Source of the DNA: Anaerolineae bacterium
GTDB lineage: Bacteria; Chloroflexota; Anaerolineae; UBA1429
DNA: 64,000 nucleotides
NCBI GenBank assembly: GCA_963675785.1
Contig: OY776562.1
Coordinates: 2,976,001-3,040,000, forward strand
Direction: 5' to 3'
Part shown: one piece after another, positions 1 to 64,000 of the stretch
How positions within the stretch are numbered: position 1 is the stretch's first letter
Layout of the letters: every line of letters begins with the position of its first letter
Position numbers and translations under genes: made by a program
The notes under the pieces: model-generated
Seen by the model: only the letters and a program-made list of their open reading frames with translations
What the model was told of the DNA's origin: nothing
The model's database searches: none

Positions 1-2
1 GA

Positions 3-1502
3 CAATTCCGCAACTGGTTCTACAGCCTGCTGGCCATGTCCACCGTGTTGGAAAACAAGCCACCATTCCTGGAGAATTTTTCCTATGCCACGCTGTTGGC
101 CGAGGATGGCAAGCCCATGCACAAGAGCTCGGGTAACTCGATCGAGTTTAACGAAGCTGCCGACCAGATGGGCGTGGACGTGATGCGTTGGCTCTATTGC
201 CGACAAAAGCCAGAGAATAACCTGATTTTTGGCTATAACCGGGCTAATGAAGTGCGTCGGCAGTTCCTCATCCCGCTTTGGAACGTCTACAATTTCTTTG
301 TGACTTATGCGCGACTCGATGGTTGGGAGCCAGAGCAAGCCGGGTTCGACCCCGATATGCCTGAAGGTCCGACGCCATGTAGCGATAATCTGCTGGATCG
401 CTGGATTCTGGCTCGTATCAACGCCGTAGCAGAGGCTGTACGGGTGGCTTTGGAGAACTCGGACGCCTATACGGCCACATTGGCCGTAGATGGGTTCATC
501 GATGACCTGACCAACTGGTACGTTCGCCGCAGTCGCCGCCGTTTCTGGAAGAGTGAGCATGATGCCGACAAGACCACAGCTTATGCCACGCTGTATCATG
601 TGTTGGTCAAGCTGATCAAGGTATTGGCACCATTTACGCCTTTTGTTACCGAGATCATGTACCAGAATCTGGTGCGAGAACTGCAACCAGAAGCGCACCC
701 CAGTGTGCACCATTGCCTGTGGCCGCTGACGGACAAATCGGCATTGGATCCCGAGCTCATCGCTCAAATGGATCTGGCTCGACAGGTGGCTAGCCTGGGG
801 CTGGGAGCGCGCAGCCTTGTCAACATCAAAGTACGCCAGCCATTGGCCAGGGCACTGGTCTATGCTGGTGACAGACAAGTTGCCCTGTTGCCCGAGCTGA
901 TGGATATCATCATGGACGAACTCAACGTCAAGATGGTTGAGTTTGTCCATGATGAGGGAACTTTGGTCAACTATCGCGTGGTAGCTGACGGCAAGGTTTT
1001 GGGGCCTCGCTTTGGTAAGAGCTTCCCACTGGTTCGCGCTGTTTTGGGGGCGATGCCAGCGGCTGAGGTGGCAGCAAAGGTCAAGACTGGTCGGTCGGTG
1101 CTGGTAACTATTGCTGGTGAAGAGGTCGAACTTTTACCCGAAGAGATCATCATCGATACCGAATCAGTAGAAGGCCTTTCGGTGCAATCGGACAAAGGCA
1201 TCACTGTGGCCATTGATAGCGTCATTACACCCGAACTGGAGGCCGAGGGATTGGTGCGCGACTTGGTGCGCTATGTGCAGACACTGCGCAAAGAGGCGGA
1301 TTACGATCTCTCTCAGCGAATTACCGTGGGACTGTTTGGCTTGGATGAGGCAGCACAGGCTGCCGTGGTCTCCTTCAAAGCCTATTTGCAAGGTGAAACG
1401 CTCTGCAACCAGGTCCTTTTTGAGGATGACGGTGCCGAATGGAACGCGCGAGGCGAATCCAAGCTGGCTGGCGCTACTATTGAGGTTGCTGTTCGGGCTT
1501 AG
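3..1502 (+). CDS. ileS: Isoleucyl-tRNA synthetase, C-terminal part (5' end outside window), IleRS2-like
   Basis: Frame open from window start (QFRNWFYSLLAM...); KMSKS variant 'KPMHKSSGN', 'WYVRRSRRRFW', 'LAPFTPF', 'KVRQPL' and the long IleRS2-type C-terminus. Confidence 0.95.
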   Translation, partial: QFRNWFYSLLAMSTVLENKPPFLENFSYATLLAEDGKPMHKSSGNSIEFNEAADQMGVDVMRWLYCRQKPENNLIFGYNRANEVRRQFLIPLWNVYNFFVTYARLDGWEPEQAGFDPDMPEGPTPCSDNLLDRWILARINAVAEAVRVALENSDAYTATLAVDGFIDDLTNWYVRRSRRRFWKSEHDADKTTAYATLYHVLVKLIKVLAPFTPFVTEIMYQNLVRELQPEAHPSVHHCLWPLTDKSALDPELIAQMDLARQVASLGLGARSLVNIKVRQPLARALVYAGDRQVALLPELMDIIMDELNVKMVEFVHDEGTLVNYRVVADGKVLGPRFGKSFPLVRAVLGAMPAAEVAAKVKTGRSVLVTIAGEEVELLPEEIIIDTESVEGLSVQSDKGITVAIDSVITPELEAEGLVRDLVRYVQTLRKEADYDLSQRITVGLFGLDEAAQAAVVSFKAYLQGETLCNQVLFEDDGAEWNARGESKLAGATIEVAVRA

Positions 1503-1504
1503 GA

Positions 1505-1545
1505 AAAATAAGGGCCGCCGAGTATTCGGCGGCTCTTTGTTATTA
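1505..1545. terminator. Bidirectional intrinsic terminator between convergent ileS and Ldh_2 gene
   Basis: agggccgccga-gta-ttcggcggctct hairpin with an A-rich 5' flank and T-rich 3' flank. Confidence 0.8.
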
Positions 1546-1549
1546 AAAG

Positions 1550-2611
1550 TCAGAGTGTTTTGAGCTGAGCAACGCCGTATTGAGCGCTCAGTTTGTTCAT
1601 AATGTTCATTACATCTTCACTGAGTGGTATGCCTTTTTGACGGTTCTCAGCTGCCCTGCGTTGCTCAGGCTCGCCAGGAATGAGGATTTCCTCGACATCT
1701 GGCTCTAGGGGTGTGGCTTTGATGCGGCGAATGACCTCATCGATGCGTTCTCTAAAGGCATCGATAGGCATAAAGCGGCTCACGTCCAGGGCTCCGACAA
1801 AATGCCCCAGACTCTGCGGCTTGGCCAGGTTAGAGAACAAACCACCAATGTCACTGGTCATCATGGCGCCGGTCAACACAGAGCTAAAAACCTCGGCAAT
1901 GAGACCCAGTCCATAGCCCTTGTAACCACCGAGGGGCAACAGATAGCCATTGCTTCCAGCTTGTGCGTCCGTCGTCGGTTGGCCGTCTTTGGTTACAGCC
2001 CAGCCCAAAGGGATATCGTGTCCTTCCAGAGCGGCCAATTGCACTTTGCCGCGAGCTACTACACTGGTGGCCATATCTAGCATGATGCCGCTCGTTTCTC
2101 CGCCGGGCACCCCAATGCAAAGCGGGTTGGTGCCCAATGCGGGCGCAATGCCACCGGTTGGCAGCACCATAGGCACGGCCGCTGTGGTGGCAAAGCCGAT
2201 CATCCCCTTGGCTACAGCCCGCTGCGCAAAGAAAAAGGCGGCGCCAAAATGGGCGCTGTTGCGTACGCCCACCATGCCGCAACCGTTTTGGCCAGCCATA
2301 TCGATGGCCATGTCCATGGCCGTTATACCCACAAAAGCACCGGGCGAATCGTCGGCATCAATGAGCGCTGTGGTGTTCGATTGGGCCAGTACCACGGGAT
2401 GAGGGTCACCGTTCATGCCCCCATGTTCAATGCGTTGGCAATAGTTCTGCAAGAGACGAGAAACACCGTGACTGCCCAAGCCGTGTAATTCACCCTGGAC
2501 TAGGCTTTCAGTGACCGATACGGCTACATCACGCCGCATCCCGGCCTTGGTCAGAACTGCCAGTGTAAAACGATCCAGTTCGTCTGCCGCAATGCGTACA
2601 TAGTCGGTCAT
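1550..2611 (-). CDS. Ldh_2 family (AllD/ComC/YiaK-type) NAD(P)-dependent oxidoreductase
   Basis: 'GLGSHGVSRL', 'RNSAHFGAA', 'GTNPL', 'LDMATS', 'GGYKGYGL', 'IPGEPE' motifs; start moved to ATG 2611 behind a GGAG RBS. Confidence 0.9.
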   Translation of the reverse strand: MTDYVRIAADELDRFTLAVLTKAGMRRDVAVSVTESLVQGELHGLGSHGVSRLLQNYCQRIEHGGMNGDPHPVVLAQSNTTALIDADDSPGAFVGITAMDMAIDMAGQNGCGMVGVRNSAHFGAAFFFAQRAVAKGMIGFATTAAVPMVLPTGGIAPALGTNPLCIGVPGGETSGIMLDMATSVVARGKVQLAALEGHDIPLGWAVTKDGQPTTDAQAGSNGYLLPLGGYKGYGLGLIAEVFSSVLTGAMMTSDIGGLFSNLAKPQSLGHFVGALDVSRFMPIDAFRERIDEVIRRIKATPLEPDVEEILIPGEPEQRRAAENRQKGIPLSEDVMNIMNKLSAQYGVAQLKTL

Positions 2612-2748
2612 ATCTTGTCTCCGTTCTCGTTGCCAATATTCCATGTGGGTATCATACCGAGTTGCCTCTCTCTGTCCACTTGTTTTTCGCGCTCTTACTT
2701 TGCGGCGGTATCGCTAACCCCGTACAATGACAATACTTTATTGAAAGG

Positions 2749-4968
2749 ATGATCCCTTTGGATCTCTTTGCTCATGCTCGAAATGAACAGAATGAACATG
2801 AGGCCCCCTTGGCCGCACGGATGCGCCCTCGCAACCTGGATGAGTTCATTGGCCAGGAGCACGTGGTGGGCCCTGGCCGCTTGCTGCGCCGCGCCATCCA
2901 GGCCGACCAGCTCTCGTCGCTGATCTTTTACGGGCCGCCAGGTACGGGAAAAACCACGTTGGCTATGGTAATTGCCAACACGACCAGTTCTCGCTTTGTA
3001 ACGCTGAATGCTGTATTGGCTGGCGTGCAGGATATTCGCAAAGTGACAGCCGAGGCACGTGAAGACCGCGATCTCTATGGACGTCGCACCATCCTTTTTG
3101 TGGACGAGGTACACCGCTGGAACAAGGCCCAGCAGGACGCACTGCTGCCCTGGGTAGAGAACGGCACCATTGTCATGATTGGTGCGACGACGGAGAATCC
3201 CTGGTTTTCGGTGAATAAAGCGCTGTTGAGTCGCAGCCGTGTCTTTCAACTCGTGCCCCTCAGTGAGGGCGATTTACTCAAGATCGCCGAACAAGCTATT
3301 GCTGATGCCGAGCGCGGCTATGGCAAGTTGAATGTCATCATCCAGCCGGATGCTATGGACCATCTGGTGAATGTGGCTAACGGTGATGCGCGCTCGCTAC
3401 TCAATGCTTTGGAATTGGCTGTCGAGACCACCGACCCTGATAACCAGGGGCGAACCATCATTAGTCTTGCTGTGGCTGAAGAATCTATTCAACGCCGCGC
3501 TGTGCTTTACGATCGTGAAGGCGATTATCACTTTGATACCATTAGTGCTTTTATCAAATCGATTCGCGGCTCTGATCCAGATGCGGCCCTCTATTGGCTT
3601 TCTAAAATGGTTTATGCTGGCGAAGACCCGCGTTTCATCTTTCGGCGGCTGCTCATTTCTGCCAGCGAGGATATCGGTTTGGCCGATCCACAGGCTTTGC
3701 GTGTGGTAGAGAGCGCTGCTGCCACCTTTGATCGTGTCGGATTGCCAGAGGGCCAGTTTCACTTGGCGGAGGCTACGCTCTACCTGGCCACTGCGCCCAA
3801 GTCCAATTCGACAATGGGCTATTTCGATGCTTTGGAGGTGGTTCGCACCGAACGTAGTTCGGATGTGCCAGCACATCTCAAGGATGCTAGTCGCGACAAA
3901 GAGGGTTTTGGCCACGGTGAGGGGTATTTGTATCCCCATGCTTATCGTGATCACTGGGTAGCTCAGCAATATCTACCCTCCTCGCTGCAAGGGCGTCTGT
4001 TCTACGAGCCCGGCGATCAGGGCTATGAAAAGAGTATTCAGGTACAGGTTCAGCAACGCCGCGAGGCCCAATTGGCAGCAGTGGTGGATACCTCCGATGC
4101 CGCTGATGTGCTCACCTTTTCGCCGGTGAATGCGAACGAGAGCCACTGGCTGACGCGAGCCATCGGTTCTGTCGGTCAGGAATTGGCCAATCTTCGCGAG
4201 ATCGTCTTTGGTCAGGAGCGCTGGGAACGCCATTGGTTGGTTTTGGATCTCAACGCCGGTTCTGGTTTGCTTACCTGGGAAGCACTGCGCCGGGTGCCCG
4301 AAGGTGGTGTATGGGTTTTGGTGGACAATGAATCGACGGCACAGGCACTCATCGAACAATCCCAACATCTTACCCAGTTGTCCCGACCGCAGGTGTGGGG
4401 GGGAGCAATCCCCGATGTGACTGAACATGCGGATGTGCGTTTCGACCGCATCATAGGGCGAAATGCGCTAGGCTCACTTCAGGACAAGGCGAGCGCTTTG
4501 AAGGCGATTGCAGATATATTAGCTGCTGAAGGTGCGCTAAGCCTGGTAGAGGCCATTCCCTCGCGGGCACAACGTCTATCCGATCTGTTGAACACTTCCG
4601 CCTGGCCCCAGGGCCTTGCTGGCGCCTTTCGCGAACTGGAAGAAGAACTCTATAACGATCCCACCAGTCCTTTGACCAATTGGAAGGCAGATGATCTGGC
4701 CGCATTTGCTACGGAAGCGGGATTGCGCCTGGTTCAAGTGACCACTGTACCTCTTGAACGTCAGGTGCTCATCAATGCCAAAACAATTGAGGGCTGGTTT
4801 GGCGAGGGAAGCAAAAAGGGAGCTCCGTCTTTGGGACAGCGCCTTAGGAGCACCTTGAGCGACGATCAGGTGGGTACTATTGAATTGGCTTGCCGAACTC
4901 AGCTTGTTGGTGATCCTGTGCCCTGGCATGCCGAATATGTCCATCTCCAGGCTGCGCGGGGCCGCTAG
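2749..4968 (+). CDS. rarA: RarA/MgsA replication-associated recombination AAA+ ATPase fused to a C-terminal class I methyltransferase-like domain
   Basis: 'PLAARMRP', Walker A GPPGTGKT, '[12 protein letters not shown]', '[11 protein letters not shown]', 'YLYPH'; C-terminal ~290 aa contains '[11 protein letters not shown]' and 'FDRIIGRN'. Confidence 0.9.
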
Positions 4969-4971
4969 GAA

Positions 4972-5703
4972 TTATTCTGCTGTTCGCAGACCACCCCGCA
5001 AATAAATATGGCTAACAATGGCGTCGGTGCAGCCGGCCACATCGTTTAAGATGCTTTCAGGTCTAAAAATGAGAATATCCCACTCCTGAGGTTGCTCATT
5101 GGATGGATCTACGAGTTCGCAGAGAACACCCACGCCGCCACTCGCGCAAGGAATCGCGAGATCAACCTGAATGGCGTGATTCTCCATGGAAATGGTATAG
5201 GGGGAGGCGCAGGGTACTTCGCGAATTTCCAAAGCTTTCTTGAGTCTGTCCACAGCGGTTTCGCGATCCCACAACTGGCCGATTTCGGTGCTGCTGTAGA
5301 GTAGAGATAGGCGTGTGGGGATAAAAGTGATGCGCCGCAGGTTTTCACTGATGATAGGGTGGGGCAGTTCTTCAAGCTTAGCCAGGTCAAAGCGATAGTA
5401 TAGTTCGCCGGCGCGCGGGTGTGCGGCTTCTTCGGGCAATAATTCGCGGCGAGGCATCACGTGCACTTGCTGCACGTGGGCCATGTATCTGACAGAGTAC
5501 TGCCAATCCTCAAAAATGTGAGGGTGATAAAAAGCTAAATAGGCCACATGAATTCTGCTTGGTGCACGTTTGACGGGGATGCGGTACCAATGTTCGGTTG
5601 TAATGTGCCCCCAATCTGTCACAGTAGGGACAATAACCACCAAGGCGGCGGGGTCACTTTCGGCATATTCAATGCTTTCGATATCGGCTGGCTCATCCCA
5701 CAT
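4972..5703 (-). CDS. Hypothetical protein: N-terminal 'HWYRIP' domain plus degenerate DUF559/Vsr-like C-terminal domain
   Basis: 'HWYRIPVKRAP...YLAFY' and 'RRITFIPT'; C-terminus 'YTI...VDLAIPC...VGVLCE...WDILIF' resembles the DUF559 layout; GAGG RBS. Confidence 0.55.
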   Translation of the reverse strand: MWDEPADIESIEYAESDPAALVVIVPTVTDWGHITTEHWYRIPVKRAPSRIHVAYLAFYHPHIFEDWQYSVRYMAHVQQVHVMPRRELLPEEAAHPRAGELYYRFDLAKLEELPHPIISENLRRITFIPTRLSLLYSSTEIGQLWDRETAVDRLKKALEIREVPCASPYTISMENHAIQVDLAIPCASGGVGVLCELVDPSNEQPQEWDILIFRPESILNDVAGCTDAIVSHIYLRGGLRTAE

Positions 5704-5746
5704 GGCGCATCCTCATGTTGTTTTCGCCTAGTATGCCAGAATAGCA

Positions 5747-5776
5747 AAACGGGTGCCAGTGTACTGGCACCCGTTT
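5747..5776. terminator. Intrinsic terminator hairpin downstream of the CaCA antiporter
   Basis: aaacgggtgccagt-gt-actggcacccgttt perfect inverted repeat. Confidence 0.75.
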
Positions 5777-5787
5777 CTCTAATAGGA

Positions 5788-6870
5788 TCAGCCGCCGAAG
5801 ATGCCGCCCAATGTAGACCAGAGGTGATCCCACTGTGGTGTCGAAGCATCCGTGGGGAAGAGCAAATATCTGGGGATGAGATAGACTAGATACAGCCCCA
5901 TGAGATAAAAGGCGTGTGCCTTTTTAAGCTTGCCCTTGGTGAACCAGAGAATCAGCCACAAAATGATGCCTGTGATGGTTTCCCAAGGAAGATCCCAGAG
6001 CACAAGAGGCTCGGGAACATAGTAAGTCGAGATCAAAGCACCGCCACCGATGGCTACCAAAGGGTTGGTGATGTTGCTGCCAACCAATGTGCCCAGTGAG
6101 ATACCATGGGCCTTTTTGCCAACGCCAGAAAGCGCTGTGGTGAGTTCGGGAAGTGCCGAAGCCAGACCCAACGTGACAACGCCGATAAGCGAACCACTAA
6201 TGCCTGTCTGTACGACAACAGTCTCAGTTGCGTGAAGCACAACTTGGGCTGCACCAACCGTTATAGCCATGGCCAATAGCGAGATGAAAGAATACTCCCA
6301 GGCCTCTTTTTTGTTTGCAGGCGCCTCAGTATCGTCATCATCGGTCTCAGGTTGACCATCAAAGTGCTTGCGCTCATCCCAATAAAGGTACCAGGTGTAA
6401 AGGATGAACGTGCCAAACAAAATGAGACCATCAATGCGGGAAAAATTTCTGTCCCAGCCAAGGATGATACACATAACCGTCGTGCCAATCATGGGGATCA
6501 TGCTCTTCCAGAGGAAGTAACGCCGGAAGTACAACGTGCCTGCCAAAAAGACAACAAGCCCCAGAATGACGGTCTGCTGTACCACATCTGAGCCAATGTT
6601 TGCGCCCAGGACAACGGAGGATAGAACTTCTCTGCGTGAGGGATCACCCAGAATGCCCACGGATGCTGTCAGGTGAGAAGTGATTTCTGGGATACTTGTG
6701 GCCAGTGATACAACGGTCATGCCCATAAATGTCGTTGATAAATTGAAATACTTTGCCAGACCAATGAGCTTGCCGACGGCCTTGTCAGCTGCAAGAACGA
6801 GCACAACAAGTGCACCCACGCCGATTAGTGATACTACCCAGAGACTTTGTGACTGAAAAAACGCTGCCAT
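5788..6870 (-). CDS. Sodium:calcium antiporter (CaCA/YrbG family)
   Basis: Two alpha-repeats ('SLATSIPE...GANIGSD', 'LASALPE...GTLVGSNITN'), about 10 TM segments and an acidic central loop; start moved to ATG 6870. Confidence 0.9.
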   Translation of the reverse strand: MAAFFQSQSLWVVSLIGVGALVVLVLAADKAVGKLIGLAKYFNLSTTFMGMTVVSLATSIPEITSHLTASVGILGDPSRREVLSSVVLGANIGSDVVQQTVILGLVVFLAGTLYFRRYFLWKSMIPMIGTTVMCIILGWDRNFSRIDGLILFGTFILYTWYLYWDERKHFDGQPETDDDDTEAPANKKEAWEYSFISLLAMAITVGAAQVVLHATETVVVQTGISGSLIGVVTLGLASALPELTTALSGVGKKAHGISLGTLVGSNITNPLVAIGGGALISTYYVPEPLVLWDLPWETITGIILWLILWFTKGKLKKAHAFYLMGLYLVYLIPRYLLFPTDASTPQWDHLWSTLGGIFGG

Positions 6871-7558
6871 TCCCCGACCATCCAAGCTAGTGAGTGGGCT
6901 CCGCGATACGTTTTTAGGTCTGTGTATGCGATATGAGCAAACTCTGCCAATAATACGACATGGTATTCTACCAACCCCTAAAATAGCTGTCAAGCAGTGC
7001 TAAAATGCATGTTTGTGCAATGTGCCCTCTTGTTCTTAGGGTTTCAATTTCAGGGGATTTAGAGAGATTGTGCTACTTTTAACCGTGCCATTCGATTTAG
7101 TTCTAGGGTGAAAGGCCCCAGTGTTTTAGGAGCAAAGTCAGAGCTAGTGTTGAAACTTGAACTAGATTTAACGACTATTCTTTTACTATAATCACAAATA
7201 GAGTCTTTGGATGCAACTATTTGGTCAGGAGACGTGGTTCGCGCCGTGGACTTTGGCATCGAGGCAGGTTAGGAGCAAGATAGTTTCTTTATAGTTAATT
7301 GAAATAACCACATCATTATTGACTGCAGTTCCTGATGGGGCGTGAGCATGCGCCGAGAGTCGTTTGTTTGGTGCTATGTGCACAAAGTTTTGAGCTACGG
7401 TGCCTGCTGCGAGGAAAGGCTCTTCTAGCAGAACTGTAAAAGTGCGGCATCATTTGAGAACTGGCTAAGCAGCATCAAGAGATTTTTCAGAATAGCAGCT
7501 TCTAATCTGGATTGGTACGATAGCCGTGGAGATGAATGCGTCACAAGGGCATGACCAC

Positions 7559-7597
7559 AAAATAAGAGGACATCCTACAGGGATGTCCTCTTATTTT
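7559..7597. terminator. Bidirectional intrinsic terminator
   Basis: aaaataagaggacatcc-tacag-ggatgtcctcttatttt, a 17-bp perfect stem that includes A/T tracts on both sides. Confidence 0.85.
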
Positions 7598-7925
7598 ATG
7601 ATTCTAGCGCTTTGCGTACAGCCTGAATAATTTGGAATCCATCAGCTGTGCCCACTGCTGCCAGTTGATTGTTTACAAAGGCGAGGGGATAAAATACGTA
7701 TCCTCGCTCATGCTCTGTTTGCTTGATAAGCTGAGCATATTCTTGCGGAAGCTCACCATTGTCTATGTCAAAGTAGGTCAAGCTGACCTGGTCGCCGAAC
7801 ATACGCTCGAGTTGAAGCCGTGTGATCTCGCTAGTCTCCGCCGAAGACCTGCGCGGGCCTCAACCACCGCCGCAGAACTCGGCACCGGTCTGGCCGAGAA
7901 TGAGCACCTTAACTTTTTCCGCCAT
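7596..7925 (-). CDS. Putative selenoprotein, YuzD/DUF1462-like thioredoxin fold, CGGGU motif (109 aa)
   Basis: ATG at 7925 behind a GAGAGGG RBS reads MAEKVKVLILGQTGAEFCGGG-TGA(7862-7860)-GPRRSSAETSEITRLQLERMFGDQVSLTYFDI...FYPLAFVNNQL, in frame with track ORF 7596-7802; hairpin follows the TGA. Confidence 0.8.
7828..7853 (-). promoter_or_regulatory. Bacterial SECIS-like hairpin downstream of the in-frame UGA
   Basis: mRNA CGC-A-G-GUCUUC-GGC-GGAGAC-U-A-GCG; the apical loop starts with G about 18 nt after UGA, matching bacterial SECIS geometry. Confidence 0.65.
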
Positions 7926-7966
7926 GTATACCCTCTCATACCTTTATACCCAGGGTGGGTACGCAA

Positions 7967-8032
7967 AATATACCATTGATGGTCTCGTCAGTCAATCGGC
8001 CGGTTGACACCTGTACCCCTCAACCATATAAT
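7967..8032. promoter_or_regulatory. Back-to-back sigma70 promoters (selenoprotein candidate on minus, HAD phosphatase on plus)
   Basis: Plus: TTGACA(8004-8009)-17 nt-TATAAT(8027-8032). Minus: TTGACT(7995-7990)-17 nt-TATATT(7972-7967) with an extended TG. Confidence 0.8.
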
Positions 8033-8122
8033 CCACACGAATTGTCTTCTGTGTGCAACCCCTGGCTATGAAACTGCGTCTTATCATTGTCTCAAATCCT
8101 GATTTAGGAGTTTGACTGAGCG

Positions 8123-8737
8123 ATGCCTATCAAGGCCTTTGTCTTTGACTGCGGAGGCGTGCTTTTTCGCGATGGTGACCTGACGCCCTATGACGTCTGG
8201 GCAGAGCGTGCTGGAATTACACCAGAGGCGTTACGTCAGCTTTTATGGGCCAGTGATTTTTGGCGTCAGGCCGAGTGTGGCCAGATTACAGATGCACGTT
8301 ACTGGGAATTGATTCTGCAAGAGCTGGGCCTCGACGATGAGACTTCACCCCAGGATCTTAAGCAGGATCTTTGGACAACGTGGGAGCTTGATTCTGCCCT
8401 GATAGAAACGATTGACGAGCTCCGAAAGCACTATTCCGTTTCAATGCTTAGCAATGCAACTGATGATCTGGAGTGCATTCTCGATACGTTTGGGGTTTCG
8501 GATCGTTTTGAGCATATCATCAATTCTGCACGGGTAGGCACTGCCAAACCCGATAAAGCGATTTTTGCCCACACGCTCGAACGAATTGGCTTTGAACCAG
8601 ATCAAGTTGTATTTATTGACGACCGCGCTGAGAATATCACTGCAGCTTCGGGTGTGGGGATGCATGTCATCTGGTATGTTGGTCTAAATGAACTGCGTCG
8701 CCGCCTCTCCTTGTTCGATCATAACCTCTCTTTTTAA
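8123..8737 (+). CDS. HAD family phosphatase (YihX-like)
   Basis: Motif I 'FDCGGVL', motif II 'LSNA', 'KPD..IF', motif IV 'FIDDRAEN'; AGGAG RBS. Confidence 0.9.
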   Translation: MPIKAFVFDCGGVLFRDGDLTPYDVWAERAGITPEALRQLLWASDFWRQAECGQITDARYWELILQELGLDDETSPQDLKQDLWTTWELDSALIETIDELRKHYSVSMLSNATDDLECILDTFGVSDRFEHIINSARVGTAKPDKAIFAHTLERIGFEPDQVVFIDDRAENITAASGVGMHVIWYVGLNELRRRLSLFDHNLSF

Positions 8738-8826
8738 TTCTTCTTCGTCTGTCGCACGTCCTGCTCCTGGAACGTCTGTAACGACCGTTACGTCGTACAT
8801 AGGTTGATACTCTGTGAGGTAGACCA

Positions 8827-11259
8827 ATGCGCTTTACGCGTATTCTTTTTGTATTTCTCTGTATTCTGATATGTATAGCTCTTCTTGGGACTATTGGCAT
8901 TCTAGGGGTATACGCTTATTTTGCGCGAACTTTGCCCGCGCCGAGTGAGTTGTACGAACTGGCCAGCAGCTTTCAGAACACGCGCATTATGGATGCTGAT
9001 GGACAGCTTCTCTACGAGTTCTACGATCCCTCTGCCGGGTTACGTGTTGTGACAGCCTATGAGAATATCTCTCCGCTTCTTATTGATGCAGTTGTCGCCA
9101 CCGAGGACCCCACATTTTTCAGCAATGTTGGGGTGAATCCTCTATCTATTGCCCGTGCTTTTTATCAGAACTTGCGCGCGGGTTATGTGGTTTCTGGCGC
9201 TAGCACTATTACCCAGCAGGTGGCGAAAAACGTGTTTTTGAGCACCGAGAGAACCTACACACGTAAGATCGAAGAAGCTATCCTTGCTACAGAGCTGACG
9301 CGCACCTATTCCAAAGAACAGATTCTGGGGGTCTATCTTAATGAGAGTTACTTTGGAAACATGGCGTATGGTATAGGCGCTGCTTCAGAGACCTACTTTG
9401 GCAAGACACCCGATGAACTGACCCTTGCAGAGGCTGCGCTGTTGGCTGGCTTGCTGCAATCCCCCGTAGGGTATGACCCCTACACCAATCCGGATGTGGC
9501 TATAGCGCGTCGGGCTACGGTGCTTTCTCTGATGCAGCGTCGGGGCTATATCACAGCTACAGAAGCTGTTGAAGCATCGGCTGCACCACTTGGCGTGGTC
9601 GAATCACAGACAAGCCTCAAAGCTCCCCATCTTGTCATCGAAGCGCGCTCGTGGCTAGAGAAAGAATATGGTACAGAGTACGTCTATGAAGCCGGTTTGC
9701 AGGTTCAAACCACCATCGATAGCGATTTGCAGGAGATGGTCGAGCGTGATGTGACCGAGGGCATTGCTCAATTGGACGGCTATAACGCCAATAATGCATC
9801 TGTCGTGGTTCTGGATCCGACAACGGGCGATATCTTGGCTATGGTGGGCAGCGCCGATTTCTATGATGCTTCGATTAACGGCCAAATCAACATGGCTACC
9901 ACAGCGCGACAAACAGGTTCGGCGATCAAACCCTTTACCTATCTTGCGGCACTGGAACAGGGTTATACGGCGGCTTCGCTGTTGATGGATATCGAGCAAG
10001 AATTCCCTGATGGCGTGAATTCTCCTTATGTACCCACAAACTATGATCTCGAGGAATGGGGGCCCATTTCATTGCGAACAGCCCTGGCTAACTCTCGCAA
10101 TATCCCCGTTGTTCAGGTTTTGAATGATATCGGCGTAGATTCTCTTTTGGAGATTTGTGATCGACTAGGCATCGAGCTTGAAGATCGCGACGATTATGGA
10201 CTATCGCTTACGCTAGGCAGCGGTGAGGCTACTTTGCTAGATATGACCCAAGCGTTTGGCGTTCTGGCGAATGGTGGTGCCTTGGTACGGGCTCATTACT
10301 TGAGCAGCATAAGCGATAGTGCGGGGCAAATCATTCTGGATCAGTCGAATTTGCAGGCAGAGCAAGTGGTAGATGCCCGTCTGGCCTACATCATTACCGA
10401 TATTCTCTCGGATGATGAGGAACGCATGCGCGCATTCGGCACGGTGAACAATTTGGATGTTGGCTTTACGGCAGCAGTTAAAACGGGCACAACCAATGAC
10501 TATCGCGATAGTTGGGCTATTGGGTATACGTCTGATATAGTCGTTGGTGTATGGGTGGGGAATGCTGACAATTCCGAGATGACCGAGCTTTCTGGCTCTC
10601 GTGGCGCTGGCTTGATCTGGAACATGATCATGAGTGACTATTATGCAGTCAGTGAGCCAACACCCTTTGCTGAGCCAGAGGGGTTGGTTACTGTGGCAGT
10701 TTGCCCCGTTTCCGGCGAGCTACCAGGTGCTTATTGCCCGGATGCTGTTGAAGAGTTATTCACCACTGAGACAGCGCCGACAATGACTTGCACGGTGCAC
10801 AAGACGGTACAATTATGCAATGTTACGAACAAATTGGCCCTTTCGTATTGCCCTAACGATCAATTGACTGAATTGCTCGTTACCGATTTTGGCGAGGAGT
10901 GGGACGAGTGGGCAATTTCTCAGGGGTACACTGTGCCCCCGCGAGAGTACTGTGATGTTCATACATCGCCGTCTTTGGTTGAGTTGAGTGTGCCCTCTGT
11001 GGTTTCTGGGGTTGTCGACATCTACGGAACGACGATGTTGGATGATTTTTCCTATTATGTGGTCGAGTTAGGGTATGGTTCTTCTCCTGGTTACTGGAGC
11101 CCTATTAGCCCTTCGATTCACGCTGCGGTTAGCCATAGTGTGTTGTACCGCTGGGATACGCGCAGTTTGAGTAGTGGTGACTATTCATTGCGCCTGGTGG
11201 TGTATAACGCCAGTGGCTGGCAGCAAGCGACAACCACAACCTGCTATGTGCAGAACTAG
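8827..11259 (+). CDS. Class A penicillin-binding protein (GT51 + transpeptidase) with C-terminal Cys/His modules and Ig-like domain
   Basis: N-terminal TM; GT motifs 'EDPTF', 'GASTITQQ', 'RKIEE'; TP motifs SAIK, SRN, KTGT. Confidence 0.93.
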   Translation: MRFTRILFVFLCILICIALLGTIGILGVYAYFARTLPAPSELYELASSFQNTRIMDADGQLLYEFYDPSAGLRVVTAYENISPLLIDAVVATEDPTFFSNVGVNPLSIARAFYQNLRAGYVVSGASTITQQVAKNVFLSTERTYTRKIEEAILATELTRTYSKEQILGVYLNESYFGNMAYGIGAASETYFGKTPDELTLAEAALLAGLLQSPVGYDPYTNPDVAIARRATVLSLMQRRGYITATEAVEASAAPLGVVESQTSLKAPHLVIEARSWLEKEYGTEYVYEAGLQVQTTIDSDLQEMVERDVTEGIAQLDGYNANNASVVVLDPTTGDILAMVGSADFYDASINGQINMATTARQTGSAIKPFTYLAALEQGYTAASLLMDIEQEFPDGVNSPYVPTNYDLEEWGPISLRTALANSRNIPVVQVLNDIGVDSLLEICDRLGIELEDRDDYGLSLTLGSGEATLLDMTQAFGVLANGGALVRAHYLSSISDSAGQIILDQSNLQAEQVVDARLAYIITDILSDDEERMRAFGTVNNLDVGFTAAVKTGTTNDYRDSWAIGYTSDIVVGVWVGNADNSEMTELSGSRGAGLIWNMIMSDYYAVSEPTPFAEPEGLVTVAVCPVSGELPGAYCPDAVEELFTTETAPTMTCTVHKTVQLCNVTNKLALSYCPNDQLTELLVTDFGEEWDEWAISQGYTVPPREYCDVHTSPSLVELSVPSVVSGVVDIYGTTMLDDFSYYVVELGYGSSPGYWSPISPSIHAAVSHSVLYRWDTRSLSSGDYSLRLVVYNASGWQQATTTTCYVQN

Positions 11260-11263
11260 GGGT

Positions 11264-11302
11264 AAAAAAACGCGGTACGGTTGGCAAAGTCAACCGTACC
11301 GT
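11264..11302. terminator. Terminator between convergent PBP and hypothetical gene
   Basis: gcggtacggttggc-aaa-gtcaaccgtaccgt hairpin with an A7 tract on the left (U-tract on the minus strand). Confidence 0.75.
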
Positions 11303-11319
11303 AGTAGTTGGCCTTGTAA

Positions 11320-11685
11320 CTAATCGAACTCGTCAAATTCAATGATATTAGCCAAACGTTCTGGCATAGGGGTCATGTTTTTGATAGAAAAATCACCATA
11401 AGGTGTAGAAAGAATCTCATCTTCAGTCTTGAATAAAAAGAACGCAACTCGTGTTGGCATATTTTCTTTTTTTGGCACATCATATGTTCCACATAGCTTT
11501 TCTGTGCCTTCTAAAGACAAGTACTGTTCCATATACGGGCATTGCCAACGCATACGATCTAATTCTGCATTCGGAACTACGAAACCTGCCCAGTCGATGC
11601 TTTGAGGTGTATCATCGAGGATCATTTCGACTAGAACGGCGTCTTTGTTGAAATCATAACAACCATGCAAGATAGCTTTTTTCAT
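11320..11685 (-). CDS. Hypothetical protein (AT-rich singleton)
   Basis: 121-aa ORF from ATG 11685 with a GAGGTG RBS; 'WQCPYMEQYL', 'RVAFFL', 'LSTPYG'; no family recognised. Confidence 0.75.
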   Translation of the reverse strand: MKKAILHGCYDFNKDAVLVEMILDDTPQSIDWAGFVVPNAELDRMRWQCPYMEQYLSLEGTEKLCGTYDVPKKENMPTRVAFFLFKTEDEILSTPYGDFSIKNMTPMPERLANIIEFDEFD

Positions 11686-11809
11686 TGTGGAATTCACCTC
11701 AGAAGTAGGGATTCTGATCAATGAAGATAGTTTAGCATTGAATTATTAGCAGGAGAAGGCAAGGTCGGCTTTGATTCTGAGACAAGAAAAGAACGCATCG
11801 AGGTAATTT

Positions 11810-11845
11810 AAAAGGGGCTCACCTTTAGGTGAGCCCCTTTTTTTT
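11810..11845. terminator. Intrinsic terminator after the rho-M23 unit
   Basis: aaaaggggctcacct-tt-aggtgagcccctttt hairpin with A/T tracts. Confidence 0.85.
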
Positions 11846-11854
11846 ATATTGTAA

Positions 11855-12940
11855 CTAGGGTAGATAGACTAATGGGTTACGTTGAACACCATTGACGATA
11901 ACCTCAAAGTGCAGGTGAGGCCCGGTGCTGTTTCCTGTGCTACCGCATGTGCCGATCTGCTGGCCCTTGGCGACAGATTGTCCAACTTGAACCCAATAGG
12001 AGGTCATGTGGGCATAGAGTGTTCTATAGCCGTTACCATGATCAATAATGGCCATGTTGCCGTATCCCACGGTACTCCAGCCCGCTGCTACCACATATCC
12101 TGCATCTGCAGCATAGATTGGTGTGCCAGCCGATGCTGCGATGTCGATGGCAAGGTGCCCCGCCCAATAACCCTGACTAATATAGCCACTCATCGGCCAA
12201 GAAATGACTCCTGAGCCTTTGACAGCGCTGCTAGGAGCGCTTGAGGCAGTTGCTATCACTGCTCTGGGAGTATAAGGCTTGATACCGCCGGGAACAATGA
12301 GTCTTTGCCCCACCGTGAGTTCGTAAGGCTCGGTCAGGCCGTTTTCCTCAAAGCTGGTAATGGCTTCAGTTTCTACCTGATACTTTTTGGCAATGGATTC
12401 AAGGGTGTCTCCACTCGCAACCGTGTGATAGGCACCATCGACCGGCAAGATATAGAGTACGTCCCCAATCTGCAGCAAGTCAGGTGTGTCTTCAAGTTCA
12501 TCGTTTGACCACAGTATTGTGTTGGCATCCAGGCCAAATTTGTCAGCAATGCCCAGCACGGTGTCGTGTGCCTGGACTGTGTATTCGATGACAGAATTGC
12601 GAACCTGGCGTTCTGCAGAGACTACCGGCAAAATGCTGCGAATGGAAAGCTCAGTGGAAGGCACAGCCGCAGCCGTTAAAAAGCCCGTCTGTGTCTCAGA
12701 GGTGAACGAAGCGGTAGTGATTTGAGACGTTTCTGTGGACTCTACTATCTGTCCGGCAATGATGCTGCTGGAGGGGTTGATGGTGAAAGCGAGTACGAGA
12801 ACCAGGAAAGCTATAAACGCATGACTCAAATACCTGACCCAATCCTGTGAATCGGGTCGGTGAAGCTTTCGCACTCTAGTTTTAGGTATTGTTCGATCCA
12901 GATGGCCCTTGGCGAGGCGAGACCGCCAGGCAATATCCAT
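11855..12940 (-). CDS. M23 metallopeptidase with two LysM domains and an N-terminal TM anchor
   Basis: LysM 'YTVQAHDTVLGIA' and 'HTVASGDTLESIA'; M23 'HLAIDI', 'LYAHM', 'STGPHLHFE'. Confidence 0.92.
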   Translation of the reverse strand: MDIAWRSRLAKGHLDRTIPKTRVRKLHRPDSQDWVRYLSHAFIAFLVLVLAFTINPSSSIIAGQIVESTETSQITTASFTSETQTGFLTAAAVPSTELSIRSILPVVSAERQVRNSVIEYTVQAHDTVLGIADKFGLDANTILWSNDELEDTPDLLQIGDVLYILPVDGAYHTVASGDTLESIAKKYQVETEAITSFEENGLTEPYELTVGQRLIVPGGIKPYTPRAVIATASSAPSSAVKGSGVISWPMSGYISQGYWAGHLAIDIAASAGTPIYAADAGYVVAAGWSTVGYGNMAIIDHGNGYRTLYAHMTSYWVQVGQSVAKGQQIGTCGSTGNSTGPHLHFEVIVNGVQRNPLVYLP

Positions 12941-12945
12941 GAGAC

Positions 12946-14193
12946 TTAGATATCCTTATTCAAGGTGTTTAAAAAGTCAGTATTGGTAGTAGCTCGTCGA
13001 AGCCTTTCAAGGATGGGCTCGACACTTTCAACTCCACCGATTGTATCAACCATTCGCCGCAATGTCCAGATTCTCTGAAGCGTAATAGCGTCGAGAAGCA
13101 ATTCCTCGCGACGTGTGCCCGATCGCTGAATGTCGATGGCAGGGAAGACGCGTCTTTCGGCAAGGCGGCGCACCAGATGTAGTTCCATGTTGCCTGTGCC
13201 CTTGAATTCCTCATAGACCATGTCATCCATTCTGCTGCCCGTATCTATAAGGCAGGTGGCGATGATGGTCAAGCTGCCGCCTTCCTCCATGTTTCTGGCT
13301 GCACCGAAAAAGCGCTTTGGGGGATATAGCGCAGTGGGATCCAAGCCACCAGAGAGTGTTCGACCGCTAGGCGGGACCACCAGGTTGTACGCTCTGGAAA
13401 GCCGTGTGATGCTATCCAACAGGATAACGACGTCCTTGCCCATTTCCACAAGCCGTTTTGCTCGCTCTAGCGCCATTTCTGCTACACGAGCATGGTCTTT
13501 GACTGGTTCGTCAAATGTCGAGCTAAAGACTTCGGCCTCTACGGAGCGGTCCATATCAGTTACTTCTTCAGGGCGTTCGCCAATGAGGACAACCATAAGA
13601 TGGACGTCACTGTGATTGGCTGAGATGCCGTTGGCGATATCTTTGAGGATGGTGGTTTTACCAGCTTTTGGAGGAGAGACGATCAATCCACGTTGGCCGC
13701 GCCCGATGGGTGAGAGCATGTCGATGAGTCGAGTAGAGTAAATGCCGGGGGCGGTTTCGAGACGGAGTTGTTCTTTCGGAAAAATGGGCGTTTGGCGTTC
13801 AAATCGAGGTCTTGATTTGGCTAACTCTGGATCGCCGTTGTTAATGGCCTCTACGCGTAACAAACTATAATATTTTTCCGAATCCTTGGGCGCTCGAACT
13901 TGGCCAACAACCATATCGCCTGTACGCAGTGCAAACCGCCGGATTTGAGACTGTGATACATAAACATCGTCCTGCCCGGGCAGCAGGTTATGGCTTCGGA
14001 GAAAGCCAATGCCATCCTGAACGATCTCTAGCACACCGCCTCGGAAGGTGTGGCCCTTTTCTTCAGCCTGCGATTGAAGCAGGCGGAATATCAGATCGCC
14101 CTTTTTCAGGCGACTGTAACCGCTAATTTCGCGGGTACGCGCGATTTCTCGCAGCTCTGGCAGGGTCATGGTATCGAGTTGGACAATATTCAC
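12946..14193 (-). CDS. rho: Transcription termination factor Rho
   Basis: 'GFLR', 'DVYVSQSQIRRF', P-loop 'PPKAGKT', 'ERPEEVTD', 'EEFKGTGNME'; GTG start at 14193 after GGAG. Confidence 0.98.
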   Translation of the reverse strand: MNIVQLDTMTLPELREIARTREISGYSRLKKGDLIFRLLQSQAEEKGHTFRGGVLEIVQDGIGFLRSHNLLPGQDDVYVSQSQIRRFALRTGDMVVGQVRAPKDSEKYYSLLRVEAINNGDPELAKSRPRFERQTPIFPKEQLRLETAPGIYSTRLIDMLSPIGRGQRGLIVSPPKAGKTTILKDIANGISANHSDVHLMVVLIGERPEEVTDMDRSVEAEVFSSTFDEPVKDHARVAEMALERAKRLVEMGKDVVILLDSITRLSRAYNLVVPPSGRTLSGGLDPTALYPPKRFFGAARNMEEGGSLTIIATCLIDTGSRMDDMVYEEFKGTGNMELHLVRRLAERRVFPAIDIQRSGTRREELLLDAITLQRIWTLRRMVDTIGGVESVEPILERLRRATTNTDFLNTLNKDI

Positions 14194-14408
14194 ACGAAAC
14201 GCTCCATGTGGTGTTGCTGTTTTTACGCACAACAACAGCAAGATGAGAACAAATAAGGGAATTTAAGTCTGGGGGAATCCGAGAAATTGGAAGAATACCG
14301 ATAAAGATTACCGCAGTGAATGATAAAAGAGGTCATAGGAGCAGATTTGCCTGCTCCTACTTGCCCTATTATATGGAGGCTTTCTTGCAGCGTCAAATGT
14401 CTTTAAAA

Positions 14409-15368
14409 CTAGGCCGATATGGGTTCCCCTGTAATGCCAGGAACCGGGACGTTCATTAGAATATCTTTGACAACCGTGCGGGTATCAATGTCTCGAATAC
14501 GGGCGGATGGGCTAATGATCAATCTATGCGCCAGTACCACCGAAGCCAATTTCTTGATGTCATCTGGGATGACATACGTACGCCCGTTAATGGCTGCCAG
14601 CGCCTGGCCCGTACGGTAGAGTGCCAGCGAGCCGCGCGGACTAGCCCCAAGGTAAATATCCGGGTAATTTCTGGTCGCTGTAACAAGGGAGATGATGTAC
14701 TCTTTGACGAGTGGATCAATATAAATGTGTTTAACAGCCTCTTGAGCAGCTAGCAGCTCTTGAATTGTTACAACCTGAGGGATGGAGTCCAGCGGATGTT
14801 TGTACTGCTGAGAATCCAGAATAAGCAACTCATCTGCTTCTGAAGGATGGCCGAGGCTTATTCTCATGAGGAACCTATCCAACTGCGCCTCTGGCAGGGG
14901 AAAAGTTCCTTCATACTCAATGGGGTTCTGGGTTGCTAAAATGATAAAGGGATCAGGCAGCGAATAAGTTTGTTCATCCACTGTGACCTGGTGTTCTTCC
15001 ATCGCTTCCAGTAAGGCAGATTGAGTCTTTGGGGTTGCCCGGTTGATCTCGTCTACGAGGACGAGTTGAGCCATTATCGGGCCAGGGCGATACTCGAATT
15101 CGCGCGTTTTTTGGTTGAAAATAGAGACGCCGGTGACATCGCTGGGCAAAAGGTCGGGTGTAAACTGAAGGCGACGAAAACTGGCACCAATTGACTTGGA
15201 TAAAGACTTGGCGAGAACTGTTTTGCCAACGCCGGGGACATCCTCAATTAGAACATGGCCACGGCATAGCAAAGCGACGATGGCCAGCTTGATTTCGTCG
15301 GTTTTGCCAAAGATGACCTTTTCTACGTTGCCGGCAATGCGCTCAGCAACGCTCTGTACCTCGCCCAT
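14409..15368 (-). CDS. MoxR family AAA+ ATPase
   Basis: 'EDVPGVGKT', '[10 protein letters not shown]', '[18 protein letters not shown]', '[19 protein letters not shown]'. Confidence 0.95.
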
Positions 15369-15530
15369 GCTGCCTCCTAAACTTTTATTGTTATGAGCTT
15401 ATGCAAGCAAACAAACTCTGTCAAGGGCTCTTTACAAACTTGGACAGGTGCAAGCGGTTTTGACATGCTGATATCAGCATGATAGCATCCGCAAACTATA
15501 CGCAGTTCATCTTGGGATTCGGGTGGGAAT

Positions 15531-16817
15531 GTGATTGATCAATCGTATCAAGATTTCATAGAGAGCAATCATCGCTGGAACTTTGTTGTAAACGTTCTTG
15601 ATCTGACATTCTACAATTTAGCGTTGAGCTTTATTTTTGGTTCAACAGTCCTTTCTCTTTATACCAGCTATCTAACCAGCTCTGCTATACTGATAGGCCT
15701 TATCCCTGCCGTTCAAAGTGTGGGCTTTTACTTGCCGCAACTCTTGCTTGCACGCAAGTCCTCGATGATGCCTCGAAAGAAACCGTTCTTGGTGCGTATC
15801 AGTGTTTTCGAGAGAATGCCCTACATATTCGTGGCCTTGATAGCCTTGCTTTGGCCCCAGGCACCGAATTACATCGTTTATACTGTTTTGGCGGTTAGTT
15901 TAGCTTCTGCGACGCTTGCTGGTGGATTAGGTGGGCCTGCCTGGCAAAGCATGCTGGCCAAGGTTATCAAGCCAAATCGTCGAGGTTTGCTCTTTGGTCT
16001 TTCAAATGCCCTGGGGGGATTTCTGGGCATATTGGGGGCGATGTATTCCGCTCATGTTCTCAATACGGAACTTTATCCTCGCTCCTTTGGGATTTGTTTC
16101 TTGTTGTGTTTTATTTTTCAGCTAGTTTCATGGGTGTGCCTGAATCTTGTGCGCGAACCGGCACTAGAGCCCATCCATATACCGCCTCCTGCTCGTGAGT
16201 ATTGGCGGCAGCTTCCTCAGGTTTTTCACAAGAATCCTAATTTCGCACGCTATTTGGTCGGGCGCTCTCTGATTGTGCTGGGCACGATGGCAACAACGTT
16301 TTACATCATTTATGCCCGCAAGATTTTCGCTGTGGATGATGCTTTTGCAGCCGACCTAACCATGGCAGCGCTTGTGAGCCAGACGATTGCAACGCCACTT
16401 CTTGGGGCGCTTTCTGATAAACTGGGCCACAAGTGGCTAACTGAGGTTTCCGCATTCATTGGTGCACTGGCAGTGCTTGCAGCTTTGTTCGCACCATCAG
16501 GGCCTTGGTTCTATTTGGTGTTCATTTTGATGAATGCTTCGACATCGGGGGCAATGGTGGCCAATCTCAGCATGACCATGGATTTCTGCGATGTTGACGA
16601 GATGCCCACTTTTATCGCTCTGGCCAACACGGTGATTGCATTGCCAGTATTGTTAACTCCGGTTATTGGCGGTTGGCTCGTTGATTTAATTGGCTATACG
16701 GCTATGTTTGCTATTGCTTTTGTAATAACGCTGTTGGGTATGGCTACCATGCATTGGTTTGTCAAGGAGCCGCGGAATAATACTAAAGCTCAGGCCGAGC
16801 CCGTTGCTAGTGAGTGA
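15531..16817 (+). CDS. MFS transporter
   Basis: About 12 hydrophobic segments; 'GALSDKLGHK' MFS motif. Confidence 0.88.
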   Translation: MIDQSYQDFIESNHRWNFVVNVLDLTFYNLALSFIFGSTVLSLYTSYLTSSAILIGLIPAVQSVGFYLPQLLLARKSSMMPRKKPFLVRISVFERMPYIFVALIALLWPQAPNYIVYTVLAVSLASATLAGGLGGPAWQSMLAKVIKPNRRGLLFGLSNALGGFLGILGAMYSAHVLNTELYPRSFGICFLLCFIFQLVSWVCLNLVREPALEPIHIPPPAREYWRQLPQVFHKNPNFARYLVGRSLIVLGTMATTFYIIYARKIFAVDDAFAADLTMAALVSQTIATPLLGALSDKLGHKWLTEVSAFIGALAVLAALFAPSGPWFYLVFILMNASTSGAMVANLSMTMDFCDVDEMPTFIALANTVIALPVLLTPVIGGWLVDLIGYTAMFAIAFVITLLGMATMHWFVKEPRNNTKAQAEPVASE

Positions 16818-17563
16818 TGCAGCCTTTTCATGAGACTCGCAAATTCAGGTGTGTACAGGTTCTCTCTAATTCGCGGTCGGGCTATATGAATATCAAGAGA
16901 TTCTGTGATATAGCCTGGTCGCGACGACATGACTAAAACACGATCAGATAGATAGATCGCTTCTTCGATGTTGTGCGTAACCATCAGAACCGTTTTTCGA
17001 TCTACAGACCAGATTCGTAACAGCTCGTCATTCATGTGTTCACGGGTTAGCGCATCCAGAGATCCAAAAGGTTCATCCAATAGTAATGCGCGCGGCTCAT
17101 GAACCAAGGCCCTCGCTAGGGCAACCCGTTGCTGCATTCCCCCGGAGAGCTCTCGCGGCAGGGCTTGCTCAAACCCACTCAAGCCCACCAGATCGATGAC
17201 AGCTAGGGCCTTTTCTCTGGCCAGTTTTTCGTGTGTACCGCGTAATATGAGCGGCAACTCGACATTTGCGATGGTTGTGCGCCAGGGCATGAGGTTGGGA
17301 TGTTGAAAAACAAAGCCAATGCGAGGTCGTGGTGCAGTAACCGGTGTGCTCTCAAAAAAGACCTCGCCGCTAGAGGGTTGAACTAACCCCCCGAGGATGC
17401 GTAATAGCGTAGATTTGCCGCATCCTGAGGGGCCGATGATACTTACAAATTCGCCGTCATCCAGCGCCAATGATGTCTCGCCCAATGCCTCTAGGTGGCG
17501 ATCGGGGCCATCGTAGAAGGTCATGGAAACGTTTTGCGCTACGAGTACAGCGTTTGGGTTCAT
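16790..17563 (-). CDS. NitT/TauT-type ABC ATP-binding subunit of probable riboflavin importer
   Basis: GPSGCGKST, LSGGMQQR, LLLDEPF; overlaps the binding-protein gene by 4 nt. Confidence 0.9.
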   Translation of the reverse strand: MNPNAVLVAQNVSMTFYDGPDRHLEALGETSLALDDGEFVSIIGPSGCGKSTLLRILGGLVQPSSGEVFFESTPVTAPRPRIGFVFQHPNLMPWRTTIANVELPLILRGTHEKLAREKALAVIDLVGLSGFEQALPRELSGGMQQRVALARALVHEPRALLLDEPFGSLDALTREHMNDELLRIWSVDRKTVLMVTHNIEEAIYLSDRVLVMSSRPGYITESLDIHIARPRIRENLYTPEFASLMKRLHHSLATGSA

Positions 17564-18534
17564 GGTAGAAATTCGTTTGTGTATGCAGTCTGTGGATCAA
17601 TCGTACCTGCTAGCACGTCCAGTTCTTGCATCAGGGTTACCGACTCATCCCAGGCAGCAGCATCATATTTGCCAAGCTCGTCTGCCTGCCAAATGGTCAA
17701 ACATGCCTCTAGTACCTGTCGTTGTAGTACTGCAGATTCATCATCCATCTCGGGGATTGCCGCGCGTGTGATCTCAAAGGCAGCATCAGGATCCTCAAGC
17801 GTGTCTTGTAATCCTTTTTGAAAGGCGGCAAGCATATGCTGTATCAATTCGGGGCTCTCTTCAATGATGCTTTCGCTAGTGACAATACCATTGGAGGGAA
17901 GCGACGTGTATTCCTGTAGATCGAATACGTTCACCTCATAGCCCATGCTTGCCAATTGCACGGGTTCGTTCATGGTGTAGCAGATGGCGGCGTCAACTCG
18001 TCCTTCTGTAAGGCTAGCAACTTGGGTATAGCCAATGACCTGAAGATTGACATCCGCATCATCAAACCCCATCTCTTTCGCCAGAGCCAACCAACCAATA
18101 TAGCTGGCGCCATAATTCGATGGTGTTCCCACAGTTTTCCCTTCCAAATCAGCCGGTTCTGAAATGCTACTGGATTCCAGACTCACGACACATACGGGAA
18201 AGTGTTGATACCAATTGTATACACACTCGACCGGCAAATCATTGCTTCTTGCCAGAATAACCTGATCACCACTGGTGATAGCAAACTCGACTTCGTCTGC
18301 CGCCAGGCGCTGCAATAGATCGGTCTCCATGCCATAGTCTAGCGTGAGCTCAATGCCTTCATCCTCAAAATAGCCGCGTTCGATTGCAACATAAACCGGT
18401 GTGAATTGCACACTGGGTATGTAACCCATTGCCATTGTAACTGGGGTCAGTTCTTCTGGTGCAGGGGTGCTGGTTTGGGCACAACCGGACAGTAAGAGCA
18501 GGCAGACTAACGAAAAGTATAACGCACGTCGCAT
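17560..18534 (-). CDS. ribY: NMT1/THI5-like substrate-binding lipoprotein, probable riboflavin-binding RibY
   Basis: Lipobox LLLSGC; 'MGYIPSVQFTPVYVA...GYF'; lies in the operon under an FMN riboswitch. Confidence 0.75.
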   Translation of the reverse strand: MRRALYFSLVCLLLLSGCAQTSTPAPEELTPVTMAMGYIPSVQFTPVYVAIERGYFEDEGIELTLDYGMETDLLQRLAADEVEFAITSGDQVILARSNDLPVECVYNWYQHFPVCVVSLESSSISEPADLEGKTVGTPSNYGASYIGWLALAKEMGFDDADVNLQVIGYTQVASLTEGRVDAAICYTMNEPVQLASMGYEVNVFDLQEYTSLPSNGIVTSESIIEESPELIQHMLAAFQKGLQDTLEDPDAAFEITRAAIPEMDDESAVLQRQVLEACLTIWQADELGKYDAAAWDESVTLMQELDVLAGTIDPQTAYTNEFLP

Positions 18535-18594
18535 AATTTTATTCCTCCAGGATTGCCATCTATTCAGCCAGATATTGGCTTTATCTGTTTCATA

Positions 18595-19407
18595 TCAACG
18601 CCGGGATAACAGCCGTTTTTCCAGGGTGTCTACGGCAAAGTAGAGTATCAGGGCGACTATCATGAGGGTGATCAAGGCGACAAAAAGCAACGAGGTATCA
18701 AAAAGCCCCCGTGCCAGATTGATCAGGTAGCCAAGGCCGCGGTCGGCAGCGACAAATTCACCGACGACGGCGCCAATAACTGACAGCGTAACCCCTACTT
18801 TGATGCCCGCCAGCAACACGGGTAGTGCCGCGGGGATTTCCAAGAGCCTAAAACGTTGCCATCGTGTTGAGCCTAGCGAGCGCATCAGCTCATCTAATTC
18901 TTGAGGGACTGATCTCACGGCTACCACGGTATTGATCAACACGGGGAAAAAGAGCGTAAGTGCACAAACCAGCACTTTGGAGAGACTGCCGGTGCCGAAC
19001 CAGATAACCAACAAAGGAGCCAAGGCCACGATAGGGATGGCCTGCGACGCTACGAGATAGGGCGAAAGGATTCTTTCAACAAGTGGGGATTTCGCCAGCA
19101 CATAACCTAGAAAAAGAGCAACAGTAAGCCCCAGTGCCAAACCTTCTAGCACTTCGGTAAGGGTTATCGATATGTGATACAGCAAAGTGCCGTCGCTTAG
19201 CACGTCGGAAAAGCGTTCAACAACGTCACGAGGAGAAGGCAACAAAAACGTAGGATAGTTCTGCCAGCGAACTAGCAGATCCCAGAGCACTAGAGCGATT
19301 AATAGGGTAATGGGGATAATCGCATATTCCCAACCTGCGATGCCAGGGCGATGAGCGGCAGTATTCTGTTTGTTGTGGTATCTTGAAGAGTGCTTGAAAA
19401 AAGCCAT
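18595..19407 (-). CDS. ribX: ABC permease, probable riboflavin transporter RibX
   Basis: 'LLPSP', 'SQAIPIVALAPL', 'FFPVLINT', 'GAVVGEF'; first gene after the FMN riboswitch. Confidence 0.75.
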   Translation of the reverse strand: MAFFKHSSRYHNKQNTAAHRPGIAGWEYAIIPITLLIALVLWDLLVRWQNYPTFLLPSPRDVVERFSDVLSDGTLLYHISITLTEVLEGLALGLTVALFLGYVLAKSPLVERILSPYLVASQAIPIVALAPLLVIWFGTGSLSKVLVCALTLFFPVLINTVVAVRSVPQELDELMRSLGSTRWQRFRLLEIPAALPVLLAGIKVGVTLSVIGAVVGEFVAADRGLGYLINLARGLFDTSLLFVALITLMIVALILYFAVDTLEKRLLSRR

Positions 19408-19408
19408 A

Positions 19409-19447
19409 AAGAAACCCCGCACTGCATGAAATGCACAGCCACGGGGA
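19409..19447 (-). terminator. Riboswitch expression-platform terminator
   Basis: mRNA CCCCGU...GCGGGG followed by UUUCUUU directly before the ribX ATG. Confidence 0.7.
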
Positions 19448-19460
19448 CGTAAACACTTTT

Positions 19461-19592
19461 TACCTTCTCTTATCCGGACTATACCGTCGGTTCTGGAATC
19501 TCACCAGATCAGCTTTACGCTCGCGGACTTGCCATTTGGCTTACCGCCGATCGGGAATTGACCTCTCAGTCTCACCCTGCCCCGAAGGCTGT
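19461..19592 (-). ncRNA. FMN riboswitch (RFN element)
   Basis: Minus strand reads CCUUCGGGGCAGGGUGA...AUUCCCGAUCGGCGGUA...GUCCGCGAGC...GAUCUGGUGAGAUUCCAGAACCGACGGUAUAGUCCGGAUAAGAGAAGG, matching the RFN consensus blocks. Confidence 0.96.
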
Positions 19593-19632
19593 TCAATTGT
19601 GAGCATTATTATAATGTCGAGAAGGATGACTG

Positions 19633-20697
19633 TCAATTGATGGTGCGATCATAGATAAGCTGAAGGTTTACCTCGGGCAAAAAGGCAATTCTGCCTGAAG
19701 AAAGCCTCACTTCAGCACCAGCTACAACGGTACTGTTGTGGTGTGCAAGCCGCTGCTTTCCGGGCGCGACGATTGTAGCTGTTTCTCCATGATGCGGTCC
19801 CCGAAGAATTCGGACCAACGTTCCAGGGCGCATCTCAAACCGTAGTTCTATAGTGTTTGCGGGAGCAGATTGATCTACAGGGATGATGATAGCATGATCG
19901 CTATAGGGCGGAGCTGCTTCGATATAAGCCTGCATGCCCTCCAGTTCTTGCAGGGTTTTGAGCAGAGGACCCGATAAGGTGTGTTCGCCGAGCCCTACGA
20001 TGAGCATAAGGGGAGTGTGGTACTCGGCAAAGCTTTCTACCATGTTTGGGGGCATACTGCTGGCAACGACCCCCGCAAGATGGAACATCTGGGCTCGTTT
20101 GAGAACAGCAATGTCTGACAAACACCCACCAACGAGAATACAACCCTCGTGTTCCTCGCTTATATCCTCAGGTAACATACAAGGTCCCGGAAGATTTTGG
20201 GCTAGCAAAAGCTTGCCAGCGGCTGATCCTCTTCGCCATGCTCCCGAGATGAAGGCAGCTTTGGTTTCAATGGTGATATAGTTCCTTTCGGACACACTGA
20301 CAACAAGGCCGGGGAGGGCAGCTACAGCACTTGTCGGCTCGTGTTGTTTGTGCAGATAAAGAGTGCCTCGATCATAGTGCCCTACAACGATATCTGCAGG
20401 GGATACAATCTGATGATTGGTGAACCAACGCCTGTGGGAGGCGAGCAGCTCTCCTTGGAGGACCTGCTGACCAGGGCGAACACGCAATGTTTTGATCGCT
20501 GCAGTGGGCGAGACATGGAAACTTTGGGCAATGGGGATGGATAGAATATCCAGCGAAGGGAGAACTGTCTGGATGATCATCTGATTCTCTTGAACCAGTT
20601 CCCCCTCGCTAACAAGTACCCTGGTTTCTCCAGGAAGCTGGTAATGTCTTTGGATGCGGGCACTTTTGAGCAGTGCAGGACTAGCCGAGTGGTTCAT
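19633..20697 (-). CDS. Hypothetical protein with barrel-sandwich-hybrid-like repeats and a C-terminal KOW-like motif (GlmL-operon partner)
   Basis: 'VLVSEGELV', 'VRPGQQVLQGELLA'; C-terminal 'GTLVRILRGPHHGETATI'; overlaps the GlmL-like gene by 17 nt. Confidence 0.65.
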   Translation of the reverse strand: MNHSASPALLKSARIQRHYQLPGETRVLVSEGELVQENQMIIQTVLPSLDILSIPIAQSFHVSPTAAIKTLRVRPGQQVLQGELLASHRRWFTNHQIVSPADIVVGHYDRGTLYLHKQHEPTSAVAALPGLVVSVSERNYITIETKAAFISGAWRRGSAAGKLLLAQNLPGPCMLPEDISEEHEGCILVGGCLSDIAVLKRAQMFHLAGVVASSMPPNMVESFAEYHTPLMLIVGLGEHTLSGPLLKTLQELEGMQAYIEAAPPYSDHAIIIPVDQSAPANTIELRFEMRPGTLVRILRGPHHGETATIVAPGKQRLAHHNSTVVAGAEVRLSSGRIAFLPEVNLQLIYDRTIN

Positions 20698-22405
20698 CGA
20701 GTGCCCTCAGCCAGCCCTCGATTTTCTCCTGTTGCGTGGCCTGGCGTACATTAGCAGAATTGCTGTGGCGTGTATCTACGACAAGACCAAGCCCTCCTCC
20801 ATATACGGCGGATCTTCCACCACGGCCAGGTCTTCCAAGCCCAATATCGACACCGCGATGGGGAAGGACCTTTATAACCGCAGTTTGTGATCGTTCCAGC
20901 GCGATTCGTGCGATTGTGCCTGTACTAATCTGCATCTCTGCGCTTGTACCCGAATCCAAAGAATATTCGAGTTTCATGGCGCGGTCTCCACGAGGTTTCC
21001 CTTGTGAGGAAATCACTGTGGCCATAGGTGTCAGGGCGTCATTTTCTAGCACTTGAAGTGCTGCGAGTGGGGCAATCCTGGCTAGTGCGCCAAGCTGAGG
21101 CAGCAGGGCTTGATCATCGATCAAGAATCTCGAAAGCCCGGTGGGCTGCAAGGCTTTGAGAATGGAGAGCAACGCAGCCCCGCTTTTTTCAGCGCCGGAA
21201 AAGGCCTGGCTCTGAACAACATAGAGATCAGCAGAATTGGGCGGTGGTGCCTGAGTGTGCTGTCGAGCATGGATCTCTACAAAATTATCCCGCGCTTCTT
21301 GAATGCGTATGGATGCCCAAGTAAGCATCGCTAGGTGTTCTTCAAAGGTTTGGGCCATTGATGAGGGATTGGCCAGAGCGTCGGTCAACATCTGGGCAAT
21401 CTCTTCTCGGCTGATTGGTTTAGGCCAGGCTTCCAGAATGCGTTCCACGTCTTGTTCGAGCATCAAATCCGTTAGTTGGGTTCTCTGCCATAACCACTGG
21501 TAATCATCGTCGTGGGCTGCCGCAATCACGACCTCCATTGGGCTGGCTGCTGTAATCAGGACACCTCTTCGGTTCGTATTAGAATGGGCTATAAAGCGCG
21601 CAGTGAGACCTATAGCTCGTGGCGTTGAGATGATGGGGGCATCCGCCCATTCCTGGACACGTGCAAAACCAGTGCACCGGCTGGCACACTGGTTTTCATA
21701 GCAACTCAATACCTCTCTCTGCAATTCTGAGGGGGCCTCGGTATCGGGAGTGGGCCTCACGTTATCGACAACAGAAAAGGGCAAAAAGCCTTCGATGTTG
21801 CGAATGACGGTTCTCCTAGCCTCAAGATTACCTGCATAGATAAGATGAGGCACACGGGACGGTGAGGCTTGGTAGAGCATGGCCAACGATCTGGCAGCTG
21901 CCTGAATGGGTTTGGTACTGCCCTGGTCGGTTCCCCCTGCCAGAACGATCAAATCTGGAGGATCCTGAGCAAGCGCAGTCAGTGTATCTCCGGTCCATGG
22001 TGACGAGGATTCTCCGATGCCCAGGGTCATTTCGATAATTGCGCCGGAGGCTTCAACTGCTCGTCGTGCACTATCTAGCGAATACGCGTTGGTGAGCCCA
22101 ATTACAACAGTACGCAGTGCTGGCGCGGCGCTAGTCGTTACGATCAAAGAATCGATTCCGAAACCGCTCTCTTGTCTGGGTTTGATGGGACCGGTGTCTC
22201 CCCAGAGTCGCCGTTGTATAACTTCTTCTAGCGCGCTCACCGAATTTCTCAAGCTGGATTCCAGATCGGGATTCACGCCAGACCAGATCGTGGCACTTTG
22301 TCCCTTGGCTACAAAGCGATAGACTCCCTCGACGGGTTCGATGAGAGCAGTATGCGTTATAGTTTGGCCAATATCGGCAACGAGAATGGAAAAAGGACTC
22401 TGCAT
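20681..22405 (-). CDS. Glutamate mutase L (GlmL/MutL)-like ASKHA-fold protein
   Basis: 'ILVADIGQTITH' phosphate-1-like motif, 'TTSAAPALR', 'PDLIVLAGGTDQG', 'IYAGN', 'DNVRP', C-terminal 'GGGLGLVVDTR'. Confidence 0.8.
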   Translation of the reverse strand: MQSPFSILVADIGQTITHTALIEPVEGVYRFVAKGQSATIWSGVNPDLESSLRNSVSALEEVIQRRLWGDTGPIKPRQESGFGIDSLIVTTSAAPALRTVVIGLTNAYSLDSARRAVEASGAIIEMTLGIGESSSPWTGDTLTALAQDPPDLIVLAGGTDQGSTKPIQAAARSLAMLYQASPSRVPHLIYAGNLEARRTVIRNIEGFLPFSVVDNVRPTPDTEAPSELQREVLSCYENQCASRCTGFARVQEWADAPIISTPRAIGLTARFIAHSNTNRRGVLITAASPMEVVIAAAHDDDYQWLWQRTQLTDLMLEQDVERILEAWPKPISREEIAQMLTDALANPSSMAQTFEEHLAMLTWASIRIQEARDNFVEIHARQHTQAPPPNSADLYVVQSQAFSGAEKSGAALLSILKALQPTGLSRFLIDDQALLPQLGALARIAPLAALQVLENDALTPMATVISSQGKPRGDRAMKLEYSLDSGTSAEMQISTGTIARIALERSQTAVIKVLPHRGVDIGLGRPGRGGRSAVYGGGLGLVVDTRHSNSANVRQATQQEKIEGWLRALDEPLG

Positions 22406-22407
22406 AG

Positions 22408-23106
22408 CTACAGCCCCACTTGTTCAATGATCAGAGGTATACCCACAGTTAAGAAATCGATGCGTTCGAGCAAGAGAGTGTAAAAAGTTAACAATGCACC
22501 ACTCAAGAGAGCTCCAAGTACTATGGCGATGACGGCTTTTCCCATCCTGCCCAGGCCGCTAGAGATGCGCTCCAAAGCATTAGGCAAGCCTCTGCCATGT
22601 AACGAGATATAGTGAAAGGCTGCCAGCGTCGAGATGGTGCACAGAATCATGATGACGGCGTCCAATGCAAAGCTGGTCCCTGAGAGTCCCGATCCATACG
22701 CGTCGGGCGAAAGTGATTTGATCGTTGCCTCTGTTTGAGGCAATAACGTACCAGAAAGCGTGCCCCCCAGCGCCAACCCTGCCCCGACACTTACAAGCAG
22801 TATGAGGGGGATGCGAGCAAGTCCTGATATCCCCGGGGTGGTCCTGACAAAAAGAGCTAGACCAATGAGGATGAACACCCCGTAATACCAGTATGCAGCA
22901 GGTTCCTGAAGGAACAGGGCCAACCGTGTAATGAGAACCTGCCGCCAAACGACTGCTCCCACATAGCCTGCTGTGATTCCTACCAAGATGTGTTGTGAAA
23001 ATAGCGAGACTTTGCGGTTGATCAGACCGATGAGAACAAGAATGGTCAGCGCACAGGCAACGATCAACCCGATCGTACCCGGTTCCGTGGTTAGTGTGAT
23101 TAGCAT
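22408..23106 (-). CDS. Hypothetical integral membrane protein (about 7 TM)
   Basis: Hydrophobic ORF; start moved to ATG 23106, 4 nt after the upstream stop. Confidence 0.75.
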   Translation of the reverse strand: MLITLTTEPGTIGLIVACALTILVLIGLINRKVSLFSQHILVGITAGYVGAVVWRQVLITRLALFLQEPAAYWYYGVFILIGLALFVRTTPGISGLARIPLILLVSVGAGLALGGTLSGTLLPQTEATIKSLSPDAYGSGLSGTSFALDAVIMILCTISTLAAFHYISLHGRGLPNALERISSGLGRMGKAVIAIVLGALLSGALLTFYTLLLERIDFLTVGIPLIIEQVGL

Positions 23107-23110
23107 AGCA

Positions 23111-24445
23111 CTAGCGTCCGACGCTTTCGTGCGATTTAGTCCATGTTCCCCATATTGCCAGCACAAGCACACCAACGAGCAAAAACAGGCTCGCATCACT
23201 ACCACGGATTTGCGATTCCTCGTCTGGTGTTGCCGATACGCCACTTACTAAAAGATCCAATTGCCCCGAATCCTCATAGGGCAGCAGAAGAGGGTAGATT
23301 CTTTCGGTAACGACCATCTGAATGGGAATATCTACCTGCGAGCCAAACAGCTCAATCCAAGCCAGAGATGTTTCCAGACTATCGCTGAATACCAAAACGC
23401 GACTTACCTGGGTGGCGTTTTGGGTGCTCTCGGTCGTGCAAAGGGGAAAGGCAGCTTGCCAAGACTGTGCCAACAGACGCAACCCTGTCTGCCCAGGTGT
23501 ATAGCCGAGGTCTGTCCACTCTACACTGAGTGTGTCTGCCTCCAGGCTCGAAAGCACAAGTGCAGACATATCGGCGGCCGTGGTACGAGTTGTCATGGTT
23601 AGCACTGGGACCTGACGAACGACCAACGTATTCAGCACGTTCTTTGCGACGGGTAAAAGCTCACCGGCGTAAGAGGCATCATAATCAAAAGATATGAGCA
23701 CGGGCTGGTCTGTAGGAACGATGGCTAGCTCCGAAGCTAACAATCCGCTTGCTGATTCGTCTGTGGTCAGCGCATCAGTGATCTGTCCTTTGGTTAAAAA
23801 AGGCAGTAAAGCCAGGGCAAAAGTAAGAATATAGATGAGAAAGCGCTGTCGAGGCGTTGTGCGCTTTTCCTGGCTTTCCGAAAGGTTGTGTCTTCCCTCG
23901 TCCATTGGTGCATGTTTAATGCCGATCTGTTGCCAGAGTCTGGCTAGCTGATTTTCTCGCGAGGTAGGGCGACGGTACCCCGGAGCGGATGAATCTGGCT
24001 GTTCCATTGTTCGTGTATTGATGTCGAGAATATCATCAATGTTTCCCAGCTCATCATCTGGAGAGGGCACGAGTTGGGGCCAGGATGATTCCTCTGTGCT
24101 TGAGATAGATGTAATGGGCAACTGCTCTTGGGCAAAGTCATCCTCAATTGGCGCTGCAGGGTGCATAGCTTGTTTGTCGGTCTGATCATCAGTGAGCTCC
24201 GGCTCGGATGCTTTTTCCTCAGTCTGATCAGGTTCGGCCGAGATAACTTTGGGACTCGCAGCCAAGGCCTTTTCCGTCTCAGCTGTGGGGTGCAAAAGGC
24301 TAAAGCAGCTTACGCAATAGAGGTCTTGAATCGAATTTGTCGCGCCGCAGTGAGGGCACTGCATCGTCGTGAGATGCCGCCCACAAGATTTGCACTGCTC
24401 AGCTCCCGGTTTATTACTGGCCTGACAAAATGGACAGATTGTCAT
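23111..24445 (-). CDS. Double zinc-ribbon membrane protein with acidic linker and 'SFDY...EL.P' domain
   Basis: Four CxxC pairs at the N-terminus (CPFC, CKSC, CPHC, CVSC), an acidic/Pro linker, a TM, 'VLISFDYDASYAGELLP' and a C-terminal TM. Confidence 0.75.
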   Translation of the reverse strand: MTICPFCQASNKPGAEQCKSCGRHLTTMQCPHCGATNSIQDLYCVSCFSLLHPTAETEKALAASPKVISAEPDQTEEKASEPELTDDQTDKQAMHPAAPIEDDFAQEQLPITSISSTEESSWPQLVPSPDDELGNIDDILDINTRTMEQPDSSAPGYRRPTSRENQLARLWQQIGIKHAPMDEGRHNLSESQEKRTTPRQRFLIYILTFALALLPFLTKGQITDALTTDESASGLLASELAIVPTDQPVLISFDYDASYAGELLPVAKNVLNTLVVRQVPVLTMTTRTTAADMSALVLSSLEADTLSVEWTDLGYTPGQTGLRLLAQSWQAAFPLCTTESTQNATQVSRVLVFSDSLETSLAWIELFGSQVDIPIQMVVTERIYPLLLPYEDSGQLDLLVSGVSATPDEESQIRGSDASLFLLVGVLVLAIWGTWTKSHESVGR

Positions 24446-24452
24446 TTAGATG

Positions 24453-25064
24453 CTATTCCTCCGCTTCAGCGATTGTGTTCTTGCCAGCCAGAAGACGAAT
24501 TGATGATGTGGCAACACCTATAGCCGTGCCGATGAGAATACCCCGGGCTCCGTACGCGATTGGAGAGGCGTATAGCCACTGGCGTAGTGAGACAAAGATG
24601 GGCGATATGGATGCGGAAATCGGCAATTGTATGAACAAAAGCACAAGGCATGTGCCCAGCATGAGTGCGGCTTCGATACCCTTGGTATGAAAATGCAAAA
24701 AGGCAGTCTCCATAACATAAAAAATGAGAATAGCGGTAAAGGTCGATTGCAGCGGGATTAGCACATATTCATAGGTCCAAAGACGTGTACTGGCATTGGG
24801 CAATACACCCATGACAAATGTACCAAGGAGGCAAATCAGTGTGATAATTGCTCCCGGCCGGCTGCTTTTCTCTTCCAATCTTTCGGCGTTGTGATACAGC
24901 AGATTGATGACGCCAGCCAGAACAGCCATTCCTCCGATGATGATGGTCCCTTCTAAAAGGATGTGCCCTATTTCGTCGAGCCAAGGTATGGAAAGGAACA
25001 TATCTGCGACGATTATCAGGCCGCAGATCAATCCCAAAATGACAAGGATTCGTTTCTTGATCAT
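24453..25064 (-). CDS. Hypothetical membrane protein (about 6 TM)
   Basis: 'PLQSTFTAILIFY', 'GARGILIGTAIG...SIRLLAG'; 4-nt overlap with the upstream gene. Confidence 0.75.
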   Translation of the reverse strand: MIKKRILVILGLICGLIIVADMFLSIPWLDEIGHILLEGTIIIGGMAVLAGVINLLYHNAERLEEKSSRPGAIITLICLLGTFVMGVLPNASTRLWTYEYVLIPLQSTFTAILIFYVMETAFLHFHTKGIEAALMLGTCLVLLFIQLPISASISPIFVSLRQWLYASPIAYGARGILIGTAIGVATSSIRLLAGKNTIAEAEE

Positions 25065-25813
25065 GTAAAAGATACCACGATTGAACCAACAATGATGATT
25101 GCAGTAATGGCCATTCTTACAAGATCGTGCCAGACAAGCCTACTCTCGCCATTAGAATCTTGTTCTGTGTTTGCCGAATAAGCCAATACATCTTCTCCCA
25201 TAACGCAGATATCGCTCACGGGACTAAGCAGAACCCAATCTGCGGGGTTTATCGCGCCAACGATACGAACGTGAGCTTGTGGGTGGTTATTTATGAAAAC
25301 AAGACTTTCGGTTGGCGTGTCACCCCACATGATAATTGATTCAGCACCGGATTCTCGAGCCTCTTGTGCTGACTCTAGTCCTGCTACGATAGGCGATGAT
25401 CCAGAAGCTAGAACGCTTGTAGGAGAAAGAATGCGGCCGTTTTTCTCATTCTCATCCTGGGCAATCGCGTCTATTGCGCAATAGAGCGATGCTGCGCCGA
25501 TCGCCTGTCGGACTGGCGCTTCTGCCATCGCAGCACGTTTGGCCAGCTTTTTGCCCAGCTCCAATGTGGCAGCATCCTGCGGCTTGATGATTAAAGCATC
25601 TGTACGCCCTGCACTTAGGAACACGGGGATATCCTGCTCGGCAGCTTCGGCGGCAATGAAAGGCAAGCCCCGGAGCGGATTAGCATGTGTCAAACGGATG
25701 GAGCGCCGTGACCTTGATAAAGGCACTGCAGTGGCACAAAGAACCAGCAAAACACCGATTGCCAGCGCTATTTGCCAGCCGTTTGTGTATTCCCACATCC
25801 AAATATCCGTCAT
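25061..25813 (-). CDS. DUF6754-like membrane protein
   Basis: N-terminal TM, 'EAAEQDIPVFLSAG', 'DICVMGEDVLA', C-terminal TM 'DLVRMAITAIII'; family recognised by eye from motif layout and context. Confidence 0.6.
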   Translation of the reverse strand: MTDIWMWEYTNGWQIALAIGVLLVLCATAVPLSRSRRSIRLTHANPLRGLPFIAAEAAEQDIPVFLSAGRTDALIIKPQDAATLELGKKLAKRAAMAEAPVRQAIGAASLYCAIDAIAQDENEKNGRILSPTSVLASGSSPIVAGLESAQEARESGAESIIMWGDTPTESLVFINNHPQAHVRIVGAINPADWVLLSPVSDICVMGEDVLAYSANTEQDSNGESRLVWHDLVRMAITAIIIVGSIVVSFT

Positions 25814-25983
25814 GATCTGTTTCCATGGGGGATGAGACTATCGTCTTTTCCATCGGGTATTTTGTCTGCGTCGGCCTGAATTCCCAGTTTGGGGAATAGG
25901 GGCTCAAGAAGATCACAAAGCCCTTGAATGATTGGCGAAATGCGATCATCCGCAAAGACGAGTTTTGACTCTTTTTGAGGCAT
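25810..25983 (-). CDS. Small hypothetical protein (about 57 aa), probable first gene of the GlmL-like operon
   Basis: MPQKESKLVFADDRISPIIQGLCDLLEPLF...; the stop overlaps the next start (ATGA); start position uncertain. Confidence 0.45.
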   Translation of the reverse strand: MPQKESKLVFADDRISPIIQGLCDLLEPLFPKLGIQADADKIPDGKDDSLIPHGNRS

Positions 25984-26102
25984 TGTCTTCACGGGTTTTC
26001 TCCTCATTACCGACAGCGTTGGCGCGAGTATACCATTTGCAAGGGAGCGTCGCAACCGCTTGACAGGATCCGTCAAGCTGGTTATCTTTTGTACGCATAA
26101 TC

Positions 26103-26134
26103 ATTCGGTAACGAAATATTCGGTTCCTAACGAA
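26103..26134. promoter_or_regulatory. Probable MarR operator
   Basis: Imperfect palindrome ttcggtaacgaa followed by the related ttcggttcctaacgaa just upstream of the MarR gene. Confidence 0.45.
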
Positions 26135-26150
26135 CCCCGGAGGTCTCAGC

Positions 26151-26621
26151 GTGAATCAGAATGGTCCTCCTGTCGACAAACAGGAACTCGTGCAGGAAGT
26201 TATACAGAATCTGCTGGGCTTTAAGCGTGAGTGGCGAGTACAAAATCGCCGCTTGCAGGAAGAATTTGGACTTTCTTCACAAAAGATAGCCATATTGCGG
26301 CGTCTTGCTTCAGATGGCCCGACAACAGTTGGGCAGGTTGCCAAGCGGTTTTACGTATCGTGCCCAACTGCTTCGGAAGTTCTTGATGGATTGGCGTCTC
26401 TGGGATATGTAACCAGCCGCGTCGGTACGCAAGATGCAAGAAGGAGATGGATTGAGGTAACAGAACAGGGCCGTGCTATCGCGGAAAACGCTCCGTTGAC
26501 CACCGTCGAACGTGTACGGATTCACCTGTCTTCTCTAGAGACAGATGAGATAGAGCATATTGGCAAGGCGATTGCAGAGATCACATCATGCATTAGCTCG
26601 GGGGAGAGAGATAGCGACTGA
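26151..26621 (+). CDS. MarR family transcriptional regulator
   Basis: wHTH with 'DARRRWIEVTEQG'; GGAGG RBS. Confidence 0.92.
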   Translation: MNQNGPPVDKQELVQEVIQNLLGFKREWRVQNRRLQEEFGLSSQKIAILRRLASDGPTTVGQVAKRFYVSCPTASEVLDGLASLGYVTSRVGTQDARRRWIEVTEQGRAIAENAPLTTVERVRIHLSSLETDEIEHIGKAIAEITSCISSGERDSD

Positions 26622-28378
26622 TGAAAGCTTCTCTACGCGTACTCAAATACATGAAGGATTTTTGGTTCCTAGAGGTTACGGCTTATCTCTGTATGTTGGG
26701 AATCAACTTTGTACAGATATACCGCCCACAGCTTACCAAGCAAATCATCGACATTGGCATTACGGAGAATCAACCGGATGTTCTTACATCGTCTGTGCTG
26801 ATGCTTCTTGTACTCACTCTTGTGCAGGGCGCTCTTCGGTTTGGTGAGACGTACCTGACTGAGCGGGTTTCGCAGGGCATTGCTTACAAATTGAGAAATC
26901 AGCTCTACCAAAAGATGCAAAAGCTCTCTTTTAGCTATCACGATAAAACGCAGACGGGACAGCTACTTAGCCGGACGACACGAGACGTGGATAGATTGCG
27001 ACGGTTGACCGGGCGCAGCATCCTGGGACTTGTGCAGGCGGTCATCCTGGTCATCTCTACAGCTGTCATTCTTTTTCGAATGAACGTTACTCTTGCGGCC
27101 TTTTCTCTGTTGGTTATGCCAATCATCGTTGTATACATGAGCAAGTACGTCAACGTAGTGCATCCCATGTGGCACCATCGCCAAGATATCATGGGAGATC
27201 TGACCACGCGATTGGAGCAAAACCTCTATGGGCTCAAGGTGGTTCGTGGTTTTGCCCAAGAAGACGCGGAAAAGGAGCGCTTTTCTCAACCTAACCAGCA
27301 GATTTTCGATATCTCGATGGATCTTGCCCGCAAAGAGGCCGTGGCCATGCCACTGACTGTACTCTTGGCCAGCTCAAGCGCGGTCTTTATCCTCTGGCTG
27401 GGCGGTTCTTTTGTCATCCAGGGCAAGCTTACGTTAGGCGAAATGATTGCCTTTAACTCGTATGTTCTGCAACTTGTTGCGCCGATGCGGCGTCTTGCCA
27501 ACGTTGCGGCAATGCTTGGTGAATCCGAGGCTAGCGCTGAGCGCGTCTTTGAGGTGCTAGATGCTGATGTCGAGATACACGATGACCCCGATGCCAAAGA
27601 GCTGGGCAAGATTCAAGGGCGTGTGGAATTCGAGCATGTGGATTTTTCTTATGTCGGTGGAACATCGGTGCTGACGGATATTTCTTTTGTGGTTGAGCCG
27701 GGTCAGACGGTGGCGCTTTTGGGGCCAACTGGCTCAGGGAAGAGTACGATTATTAATCTCATACCACGTTTCTATGATGTCACTGGTGGTGCCATCCTGG
27801 TCGACGGACAAGATATTGCCAAGGTTAAGGTAGAATCGCTTCGGCAGCAGATTGGCATTGTGTTGCAAGAGACAACTTTGTTTGGCAACACTGTGCGTGA
27901 AAACATCGCTTTTGGGCGCCCTGATGCGACACCTGAAGACATCGAGAATGCGTCCAAGGCAGCTGCCGCGCACGATTTTATTATGCAGATGCCCAATGGA
28001 TATGAAACCATAGTAGGAGAACGCGGGCTGACGCTTTCTGGTGGACAGCGACAGCGCATTGCCATTGCCCGGGCCCTTTTGTTGGATCCCCGCATCTTGA
28101 TTCTCGATGATGCCACTTCCAGCGTCGATACCGAGACGGAGCAGCTCATTCAGGGAGCGTTAGATAATCTTATGAAAGGGCGCACCAGTTTTGTCATTGC
28201 TCAGCGCGTATCGACTGTTCGCAATGCCGATCTGATTCTTGTTATTGACCGGGGACACCTTGTTGCCCGCGGGCAGCACAATGAGCTGATTCAGGAATCA
28301 GGCATCTATGCATCCATTTATCATCAGCAGCTCAGATCGAGCGAGGTTGATGTTGATAGTGGGAGGTCAATAGGATAA
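26621..28378 (+). CDS. Heterodimeric ABC exporter subunit 1 (TMD+NBD)
   Basis: 6 TM, GPTGSGKS, LSGGQRQR, degenerate Walker B 'ILDDA' and switch 'IAQR'. Confidence 0.93.
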   Translation: MKASLRVLKYMKDFWFLEVTAYLCMLGINFVQIYRPQLTKQIIDIGITENQPDVLTSSVLMLLVLTLVQGALRFGETYLTERVSQGIAYKLRNQLYQKMQKLSFSYHDKTQTGQLLSRTTRDVDRLRRLTGRSILGLVQAVILVISTAVILFRMNVTLAAFSLLVMPIIVVYMSKYVNVVHPMWHHRQDIMGDLTTRLEQNLYGLKVVRGFAQEDAEKERFSQPNQQIFDISMDLARKEAVAMPLTVLLASSSAVFILWLGGSFVIQGKLTLGEMIAFNSYVLQLVAPMRRLANVAAMLGESEASAERVFEVLDADVEIHDDPDAKELGKIQGRVEFEHVDFSYVGGTSVLTDISFVVEPGQTVALLGPTGSGKSTIINLIPRFYDVTGGAILVDGQDIAKVKVESLRQQIGIVLQETTLFGNTVRENIAFGRPDATPEDIENASKAAAAHDFIMQMPNGYETIVGERGLTLSGGQRQRIAIARALLLDPRILILDDATSSVDTETEQLIQGALDNLMKGRTSFVIAQRVSTVRNADLILVIDRGHLVARGQHNELIQESGIYASIYHQQLRSSEVDVDSGRSIG

Positions 28379-30189
28379 TGGGATTTACATTTGCTCCCCC
28401 GGTAGGTGGTGGCCCACGACATGCTCTCAGGCAATACTCTGAAGAGACTCAGGGTAAAGCATTCGACCCCCATGTGATGCGAGCCCTGTTGACCTATCTT
28501 CGTCCCCATCGAAAAGGGATGATTGAAGGTACCCTTTTGATGATCCTTGAGGCGGGCATGGCCTTGCTTGCTCCCTACCTGATCGAAATCGCTATCGATG
28601 ACCACATCTCGAATGGTAACTATCAGGGGCTGGCGACAATTGCGTTGGCAGCATTTGGTGCCTATGTCGTGACTTTTGTATCTAGCTGGCGTCGTACTAT
28701 TGTACTGAACCGCGTTGGTAATGGTGTCTTGTTCAAGATGCGCAGTGACCTTTTCGACAAGTACCAGGTGCTATCCATGCGTTATTTAGATCAAAACGGC
28801 ACTGGCTCGCTCATTTCACGTATGCTCAGCGATGTCGGCGTGATCAACGAACTTCTCTCTCAGGGCCTCATATCGTTGTTGAGCGATATGTTTGTGGTAA
28901 TTAGCACCGTCATCGTTATGCTAGTTATCAATTCTCGCCTTGCTGTGCTTAGCTTTTCTGTATTTCCCTTGGTAATTCTGGGTTCCTGGTGGTTCTCACG
29001 ACGGGCGCGCACAGCTTACCGAGCCACACGTGAAAAGGTGAGTATTCTGACCGGGCGCTTAGCCGAGGACATCAGCGCGGTGCGCGTGATCCAGGCTTTT
29101 TCGGAAGAAGACAGGGCCAGCCAAGAGTTTGACACGGTCAATAGGCAATCTCGGGACGCCAATATCAACGCCATTACGTTGGCGGCCATCTATAACCCTA
29201 TGATGGAGATGCTGACCATGGTAGTTACCGCCATCATTTTATGGTTTGGCGGCAAAAGTGTCATAAGCGGCGGGGTAACCATCGGTGTGTTGGTGGCTTT
29301 TACGAGCTACTCCAGCCAGCTATTCCGACCCCTGTTGGAGATGAGCACGATTTTCAACAACTGGCAGGCGGCTATGGCAGGCGGTGAGCGCGTCCTCGAA
29401 ATCCTAAATCTAGAACCCGATATCGTGGATGCACCCGATGCAGTTGCTCTTGAGAATGTACACGGCGATATTGTTTTTGATGACGTGAGTTTTGCTTACA
29501 AAAAAGATGTGCCAGTTCTTTCTCACATCGATGTACATGTGCAATCGGGAGATACCGTGGCATTGGTTGGCCCAACAGGTGCGGGCAAGACGACTTTTGC
29601 CAGTCTGCTGATGCGCTTTTATGACGTAGATGAGGGGTCTATCTGTGTGGATGGCAAGGATATTCGCGATGTCACCATTCAGTCTCTGCGTCGGCAACTA
29701 GGTGTAGTTCCGCAGGAACCTTTCCTCTTTCAGGGAACGATTGCTTACAACATTGCCTATGGCGATGTGACCAGATCGCGTGAGAGTATTATCGAGGCGG
29801 CCCAATCAGCCAATGCCCACGAGTTTATCACGCGTTTGCCGAACGGGTATGACACCGAAATATACGAAGGCTCGACGAATCTCTCGTTGGGGCAGCGTCA
29901 GCTGGTGTGTTTGGCTCGTGTGATTTTGGCGCAACCCAAGATACTGGTTTTGGATGAGGCGACGTCTAGCGTGGACTTGCGGACTGAGGGCCTGATTCAG
30001 GATGCTCTGGATCGGCTGATGGAGGGGCGTACCTCATTGGTAATCGCCCACCGTTTGGCCACTGTCCAGAGGGCTTCGACCATTCTGGTAATCGATCACG
30101 GGGAGATCATCGAAAGGGGTTCGCACAAAGAGCTCTTGGCGAACCAGGGTCTTTACAGCCAGCTCTACAAGAGTCAGTTTATCGACTAG
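28378..30189 (+). CDS. Heterodimeric ABC exporter subunit 2 (TMD+NBD)
   Basis: GPTGAGKT, degenerate signature LSLGQRQL, consensus 'LDEATS' and 'IAHRL'. Confidence 0.93.
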   Translation: MGFTFAPPVGGGPRHALRQYSEETQGKAFDPHVMRALLTYLRPHRKGMIEGTLLMILEAGMALLAPYLIEIAIDDHISNGNYQGLATIALAAFGAYVVTFVSSWRRTIVLNRVGNGVLFKMRSDLFDKYQVLSMRYLDQNGTGSLISRMLSDVGVINELLSQGLISLLSDMFVVISTVIVMLVINSRLAVLSFSVFPLVILGSWWFSRRARTAYRATREKVSILTGRLAEDISAVRVIQAFSEEDRASQEFDTVNRQSRDANINAITLAAIYNPMMEMLTMVVTAIILWFGGKSVISGGVTIGVLVAFTSYSSQLFRPLLEMSTIFNNWQAAMAGGERVLEILNLEPDIVDAPDAVALENVHGDIVFDDVSFAYKKDVPVLSHIDVHVQSGDTVALVGPTGAGKTTFASLLMRFYDVDEGSICVDGKDIRDVTIQSLRRQLGVVPQEPFLFQGTIAYNIAYGDVTRSRESIIEAAQSANAHEFITRLPNGYDTEIYEGSTNLSLGQRQLVCLARVILAQPKILVLDEATSSVDLRTEGLIQDALDRLMEGRTSLVIAHRLATVQRASTILVIDHGEIIERGSHKELLANQGLYSQLYKSQFID

Positions 30190-30191
30190 GG

Positions 30192-30620
30192 CTACTCTTT
30201 GGGTGCATTTTTGGCGAGCAATCGCGCGTGAGCGCCATCCCAGGTGGATGAAGACCGGGTCAACTTGGCGATTTTTATGTCACCAAAATGCGGTGCTAAC
30301 GCTCCCAACTCGCGCGGCAGCTCGCTCCAACGATTACCGAGGACGATACGCTCCAGACGGTCGGCTGATGGTTTGGCCCAGTCCCACTCGCTACGAAATC
30401 GATCTGCCTTGAGAAAGTAATTGCGATCTTCCCAAGCTCGAGTAGTAGTTTCGATGGTGTTATCGATCTCTCGCAAGTAATAGACAATGGCTGCTGCCAT
30501 GTCTTTGGTCTCTTGATCGACCTGTTGTTTCATCATCAGTCGGCGGAGCATCTCAGCGATGCTTCGCCGACAGCCATTTCTTATACTTCCGGGACTCGAT
30601 GTATTAACAATACGACTCAT
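30192..30620 (-). CDS. Hypothetical protein (basic, alpha-helical)
   Basis: 142-aa ORF with GGAG RBS; 'AWEDRNYFLKADRFRSEWDW'. Confidence 0.75.
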   Translation of the reverse strand: MSRIVNTSSPGSIRNGCRRSIAEMLRRLMMKQQVDQETKDMAAAIVYYLREIDNTIETTTRAWEDRNYFLKADRFRSEWDWAKPSADRLERIVLGNRWSELPRELGALAPHFGDIKIAKLTRSSSTWDGAHARLLAKNAPKE

Positions 30621-30805
30621 AATCTCCCTCCAAACGTTGTGAGTTTACAGACCAAGGCCAAAATCGTCAAAGAAGTAATCAACGCCTTGACCGGGACATG
30701 CGGAGAGGTTAGTATTCTTTGGATTATGCTTTTCCCCACAACTTTATTCTCCCGACTCTTGATAGCTAGCCGGTTAACGGACCCGATTCATTCCCGGAGA
30801 TTAGA

Positions 30806-33223
30806 ATGAACAAGCCTGGGCCTTTTGTTTCCTTTTTTCTTGTTCTCACCCTAGTTGGCTGTACGGATGCTGAGCTTACGCCAACAACTCTGACGCCTAC
30901 ACCTACAGAAGCATCAACAGCAACAATTGCTGCAACGGATACGGCTCCTGCTATTCAAGAGGCGTCGCTTACTCCTTCTGCAACTGCTACGCGTACACCT
31001 TTGCCAGCGACAGTTGGTGAGGTCATGATGCAGGCCCAGCAATTATATGCTGAAGGTGACTTTGCTGCGGCTGTGGATTTGCTTCAGTCTGCCGAAAGCA
31101 TGGCAGATAAAGATGAATGGGCGGTTATGCAGCTCCTTATGGGGCGCATCTTGCTGGATGATGACCAGCCTGTAGCGGCTGTTGAGGTTTTGGAGGCTAT
31201 CCAAGTCAGGCAGCTATCAGATGATGATGCATTGCTGCGCCTGGGTTTGTTGGGCATGGCCTATCAGGGGGCAGGAGATACGGCCGCGTCAGCTGCAAGC
31301 TATGACGATTATCTCGATCAAGGCGGTGCCGGATCAGCCGAGATTCAGAAATTGTTGATCGAGGTATATCAGCAGGCAGGCGAGTACGAACAGGCCGTTG
31401 CCGTGCTCGAATCAATGGATCTATCCTTGTTTGATACCTCAGACCGTGCCGATCTGTTAGAACAGATGGCTTCTCTCTATTTAGAGTTGGACGAGTATGA
31501 TGCAGCCTTGGCTGCCTATGAAGAGATTCTCTCTTTTGCCCAGTATGCTTCTTATCGCTCTCTGGTCATGTTCTACAAAGCTCAAACATTACTGCTTGCT
31601 GAGGATGAAACCGGGGCGGTTACGGCTTTTGGGCAAGTACTGACTGATTATCCTTATAGCTACGGCGCATATTTGAGCCTTGTCTCTTTGGATGAACTAG
31701 AGCAGCCGGTCGAGGATAATCTCATTCGCGGCAAGGCACTGCTGGCCGGCGGCCAATCGGTTGATGCAGCGAATGTTTTGCTTGAGGCACTAAACGTGTC
31801 TACAGGCAGTTGGGATGAGATCTATTACTATTTGGCTTTGGCCTATGAGGCTGTTGGCGACGACACGTCTGCCGATATCTGCTATGCCCAAATCATCGAC
31901 GGCTATTCCAACAGCGGTTATATCGTATCCGCTTGGTTTGGACGAGCAGAGTTGGCCGATTCTTTGGGGCAAAGTGCGGCTCAAATCTACCAGGACTTTG
32001 CCAGCACCTATCCGAATTCTGCCAGCGCTCCTGAGGCCTTATGGCTGGCTGCCGAGGAGCTACAGGATGCAGGCGAGTGGTACGACGCGGCGCTGGTTTA
32101 TCAGACCTTACGCTTGACCTATCCTACAGATAGTGGCGCCCCAGAAGCCCTTTTTCAGCAAGGTCTTTGCCTATATGTGGATGGGCAATATGAGCTGGCG
32201 CGAGACGTATGGGCTGGATTGTTGGATGCGCAGACCTCTGCCGAAGACAGAGTTAGGACACTGACCTGGTTGGGCAAAGTCTATCAGCAGCTTGGCGATG
32301 CCGAACTGGCGCAACTATACTGGGCGCACGCTGTTGCCGAGGCTCCCCAAGATTATTACGGGCTTCGTGCGGCTGATTTGCTGAATGGCGCCAGCATGTT
32401 TCTGGATGTTATAGCTTCAGAAGCACTTGTTGATACGACAGTAAACGAAACAGATTGGGACGAGTTGGAAAGTTGGTTGGTCTCGTGGGCTGGGGCTGAG
32501 CAGGTTGAAGAGACCGCGGTCGATGTCGATCCTCTGGCAGATGCTGATGCCTTGTGGTCCCTGGGGCTGCATGATGCTGCTGTCGACGAGTATGTCAGCT
32601 ATCGGCAATCTATCTCGGATGATCCCTACGCGCTGCTGGCCTTTTTGGAACATGTCTACGATTTGGACGTTTACCAGATGAGCATTTGGACGGCCACGCG
32701 CTTACAGGCATTGGCGGAATTGCAGGGGGTTGAGGTTCCCCAAACGATTCAGTTGTTGGCCTATCCCATCTACTATGGCGAGCTCATTTCGGCCACTGCT
32801 GCCGAGTGGGACGTAGACCCCCTGTTATTCATGGCCTTGGTGCGGCAAGAGAGCCGTTTTGATGCCCAGGCCATCTCTTGGGCGGGGGCTATCGGCCTAA
32901 CTCAAGTAATGCCAACAACGGGAGAGTGGATCGCGACGAAACTCGGCGATTCAACCTATTCCTCTGAGCTTCTCACACGCCCGGTCTATGCCGTCCCTTA
33001 CGGCATTTACTATATTGCTTTCACGCTGGATCTGTTTGACTATCACTGGCCGGCTGCTCTTGCAGCTTATAATGCCGGGCCGGGAAACGTGGGTAATTGG
33101 GACGATGCCTGGGGGCTGGATGATCTGGATCTATTCTATGAGATGGTTCCTCTGGATGAAACTCAACTGTATATGAATCTCATCTATGCCAACTATCGTA
33201 TCTATCAACAGCTTTATGATTGA
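30806..33223 (+). CDS. TPR-repeat lipoprotein with C-terminal SLT lytic transglycosylase domain
   Basis: Lipobox LTLVGC, Thr/Pro linker, TPR-like helices, 'RQESRF', 'GLTQVMP', 'AAYNAGPG', 'ETQLY'. Confidence 0.92.
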   Translation: MNKPGPFVSFFLVLTLVGCTDAELTPTTLTPTPTEASTATIAATDTAPAIQEASLTPSATATRTPLPATVGEVMMQAQQLYAEGDFAAAVDLLQSAESMADKDEWAVMQLLMGRILLDDDQPVAAVEVLEAIQVRQLSDDDALLRLGLLGMAYQGAGDTAASAASYDDYLDQGGAGSAEIQKLLIEVYQQAGEYEQAVAVLESMDLSLFDTSDRADLLEQMASLYLELDEYDAALAAYEEILSFAQYASYRSLVMFYKAQTLLLAEDETGAVTAFGQVLTDYPYSYGAYLSLVSLDELEQPVEDNLIRGKALLAGGQSVDAANVLLEALNVSTGSWDEIYYYLALAYEAVGDDTSADICYAQIIDGYSNSGYIVSAWFGRAELADSLGQSAAQIYQDFASTYPNSASAPEALWLAAEELQDAGEWYDAALVYQTLRLTYPTDSGAPEALFQQGLCLYVDGQYELARDVWAGLLDAQTSAEDRVRTLTWLGKVYQQLGDAELAQLYWAHAVAEAPQDYYGLRAADLLNGASMFLDVIASEALVDTTVNETDWDELESWLVSWAGAEQVEETAVDVDPLADADALWSLGLHDAAVDEYVSYRQSISDDPYALLAFLEHVYDLDVYQMSIWTATRLQALAELQGVEVPQTIQLLAYPIYYGELISATAAEWDVDPLLFMALVRQESRFDAQAISWAGAIGLTQVMPTTGEWIATKLGDSTYSSELLTRPVYAVPYGIYYIAFTLDLFDYHWPAALAAYNAGPGNVGNWDDAWGLDDLDLFYEMVPLDETQLYMNLIYANYRIYQQLYD

Positions 33224-33232
33224 CACAAATGC

Positions 33233-33262
33233 AAGAGCCGCCCCGGGAGGGGCGGCTCTTTT
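33233..33262. terminator. Terminator between convergent SLT and GH116 genes
   Basis: aagagccgcccc-ggga-ggggcggctctt followed by tt. Confidence 0.82.
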
Positions 33263-33265
33263 CAT

Positions 33266-35863
33266 TTAGGCCAGGGTGATAGTGAGGACAGATCCCCGCT
33301 CCAGATTCAGTTCTTTACTGAATATCAGTTTGCTCGATTCCGCGACGTTTGGGCTGCATGGTATGCTTTGGCCGTCTACTGTAGCGGTGCATCCAGCTGC
33401 GATGAACCCCGTTCCCAGTGCTTTGAGCTGCTGCTCACCGTACAATACCTCCAGTTTCACCAATGCATTCCCGGGTTGACCGCTTTGCTCATAAGTGCCC
33501 CAGGCAGTGCCGGTGGACCAGAAACATTTGAAATCATCTGCGTACAGCACCGGGTCAAAACCGAGGTAGCCTATTGTGGCGTCATAACTCATGCCAGATA
33601 GCGCTGTGAGCAGCCCCCATGAGGCCATTGAGCGAGCATAGTGGCTGCCGCACTCGAACTCGTTCCAAGGGTTTCGACGTTTGCCATCATGTCTGGCACG
33701 TACACCTTGAGCAATCGCCAAACCTTCATCGACCATGCCGCAATAGATCAGATGACTGGCTACCTGGTATTCAATGCCGCAGAAAACCTCATCTGAGTAG
33801 ACGAAAGGCAGTGCAGGGCGCTCACCATGTGGCCATGAGCAGGTGGTCAGGCCTTGCTCATCGTTGAGGGCAAAAATCCGTTGGGGGTTGGCATGTTCCC
33901 AAAAGTCGGTCTTCCAGTTGTAGCGAAATATGGATGCCAAAGCTGCTTGCTCGTGAGCGGGATCGAGCATGGGGCCCAGGCCAGCGATGCGGGCCATCCA
34001 CTGGCCCAGCAGCTGATCTGAAAGACAGCCCTTGCCGTACTGGTAGCGAGCTTCCGAGGCATCGACCTCTTGCTCATAGTATTCGCCGTTAAAAAGACGA
34101 GCATCCAAGTATTTGCGGCCATTTTCATACAAGCGTAGATATTCATTGGCTAGGGCTTGATCGCCGAGATAGTCGGCAATGTGCGATCCGGCCAGCAAGG
34201 CACCGAGATAGCAGGTACCGGTCATCGTGTTGGGGCCCTCAAACTCGATGTCATAGGTGTTATGCTGAGTTCCCTCCATGACGCCGTCTTTATTGGCATC
34301 CCACTGCTGCCAGGCAAATTCGAGCGCTTGCTGGGCCTTGGGCCATTGTTCGGCCAGCCAGACGTCGTCGCCGCTGAGCTTCCAGTCACGATACAGCTTG
34401 ATGAGCCCACCCATTTGGCCATCGGCGGCGGCGTGAAAATTATGCATAGGGCTGCCCAAGGGAAGTTGGAGACGAAAACTCATGTGGCCATCTTTGCGAA
34501 GGTTGTAGGTATAATCGGCGCTGCGCATGGAGCGTTCAAGCGAGGGGAACAGAAATGCTTGCGTCTGGGCATAGTTCCAGACGTGAGTGCAAGAACCCTG
34601 GCAGCAACCGCCGCCAGCGCAGCAGCCTTCAAAACCGTAAAAAGTACCGTTCTCCAGACGAACCACAGTAGGCGTGTGCAACGTCGAGGCCTGACTGGAT
34701 ACGGCATCTAGAACATGTGCCGGCAGCTTGGAGGAAAAGAGTGCGGCGTGAAAACGCCTGGTTTCCTCATCGAGGCGGACGTCGTTTTCGGCATAGTGCC
34801 GAGCTACGTCCTTGGCATCCGTCCAAAGACTGGCGTAATAGTTCTTCCAGACCGGTTCCGTCGGTAGTTCGATATTCTCAATGTTGGGCAGCGCGTCCCA
34901 GTAACGGCAAAAATTGGGCATGTACCAGCTAATAAAGATGGGCAAGGTGACGCTCTCACCCGGGGCAATGTTGGCGCGCAGCCAAAGGCTGCCCACATCA
35001 CTCTTGCCCTCGTCAGAAGGACCATATTCTCGTGCTGGCAGTTCTCCAGAAGCAGCAAAGTGATCCCAAAAGCTGTGCATGGAATCGTACCAGGGGCCGC
35101 GCAGCCAGTAAGATTGGTACCCCACATCCTGCCATGTTGTGGAGAGGGCCATGCTGCCAAAATATCTTGAAAAAGTCTCGTACTTGTTACTAGTCATAGA
35201 CAGGCCGCGGACGTTTCCCTGATCATAATAGGCATTGACATTCTGTCCCTGTCCTTTGCCATCGAAATGGCCCGTGCCAGGATAACCGACAGCGTTGTAT
35301 AGATTCCCCGCCAATGAGACCTCTACGGGTACGGCCTGTGTGTTGGTGATGGTATAGCGCAGTACGGCAATGGGCATGCCGGATTCATCCGGATTGAGGG
35401 GAATAAAGGGACTGTGAGCCGCCAGTCGCACTTGAACGGGAAGTACAGGATCGACAAAGCGAATCCAGGCGTAAGGGAACTCGCCCATGAACTCTGCCTT
35501 GCGCATTTGCGGAAACCCCGAGCCATCCATGCGCGAGATGCCAAATCCGAGGCCGGCATAATCCTGGCTGCCTACACCCGTGAAAGGCGGATTGGGTGGT
35601 GCCTGCAAGACGCGTGTTACTGGTGTCTTGTCCTGCTCTTTGGCCCATAGCGTGAAAAAGGTATAGGGAAGTAAAGAACCTTTGTTAGGCCTGTTGAAAA
35701 TCTCCCAATCAACCAAAGATCCTCGGCCAGATAGCGAGACACAACCAGCGCCAATTCCACCGAGCGGAAAGGCGATTTGGCTAAGGTACTCGCCAGTATA
35801 TGTTTTAGGGCGCCCCAATGAGCGTAGTGCATCACTGTCTAGCCCGATCGAAAGCGTTGTCAT
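33266..35863 (-). CDS. GH116 family glycoside hydrolase (non-lysosomal glucosylceramidase-like)
   Basis: 'FPLGGIGAG', 'GFEGC...GSCTHVWNY', 'AADGQMG', 'HNTYDIEF', 'NEFECGSHYARSM'. Confidence 0.92.
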   Translation of the reverse strand: MTTLSIGLDSDALRSLGRPKTYTGEYLSQIAFPLGGIGAGCVSLSGRGSLVDWEIFNRPNKGSLLPYTFFTLWAKEQDKTPVTRVLQAPPNPPFTGVGSQDYAGLGFGISRMDGSGFPQMRKAEFMGEFPYAWIRFVDPVLPVQVRLAAHSPFIPLNPDESGMPIAVLRYTITNTQAVPVEVSLAGNLYNAVGYPGTGHFDGKGQGQNVNAYYDQGNVRGLSMTSNKYETFSRYFGSMALSTTWQDVGYQSYWLRGPWYDSMHSFWDHFAASGELPAREYGPSDEGKSDVGSLWLRANIAPGESVTLPIFISWYMPNFCRYWDALPNIENIELPTEPVWKNYYASLWTDAKDVARHYAENDVRLDEETRRFHAALFSSKLPAHVLDAVSSQASTLHTPTVVRLENGTFYGFEGCCAGGGCCQGSCTHVWNYAQTQAFLFPSLERSMRSADYTYNLRKDGHMSFRLQLPLGSPMHNFHAAADGQMGGLIKLYRDWKLSGDDVWLAEQWPKAQQALEFAWQQWDANKDGVMEGTQHNTYDIEFEGPNTMTGTCYLGALLAGSHIADYLGDQALANEYLRLYENGRKYLDARLFNGEYYEQEVDASEARYQYGKGCLSDQLLGQWMARIAGLGPMLDPAHEQAALASIFRYNWKTDFWEHANPQRIFALNDEQGLTTCSWPHGERPALPFVYSDEVFCGIEYQVASHLIYCGMVDEGLAIAQGVRARHDGKRRNPWNEFECGSHYARSMASWGLLTALSGMSYDATIGYLGFDPVLYADDFKCFWSTGTAWGTYEQSGQPGNALVKLEVLYGEQQLKALGTGFIAAGCTATVDGQSIPCSPNVAESSKLIFSKELNLERGSVLTITLA

Positions 35864-35935
35864 CCCAATTCCTCCTCATCTCATTCGGGTCCATCTAACT
35901 TGTTTGCCAGGGTGGTGTCAAGCCTCTCAGAGCCA

Positions 35936-35964
35936 TTGACCAAAAGTGTATCTATCCGTAGAAT
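35936..35964 (+). promoter_or_regulatory. sigma70 promoter of the epimerase gene
   Basis: TTGACC-17 nt-TAGAAT. Confidence 0.65.
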
Positions 35965-35990
35965 GGCCAAAATGCCATTCACTTTGAGGG

Positions 35991-36968
35991 GTGACTGTGA
36001 AAGCACTAATTACCGGGGGTTGCGGTTTTATTGGGAGCCACCTTGCTGAAAAACTGTTGGCGCGTGGCGATTCAGTCTTTGTGGTTGATGACTTGTCAAC
36101 CGGTCGCTTTGAAAACATTGCCCATTTGAGGGGCCACGAGCTTTTTGGCTTTGCCATTGAAGACATTGCCCACGAAAACGTCATGGATCGGCTCATCAGT
36201 GAGTGCGATGTCGTTTTTCACCTCGCTGCGGCCGTAGGTGTAGAGCTTATCGTCAAAGACCCGGTGCATGTTATCGAGACGAACGTCAAAGGGTGCGAAA
36301 CGGTGCTGCGCATCGCTGCCCGTTACCGCAAAAAGGTGATGCTGGCTTCTACATCAGAGGTCTACGGCAAGAGCACAGAGGTGCCCTTTCTGGAGGATGC
36401 CGACCGGGTTCTCGGTCCCACAACCAAGAGCCGTTGGAGTTACGCCTGCTCCAAGGCCATGGACGAATTTTTGGCCCTGGCCTATGCCAAACAGGTGGGT
36501 TTGCCGGTGGTGGTTATGCGCTTTTTTAACACGGTGGGCCCCAGGCAGACGGGCCGATACGGCATGGTGATGCCCCGTTTTGTCCGCCAGGCATTGATGG
36601 GACAACCCATTACGGTATACGGAGACGGGCAGCAATCGCGCTGTTTTTGCCATGTGGGCGATGTGACGAACGCCATCCTGTTGTTGGCTGATGAGCCTAC
36701 GGCTGAAGGCCAGGTGTTCAACGTTGGCAGCACCGAAGAAGTGACCATCCTCCAACTTGCAGAGCATGTGCGCCAGCAATGCCAGGCGAATGTAGATATC
36801 GTTCTTGTGCCCTATGATCAAGCCTACGAAGAGGGATTTGAGGATATGCGTCGCCGGGTACCTTCTATCGAAAAAATAGACCGCTATGTGGGCTGGCACC
36901 CCCGTTTTACGCTTGCTGAAACGATATCAGCTGTGATTGACCATATGAAACATGATATGGCGCAATAA
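35991..36968 (+). CDS. NAD-dependent nucleotide-sugar epimerase/dehydratase (extended SDR)
   Basis: TGGCGFIG, 'STSEVYGK', YACSK, 'RFFNTVGPRQ'. Confidence 0.93.
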   Translation: MTVKALITGGCGFIGSHLAEKLLARGDSVFVVDDLSTGRFENIAHLRGHELFGFAIEDIAHENVMDRLISECDVVFHLAAAVGVELIVKDPVHVIETNVKGCETVLRIAARYRKKVMLASTSEVYGKSTEVPFLEDADRVLGPTTKSRWSYACSKAMDEFLALAYAKQVGLPVVVMRFFNTVGPRQTGRYGMVMPRFVRQALMGQPITVYGDGQQSRCFCHVGDVTNAILLLADEPTAEGQVFNVGSTEEVTILQLAEHVRQQCQANVDIVLVPYDQAYEEGFEDMRRRVPSIEKIDRYVGWHPRFTLAETISAVIDHMKHDMAQ

Positions 36969-37022
36969 AATGTGGAAAGGCCATGTTTTGACAATGCTGG
37001 ACGCCATACCATAATGTCTCAC

Positions 37023-38498
37023 ATGGTTAAGAGTGTTATCAAAAAGTGTGCACCTACGCTTCTGACTTTGATGATTATGTTACTTGTGGCTGGTTGTTCT
37101 TCGTCTTTAAGGGGGACAGCTACGCCTGATTATGGGGCGCTGGCAGCAGAGGTACAACAGGCTCTGTCTGCTACATTGACTGCTCAGGCGCCCGTCCCCA
37201 CTATGCCCGCTCCAGTTGCTTTGGATGAAACGCCTGTGCCAAGCGAAACAACGACAGTTGTCGCGACTTTGGCTCAGCCTACGTTGGCCGCAGACGAACA
37301 GATAGCGTATGTTCGTATCGGTGAAGAACAGGCTGCCAATATTATCCTGACGGATTATGATAGATCGGTTGAACAACAGCTCACGCATTTTGTTGAAGAG
37401 CTCAATATGAGTGATTTGTCATGGTCGGCCGATGGTGAGTGGCTTGTTTTTGTGAGTGCTCATGATTACATCCGCAGCCATGACCTGGAACGCAATATCT
37501 TTATTATGCGCGCTGATGGCTCTGAATTGCAGATGGTCACTGGTGATTCAATAGCGGCTGGACAGGCAGCGGGCCCTTTTGTGACGATCTCGGGCACTGT
37601 TGCGGAAGTGGGGGCCGGATGTTTGGTGATGGCTCAAGGAGCAACAAGTGCTGCGTTGACCGACGAGTCTGGTGCCTTTGAATTGACCGGCGTACCTGTT
37701 GGGGCAACTTGGATCAGAGCAGTCTATCCCACAGAGGGGGGCTCTCGCCAGGGAACCGTTGATCTTGTTTTGAGTACAGATTCCAACTCGCCTATCACCA
37801 TTACTCTTGCCGATGCCGGCCAGGGTTGGACCCAGGCCTCCATTTCTCCTGATGGCACGCGCATTGCTGGTTCTCTCTATTCTTGGTCTCTGGTGGACGG
37901 ACAGCGTGCTGTGGAAACTCAGGGCTTGGTCATTGATCTGGAGACGGGTGAAGAGACGATGCTTGATTATGGTACCGAATCAACCATCACCAGCTTGATC
38001 TGGTCTTCAGATGGACAGTCACTTGTTGGAACCTTATATGATGAGTCTGGCGTCTCTATTGTGCAGTGGGATACAACCCTAGCTTCTGCTCAGGAATTGG
38101 TGCGTTTGGATAATCCCGAAGACACCATTTATTCTGCGTTTGACCCAGTGTGGTCAACAGATGGCGCCCGCTTGGCTTTTTCTCTCCGGTCGTGGTATTG
38201 GTGGGGAGAGAACCGTTACAAGAGTGACATTGTGATTTTGGATGTCGCTACGGCTTTGACCACCACAGTGGTTGAAAGCGAGTGGGGTGTGGATGCTCGC
38301 AAGCCTGCCTGGTCTGTGGATGATTCTACCATCTATTATCAGACAAACGAGGCATCGGCTTCGACAGAGGCCAGTGTAGGCCAGACGGGTGTTTGGCGTA
38401 TCACACTGGACGGAAGGGCGCCGGAACATTGGCTTGATGGAGCCGAGGGTTATTTGCCATCGGTCAGGCCCGTTGTTTTATCTCCGTCAGAGGAATAG
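37023..38498 (+). CDS. Lipoprotein with TolB/PD40-like beta-propeller repeats and an inserted beta-sandwich
   Basis: Lipobox LLVAGC; repeats WSADG, ISPDG, WSSDG, WSTDG, WSVDD; start moved to ATG 37023 because TTGACA-16-CATAAT occupies 36988-37015. Confidence 0.8.
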   Translation: MVKSVIKKCAPTLLTLMIMLLVAGCSSSLRGTATPDYGALAAEVQQALSATLTAQAPVPTMPAPVALDETPVPSETTTVVATLAQPTLAADEQIAYVRIGEEQAANIILTDYDRSVEQQLTHFVEELNMSDLSWSADGEWLVFVSAHDYIRSHDLERNIFIMRADGSELQMVTGDSIAAGQAAGPFVTISGTVAEVGAGCLVMAQGATSAALTDESGAFELTGVPVGATWIRAVYPTEGGSRQGTVDLVLSTDSNSPITITLADAGQGWTQASISPDGTRIAGSLYSWSLVDGQRAVETQGLVIDLETGEETMLDYGTESTITSLIWSSDGQSLVGTLYDESGVSIVQWDTTLASAQELVRLDNPEDTIYSAFDPVWSTDGARLAFSLRSWYWWGENRYKSDIVILDVATALTTTVVESEWGVDARKPAWSVDDSTIYYQTNEASASTEASVGQTGVWRITLDGRAPEHWLDGAEGYLPSVRPVVLSPSEE

Positions 38499-38611
38499 AC
38501 ACCATATCTGAAACAGTATTGCTTCTGCGTAATATTCTTTGGAAATGACCCGGTTGTGTAGCGGTGCTATAATGTTACAGCCTCTACCATTATGAAGGAG
38601 ACCCAGCAGGC

Positions 38612-39094
38612 ATGACTCTGCCAGAGAACCTTAATTCGTATATCTCAGCAGCCCTCTTTGTGATGGGCGCCTATTTGCTTGCTCTCTATGTGGGCATGAT
38701 CATTTGGACCTATCGTGATGTCAGCTCGAGGTCACGCGACCTTCTCGCCAGAATTTTGGCCACACTGTTGGTTGCTATCTTTAATGTTCCGGGCATTCTG
38801 GTTTATATGCTGGTTCGACCCCGTACTACGCTGGCCCAGGATTATGAGCAGAGTCTAGCTGAGGAGGCCATGCTGCAGGACCTTGAGGATCGGCGGATTT
38901 GCCCCAACTGTCATCGCCCTGTTCGCGAGGATTACATTGTGTGTCCCGAGTGTCATCAGCATCTGATGACCAAGTGTATGGGTTGCGGACGATTACTCGA
39001 TCCTCGCTGGGACGTGTGCCCCTATTGTGGCCTCTATCAAGAGGGTATTACGGAGAAAATTGAACCGAATGGTGCTGAGGATACAACTGTCTGA
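38612..39094 (+). CDS. Membrane protein with C-terminal double zinc ribbon
   Basis: Two TM segments ('WTYRD...VYMLVRP'), then CPNC/CPEC/CMGC/CPYC. Confidence 0.85.
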   Translation: MTLPENLNSYISAALFVMGAYLLALYVGMIIWTYRDVSSRSRDLLARILATLLVAIFNVPGILVYMLVRPRTTLAQDYEQSLAEEAMLQDLEDRRICPNCHRPVREDYIVCPECHQHLMTKCMGCGRLLDPRWDVCPYCGLYQEGITEKIEPNGAEDTTV

Positions 39095-39110
39095 TCGGCA
39101 GAGGAATGTT

Positions 39111-39141
39111 AACGGGCGGAAGCACGCTTCCGCCCGTTTTT
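39111..39141. terminator. Intrinsic terminator
   Basis: aacgggcggaagc-ac-gcttccgcccgtt followed by ttt. Confidence 0.82.
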
Positions 39142-39142
39142 A

Positions 39143-40822
39143 TTATGAGGGATCAATGCGTACATGCGGCCAAATGCCGTGAGCCTTGAGACAGGCGGTT
39201 AGCTCTTGAAGATTCTCTTCACGAACCAGACACACCGTCGGCGAGATGACATGTTCGAGCAAGGGACTTACATCGGGCCAATCTTGAAGGTTCTGCATCG
39301 TTTCTCGATCATCGGTTTCCAAAAGGATGACGCGCCGCACCAGAACGCGGCCAAAACGGCCTCCCCAGGCTCGCAGCGTTTGTCTGACGATATCCGGTAC
39401 CTGACCGCCGGTGATGCGCTCTAAAAAACGCTGAACTCGATCAACGGGGACATTGGCATTTTGTCCCTCCCAAATAGATTCGGCAGTGATGCGCAACACC
39501 GCCTCATCGTCTGTCTGCGCTTCCCACTGGGCAAAACGTTCCAGCTGGTATCGGTCGTAAAGCGTTTGTGCTGTGGGCATGTGTACCCGAAAAGACGCAT
39601 CCAGAATGGCCACTCCCGCTTTTTGTGGGATAGCGCATTCTTTTTTGCCTAATAGTGATGCGGCACCGATTGGCGTCAGCTTGAAGGTTTTACCATCGTC
39701 ACCAAGAGCGACAAACCCCAGCCAGCACAGGGGCTTGCTCAGCATTGCACGAATGGTTGCCCCTTCGATACGTTCCCAGTGTTCAAATCCAGCGAGTAAT
39801 TCGCCCGTTCTAGCATCGTGGATGTGCCAACTCTGCATATCGCCATCGGGCCGAAGTAAGTCCGGATGCTCTAGTTTGATGCGGGCGATGAATTGATCTG
39901 TGCTGATCCATTCGCTTTCGGGTAAACCAGCCAGATATTGTAGGATGATCTCACGTCCGGGGCGGGGGTCGTGTTTCAGGGCGTTTCTGTCGCACTCGAT
40001 GGTTTGGACGAGCTCTAGCTCTCGCCAACTGCCGATTTGCTGCCAGGCACCAAGTAGAGCGGCAGCGCGCTGCGCGTCATCGAACCGCAACCAGTTCCTG
40101 GCTTTGCTGGCGGGCAGCAAACGGCCGTGTTCTGCTTTGACCAGTCCCATCCCCAATACAATCTGCCGTAGCAGACTCAAGCGGCTTGATTCTTGCTCTC
40201 CGAGCAGTCGCCCGCTCAACCGTTCAATTTCTGTATCAATGGCACTGGCAATGCTGACGCGACTGCTGGCGTGCGGCATGTGCTTCCGAACGTTGACGAG
40301 GATGGCCATCATATCCTCCTCAAAGCTGTTACCACAGGTACTGACACGCGATGGTATCGGGCCAGTAATGGAATTCGACAAAGCAAAGGGGAATAGGATT
40401 CTGATATGAGGAAGTAGTTGATCTGCAATGACGAGCTGCTCTTCGACGAGCTGGCCTGTATTGACATAGATTTGAAAGCAAAAGCCCTTGTAGACGAGTT
40501 CTTCGAGTGGGTTTACAGGAAACAGCCAGGGTTGCTCGCGCATCAATCTGGCGCTGCCTAGTTTGCGGATATCGCCATATGCTTGTAGCCGATGCAACGG
40601 CAAGGCACCGCCTTGCTGGCTAATGCGCGTGAGCAGTGTTTGCGCCTGCTCGCTCAGGTCGCTGCTCAGCAGGGTGAGGCGCTCAATGGATAACATGGCG
40701 TCGCCAATGCACTGGGCTTGCTGAATTGGATCGGTTGAGTCCAGCTCAACTTGCCAAACCAGCGCCAGGCCATCTCGAAGGGCACTGTCTAGATTGACGA
40801 TCAGGCGGTATAGATCATTCAT
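39143..40822 (-). CDS. Helicase-associated domain protein (XPB/Ssl2 N-terminal-like, Helicase_C_3), no motor motifs
   Basis: 'PLCWLGFV', 'RYQLERFA...RITAESI', 'VPDIVRQTLRAW'; no Walker A or DExH; start moved to ATG 40822 (AGGAG RBS). Confidence 0.7.
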   Translation of the reverse strand: MNDLYRLIVNLDSALRDGLALVWQVELDSTDPIQQAQCIGDAMLSIERLTLLSSDLSEQAQTLLTRISQQGGALPLHRLQAYGDIRKLGSARLMREQPWLFPVNPLEELVYKGFCFQIYVNTGQLVEEQLVIADQLLPHIRILFPFALSNSITGPIPSRVSTCGNSFEEDMMAILVNVRKHMPHASSRVSIASAIDTEIERLSGRLLGEQESSRLSLLRQIVLGMGLVKAEHGRLLPASKARNWLRFDDAQRAAALLGAWQQIGSWRELELVQTIECDRNALKHDPRPGREIILQYLAGLPESEWISTDQFIARIKLEHPDLLRPDGDMQSWHIHDARTGELLAGFEHWERIEGATIRAMLSKPLCWLGFVALGDDGKTFKLTPIGAASLLGKKECAIPQKAGVAILDASFRVHMPTAQTLYDRYQLERFAQWEAQTDDEAVLRITAESIWEGQNANVPVDRVQRFLERITGGQVPDIVRQTLRAWGGRFGRVLVRRVILLETDDRETMQNLQDWPDVSPLLEHVISPTVCLVREENLQELTACLKAHGIWPHVRIDPS

Positions 40823-40956
40823 TCTTTCTCCTACCTGATTATGCCATTGCTTGCCAAGTGCGGCAATAGACCAACTCGTTTGACCCATTCTTCTGCTGGG
40901 TGTTATAGTCAGAAATCATGATGGAATCAGCCCTTTGTTTTGGGAGGAATGCACAT

Positions 40957-42627
40957 ATGTTCAAGTATGCCCTGGGTGTTGATTACGGTACCGAGTCTGC
41001 ACGCGCGGTATTAGTCAACCTTGCAGATGGCTCTGAGGTGGCTGAGGCTGTTTTCTCTTATCCTGATGGCGTTATCGACGAAAAACTCCCGGGGACCGAT
41101 GTGCGGCTAGAGCCAGACTGGGCTCTGCAGAATCCCAATGATTATGTGGCGGCGTTTGTCGCTACAGTCTCTGCGGTCGTCAAAAAATCGGGTGTGCATC
41201 GCCGTGACATCGTTGGCATTGGCGTGGATTTCACAGCCTGCACCATGTTACCTACTTTGATTGATGGTACACCCCTCTGTAACGTGCCCGAACTACATGG
41301 TAATCCCCATGCTTGGGTCAAACTGTGGAAGCATCATGCGGCCCAATCAGAGGCGGATGAGATCAACGAATTGGCGCGCCGCAGAAACGAACCCTGGCTG
41401 GCACGATACGGCGGCAAGATATCATCCGAGTGGTTCTTCCCCAAGGCACTGCAGATTTTGCATGAGGCCCCTGATGTTTATGAACGGGCTGACCGCTTTA
41501 TTGAGGCGGCTGATTGGATCATCTGGCAGCTGACGGGAGTGGAGACTCGTAACTCTTGTACTGCCGGATACAAAGCTATTTGGTCCAAAAAAGATGGGTT
41601 CCCCTCCCCCGACTTTTTTGGTGCGCTAGATCCGCGCATGCGCCATATTGTGACCGAGAAAATGTCCGAGGACATCCTTCCTCTTGGTTCTTGGGCAGGC
41701 GGTTTGACCGCAAAGATGGCCGAGGCCACTGGACTTTGTCCGGGAACGGCTGTGGCAGTGGCCAATGTCGATGCTCACGTGGCTGTACCGGCCGCGACCG
41801 TCACTGAGACTGGGCGCATGGTCATGATTATGGGTACATCGACGTGCCACATGGTGATGGGAGACCAGGTTGCCATGGTGCCGGGGATGTGCGGCGTCGT
41901 TGAGGACGGCATTCTCCCCAATCTGTACGGCTATGAGGCCGGCCAATCTTGCGTTGGCGACCACTTTGCCTGGTTTGTTGATAATTGTGTGCCTGCTGCC
42001 TATCAGCAAGAGGCGGTGGATCTGGGCGTGAGTATCCACCAGCTTCTTGAGCAAAAAGCCTCCAAGGCCAAGCCGGGAGAATCAGGATTGTTAGCCTTGG
42101 ACTGGTGGAACGGCAACCGTTCGGTGCTGGTGGATGTGGACCTTACAGGGCTACTCATTGGACAAACGCTGGCCACGCGCCCCGAAGAGATTTACCGTGC
42201 GCTAATCGAAGCTACGGCTTATGGCACGCGTATCATCATCGAGACTTTTGAGGAAAACGGTGTGCCCGTGCGCGAGATTGTGGCGGCAGGCGGCTTGCCT
42301 GAACGCAATCGTATGCTTATGCAGATTTATGCGGATGTAACCGGGCGTGAATTTAAGGTAATCGGTACCACTCAGGCGGGCGCTTTGGGTTCCGCCATGC
42401 ATGGCGCCGTCGCTGCTGGCGCTGCGGCAGGCGGATATGAGAGCATCATCGATGCCGCGAAAAAGATGGCTCACATCAAAGAGGAAAGCTATGTGCCCAT
42501 CCCAGAGAACAGTCGGGTGTACGATAGTCTCTATAAGGAATATGTGCTGTTGCACGATTATTTCGGACGCGGAGCCAACGATGTAATGAAGCGGCTCAAA
42601 CGCATCAAAGCAGAGGCTATGGACTAA
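40957..42627 (+). CDS. araB: Ribulokinase (FGGY kinase)
   Basis: 'GVDYGTES', 'DFTACT', 'LWKHHAAQ', 'YGGKISSEW', 'LDWWNGNRS'; GGAGG RBS before ATG 40957. Confidence 0.93.
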
Positions 42628-42639
42628 CGGGCAAAACGC

Positions 42640-42668
42640 GGGGCAGCCAAAAGGCTGCCCCTTTTTTT
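42640..42668. terminator. Intrinsic terminator after araB
   Basis: ggggcagcc-aaaa-ggctgcccc followed by T7. Confidence 0.85.
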
Positions 42669-45252
42669 ATAGGAGAGAAACAGGGTCGATATCAATGCGC
42701 CAACCAAGGGGAAGTTCGATTTGTCTGAGCATGGCACCGGGGTCGAGGGACTGAAGGATAATTTGCCAGCGGTAGCGCCCCCGAATGCGGCTAAAGAATG
42801 CTGGTGCTGGCCCAATAATGCGCGTATCAGCCAATCCCTGCCGTTGCAGCATGGTATTCAGCATGTTGGCCACGCGATTTGTCTCTTCTTCCGCCAGGTC
42901 GTTGTTGGGATTGAGGTAAAGCAGGCGCGCCATGCGGCTGATGGGCGGATACCAGTGCTCTCGGCGAAAGGCGATCTCTGAGGCGTAGAAACCGTCGTAA
43001 TCGTGCTGCGAGGCCGCTTGGATGGCCGGGTGTTCTGGGGTGTATGTCTGGATGATGACCCGTCCGCCGAGAATGCTGCGCCCTGCCCGGCCAGCTACCT
43101 GAGTGAGTAGTTGAAAAGTGCGTTCGTTGGCCCGCAAATCAGGCAGATTGAGCATGGTATCGGCCGTAACCACGCCCACCAGCGTGACTCTCGGTAGGTC
43201 CAATCCCTTGGCAATCATCTGTGTACCCACCATGATGTCGGCCTGACCGTTGATGAACTGATCGAGGATGCGCTCGTGATCCAGCTTGCCGCCAGTGGTA
43301 TCCACATCCCAACGCACCACGCGTACGCCGGGATATTTTTGTTGAACGACTTGTTCTACCTTTTGGGTACCTGTGCCGAAATAACGAATGCGTCGACTGC
43401 CGCACACAGGGCAGGTTTTTGGTGTCGGCTCACTATAGTTGCAATGATGACACAGCAGTACTTCTCGACCAGTGTGATAAGTCAACGGGATCAAGCATTT
43501 TGGGCACTTGACTACATAGCCGCAATCTCGACAGGAGACAAAGCTGGCCGCTCCTCGGCGATTCAAAAAGAGAATGATCTGTTCGTGCTTGTCAAGGGAT
43601 TGCTGAATAGATTGATCCAGTGCACGAGAGAGAATGCTGGTATTGTGCGCCAAAAGCTCAGCACGCATGTCTACTATCTCAACCTCGGGCAGATCGGCAA
43701 AGAGGGCATCCTGAGTATCGGCATCAGCGTTGAAATGGCTTGCTGGTCGGTCGAGATCATGTTCTTGCTCAAGAATAATCAGTCGGTGGCCCATCACGCG
43801 TCGCGGCATGACCAGCCGTTCGAATTCGCCACGTTCCACAGCATAGGCTGATTCCAAAGAGGGTGTGGCGCTGCCCAAGATCAAAGTGGCCCCGTATATG
43901 CGCGTCAGCTCTATGGCTGTCTCTCGCGCGTGATAGCAGGGGGTGCGTTCTTGCTTGTAAGAGGACTCATGCTCTTCATCAATAACGATGAGGCCCAAAT
44001 CCTGAACCGGTGCAAAGAGTGCCGAGCGGGAACCAACGACCAGTTTGAGATCTCCAGAGCGGATCAGGTTCCATTGGTCGTAGCGTTCGCCGGCAGAGAG
44101 TTTGCTGTGCAGTACCGCCAAAGTATCGGCAAAGCGAGCCCCAAAGCGGCGAATGGTCTGCGGCGTAAGGGCAATTTCGGGAACCAGCACAATCGCCGAT
44201 TGACCGCGTTCTAGCACCTGGCGAACAGCACGCATATATATCTCGGTTTTGCCACTTCCGGTGACACCTTGCAGCAACAATGGGCGAGGATGAGGCTCAT
44301 CAAGCCGCGTGGCGATGGTCTGCCAGACTGTGCTTTGGTCGGAGGTGAGTATCGGCTCGGTCAGAGGCACAAAGCGTTTGCCTTGAAGTGGATCACGCCA
44401 CAGGCGTTTTTCATCTGTCTCCAGGGCGCCATTGTCAATCATGCTTTTTACAACACCTGCACTGACCTCACTGGCATCAGCTGCCAGGGCTGCGTCCATC
44501 CAGCGGGGGCCCTGTTTTTCCAGCCACTCGGCCAGGCGCAATTGTGCTTTTGCTCGCGATGAGACATGATCTTGCCAATTGGGAGCCAGATGCACAACTC
44601 GGGTTGTGCGCGGGCGTACAGTGGGTGGCTGTATCTGTTGATGTGTATTGATCAATCCCTTGCGCAAAAGCCTGTCTAGCGTTTGAGATAGACGTGGCAT
44701 GTTAAAGCGCCGTTGAAGCTGCGCTTTCGTCAGAGGCGTATCGGCTTTTTCTAACTCAGCTAACAGAGTGCTTTCGCTTTCATCCAGCGCAAGGCCGTTG
44801 CTCTTGTTGCTGGTCTGATATACCGTAACAACGTTCTGGGTGACGCCGGGAGGCAGTAGGGTATCTATGACGGTGGCCAATGGGGCAATGTAATAGTCGC
44901 TCATCCAGTGGGCTAACTGAATGAGTGGCAATGACATGATCGGTTGCTCGTCAACGATCTGGTCAATGGGACGGGTCTCTGGCACGGGGCTTGCATCGTC
45001 CAAGCCGATGACGACACCCTGAATATAGCGACGGCCAAAAGGAACCCAGACAAGCTGGCCAATCTGGATGCTATCACGCAGTTCTGCGGGAACGTGGTAG
45101 TGAAAAGTGCGATTGCGCTGATCCTCTTGAAAAGCATCTTCATCCTGTAAAGGGTAGCTTTTCTGGGATAGAGGCGTACGAACCAGAACGATCGCGTAGA
45201 GGGTGTCGCTTCCCGTCAAGTTTTGGTAACCAAGGTTTCTATCGGTTATCAC
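42667..45252 (-). CDS. priA: Primosomal protein N' (replication restart helicase)
   Basis: GVTGSGKT, DEEHE, SATP, four CxxC zinc motifs, 'QVAGRAGR', C-terminal 'DIDPVSLL'. Confidence 0.97.
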   Translation of the reverse strand: MITDRNLGYQNLTGSDTLYAIVLVRTPLSQKSYPLQDEDAFQEDQRNRTFHYHVPAELRDSIQIGQLVWVPFGRRYIQGVVIGLDDASPVPETRPIDQIVDEQPIMSLPLIQLAHWMSDYYIAPLATVIDTLLPPGVTQNVVTVYQTSNKSNGLALDESESTLLAELEKADTPLTKAQLQRRFNMPRLSQTLDRLLRKGLINTHQQIQPPTVRPRTTRVVHLAPNWQDHVSSRAKAQLRLAEWLEKQGPRWMDAALAADASEVSAGVVKSMIDNGALETDEKRLWRDPLQGKRFVPLTEPILTSDQSTVWQTIATRLDEPHPRPLLLQGVTGSGKTEIYMRAVRQVLERGQSAIVLVPEIALTPQTIRRFGARFADTLAVLHSKLSAGERYDQWNLIRSGDLKLVVGSRSALFAPVQDLGLIVIDEEHESSYKQERTPCYHARETAIELTRIYGATLILGSATPSLESAYAVERGEFERLVMPRRVMGHRLIILEQEHDLDRPASHFNADADTQDALFADLPEVEIVDMRAELLAHNTSILSRALDQSIQQSLDKHEQIILFLNRRGAASFVSCRDCGYVVKCPKCLIPLTYHTGREVLLCHHCNYSEPTPKTCPVCGSRRIRYFGTGTQKVEQVVQQKYPGVRVVRWDVDTTGGKLDHERILDQFINGQADIMVGTQMIAKGLDLPRVTLVGVVTADTMLNLPDLRANERTFQLLTQVAGRAGRSILGGRVIIQTYTPEHPAIQAASQHDYDGFYASEIAFRREHWYPPISRMARLLYLNPNNDLAEEETNRVANMLNTMLQRQGLADTRIIGPAPAFFSRIRGRYRWQIILQSLDPGAMLRQIELPLGWRIDIDPVSLL

Positions 45253-45254
45253 GG

Positions 45255-46109
45255 CTAAATAAAGGCGATGGCGGCATAGCCAACCATAACAGCCGGTTCG
45301 CCAATGGGATCTACTTCGTGGCTTGTTGTATAGTGCAAAAGCTTGCCGCTCGTACTGCCGAGATCACGAGCGCAGGTTACGGCTGCCGCAACGGCCCCTG
45401 CACCGCAAGCGTTGCGATGGGCAGAGGCTTCTGCCAGTATGCTGGCTGTATCCATATTGCGCACAAGGTCGATAAAACGCTGATCGTTTTGATGTGTCCA
45501 GGCTAGTGCTTGATTGCCATAACCCGCGGGGGCAAAGCCATAGGGTGCACCATAGTGGGTTAGGTCGGTAGAAGCGACAACTGCGACGCGGCGTCTTAAC
45601 TTTTTCGAGGCAAGAGCAATAGCAGCACCAATGGCAGGTGCTTGCTCATTCGGTGGTACAGCAATGGGCAAAAGGCGTGTATTGGGCAGGCAATACTGGA
45701 CGAACGGAACCTGAACTTCGATGGCATGTTCACCTTCGTGTGCCCGTGTTGAAGCCATTACAAAACCGTCACTATCTTGCACAAGCGTGGCGGCCAGTTC
45801 GACATCAATCTCAATGGCGCCGAGGGGTGTGCGCCAAGTGCCGTCTGGGTACACACTTGCATGATCCACGCCCCAATGGTGCACAGCTCCGGTAATGACG
45901 ATCGTCTCGGGCTGAGGACCTGCTTTCAGGCCGGCGTAAACATGGGCTGCTGTGGCCCCAGAATAGATCCACCCTGCGTGGGGAACCACACCGCCGTATT
46001 CGATTGGATCTTGTGTGCCGGCATCCTGAAGAAAGGCTGCCAAAGCTTTCCTACATTCATTCGCATTTGCAGGGTAAAACCTGCCTGCTACGACTGGCTG
46101 ACGTTCCAT
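45255..46109 (-). CDS. amrB: AmmeMemoRadiSam system protein B (MEMO1 family)
   Basis: 'RQPVVAGRFYP', 'PHAGWIYSG', 'EHAIEVQVPF', 'STDLTHYG', 'VGYAAI'. Confidence 0.9.
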   Translation of the reverse strand: MERQPVVAGRFYPANANECRKALAAFLQDAGTQDPIEYGGVVPHAGWIYSGATAAHVYAGLKAGPQPETIVITGAVHHWGVDHASVYPDGTWRTPLGAIEIDVELAATLVQDSDGFVMASTRAHEGEHAIEVQVPFVQYCLPNTRLLPIAVPPNEQAPAIGAAIALASKKLRRRVAVVASTDLTHYGAPYGFAPAGYGNQALAWTHQNDQRFIDLVRNMDTASILAEASAHRNACGAGAVAAAVTCARDLGSTSGKLLHYTTSHEVDPIGEPAVMVGYAAIAFI

Positions 46110-46320
46110 TGCTTTGCACTTTCTCAACTAGTTCATCTTATTCCAGTATATCACCTGCCGCTACACTGACTCAACTGTTTGTGTATAATAAGAGTATCTG
46201 CCTTTACTGGAACATTATTTGGCCAGTAGCCGTGAGCCGTACTTATTGCGGGATCGGCAGGGGGGCAGGAACCGGTTTCATGTCGTCCGCTATGGACAAT
46301 TTAATCAAAGGAGAATAGCT

Positions 46321-47157
46321 ATGCTCAAGATCGTTGCAGATAGCTGCTGTGATCTGAGTCCTGGTCAGGTTTCGAAATACGGCATAACGATAGTTCCCCT
46401 ATCGGTGCAGCTTGGTTTGAAATCGTATCTCGATAACGGGCAGGATGTTACGCGTGAAATGATCTATGAACATGTCCGCCAGACGGGAGAACTCCCCAAG
46501 ACATCCGCTCCCAGCATCGGCCAGTTTGTTGAGATTTTTAGCGAGCCGGGCGAATATATCTATGTGGGCATTTCGGCACAGTTTTCTTCGTCTCTGCATG
46601 ATGCCCGATTGGCGGCAGAGCACTGCCCCGACAGTAAGGTTTATTTTGTGGATTCAAAAAACCTTTCCACCGGTATTGGCCATGTGGTGTTACGTGCGGC
46701 CGAGCTGCGAGATCAAGGCCTTTCTGCTGCGAAAGTCGTTGAAGAGTTGGAGCAATTTCGCGAACATGTTCACTCGGCCTTTATCATCGATACACTGGAT
46801 TATCTCTACAAGGGTGGGCGTTGCAGTTCTGTGGCCCATCTGATGGGCAGCATGTTACGCATTCGGCCTGTTATTGAGGTAACACCAGAAGGTAAAATGG
46901 ATGTCCGTGAAAAGACCCGCGGGGCGCGCAAGAAGGGACTTGATGCCCTGCTACGTGATTATGAGGAACACTTGGATGAGGTCAATCCTCAGCGGGTATT
47001 TCTTACCCATACGGGTTGCGAAGGAGACGCTGTCTATCTCTGTGAAGAGATCAAAAAACTAAACGCTCCTCAAGAGCTCGTCGTTACAGATGCGGGTTGT
47101 GTTATCACCAGTCATTGTGGCCCGAACACGATTGGCATTTTGTACTGTGTGAATTAA
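46321..47157 (+). CDS. DegV family fatty-acid-binding protein (FakB-like)
   Basis: 'IVADSCCDL', 'PKTSAPS', 'YLYKGGR', 'SHCGPNTIG'; AGGAG RBS before ATG 46321. Confidence 0.95.
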   Translation: MLKIVADSCCDLSPGQVSKYGITIVPLSVQLGLKSYLDNGQDVTREMIYEHVRQTGELPKTSAPSIGQFVEIFSEPGEYIYVGISAQFSSSLHDARLAAEHCPDSKVYFVDSKNLSTGIGHVVLRAAELRDQGLSAAKVVEELEQFREHVHSAFIIDTLDYLYKGGRCSSVAHLMGSMLRIRPVIEVTPEGKMDVREKTRGARKKGLDALLRDYEEHLDEVNPQRVFLTHTGCEGDAVYLCEEIKKLNAPQELVVTDAGCVITSHCGPNTIGILYCVN

Positions 47158-47158
47158 C

Positions 47159-47195
47159 GAAAACACCCCGAAGCATTTGCTTCGGGGTGTTTTTT
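47159..47195. terminator. Bidirectional terminator between degV and gmk
   Basis: aaaacaccccgaagca-tt-tgcttcggggtgtttt. Confidence 0.85.
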
Positions 47196-47207
47196 TGATT
47201 ATCTAGA

Positions 47208-47840
47208 TTAGATATCAAGACGCTGTCTGGCCGTGCTGCATTTTTCCGCCTTCATAATAGCCAAAACCTGCTCGACGGTTTGATCCAGATCGTTCTGCTC
47301 GTTAACGACCACATAGTCGAATTCCGAAGATCGTTCGATTTCACCAAGGGCATATTGCAGCCTCTTTTCGATCTCTTCGGATGAATCGGACCGGCGATTC
47401 TTTAACCGGAGGATCAAGGTATCGATTGAGGGAGGTGCTAAAAAGATCGAGACAATCCCTGGGAAGCGTTGTTTGACGGTAGCAGCGCCTTGAACATCTA
47501 GGCGCATAATGACGTCCGTGCCGTTTGCGAGGGCCTGGCGTACTCGGGCGCGGGGGACTCCTTTGTACTGGTCGTAAACCATGGCGTGTTCAATGAACTC
47601 GTCGTTGGTGATCATGCGCTCGAACACATCTGTTGAGACAAAATCATAATCGATGCCATCGACTTCGCCAGTGCGGATGGGGCGATTGGTAGTAGTAACG
47701 ACAAAGTAAAAGGGAAAGGCCTTTTGTTTTAGGCGTTGTATGACGGTATCTTTACCCACGCCTGAAGGACCAGAGATGACGACGAGTAGTGGTTGCGGTT
47801 CGAGATAAGGTTTTAACAACTCAAAGGAATCGCACGTCAT
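47208..47840 (-). CDS. gmk: Guanylate kinase
   Basis: SGPSGVGKD, 'TTTNRPIRTGEVDGIDY', 'DVQGA', 'FDYVVVN'. Confidence 0.95.
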   Translation of the reverse strand: MTCDSFELLKPYLEPQPLLVVISGPSGVGKDTVIQRLKQKAFPFYFVVTTTNRPIRTGEVDGIDYDFVSTDVFERMITNDEFIEHAMVYDQYKGVPRARVRQALANGTDVIMRLDVQGAATVKQRFPGIVSIFLAPPSIDTLILRLKNRRSDSSEEIEKRLQYALGEIERSSEFDYVVVNEQNDLDQTVEQVLAIMKAEKCSTARQRLDI

Positions 47841-47919
47841 CACAAGGGTTCCACCTTTTGTCACTATAAAGGACTGCGCCAGGCAGAAAAAGCCTGGCGC
47901 TTTTGATTCAGACAAGATA

Positions 47920-48255
47920 TCAGAACTTGATGAGGCGTTCTACGTCCAGCACAAAAATAACAGCGCCACCGACCTGTACTTCGACAGGGTTGGGCATGTA
48001 CATTTCGCCAGGTTCCATCACCGGGGGGAGCGGGTTGACATAGAGCGTACGAGTATGACAGTTTTCTTTGATGATTTCGAGAAGCTCGGCAACCTTGTCC
48101 TCTTCGGTGCCCACCAAAATGGTTGCATTCCCCTCTCGCAGAAATCCTCCGGTGGTGCTGATCTTGGTAGAAGAAAAGCCGCCTTCACGCAGTGCTGTTG
48201 TAAGATCATCTGCGTCATCGCTATGCACGATGCTAATAAGAAGCTTCATTGCCAT
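47920..48255 (-). CDS. darA: PII-like cyclic di-AMP receptor DarA/PstA (YaaQ)
   Basis: 'MKLLISIVHSDD', 'STTGGFLREGNAT', 'VGGAVIFVLDVE'; AGGAGG RBS. Confidence 0.93.
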   Translation of the reverse strand: MAMKLLISIVHSDDADDLTTALREGGFSSTKISTTGGFLREGNATILVGTEEDKVAELLEIIKENCHTRTLYVNPLPPVMEPGEMYMPNPVEVQVGGAVIFVLDVERLIKF

Positions 48256-48287
48256 GCTTTTATCCTCCTTGCAGATAGCCCCGGCAT

Positions 48288-48935
48288 TCACGCCTCTGCG
48301 CACGGAGCCAGCAGCTGCTTTATTCTCTGTATGATCTGACTTGTAGTATGCCCTATAGATTGCTGGGCGTCCAGTACCAACCAACGTTCTGGATCAGCGT
48401 GAGCCATCTTTAGATACCCTTGCCTAACACGGTTGTGAAAATCAAGGGTCTCCTGGTCGAGGCGATTTAGTTTGTCTTTACCGGCGATCTCATCGGATTT
48501 TTTACGGGCTAGCCCAACACGTACATCCAAATCCAAATAGATGACCAGATCCGGCATGGTCCCGCTCGTAGCAAATTCGGTGATCTGCCACAGAGACTGG
48601 AGATCCAATCCCCGACCATATCCCTGGTAGGCCAAAGTGGATTCGGCAAAACGATCACTGATGACCATGGCGCCTCGTTCGAGTGCCGGCCGGATTATTT
48701 GTTGCACATGTTGAGTTCTGGCGGCCGAATAAAGGAGTACTTCTGCTTCGGGCGTCATCTCGCAATTTTTGGTATCTAACAACACCTGGCGGATCTGTTC
48801 TCCAATGGTTGTGCCGCCCGGTTCACGCGTGAGCACATACTCAACGTCCATTTCGCCCAGATGCCGAGCCAGATTTTCAAGCTGCGTGCTTTTGCCGCTG
48901 CCTTCTGGCCCTTCCAAGGTAATGAATAATCCCAT
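48288..48935 (-). CDS. tmk: Thymidylate kinase
   Basis: 'FITLEGPEGSGKSTQ', 'TREPGG', 'SDRF..STLAYQG'. Confidence 0.97.
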   Translation of the reverse strand: MGLFITLEGPEGSGKSTQLENLARHLGEMDVEYVLTREPGGTTIGEQIRQVLLDTKNCEMTPEAEVLLYSAARTQHVQQIIRPALERGAMVISDRFAESTLAYQGYGRGLDLQSLWQITEFATSGTMPDLVIYLDLDVRVGLARKKSDEIAGKDKLNRLDQETLDFHNRVRQGYLKMAHADPERWLVLDAQQSIGHTTSQIIQRIKQLLAPCAEA

Positions 48936-48943
48936 GATATGCC

Positions 48944-50488
48944 TTATTGTCCTGCGTAAACTGTTACACGGCGCCTGGGCTCATTCCCAGAACTATGTGA
49001 TGCGAGTTGCGCTTCGCTGATCATTTCATGCTGGAGCCTGCGGATATAAGCGCTTTGTGGTGAGAGTTGAACGGATTCCACTTTTCCTAGCTGTATATCC
49101 TCAATAGCCTGGCGAACTTCTTTCAGGGCGTCGCCTTCAAGGCTGGCCGTTTTTTGCAAACCAAATATGTCTGACAAATATTTTTCCATCTGCGTGGCCG
49201 TATTGTTTCGCAGCACATAGACGGGCAAGTTTCTTCGTTCTGCATCGGCAATGGCACGCGGACGTTTGCGATAATAGGTACGTAGTGTAAACAATACATC
49301 CGCCTGGCTCAAATCTGTAACGATCACGATGGGTAGCCCAAGTTGTTGGCTCGCCTGCCTGATGCGGTCTTGATTCAGTCCGTATGGAAATATCTTTAAC
49401 GGTTTAGGGTGTCCGCCTCGTTGCTGCCATTCTCGTAACGGCGTAACGTCGGAAAAAGGAATCGTCTCGTCTGCAAATGCGGGTTCAGACTCTGCTTCGT
49501 CCCGGACGGTTTCAATGCCTTTCTCGGTGCGATGGCGGTTTTCGACTGCTACAGGTTTGCCACGAAGCAGGCTATCAATGGATGTAGCCACGTCGGGATG
49601 CACAACGACTTGGTCCCAACTCTGAATCTCGACGACGACATCAAAAGTTGGTGGGGCCTTGCGTTCCAGAATGGTCTTTTGCGTTCCTCTTCGGCGGGCC
49701 TCTTCATCACCCAGCGTGACAGGCTGAATGCCGCCGATTAGATCGCTAAGTGTCGGGTTCATCATCAGGTTGTCGAGCGTGTTGCCATGAGCCGTACCAA
49801 TGAGTTGCACGCCGCGTTCGGCAATGGTACGTGCCGCTGCTGCTTCGCTCTCTGTGCCGATCTCGTCGATGACGATGACTTCAGGCATGTGATTTTCTAC
49901 TGCTTCGATCATCACTTCATGCTGTTTAGAGGGATGCGGCACCTGCATCCGCCGGGCGTTGCCAATTGCCGAATGCGGAATATCGCCGTCGCCGCCGATC
50001 TCATTAGAGGTGTCGACAATGACCACACGCCTTTTTTCGGCCAGCACACGAGCAACTTCTCGGAGCATGGTTGTTTTTCCCACGCCTGGCCGGCCAAGCA
50101 GAAGCACACTTTTACCCTCAAAAATGATATCTTCGATGATATCGATGGTTCCGTAAACGGCTCGGCCGACACGACAGGTCAGGCCGATGATCTTGCCTGT
50201 GCGATTGCGAATAGCTGAAATACGGTGTAGCGTGCGCTCAATACCTGCACGATTGTCATCGCCAAAATTGCCAATGTGATCCACCACGTACTGGATTTCG
50301 TTATCAGTAGCTTCGCGATCGAGAATACGTACATCGCCATCCACATATCGAGCATCACAGGGACGACCTTTGTCGATGACAATTTCGAGCAGATCAGCCA
50401 TACGGTCAGCCTTTTTCAGGCTTGCAGCAATCTCCGGTGGCATGACTGCAATGAGTGCGTCGATATTGTCAGTTATTTCCAAGGGCAT
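48944..50488 (-). CDS. Ycf45/SpoIIIAA-like AAA ATPase with C-terminal R3H domain
   Basis: 'DNRAGIERTLHRIS', GRPGVGKT, 'IDEIG', C-terminal 'RRLQH...EPRRRV'. Confidence 0.9.
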   Translation of the reverse strand: MPLEITDNIDALIAVMPPEIAASLKKADRMADLLEIVIDKGRPCDARYVDGDVRILDREATDNEIQYVVDHIGNFGDDNRAGIERTLHRISAIRNRTGKIIGLTCRVGRAVYGTIDIIEDIIFEGKSVLLLGRPGVGKTTMLREVARVLAEKRRVVIVDTSNEIGGDGDIPHSAIGNARRMQVPHPSKQHEVMIEAVENHMPEVIVIDEIGTESEAAAARTIAERGVQLIGTAHGNTLDNLMMNPTLSDLIGGIQPVTLGDEEARRRGTQKTILERKAPPTFDVVVEIQSWDQVVVHPDVATSIDSLLRGKPVAVENRHRTEKGIETVRDEAESEPAFADETIPFSDVTPLREWQQRGGHPKPLKIFPYGLNQDRIRQASQQLGLPIVIVTDLSQADVLFTLRTYYRKRPRAIADAERRNLPVYVLRNNTATQMEKYLSDIFGLQKTASLEGDALKEVRQAIEDIQLGKVESVQLSPQSAYIRRLQHEMISEAQLASHSSGNEPRRRVTVYAGQ

Positions 50489-51518
50489 ACTCACTCTCTT
50501 TATCTTCTCTGGATCGATCAATGCCTTCTGTGATTATCCGTCGCATTAAAAAAGCTGGTGTACCTGCGTCTCGATACTGTAGGGCAGACGCGGGATTATT
50601 GACAAATGATGGTGCAGAGACTCGCGTGGCTAATTGTTTAACGAGATGACTGTACTCCTGGATCTCGCTAAACCCAAGTTGCCGTAACAGCCAAGAGATG
50701 CCAATCGCATAGTCCGGAACGAGGCAAAAGAGAGGTTTTGTGTTGCTTGGGTGTTCAAGGCTCACAACATAGGCAATATGATCAAGAATATCACCACGCC
50801 GATCGGGCCTCACAAGGACGTAAAGCCAATAGTTGGCTTTGATCCGGGTCAATCGCAGATAGGCATAGGGGCTTTCATCATCTACGGCGACCCATTCCGA
50901 GACGCGCCAGCTCAGTCTATCGAACGGCGTATCTTCGATAGACAGAAAACTCGAAGTTTGAAGTACAGCACGCACACCCGCAGGAACAGAGTGTCGATAA
51001 AGCTCACTCAGCTGCCATCTGCCAGTTAGAACAAAGGTATGGAGATCAGCAGGACGTTTTCTATACGCAAGGGGGCGGTTCAAGGTGAAAAGTTGTTCCG
51101 CACAAGCCCGGCAATAAAGGTTTTGGACGAGAGCCTCTTCTTCGAGCGAGCCTCTGATAGGATGTGCATGAATCTGTTCTACACCGTGGCTTGCTGCTTT
51201 TTGGGCAAGGTGGCGGAGCAGTGCTTGCCAGATTGCTTTGGAATCGCCAGAACCAATCTCTGGTGCGATGGATGTCAGGCTCCAGATTTTTGCTATAGGA
51301 TCACAATGGATTTGAGCATATCCAGAGGCTGCCGCAGCATCATTTTGGTGATATAGCCAGGTCATGGCTACAAGATTGTCTGGTGTAAAGAACCCTTTAA
51401 TCGCCGTTTGAACGGGTTTTTGTCGTTCAAGAAAAGATCGGCGGACGTCGAGATTTACGCTTGATCTTTGTAGCCGATTTAATTGTCGTAAATCACCCAG
51501 ATCAAAGGTTTTTATCAC
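50469..51518 (-). CDS. Hypothetical protein, possible tandem degenerate GNAT folds
   Basis: 349-aa ORF; 'GYAQI', 'LLRHL', 'LVRPD', 'LRQLGF' pattern; overlaps the next gene. Confidence 0.5.
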   Translation of the reverse strand: MIKTFDLGDLRQLNRLQRSSVNLDVRRSFLERQKPVQTAIKGFFTPDNLVAMTWLYHQNDAAAASGYAQIHCDPIAKIWSLTSIAPEIGSGDSKAIWQALLRHLAQKAASHGVEQIHAHPIRGSLEEEALVQNLYCRACAEQLFTLNRPLAYRKRPADLHTFVLTGRWQLSELYRHSVPAGVRAVLQTSSFLSIEDTPFDRLSWRVSEWVAVDDESPYAYLRLTRIKANYWLYVLVRPDRRGDILDHIAYVVSLEHPSNTKPLFCLVPDYAIGISWLLRQLGFSEIQEYSHLVKQLATRVSAPSFVNNPASALQYRDAGTPAFLMRRIITEGIDRSREDKESEYALGNN

Positions 51519-51631
51519 TCATTCGCCCCAAAAGGAATCGTCAATATTGTGATGACTCGAGCTTTTATACAATTTTACCGATGCACAGGTTACGCTGCAA
51601 GTAGTCATCTATGCAATTGTTGGCGTAAAAG

Positions 51632-51667
51632 CAAGCGGGAAGAGACTTTGCAGCCTCTTCCCGCTTG
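51632..51667 (-). terminator. Terminator after the DUF4013 pair
   Basis: caagcgggaagag...ctcttcccgcttg hairpin. Confidence 0.7.
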
Positions 51668-51686
51668 ATATCTGGATGGAGCAAGA

Positions 51687-52319
51687 CTACATGAGAACGT
51701 CCGCTTCAGTATCCTCGGCAACAAACTGGGCGCCAATGTGTGCGATCATGAGTTGCCCCAGGAATGCGGTAAAGATGACACCGATTAGGCACAGGATTGT
51801 ACCGGCAATAGAGGCTACGATACTGATGGCAAGAGCCATCAATATGGCAACCACATAGTTCCCCAGATTCTTGCTAATCATGCGCCAGGCCTCGGCAAAG
51901 TTAAAAAAGGCGCTGAATTCATCGGTGCGAGCATAGGTGATGATGAGCGCGGGCAGGAATACGGCCAACGCCAAACCATAGATGACGCTAATGCAGCTAA
52001 AACCCATACTGAGAATAGTCACAACATCACTGTTTGTGCTCGCCAGTGCCCCGCCGATGCCACCCAGGATCATGGAGGGGATCGAGTATATCAGCCCAGC
52101 AAGGGTGATATACAGGCCGCGCATAAAATCTCCTCCCCAATCATCCCATTCGGGTAGGGGTGTTTCGGTGCCTTCTAGTATCTGGCGGAAGGTGCGCAAG
52201 GCATATCCCATCGGTATAAAGCTCACAATCGGGACGATCGAGAGTAACCCGCCAATTAGAACCTTGGTGATCCAGTTCTTGTCCTCAAATGCGTATGAAA
52301 ATGAACGTCCGATATCCAC
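51687..52319 (-). CDS. DUF4013 family membrane protein (copy 2)
   Basis: 'YAFEDKNWITKVLIG', 'GY', 'LPEWDDWGGDFMRGL'. Confidence 0.85.
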   Translation of the reverse strand: MDIGRSFSYAFEDKNWITKVLIGGLLSIVPIVSFIPMGYALRTFRQILEGTETPLPEWDDWGGDFMRGLYITLAGLIYSIPSMILGGIGGALASTNSDVVTILSMGFSCISVIYGLALAVFLPALIITYARTDEFSAFFNFAEAWRMISKNLGNYVVAILMALAISIVASIAGTILCLIGVIFTAFLGQLMIAHIGAQFVAEDTEADVLM

Positions 52320-52373
52320 AAGTTCCTCCTCGATTAAACCTTGTGCATTACAACTGCCAGTTTAGGGCGTTGA

Positions 52374-53000
52374 TTAGAGAATATCACCCTGCTTGGCGCG
52401 ATCTACCTGAGCCAGCAGGTGCATGGCAATCAACATGGCCAAGGGCTCTGTAAAGATGACGCCGATGCCGAGGGCAATACCACCTACCGCAGATGCAACT
52501 GCAAATGCTACGATGACCAAGAGAATAGCGACGATATAATCCTTGAGGTTGCTCTTGACGTAATCCCAGATCTCGGCAAAAGCAAAGAATCCGGCAAATT
52601 CTTCCTTTTTGGCAAAGCTGACAAGCATCGCCGGGTAAGCCAGGGCATAGGCGATATAGTAGACGATGGCAATCAGCACGAAAATGATGCCGAGGAAGTT
52701 AACAAAGCCGCTCTTAGAGGCGAACATGGCCACGCTGATGGACCAGACAATCGCGCCGGGAATGGCATAGACGATACCAGCAATGGAAGGCCAGAGACCC
52801 CGCATAAAGTCGCCACCAAAATCATCCCACTCGGGTAGCGGTGTTTCAGTGCCGTTCAAGAGATTTTTGAGGACACGAATGAAATAGCCAACTGCGATAA
52901 AATTGACAATGGGGATGATCAGCAAGATGCCGCCTATCAGTATCTTCTTGAGCCAATCTTTGTCATCGAATGGATAGGTAATTGCTCTGTTGATGTCCAT
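52374..53000 (-). CDS. DUF4013 family membrane protein (copy 1)
   Basis: 'YPFDDKDWLKKILIG', 'LPEWDDFGGDFMRGL'; GGAGG RBS before ATG 53000. Confidence 0.85.
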   Translation of the reverse strand: MDINRAITYPFDDKDWLKKILIGGILLIIPIVNFIAVGYFIRVLKNLLNGTETPLPEWDDFGGDFMRGLWPSIAGIVYAIPGAIVWSISVAMFASKSGFVNFLGIIFVLIAIVYYIAYALAYPAMLVSFAKKEEFAGFFAFAEIWDYVKSNLKDYIVAILLVIVAFAVASAVGGIALGIGVIFTEPLAMLIAMHLLAQVDRAKQGDIL

Positions 53001-53123
53001 GTCTCCTCCATATTCTGGCGTTTGCCTGGCACCTGTAGTTCGAGTGACTGAATCGTCAGCCAATGTGATAAGAACTGTTTGGATTATAAAGGAAGTGAAA
53101 CCTTCTTTTCAAGCCCTTGCGGG

Positions 53124-53798
53124 CTAAACTCCCATATTCGCTCGAATTCCAGCCAAAAGGCCCATCTCAAGAAACGCTAAAAAAGTACCAGCCAGGCCGC
53201 TTTTAATATGCGAAAGTCGTATCGACTGGGTATGGCTGAAAGCCACTACCAACAGAGTATTGACCAAACTGATTGTTCCGATGACGGACCACCCCGTCAC
53301 GATCTGCCAGAAAATCAGACTATCGGGTACACGGTAAAAGATCATTGAAGAAGCAAGTATCGAACAACTCAGCGCAACGGGACCATGCCACCATGGCGAT
53401 AGAATGGGCCTGTCTGTTGCCTCCCCCTTCCAAAAATTTAGCAGAATAGGGCACAGTACTATACCAAGAACAAATCCCATGCCAGCGCCGCTATAGATTC
53501 TCAGACTGTTCGTGGGGCTGTAGAGCGCCCTGACGCTGTCTATTGAATAAATGGTCGAATTGATTCCGTCGAGAACCCAGAACATCACCAACAGCGCGAG
53601 TATGATCCTACTAACACGGGGCGGCCAGGTTCTTGCCTCTGGCTCGATTATTGTGAGCAGAACAAGAGTGATGACCAGGCTCAAGAACAGACCCGTGCAC
53701 CGAAAACATAGAAAAAGGGTGCCTCCCGTCAGGGTGATACATTGTTCTGGGATTTGGTGACAAACACCCGATAGGAAAAAGGTGATTATTGCACTCAC
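53124..53798 (-). CDS. DUF2085 family membrane protein
   Basis: 'VCHQIPE', 'LCFRCTG', 'LDG', 'N.LR..SG' signature. Confidence 0.85.
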   Translation of the reverse strand: MSAIITFFLSGVCHQIPEQCITLTGGTLFLCFRCTGLFLSLVITLVLLTIIEPEARTWPPRVSRIILALLVMFWVLDGINSTIYSIDSVRALYSPTNSLRIYSGAGMGFVLGIVLCPILLNFWKGEATDRPILSPWWHGPVALSCSILASSMIFYRVPDSLIFWQIVTGWSVIGTISLVNTLLVVAFSHTQSIRLSHIKSGLAGTFLAFLEMGLLAGIRANMGV

Positions 53799-53912
53799 AT
53801 CTAATGGGTCTTTCTCATACTATACGTTGGATCACACACCAAGTTGCGCATTCATTGACATGATTGTTCATTCACACTAGCATGTGCGAGTCAATGACTC
53901 AAGAGGTGAAGA

Positions 53913-54710
53913 ATGTCAATATCTACTGTCAAAATCGGAACGTTGGATATCTCTCGCTTTGTTCTAGGGGGGAATCCATTTTCGGGTTTTTCTCATCAGA
54001 GCAAAACACAAGATGATCGTTTTCGCACCTGGTATACGCCTGAACGCATTGTGGAGACCTTGTTCCACGCCGAATCCCTTGGTGTGCAAACGGTACTTGC
54101 GCGTGGTGATGCGCACATTACTGCCTGTCTTGCCGAGTATTGGCGTCAAGGCGGCACGCTAAAGTGGGTGGCTCAGACGGCATCAGAGATGGCGAGTGCG
54201 TTGATCGGTGCACAATACTGTCATGATCATGGAGCGTCTGCTTGCTATGTGCATGGAGGCGTCGTTGACTATTTGGTAGCACAGCAACGCTATGACGAAC
54301 TTGCTTCAGCCATAGAGTTTGTTTCTGGCGCCGGTCTGCCAGCAGGCATTGCTGGGCATATGCCAGACGATTTTATGTGGGCCGAAGAAAATCTGAACTG
54401 TGACTTTTACATGGTCTGTTACTATAACCCGTCTCCGCGAAGCGATTCACCGCATCACGTTCACGGCATTGCCGAAGTTTTTAGCGAAGAGGATCGGGCC
54501 GATCGAGTGGCCATTATCCCCAAGCTAACCAAGCCTGTTATACACTACAAGATACTGGCAGCGGGGCGCCTTGCTCCTGAGGATGCTTTTGCTTTTGCAG
54601 GGAAAAACCTACGGCCGCAGGATGCCGTTTGTGTGGGTGTCAATACGGGGGATGATCCCGAGATGCTGATCAAAGACATTGAACTTTATGAGAAATTCAT
54701 GGGTTCTTAA
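53913..54710 (+). CDS. Aldo/keto-reductase-like TIM-barrel hypothetical protein
   Basis: 'ISRFVLGGNPFSGFSH', 'GIAGH', 'YKILAAGR'. Confidence 0.7.
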   Translation: MSISTVKIGTLDISRFVLGGNPFSGFSHQSKTQDDRFRTWYTPERIVETLFHAESLGVQTVLARGDAHITACLAEYWRQGGTLKWVAQTASEMASALIGAQYCHDHGASACYVHGGVVDYLVAQQRYDELASAIEFVSGAGLPAGIAGHMPDDFMWAEENLNCDFYMVCYYNPSPRSDSPHHVHGIAEVFSEEDRADRVAIIPKLTKPVIHYKILAAGRLAPEDAFAFAGKNLRPQDAVCVGVNTGDDPEMLIKDIELYEKFMGS

Positions 54711-54768
54711 GGAACTCGAAAGCCCGGCTTGCGTTTATACCTGCAACGCATATGAGCGGAGTAGGATA

Positions 54769-54846
54769 ATGGAAAGTCTGGGTTTTGTAGCATTGTTGTT
54801 GTGCCTAGCGGCGCTTTCTCTTGCAGGCGCTGCTAAAAAGCCTTAA
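54769..54846 (+). CDS. Candidate 25-aa hydrophobic small protein
   Basis: GGAGTAGGA RBS, then MESLGFVALLLCLAALSLAGAAKKP*. Confidence 0.4.
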   Translation: MESLGFVALLLCLAALSLAGAAKKP

Positions 54847-54884
54847 AGCTGGTGACCTTAGCGCTATAAAGGTGAACCCCTGAA

Positions 54885-55361
54885 TCAGGCGGCGTATAGT
54901 TCAAAGACGCGATCATAGATTTGTTGTAGTGTTTCTGTTAGCGCACGTGACCAGCTTGCAAGCCTTTCAAAGGCCTCTTGTTCCATCCCTTCAAGTTGCA
55001 GGGCAGTAAGGGCATAGTATTCCGTAAGATCATTCTGCAATATCAGGCCAAGGCGGAGAATGGCGACATCTGCTTCGAGTTCTTGGACGACATCATCATT
55101 CATGATCTCTGCGAGGGCTCTCCAGCCCAGGGCGGCCTGTGCATCGACTGCGACACGGGGCATGCGTTCTAGCGAACCGCTACGCCTTGCTTTGAGTACA
55201 CCTTTGATGAACTTGATGTGCTTATCAGCTTCGTCAGCAAGCCCCTTGTATACCGAGGCAGCAGCAGCATGGCTTAGACGTGCCGCGTTTTCCGTGTAAT
55301 AGTCGCGACTCTCACGCTCAAGCTGAAGCGCATATTCACAGGACCTTAGGATATCCATCAA
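54885..55361 (-). CDS. Ferritin-like (rubrerythrin diiron-domain-only) protein, degenerate second half
   Basis: 'ALQLERESRDYY...LADEADKH'; second helix pair 'LQNDLTEYY...LASWSRAL' lacks ExxH. Confidence 0.7.
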   Translation of the reverse strand: MMDILRSCEYALQLERESRDYYTENAARLSHAAAASVYKGLADEADKHIKFIKGVLKARRSGSLERMPRVAVDAQAALGWRALAEIMNDDVVQELEADVAILRLGLILQNDLTEYYALTALQLEGMEQEAFERLASWSRALTETLQQIYDRVFELYAA

Positions 55362-55398
55362 AGGCTCCTTTGCTTATTCCAATCGTGCAATGTTGAAA

Positions 55399-55440
55399 GA
55401 GCAAGCCGCAGAATAGCCAATGGCTATCTGCGGCTTGCTC
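55399..55440 (-). terminator. Terminator hairpin after rubrerythrin
   Basis: gagcaagccgcaga...tctgcggcttgctc inverted repeat. Confidence 0.7.
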
Positions 55441-55466
55441 GATTTGGAAGAATGTTGCAGGTGCGT

Positions 55467-56015
55467 CTAGTCAAACTTGACGTACTTTTCCCGTGCCATG
55501 CCGCAGATAGGGCATTTTTCCGGTGGTTCACCGACTATAGTATGCCCACATTGAGGGCATACATAGATCGCAGCAAATTCAGGATCTTTGCCCTGTTCGA
55601 CGGCATCCAACGCTTCTTTATAAAGGGCAGCATGGGTCTGTTCAGCCTGCCAGGCCCAATCAAAGCTGCGAAGGGCAGCTTTTTCCTCTTGGGCATTAGC
55701 TACAGCTTTGTAGGCCGGATACATTTCGGCCACCTCGAACTCTTCACCTGCAATAGCGATCTTGAGATTTTCTGCCGTTTTGCCAAGACCAAAACCTGCC
55801 CCGGCAACCGTCGTAGCATCGCCAACTTCTTTGCGAAGAACGACAAAATGATTCGTCGCGTGGATCTCTTCAGCGTAGCGAATGGCCCGGAATAGTTTGG
55901 CAACGGAAGAAAAGTCATCTTTTTCAGCGCGATCGGCATAGATGCCATAGCGCATATGGGCCTGGCTTTCGCCAGCAAATGCGCTATGCAGGTTCGCGAT
56001 GGTCATATCATGCAT
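55467..56015 (-). CDS. rbr: Rubrerythrin
   Basis: 'AFAGESQAHMRY', 'EEIHA', 'GEEFE', 'EQTH', rubredoxin-like CPQCG...CPICG. Confidence 0.93.
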   Translation of the reverse strand: MHDMTIANLHSAFAGESQAHMRYGIYADRAEKDDFSSVAKLFRAIRYAEEIHATNHFVVLRKEVGDATTVAGAGFGLGKTAENLKIAIAGEEFEVAEMYPAYKAVANAQEEKAALRSFDWAWQAEQTHAALYKEALDAVEQGKDPEFAAIYVCPQCGHTIVGEPPEKCPICGMAREKYVKFD

Positions 56016-56033
56016 ACGGTCAACCTCCACTTG

Positions 56034-56429
56034 TTATTTCAGGGTGATCTCTTTGCTACTTTCCCAAAGGCCGTGAATATTGCACAGTGCCAGGGCGTGC
56101 AGTATACCCGGTTTGGTGATTTTCATTGTGGTTTTGACGGTGTGATGCGTATAAACAGGGCCTTCATTGGGACCCTTGGCATCTTCTCCATGTGCACCAA
56201 ATTCAAAGTGGCCAACTTCATGTGTGAACTTGTCACCTTCGGGTTGAAAATAAAGCGTAACATAGCTGATGTGGTGTTCGGTCGTATTGGGGTGGGCTAT
56301 TTCAGCTCCCAGGCTCACTTCAACTTCAAAGAACTGATCGGCCTCAACTGCGTCAGGAGCGGTGATGACTGGTACATGCTTCTCTTTCTTCCAATCCGCT
56401 TGCTGAATCCGGTCTCCAATAGTTGCCAT
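56034..56429 (-). CDS. Superoxide reductase-like protein (1Fe-SOR/neelaredoxin, class II SORL)
   Basis: 'EKHVP', 'HPNTTEHHI', 'CNIHGLW' iron ligands. Confidence 0.93.
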   Translation of the reverse strand: MATIGDRIQQADWKKEKHVPVITAPDAVEADQFFEVEVSLGAEIAHPNTTEHHISYVTLYFQPEGDKFTHEVGHFEFGAHGEDAKGPNEGPVYTHHTVKTTMKITKPGILHALALCNIHGLWESSKEITLK

Positions 56430-56567
56430 ACGAGTCCTCCTATTCAAACTCTGGTCCAATTTATACTGGCCCGCTTAGATAATTGTGAACTCTGGTTTAT
56501 CATATCATACCCTAGAGGGCGTTTCAACGTAAAAAACAATGGCCTGGGCAGTGCGTCTTGGGGGCAT

Positions 56568-56595
56568 TTGACATGGCGAACAGATGACGTATAAT
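56568..56595 (+). promoter_or_regulatory. Consensus sigma70 promoter of rpoC
   Basis: TTGACA-16 nt-TATAAT. Confidence 0.8.
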
Positions 56596-56818
56596 ATTAG
56601 ATTGCTAACCTTGTTTCTTAGTATATTCGGACGTGTAGCAGAATTGCGAACACGCCACCTCGCCACCAGTAGCATTTGCTGACACCAGAGTCTCGGCCCG
56701 CCTGGTTGATTGTGCGGACCAGAGCGGAGACCGGGCCTCTTGTTGTTGGCTTCGCATATGGGCCCCACACGAGCAATCTTGGTGGTTCCGTGTTTCTGCG
56801 AGCAAGCAGGAGGGAATC

Positions 56819-59800
56819 TTGGATATTAACAAGATCAACAGTATGCAGATCAGCCTCGCTTCTCCTGAGCAGATTCTGGAGTGGTCTTACGGTGAAGTAA
56901 CCAAACCGGAGACGATCAACTACAGAAGACTGCGCCCCGAGAAGGATGGTTTGTTCTGTGAGGCGATCTTTGGACCGACCAAGGATTGGCAGTGTTATTG
57001 CGGCAAGTACAAAAAAGTTCGTTTTCGCGGCATCAAGTGTGATAAGTGTGGTGTCGAAGTTACGCACTCTCGCGTGCGTCGTGAACGAATGGGCCATATC
57101 AAATTAGCTTGCCCAATTGCGCATATTTGGTACACCCGCAGATCTCCCAGCTACCTTGGCCTTCTTCTCAATATCTCTCAGCGTCACCTGGACCGCGTGC
57201 TCTATTTTGCCGAGTATGTGGTTACCAGCGTGGATGAGGGGCAGCGTGAGCGTGCTCTTGGCAAACTGGCCGAAGAGGAAAAGCGCGATGTTGAGTCAGA
57301 AGCGCAAGAATTACGAGAGCGCCTGACGGCTATCGAGACCCAGCTTGCTTCTCAGCAAGAGAGCCGTTCGAGCCGAAAGACTGAAATCGAACAAGAGATA
57401 CAGCAATCTCGTGATGCGGCTACTGAGGCCGCCATGAGCGATGCTACGCGCATTCGCCAGATTCTCGAGTCGTATGAGAATCAGCCGGCCCCCGATGACC
57501 TGCTTTTTATCCCTAGTGGTGCTCTGGTGGCCAGCACGGGCGAAATGATCGATCATTCGCACATCGTTCGTTTTCGCGAGATGGTGCAGGATGAGTTGAG
57601 CCGCATCGAAGAAGAGTACAAAGAGCGTCGGGCTCAACTGATCGCGCCTCTTGAAGATAATGGCGCTGCTGCATCTGAGGATGTTTTAAAGGAAAAGGCC
57701 GACCTTGAGCAGCGCATCCAAACTATCGCTGATCAGGTGGCAGAGCGTTTTGAGCACGAGCGTGACGAGTTAGAGATTCTCCAACCGCGCCAGTTGCTGA
57801 ATGAAACCCAGTATCGCGCACTTCGCCAGCGCTGGCCTCGCGTATTCAAGGCGGGCATGGGTGCTGAAGCTGTGCGTGATCTGGTAAGTCGTATTGATCT
57901 CGAACAGCTTGCTGAAGAGCTGCGTTCTGAGATTCGTACGACGCGTTCCAAGCAGCGCCGTAAGAAGGCTATCAAGCGCTTGCAGGTTACAGAAGCGCTA
58001 CGTCGTTCAGGCAATCGCCCCGAGTGGATGATCCTGACGGTTTTGCCCGTGATTCCTCCGGGATTGCGCCCCATGGTTCAGCTTGATGGCGGCCGTTTCG
58101 CTACGAGCGATTTGAACGACCTCTACCGGCGCGTGGTAAACCGTAATAACCGTCTCAAGCACCTGATGGAATTGCAGGCGCCTGAGGTGATTGTGCGTAA
58201 CGAAAAACGCATGCTACAGGAGGCTGTCGATTCTTTAATCGACAACAGCCGTCGTGGCAAGGCCGTCTCGCTTAGAGGCCGACGCCAGCTAAAGTCCTTG
58301 TCGGATATGCTCAAGGGCAAGCAGGGCCGTTTCCGTCGTAACCTGCTGGGCAAGCGTGTGGACTATTCCGGGCGTTCGGTTATTGTGGTTGGCCCCAAGC
58401 TTCGCTTGAACCAGTGCGGCCTACCTAAAAAGATGGCCCTGGAGCTCTTCCGACCCTTTGTGATGCACAAGTTGGTCGAATACAACTATGCAATCAATGT
58501 CAAAGGCGCCAAGCGCCTTATTGAGAGAGAGTCTCCCGAAGTCTTTGAAGTGCTTGAAGAAGTCATCAAGACTCGTCCGGTGTTGTTGAACCGTGCACCT
58601 ACGTTGCACCGCTTGGGTATTCAGGCTTTTGAGCCCATTCTGGTGGAAGGTAGTGCTATTCACCTGCACCCGTTGGTCTGTTCAGCCTTTAACGCAGACT
58701 TTGACGGTGACCAAATGGCTGTTCACGTACCACTTTCACAGGCTGCCATTACCGAAGCTCGCGAGTTGATGCTTTCAAGTAAGAACCTCTTGCGTCCTTC
58801 GAATGGTGAACCGGAAGTGGGTCCTTCCAAAGATATGGTTTTGGGCTGCTACTATTTGCTGCTTGAGCATGACGGCGTCAAGGGAGAGGGCACAGTCTTT
58901 TCCTCGGCTGCAGAAGTTGAGATGGCCTATTCTTTGGGCTATGTGCACCTTCACGCCAAGATCAAGTTCCCCTTCCAGGGGCCGGATGATGCTGAGCCGC
59001 AGTTGATCGACACTACCGTTGGGCGTGTGTTGTTTAACGAGGCATTGCCCCAAGAACTGCGCTTTGTGAACCAGCCTTTGGATAAAAGTGGACTCAAAGA
59101 GTTGGTAGCTGAGGGCTATGCCAAATTAGGCATTGAGGGCACAGCCGAATTGGTGGATGCTATCAAGGATATTGGATTCCGCTATGCAATGGTCTCGGGT
59201 GCAACCCTTGCCATTTCCGATATTCAGGTTCCTGAGGCAAAAGAACGCATTTTGGCAGAAACCAATGCCCAAGTTGCTGAGGTAGACCGTCAGTATTCCC
59301 GTGGTGCTATTACGGAGAATGAGCGTTATACCAAGCGTGTTGAGCTTTGGACGCAGGCTACTGATGATGTGACTGAAGCCGTTGCCCATATGTTGGATCC
59401 GTATAGCTCACTGGGTGTGATGGTGAGTTCAGGGGCCTCTAAGGGTGGCATGACGCCTATTCGTCAGTTGGCCGGTATGCGTGGTCTGATGGCTGACCCT
59501 TCTGGACGAATCATCGACTTGCCGATTCAGTCCAACTTCCGTGAAGGCCTTACTTCACTGGAGTACTTTATCTCGACGCACGGTGCCCGTAAAGGTTTGG
59601 CTGATACGGCGTTGCGTACGGCAGACGCTGGTTACCTGACGCGACGACTTGTCGATGTTTCGCACAGTGTCATTGTCGAGGTTGAGGATTGCGGAACCAC
59701 CAATGGCATTTGGAAGTTCCGTGAACCCGAAAAGACCGCCATTGAACCCTTTGGCGATAAGCTTATGGGCCGTTTCCCGGTTGAGCCCATTGTGAACGTT

Positions 59801-61147
59801 GCCACAGGTGAACTGATCTGTGACACTGATACCATGATCGATGAAGAGATTATCGCCATGATCGACGAGGCTGGAATCGACAAGGTATATATGCGTTCTC
59901 CATTGGCATGTGATTTGCGTCGCGGTGTTTGCCAAAAATGCTATGGCATGGATCTGGGGCGTGGGCATCTGGTCGACCTTGGCGAGGCAGTAGGTATTGT
60001 TGCTGCACAATCCATCGGCGAACCTGGAACCCAATTGACTCTGCGAACGTTCCACAGTGGAGGCGTTGCAGGTGCAGATGACATCACTCAGGGTCTTCCG
60101 CGAGTGCAAGAACTCTTTGAAGCACGAGTGCCCAAAGGCGAAGCAATTATCGCCGAGATTAGCGGGCGAGTCTCTCTTACGGCACAGGGCGAACAGCGTA
60201 CAGCAACTGTAGTAAATACACGTGTTGAACGCGTTGAACAAACCATTCCGGAAGGCTATGTGATCGCTGTCGTTGACAATGACGAGGCTAGTGAAGGCCA
60301 GGTTATTGCGTCCAACGATGACGGTGAAGAGATCCTCGCAAAAGCAAGCGGACGAGTTGGTGTGGATGGCGATACGGTCTTTGTGTCGCGCGATGTGCTC
60401 GAAGAAGTTGAGTACGAAATTCCCGTTACATCTCGTGTGCGCGTGCGCGATGGTCAAGAAGTCTTTGCTGGCGAATTGATCACTGAGGGTGCCAAGAACC
60501 CGCATACAGTGTTGGCTGTTCAAGGCATTGAAGCTACATACGACTATTTGGTCGAAGAAGTGCAAAAAGTCTATCGTTCACAGGGTGTGAACGTGAATGA
60601 CAAGCACATCGAGGTCATCGTCCGCCAGATGCTTGGCAAGGTCACTATTGCCGATAACGGCGATGCCGAAGTTTTGCCAGGCGATCTTGTTGAACGCTTT
60701 GAGCTCGAAGATCTCAATGACAAACTTTTGGCCGAAGGTCTCGAACCAGCAACAGCAAACCCTGTGCTGCTTGGTATCACCAAGGCAGCGCTCAACACGG
60801 ATAGCTTCCTCTCGGCGGCATCCTTCCAGCACACTATCAGTGTTCTGGCTAATGCAGCTATCGAAGGCAAGGTAGATAACCTTCTTGGTCTCAAAGAGAG
60901 CGTCATCATTGGAAAGCTCATCCCGGCTGGTACGGGACGACGAGAAACTGTTCCGGCGGAAGCAACTCCCGCCCACGCTGATGCTGAACCAGTTGAATCG
61001 GATCTTCTCGGAACGCTAGATGATGATTTCCTCAGCGGTGATCCGCTGGCAATGATTGACTCTCTTGAGGAAGCTTTTTCACAAGACAACGATGACACCG
61101 TTGACAATTATGACACCGTTGACGAGGCAGAAGATTCTCAGGAGTAG
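56819..61147 (+). CDS. rpoC: RNA polymerase beta' subunit
   Basis: Zinc finger CYCG...CDKC, '[12 protein letters not shown]', catalytic NADFDGD, bridge helix and trigger loop ('QLTLRTFH'); TTG start with an AGGAGG RBS. Confidence 0.99.
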
Positions 61148-61150
61148 TTA

Positions 61151-64000
61151 ATGGATCGAGTCTGGCAGTATCGCCGTATTCGTGCTCAGAAACCAGACCA
61201 GAGCGGGGGGCTGTATGCAGCCCTCCGCTTTATTGTTATTGCGCTGGTTATCCTGCTGTTTGCTAGCTTTGTTTTAATCCTTGCAACAGGCGTAGCGGGT
61301 TATAGCCTGTATGCTTCCTATGTGAATGAGCTTCCCTCGGCTGAAGAGATCAGCCAGGCGAGCACGCAATCATTCGAGACTACCCGTTTGTATGACAGCA
61401 CGGGTGAAACGGTTCTATACGAGATCATAGCGACGGATGAAGGCAATCGCAGTTATGTGTCTTTGTCCGATATCCCTGAGGCACTGCGTTATGGAACCAT
61501 TGCCTCTGAAGACAAGACCTTTTATACGAATCCGGGTGGTTTAAACATCGTGGGTTTGGGGCGTGCTGCATGGGGTGTTATCTCTGGTGACTATGCCGGT
61601 GGTGGCAGCTCGATTACGCAGCAGCTTGTGCGTAACGTGATCATGACTTACGAAGAGCGGACGGATGTCAACTTGGGGCGTAAATTGCAAGAAATGGTGC
61701 TGTCTGTCGAGTTGACTCGGCGTTATCCAGGCACTGAGGGGCGTGACCAGATCTTAGAGTGGTATCTCAACAATATCGAGTATGGCCATATGGCTGTAGG
61801 CGTTCAAGCGGCAGCTCAGACCTATTTTGGCAAAGATGTGCAGGATCTCTCATTGGCTGAATGTGCCATGCTGGTACCAGTTGGGAATAGCCCTGCGCTA
61901 AACCCCATTGATGCGTTCGATGAAGCCAAGAGCCGTCAAGAAATCGTGCTTGATGAACTGTACTTGCAGGGCTATATCACAGCCGAAGAGGCCTACGAAG
62001 CCAAGCAAGAAGAAGTCGTCATCATACCTGCGACTTATGATATGATTGCCCCGCACTATGTGCTTTATGTGCGCGATCAACTCGAAGAGATGTTTGGCTC
62101 GGACGCTGTATATGGTGGTGGTCTGCAAGTCATTACTGCTGTGGATTTAGACATCCAAGAAAAGGCCAATGAATATGCCCAGCAGCAAATTGACGAAATC
62201 GGTGCGACCTATGAGGCCACCAATGCGGCTGTCGTAGTCATTGATGCTCAGACGGGTGAACTCAAAGCGCTTGTTGGCAGCCTGGATTACGATAATGACG
62301 AAATCGACGGTCAAGTGAATATGGCGCTCAGTGGACGCCAACCGGGCTCTAGCTTTAAACCATTCGTCTATGCTACAGGCTTTCAGCAGGGTTATACGGC
62401 GGCGACGATGGTTATGGATGTCCCCACGAGTTTTTCCGATTATCCCAACCTTGTGCCCTATACCCCAGAGAACTATTCCCGTACTTATCATGGCCCACTG
62501 TTGCTTCGTCAGGCATTAGGCTGTTCATACAACATTCCTGCTGTGTGGCTGGCCCAACAAGTTGGCACGGATGCGGTTGTGGATACGGCCCGTACGATGG
62601 GCATTACCTCGCTGACCGACACTACATATGGCCTTTCATTGGCACTAGGCAGTGCTTCTGTTTCCTTGTTGGATATGACTTATGCTTTTAGCGTCTTTGC
62701 CAACAATGGCGTGATGGTTGGTACTGAAGTGCCTGAATCTGCTCAAGTGGAAGGCTTGCGAACGCTGAATCCTGCTTGCATTCTCGAAGTCCGAGACGCT
62801 GAGGGGAACTTGCTCTACAAGTATGATGAACCGACGAAAAAAGCGGTTATCAGCTCTGAAGTGGCTTTTCTTGTGACGGACATTCTCTCCGATAACAATG
62901 CCCGTGCGCAGGCTTTTGGCGTCGATAATGACCTGACTTTGGAGGATCGTCCGGTAGCTGCCAAGACTGGAACCACCAACGACTATCACGATGCTTGGAC
63001 CGTAGGCTTTACGCCGCAGTATGTAGTAGGCGTTTGGGTTGGCAATTCAGACTACACCGAGATGAAAAATGCCTCGGGTGTCAGGGTGGCAGCGCCGATC
63101 TGGAATAGCCTCATGACCTGGTTACACGAGGATCTTCCGGTGGAGAGTTTTACGCGACCGCCTGGAATTGTCACCGAGGTGATTGATGCGACTTCGGGCA
63201 AGCTGCCAACTGAGAACTCGTCAACGCTGATACAAGAACTCTTTATCGAAGGTACAGAACCGACGGAAGAGGATGATGTGCATCAGACCTATCGCATCTG
63301 TACGGAATCGGGCAAACTGGCAACAGAATACTGTCCCGAGGAATCCGTAATAGAAGTGGTGTACAACGTATATCCAGCCGAAGCCGACGACTGGGTGCGC
63401 GAGGAGGGCATCGCCCAACCTCCCACCGAAATCTGCGATCTGCACGGTCCCAGCCTGACCAACACGCCAGTAGCCATTACGGCTCCTGCAATTTTCGATA
63501 CAATTCAGGGGATCGTCGAGGTTACTGGTAACGCGACAGCGGATGGTTTTGAACGTTACTATCTAGAGTACGGCGAGGGAATGACGCCCTTATCCTGGGC
63601 TCGCATTGGCAGTGAGCACGGCAACACTGTAGGGAATGGCGTGCTCGAATACTGGGACACGACCGGTTTAGAGGGCCTTTACACTTTGAGGTTGAACGTG
63701 GTTGCCTCGGGGCAGGTTAAACAGTTTACCAGCCAAGTTGTTGTGGATAATGCTGTCCCTGAAGTTGTGCTCTTGTCTCCAGAGGCCGATCAAGAGTTTG
63801 AATACGTCGATGATGAGTGGATCAGCTTTTATGTGGTTGTTGCTGACAATGTTTCGATATCCAAGGTTGAATACTATGTGGATGGACAACTTGTCGACTA
63901 TACCACAGTAGCGCCCTTCTCTATTCGAGTTTTGCTGCCCAAAACCGCACAAGAGGAGGAACCAGTTGCCGAAGGTGAGCAAGCGATTGTTGATCCCACT
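61151..64000 (+). CDS. Second class A penicillin-binding protein (3' end outside window; absent from the ORF track)
   Basis: ATG 3 nt after the rpoC stop: MDRVWQYRRIR..TM; 'EDKTF', 'GGSSITQQL', 'RKLQE', SSFK, SYN, KTGTT; the same frame is still open at 64000 (950 codons; start, motifs and end checked). Confidence 0.93.
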   Translation, partial: MDRVWQYRRIRAQKPDQSGGLYAALRFIVIALVILLFASFVLILATGVAGYSLYASYVNELPSAEEISQASTQSFETTRLYDSTGETVLYEIIATDEGNRSYVSLSDIPEALRYGTIASEDKTFYTNPGGLNIVGLGRAAWGVISGDYAGGGSSITQQLVRNVIMTYEERTDVNLGRKLQEMVLSVELTRRYPGTEGRDQILEWYLNNIEYGHMAVGVQAAAQTYFGKDVQDLSLAECAMLVPVGNSPALNPIDAFDEAKSRQEIVLDELYLQGYITAEEAYEAKQEEVVIIPATYDMIAPHYVLYVRDQLEEMFGSDAVYGGGLQVITAVDLDIQEKANEYAQQQIDEIGATYEATNAAVVVIDAQTGELKALVGSLDYDNDEIDGQVNMALSGRQPGSSFKPFVYATGFQQGYTAATMVMDVPTSFSDYPNLVPYTPENYSRTYHGPLLLRQALGCSYNIPAVWLAQQVGTDAVVDTARTMGITSLTDTTYGLSLALGSASVSLLDMTYAFSVFANNGVMVGTEVPESAQVEGLRTLNPACILEVRDAEGNLLYKYDEPTKKAVISSEVAFLVTDILSDNNARAQAFGVDNDLTLEDRPVAAKTGTTNDYHDAWTVGFTPQYVVGVWVGNSDYTEMKNASGVRVAAPIWNSLMTWLHEDLPVESFTRPPGIVTEVIDATSGKLPTENSSTLIQELFIEGTEPTEEDDVHQTYRICTESGKLATEYCPEESVIEVVYNVYPAEADDWVREEGIAQPPTEICDLHGPSLTNTPVAITAPAIFDTIQGIVEVTGNATADGFERYYLEYGEGMTPLSWARIGSEHGNTVGNGVLEYWDTTGLEGLYTLRLNVVASGQVKQFTSQVVVDNAVPEVVLLSPEADQEFEYVDDEWISFYVVVADNVSISKVEYYVDGQLVDYTTVAPFSIRVLLPKTAQEEEPVAEGEQAIVDPT
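61202..61240 (+). terminator. Terminator-like hairpin for rpoC embedded in the 5' coding region of the next gene
   Basis: agcggggggctg-tatg-cagccctccgct followed by ttattgttatt, 55 nt after the rpoC stop. Confidence 0.6.

Follow-up and report, generated by a model that had tools for sequence, protein, structure and literature searches.

The active site of thioredoxin-fold proteins sits in the loop between the first β-strand (β1) and the first α-helix (α1), and selenocysteine (Sec) is known in several proteins of this fold, namely thioredoxin, glutaredoxin, peroxiredoxin, DsbA-like and AhpD-like proteins. In bacteria, a selenoprotein gene is recognized by a stem-loop shortly 3' of the UGA codon, which carries a G in its apical loop. 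Among the small families of the thioredoxin fold, three are of particular interest for the gene described here. Proteins of the DUF1462/YuzD family (1XG8) are single-domain proteins of about 100 to 110 residues; YuzD possesses a CxxC motif after β1, and we know of no established function for it. ArsD (PF06953, NF033727; structures 3KGK and 3MWH) is likewise small and thioredoxin-like in fold, and its reactive residues are found in the loop that follows β1. The third, the HUIPC-motif thioredoxin-like (seleno)protein (NF047660), is a small thioredoxin-like family with Sec forms, which has been catalogued by NCBI.

The gene described here lies on the minus strand (7925-7596) of a stretch of 64,000 nucleotides from an Anaerolineae genome, which is called the window in the following. 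Very probably, it is one gene for a thioredoxin-fold, DUF1462/YuzD-like protein of 109 residues, in which the UGA at codon 22 is decoded as Sec. The protein resembles DUF1462/YuzD in its length and its single domain, and 1XG8 is its best match in the PDB with respect to both sequence and fold; however, it has Sec in place of Cys and a Cx3U motif in place of CxxC, with a spacing of 0 to 5 residues across its family. With the known thioredoxin-fold selenoproteins, it shares Sec in place of a redox Cys at the start of α1, the existence of Cys homologs and a SECIS element within the coding sequence just past the UGA, but it belongs to another sequence family and has a longer and variable active-site loop. 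The HUIPC proteins are similar in size, fold and the occurrence of Sec forms, whereas their motif is different and the window protein does not match their model. Indeed, none of 22 members of the window protein's family came near the NF047660 cut-off of 105 bits; the best E-value, obtained for one member, was 0.0034, and one Cys relative scored 20.4 bits.

A mechanical list of open reading frames contains only the 68-residue tail of the gene (7596-7802). This had been pointed out in an earlier note made from the sequence of the window, which proposed that the gene starts at an ATG at 7925 and continues through a TGA at codon 22 into 87 further codons. Re-reading of the minus-strand frame gave exactly this arrangement: starting from ATG 7925-7923, MAEKVKVLILGQTGAEFCGGG precedes the TGA at 7862-7860, and 87 sense codons follow up to the TAA at 7598-7596. 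The motif at the TGA reads C-G-G-G-U, that is, Cx3U. Candidates for the promoter and the ribosome-binding site that the note had placed upstream were also found, the former as TTGACT-17-TATATT at 7995-7967 and the latter as GAGAGGG, and homologs have GGAG or GAGG within 18 nt upstream of their start codons. At the 3' end, a terminator-like hairpin has a folding energy of -30.5 kcal/mol (z -8.3), and none of 200 shuffled sequences was as stable. Since this hairpin lies over the stop codon and the gene is preceded by a promoter-like site and a ribosome-binding site of its own, it appears to be monocistronic. The features of the locus are listed in Table 1.

Table 1. Features of the DUF1462/YuzD-like gene; positions are those of the window.
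Feature	Position	Strand	Basis
Sigma-70-like promoter match, TTGACT-17-TATATT with TG extension	7967..7995	minus	Consensus match only
Shine-Dalgarno-like sequence GAGAGGG, 5 nt before the ATG	7931..7937	minus	Read from the sequence
Full coding sequence, 109 residues, ATG 7925-7923 to TAA 7598-7596, stop included	7596..7925	minus	Sequence and translation
Cys18 codon (TGC), likely partner of Sec22 in Cx3U	7872..7874	minus	Conservation of Cys18 and tally of spacings
In-frame TGA, codon 22, read as Sec	7860..7862	minus	Alignment column, Cys relatives, contigs of four runs
SECIS-type hairpin, stem GGUCUUC/GGAGACU, loop GGC	7833..7849	minus	Folding, covariation, specificity for TGA forms, frozen codons
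Intrinsic-terminator-like 20-bp hairpin followed by UUUUG, overlapping the stop codon	7556..7600	minus	Folding

When U is entered as C, the read-through product scores 28.7 bits on Pfam DUF1462 (PF07315; cut-off 25) over residues 14-102, a match that spans the TGA. The tail alone reaches 25.6 bits, and the gene is the sole DUF1462 locus of the genome. A profile of the family identified one solved relative in the PDB, 1xg8_A (S. aureus SA0798), with an E-value of 7.7e-7; both share the motifs 'Y.DI' and 'FYPL..N', which the earlier note had recognized as YuzD motifs, and U22 is aligned to Cys22 of 1xg8_A. The CxxC motif of DUF1462/YuzD is thus represented by its second position alone, the window protein having Cx3U. 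An AlphaFold2 model built on 22 relatives (pLDDT 89.7, pTM 0.82) predicts the order β1-α1-β2-α2-β3-β4-α3 with β1 at residues 5-11; confidence is lowest in the loop of residues 12-27 (pLDDT 72-74), where Cys18 and Sec22 are located. In a Foldseek search, 1xg8 ranked first (E-value 2.5e-6, TM 0.68, 22% identity), followed by thioredoxins, ArsD and glutaredoxins at a TM of about 0.5. Pfam score, structural model and Foldseek therefore agree on the YuzD/DUF1462-like thioredoxin fold that had been suggested from the sequence. In the family, Tyr79 is nearly invariant and Pro80 invariant; both precede β3, presumably at the position that the cis-proline occupies in thioredoxin folds. The Pfam cut-off for DUF1462 is passed by three of 15 tested Cys relatives of the clade, one source labels a Cys relative as 'disulfide oxidoreductase YuzD', and the 22 members are not covered by any NCBIfam model of the June 2026 release. 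As Sec is, to our knowledge, used almost only at reactive sites, its presence in the window protein would be a first strong hint that the loop residue of YuzD/DUF1462 proteins is catalytic.

A search of 41 related genomes, in which stop codons were read through, returned 23 matches, of which 22 hold exactly one TGA. In the alignment of these 22 genes, the U column is invariant and is embedded in the motif C-x3-U-G-P-R-R-S-S-x-E-T; E16 is also invariant, and G11 and Cys18 are conserved in at least 90% of the sequences. The 21 or so codons upstream of the TGA are conserved as protein in the 22 genes, each of which has a start codon and a Shine-Dalgarno-like sequence. The one exception among the 23 matches, G015, keeps ATG...CRGGU and has a spacer after the TGA that is one base shorter and breaks the frame, which is due either to decay or to an assembly error. 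In 401 sampled genomes of the phylum, 13 further TGA forms were found in other families, and one TGA form (L125) was found in a sister class, all of them with the TGA in the same column. This codon therefore occupies one column in 36 of the 36 intact Chloroflexota relatives from the protein search. In the sister class, the gene was detected in 31 of 251 genomes, and 31 of the 32 matches contain no stop codon; 29 of these 31 were extracted, and all of them carry a Cys codon (TGT or TGC) at the U position, in most cases as part of C-x3-C-G-x-D-W-S. When 1.84 billion representative sequences were searched with a profile, 295 matches reached an E-value of 0.001 or below. An alignment of 151 database proteins to the profile showed Cys at the U column in 77, W in five and Y in two, while the other 67 are truncated gene calls that begin downstream of this column. 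The earlier note had proposed to look for homologs with Cys or TGA at the aligned position, and both kinds exist; thus, a conserved UGA and Cys homologs, two hallmarks of bacterial selenoprotein genes, are found together in this family.

The same note described a GUCUUC/GGAGAC hairpin with a G-initiated loop about 18 nt past the UGA. A hairpin of 6 to 7 bp is indeed present; its stem begins 11 nt past the UGA, and the loop opens at the 18th nt. When a single sequence of 26 nt was folded, it reached -10.9 kcal/mol (z -2.4; five of 200 shuffled sequences were as stable), and the z-score was -1.5 for 66 nt. Folding alone sets the hairpin only mildly apart from shuffled sequences, and the case therefore rests on the comparison with relatives. 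For the analysis of covariation, the 35 TGA forms from the protein search were used, and 56 genes found with a DNA pattern were kept out because they had been selected by the TGA-plus-hairpin pattern itself. Across the 35 sequences, pairing is found in 95.9% of the cells of the seven proposed pairs, compared to 40-57% when the partner columns were slid. In five of the seven, both partners have changed, for instance from GG/CC to AA/UU or from U-A to C-G; as the stem is nearly constant within the Anaerolineae clade, this covariation is owed to a small number of deeper clades and does not represent independent events. Six of the seven pairs of this stem were also predicted independently by RNAalifold, and the first base of the loop is an invariant G in the 35 sequences. 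At least six of the seven pairs can be formed in all 35 TGA forms plus L125 (36/36), but in only one of 29 Cys forms, although part of this contrast reflects divergence since the Cys controls come from a clade that is further removed and also differs in protein sequence at the codons of the hairpin. The codons within the hairpin are frozen: all 22 genes use TCT for the Ser at U+5, and 21 of 22 use TCG for the Ser at U+6, whereas TCT and TCG account for 8 and 18, respectively, of the 107 other Ser codons of these genes. A comparable hairpin is located 11 nt past the UGA of selD of the same genome. In its position, its loop G and its covariation, the hairpin of the window gene thus corresponds to the stem-loop of bacterial selenoprotein genes. 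No Rfam family covers this SECIS-type hairpin, and the sole Rfam match in the region is a chance match of an sRNA on the terminator (19 bits vs 440).

The genome of the window, a single contig of 3.22 Mb, encodes the machinery for Sec, which the earlier note had suggested to confirm. The genes selA (556.5 bits), selB (319.4 bits) and selD (385.7 bits) and a tRNA-Sec, which was detected by ARAGORN as well as by Rfam (64.2 bits), are all above the curated cut-offs. The selD gene contains an in-frame TGA of its own at what we take to be the known Sec site. Of the 22 other genomes with the gene, 21 have selA above the cut-off. A lack of Sec machinery was considered for G008 and rejected, as selB, selD with its TGA and tRNA-Sec were found there and selA alone went undetected. 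In the proposed mechanism, SelB together with Sec-tRNA(Sec) would recognize the hairpin within the coding sequence, whose stem lies 11 nt past the UGA and is encoded by the codons for (R/W)-S-S-x-E-T, thereby leading to the insertion of Sec at codon 22. Judging from the genomic evidence, selenium is very probably inserted at this codon. Such decoding would follow the textbook bacterial mechanism, and the window gene thus teaches nothing new on recoding.

Two other readings of the TGA have to be weighed against its decoding as Sec. The codon could be read as Trp or Cys by a near-cognate or suppressor tRNA in a process that does not involve selenium, or TGA could be a general sense codon in these bacteria, as the W at the U column of five database proteins of the family might indicate; these W residues show that some pipelines translated the TGA as Trp. 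Seven of the 22 family genes terminate at TGA, which shows that TGA still serves as a stop codon. Reading by a suppressor is also at odds with the TGA at the Sec site of selD, the complete Sec machinery of the genome, the association of the hairpin with TGA and not with Cys codons, and the presence of Cys, not Trp, at this site in the homologs; it is therefore very improbable. Still harder to believe is that the TGA is a genuine stop, in which case the locus would be a pseudogene, a 21-residue leader followed by a separate gene of 68 to 87 residues, or the product of an assembly error. Gene callers give the tail only (68 residues here), and the relative G015 has a frame-breaking change of 1 nt right after the TGA, both of which would be in line with a stop. 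By contrast, the 21 upstream codons are conserved as an in-frame protein with a start codon and a Shine-Dalgarno-like sequence, the Pfam match and the fold model need both halves, and different classes of the phylum share the TGA. In addition, four assemblies agree: contigs of four runs from four studies, one of which may be the source of the assembly, span the TGA without a difference, which speaks against the error or recent nonsense mutation that the earlier note had considered.

Further loci were identified with a DNA pattern consisting of the TGA plus the hairpin. The pattern matched 58 species genomes, and in 56 of these the match is a gene of the family; the records of the 56 are titled Anaerolineae, Anaerolineales or Chloroflexota, and one of them Caldilineae. 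The two other matches, in a Gemmatimonadetes and a Puniceicoccaceae record, were rejected as chance matches since the gene is absent. Among the genomes searched, the family is confined to Chloroflexota, and it is widespread in Anaerolineae. A quick maximum-likelihood tree was calculated for 36 Sec forms and 29 Cys forms with the U column omitted; one branch parts the two groups with an SH-aLRT of 98, a value that applies to short proteins, to Cys forms from one class and to an alignment in which the residues encoded by the hairpin were kept; P0098, a 53-residue fragment of a Cys form close to the Sec clade, was left out of the tree. As a single branch separates the Sec and Cys forms, one change of state suffices to explain their distribution.

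The distance between Sec and its putative partner varies within the family. The nearest Cys upstream of U is three residues away in 18 of the 22 genes found by the protein search, and among 53 unique genes found by the pattern, the spacing is 3 in 27 and 4 in 19, with a range from 0 to 5. Cx3U is thus typical of the clade of the window gene and not fixed across the Sec forms. The earlier note had regarded Cx3U instead of CxxU as unusual; the spacing itself was confirmed, yet the Sec forms are not peculiar in this respect, as the Cys relatives mostly have Cx3C followed by G. In the structural model, Sec22 and Cys18 would be located in the loop between β1 and α1, at the place of the thioredoxin-fold active site. 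Of the functions considered, that of a thiol-disulfide oxidoreductase is the best supported; the protein would cycle between a selenol/thiol state and a Cys18-Sec22 selenenylsulfide and thereby exchange disulfides, and the chances of such a role appear roughly even. The window gene is surrounded by genes for a divergent HAD hydrolase, a class A penicillin-binding protein and a Na/Ca exchanger and by an open reading frame of 66 residues, which belongs to no family. These neighbors are uninformative on function and lend no support to a redox role. Three neighbors recur among 56 related loci: 12 have a protein disulfide oxidoreductase (TIGR02187; 288 bits vs a cut-off of 185) downstream in the same orientation, 15 have a CoA_binding_2 protein upstream, and 21 have a convergent LonB-like protease downstream. 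The neighboring protein disulfide oxidoreductase may be taken as a hint of a redox role; in the genome of the window, the protein disulfide oxidoreductase is encoded about 134 kb from the gene, at genome positions 3117871-3118488.

As the main alternative, the same Sec-decoded gene could encode an ArsD-like protein that binds soft metals or metalloids or acts as a chaperone; As(III), Sb(III) or a similar ion would then be coordinated by Cys18 and Sec22. The small thioredoxin-like fold and the position of the reactive residues after β1 are common to both proteins, the ArsD structures 3kgk, 3mwh and 3ktb are among the Foldseek matches at a TM of 0.52-0.54, and the location of the reactive residues in a flexible loop with a spacing of 0 to 5 would suit a ligand site better than a rigid CxxC motif would. 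Furthermore, P0014, a relative rich in Cys, reaches 24.7 bits with Pfam ArsD and 23.8 bits with the NCBIfam model chaperon_ArsD, both of which are below the cut-offs. The window protein itself, however, has no match to ArsD in Pfam or NCBIfam, lacks a vicinal Cys pair and offers just two candidate ligands. Its genomic context also differs from that of ArsD: no ars gene adjoins it, and in the 56 Anaerolineae loci, ars genes are not among the recurrent neighbors, which are the protein disulfide oxidoreductase, the LonB-like protease and the CoA-binding protein. For the genome of the window, a connection with an arsenic operon was rejected, as the neighbors of the gene are unrelated and no ArsA exceeds the cut-off (best score 105.9 bits vs 650). 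An ArsD-like function is therefore rather unlikely. A related and similarly doubtful possibility is that the protein does not act as a thioredoxin-type reductase and that its flexible Cys-x(0-5)-Sec loop carries a metalloid, a soft metal, a persulfide or a selenide, with the flanking CoA-binding protein and the protein disulfide oxidoreductase as potential partners in some Anaerolineae. If the loop carried such a ligand, the protein would represent a Sec-based relative of the ArsD-type chaperones outside arsenic operons.

Anaerolineae are abundant in digesters and sediments, and adding the family of the window gene would raise the selenoproteome counts for this class. Three selenoprotein families in Chloroflexi are given in the accessible part of the study of Zhang 2006 (PMC1794560). 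Nine new families are named in the accessible part of the deep-Sep article (PMC12013277), and the family of the window gene is not among these nine; likewise, the accessible text on BSepDB (PMC13326102), which provides a list of 111 families, does not mention it. Our literature search found no link of DUF1462, YuzD or ArsD to selenocysteine, nor a mention of the family in work on selenoproteins of Anaerolineae, Chloroflexi or Herpetosiphon. The earlier note had suggested an undescribed subfamily of selenoproteins, and the family is indeed absent from the catalog texts compared here; it may be listed elsewhere under a generic name, so that the suggestion holds for the texts compared. With respect to annotation, the databases contain truncated or misread versions of an entire Chloroflexota family of small proteins of redox type: public protein collections store it as fragments of 53 to 95 residues or with Trp at the active site, and a word-indexed protein search returned two 68-residue tails only.

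The selenocysteine (Sec) gene of the window and the neighboring HAD-hydrolase gene have a common divergent promoter region, since a perfect TTGACA-17-TATAAT match between them is directed opposite to the Sec gene. The Sec gene coding sequence is identical in the window and in run X5, one of the four assemblies compared; the three substitutions, one insertion and one deletion by which X5 differs from the window lie solely in and just past the terminator hairpin loop.

Coordinates of features at the Sec gene, in its relatives and elsewhere in the genome of the window (G000)
Feature	Location	Strand	Remark
Promoter match	window 8004-8032	+	faces HAD-hydrolase gene 8123-8737
X5 differences	window 7530 and 7573-7580		
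Frame-broken relative	L098:224-330 (G015:C6)		ATG...CRGG-TGA and hairpin both retained
Extended frame of L081	roughly 3-642 nt downstream of the TGA		
Sec-family locus L113	G250:C145:3725-3949	-	genome with second paralogue
selD (L011)	G000:C1:352208-353143	-	outside window
Second Rfam tRNA-Sec match	G000:C1:69106-69191	-	outside window; 47.6 bits vs gathering score 47

In five public gene calls of the family (P0003, P0007, P0009, P0013 and P0062), the Sec position is occupied by Trp (GGWGP...); they presumably come from a pipeline whose genetic code assigns TGA to Trp. The spacer between TGA and hairpin is one base shorter in the relative L098, thereby breaking the frame, and this locus is either a decaying copy or the product of an assembly error within a G/C run. 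In L081, the reading frame of the Sec gene stays open for a further 213 residues and reaches the start of the PDO-like gene downstream, which reflects either the absence of a stop codon or a frameshift.

L081 also belongs to an Anaerolineae subclade in which a CoA_binding_2 gene, the Sec gene and a TIGR02187 protein disulfide oxidoreductase gene follow each other in this order on one strand (L040, L047, L050, L051, L056, L057, L062, L068, L070, L077, L080 and L081); this arrangement may represent a small redox gene cluster. The genome of L113 also encodes a second paralogue, which is more distant and whose frame translates upstream as ...LQSCGUGSSCGPSCGSDC.... It thus has another in-frame TGA, located in a Cys-rich loop, and may be a further Sec form.

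In the genome of the window, selD is a selenoprotein gene as well (Sec context ...TTAAGUAAKTGPE...), and a GGGUC/CUGA/GACCC hairpin is located 11 nt downstream of its UGA. ARAGORN detects only a single tRNA-SeC in this genome; the second Rfam match is therefore probably a long-arm tRNA.
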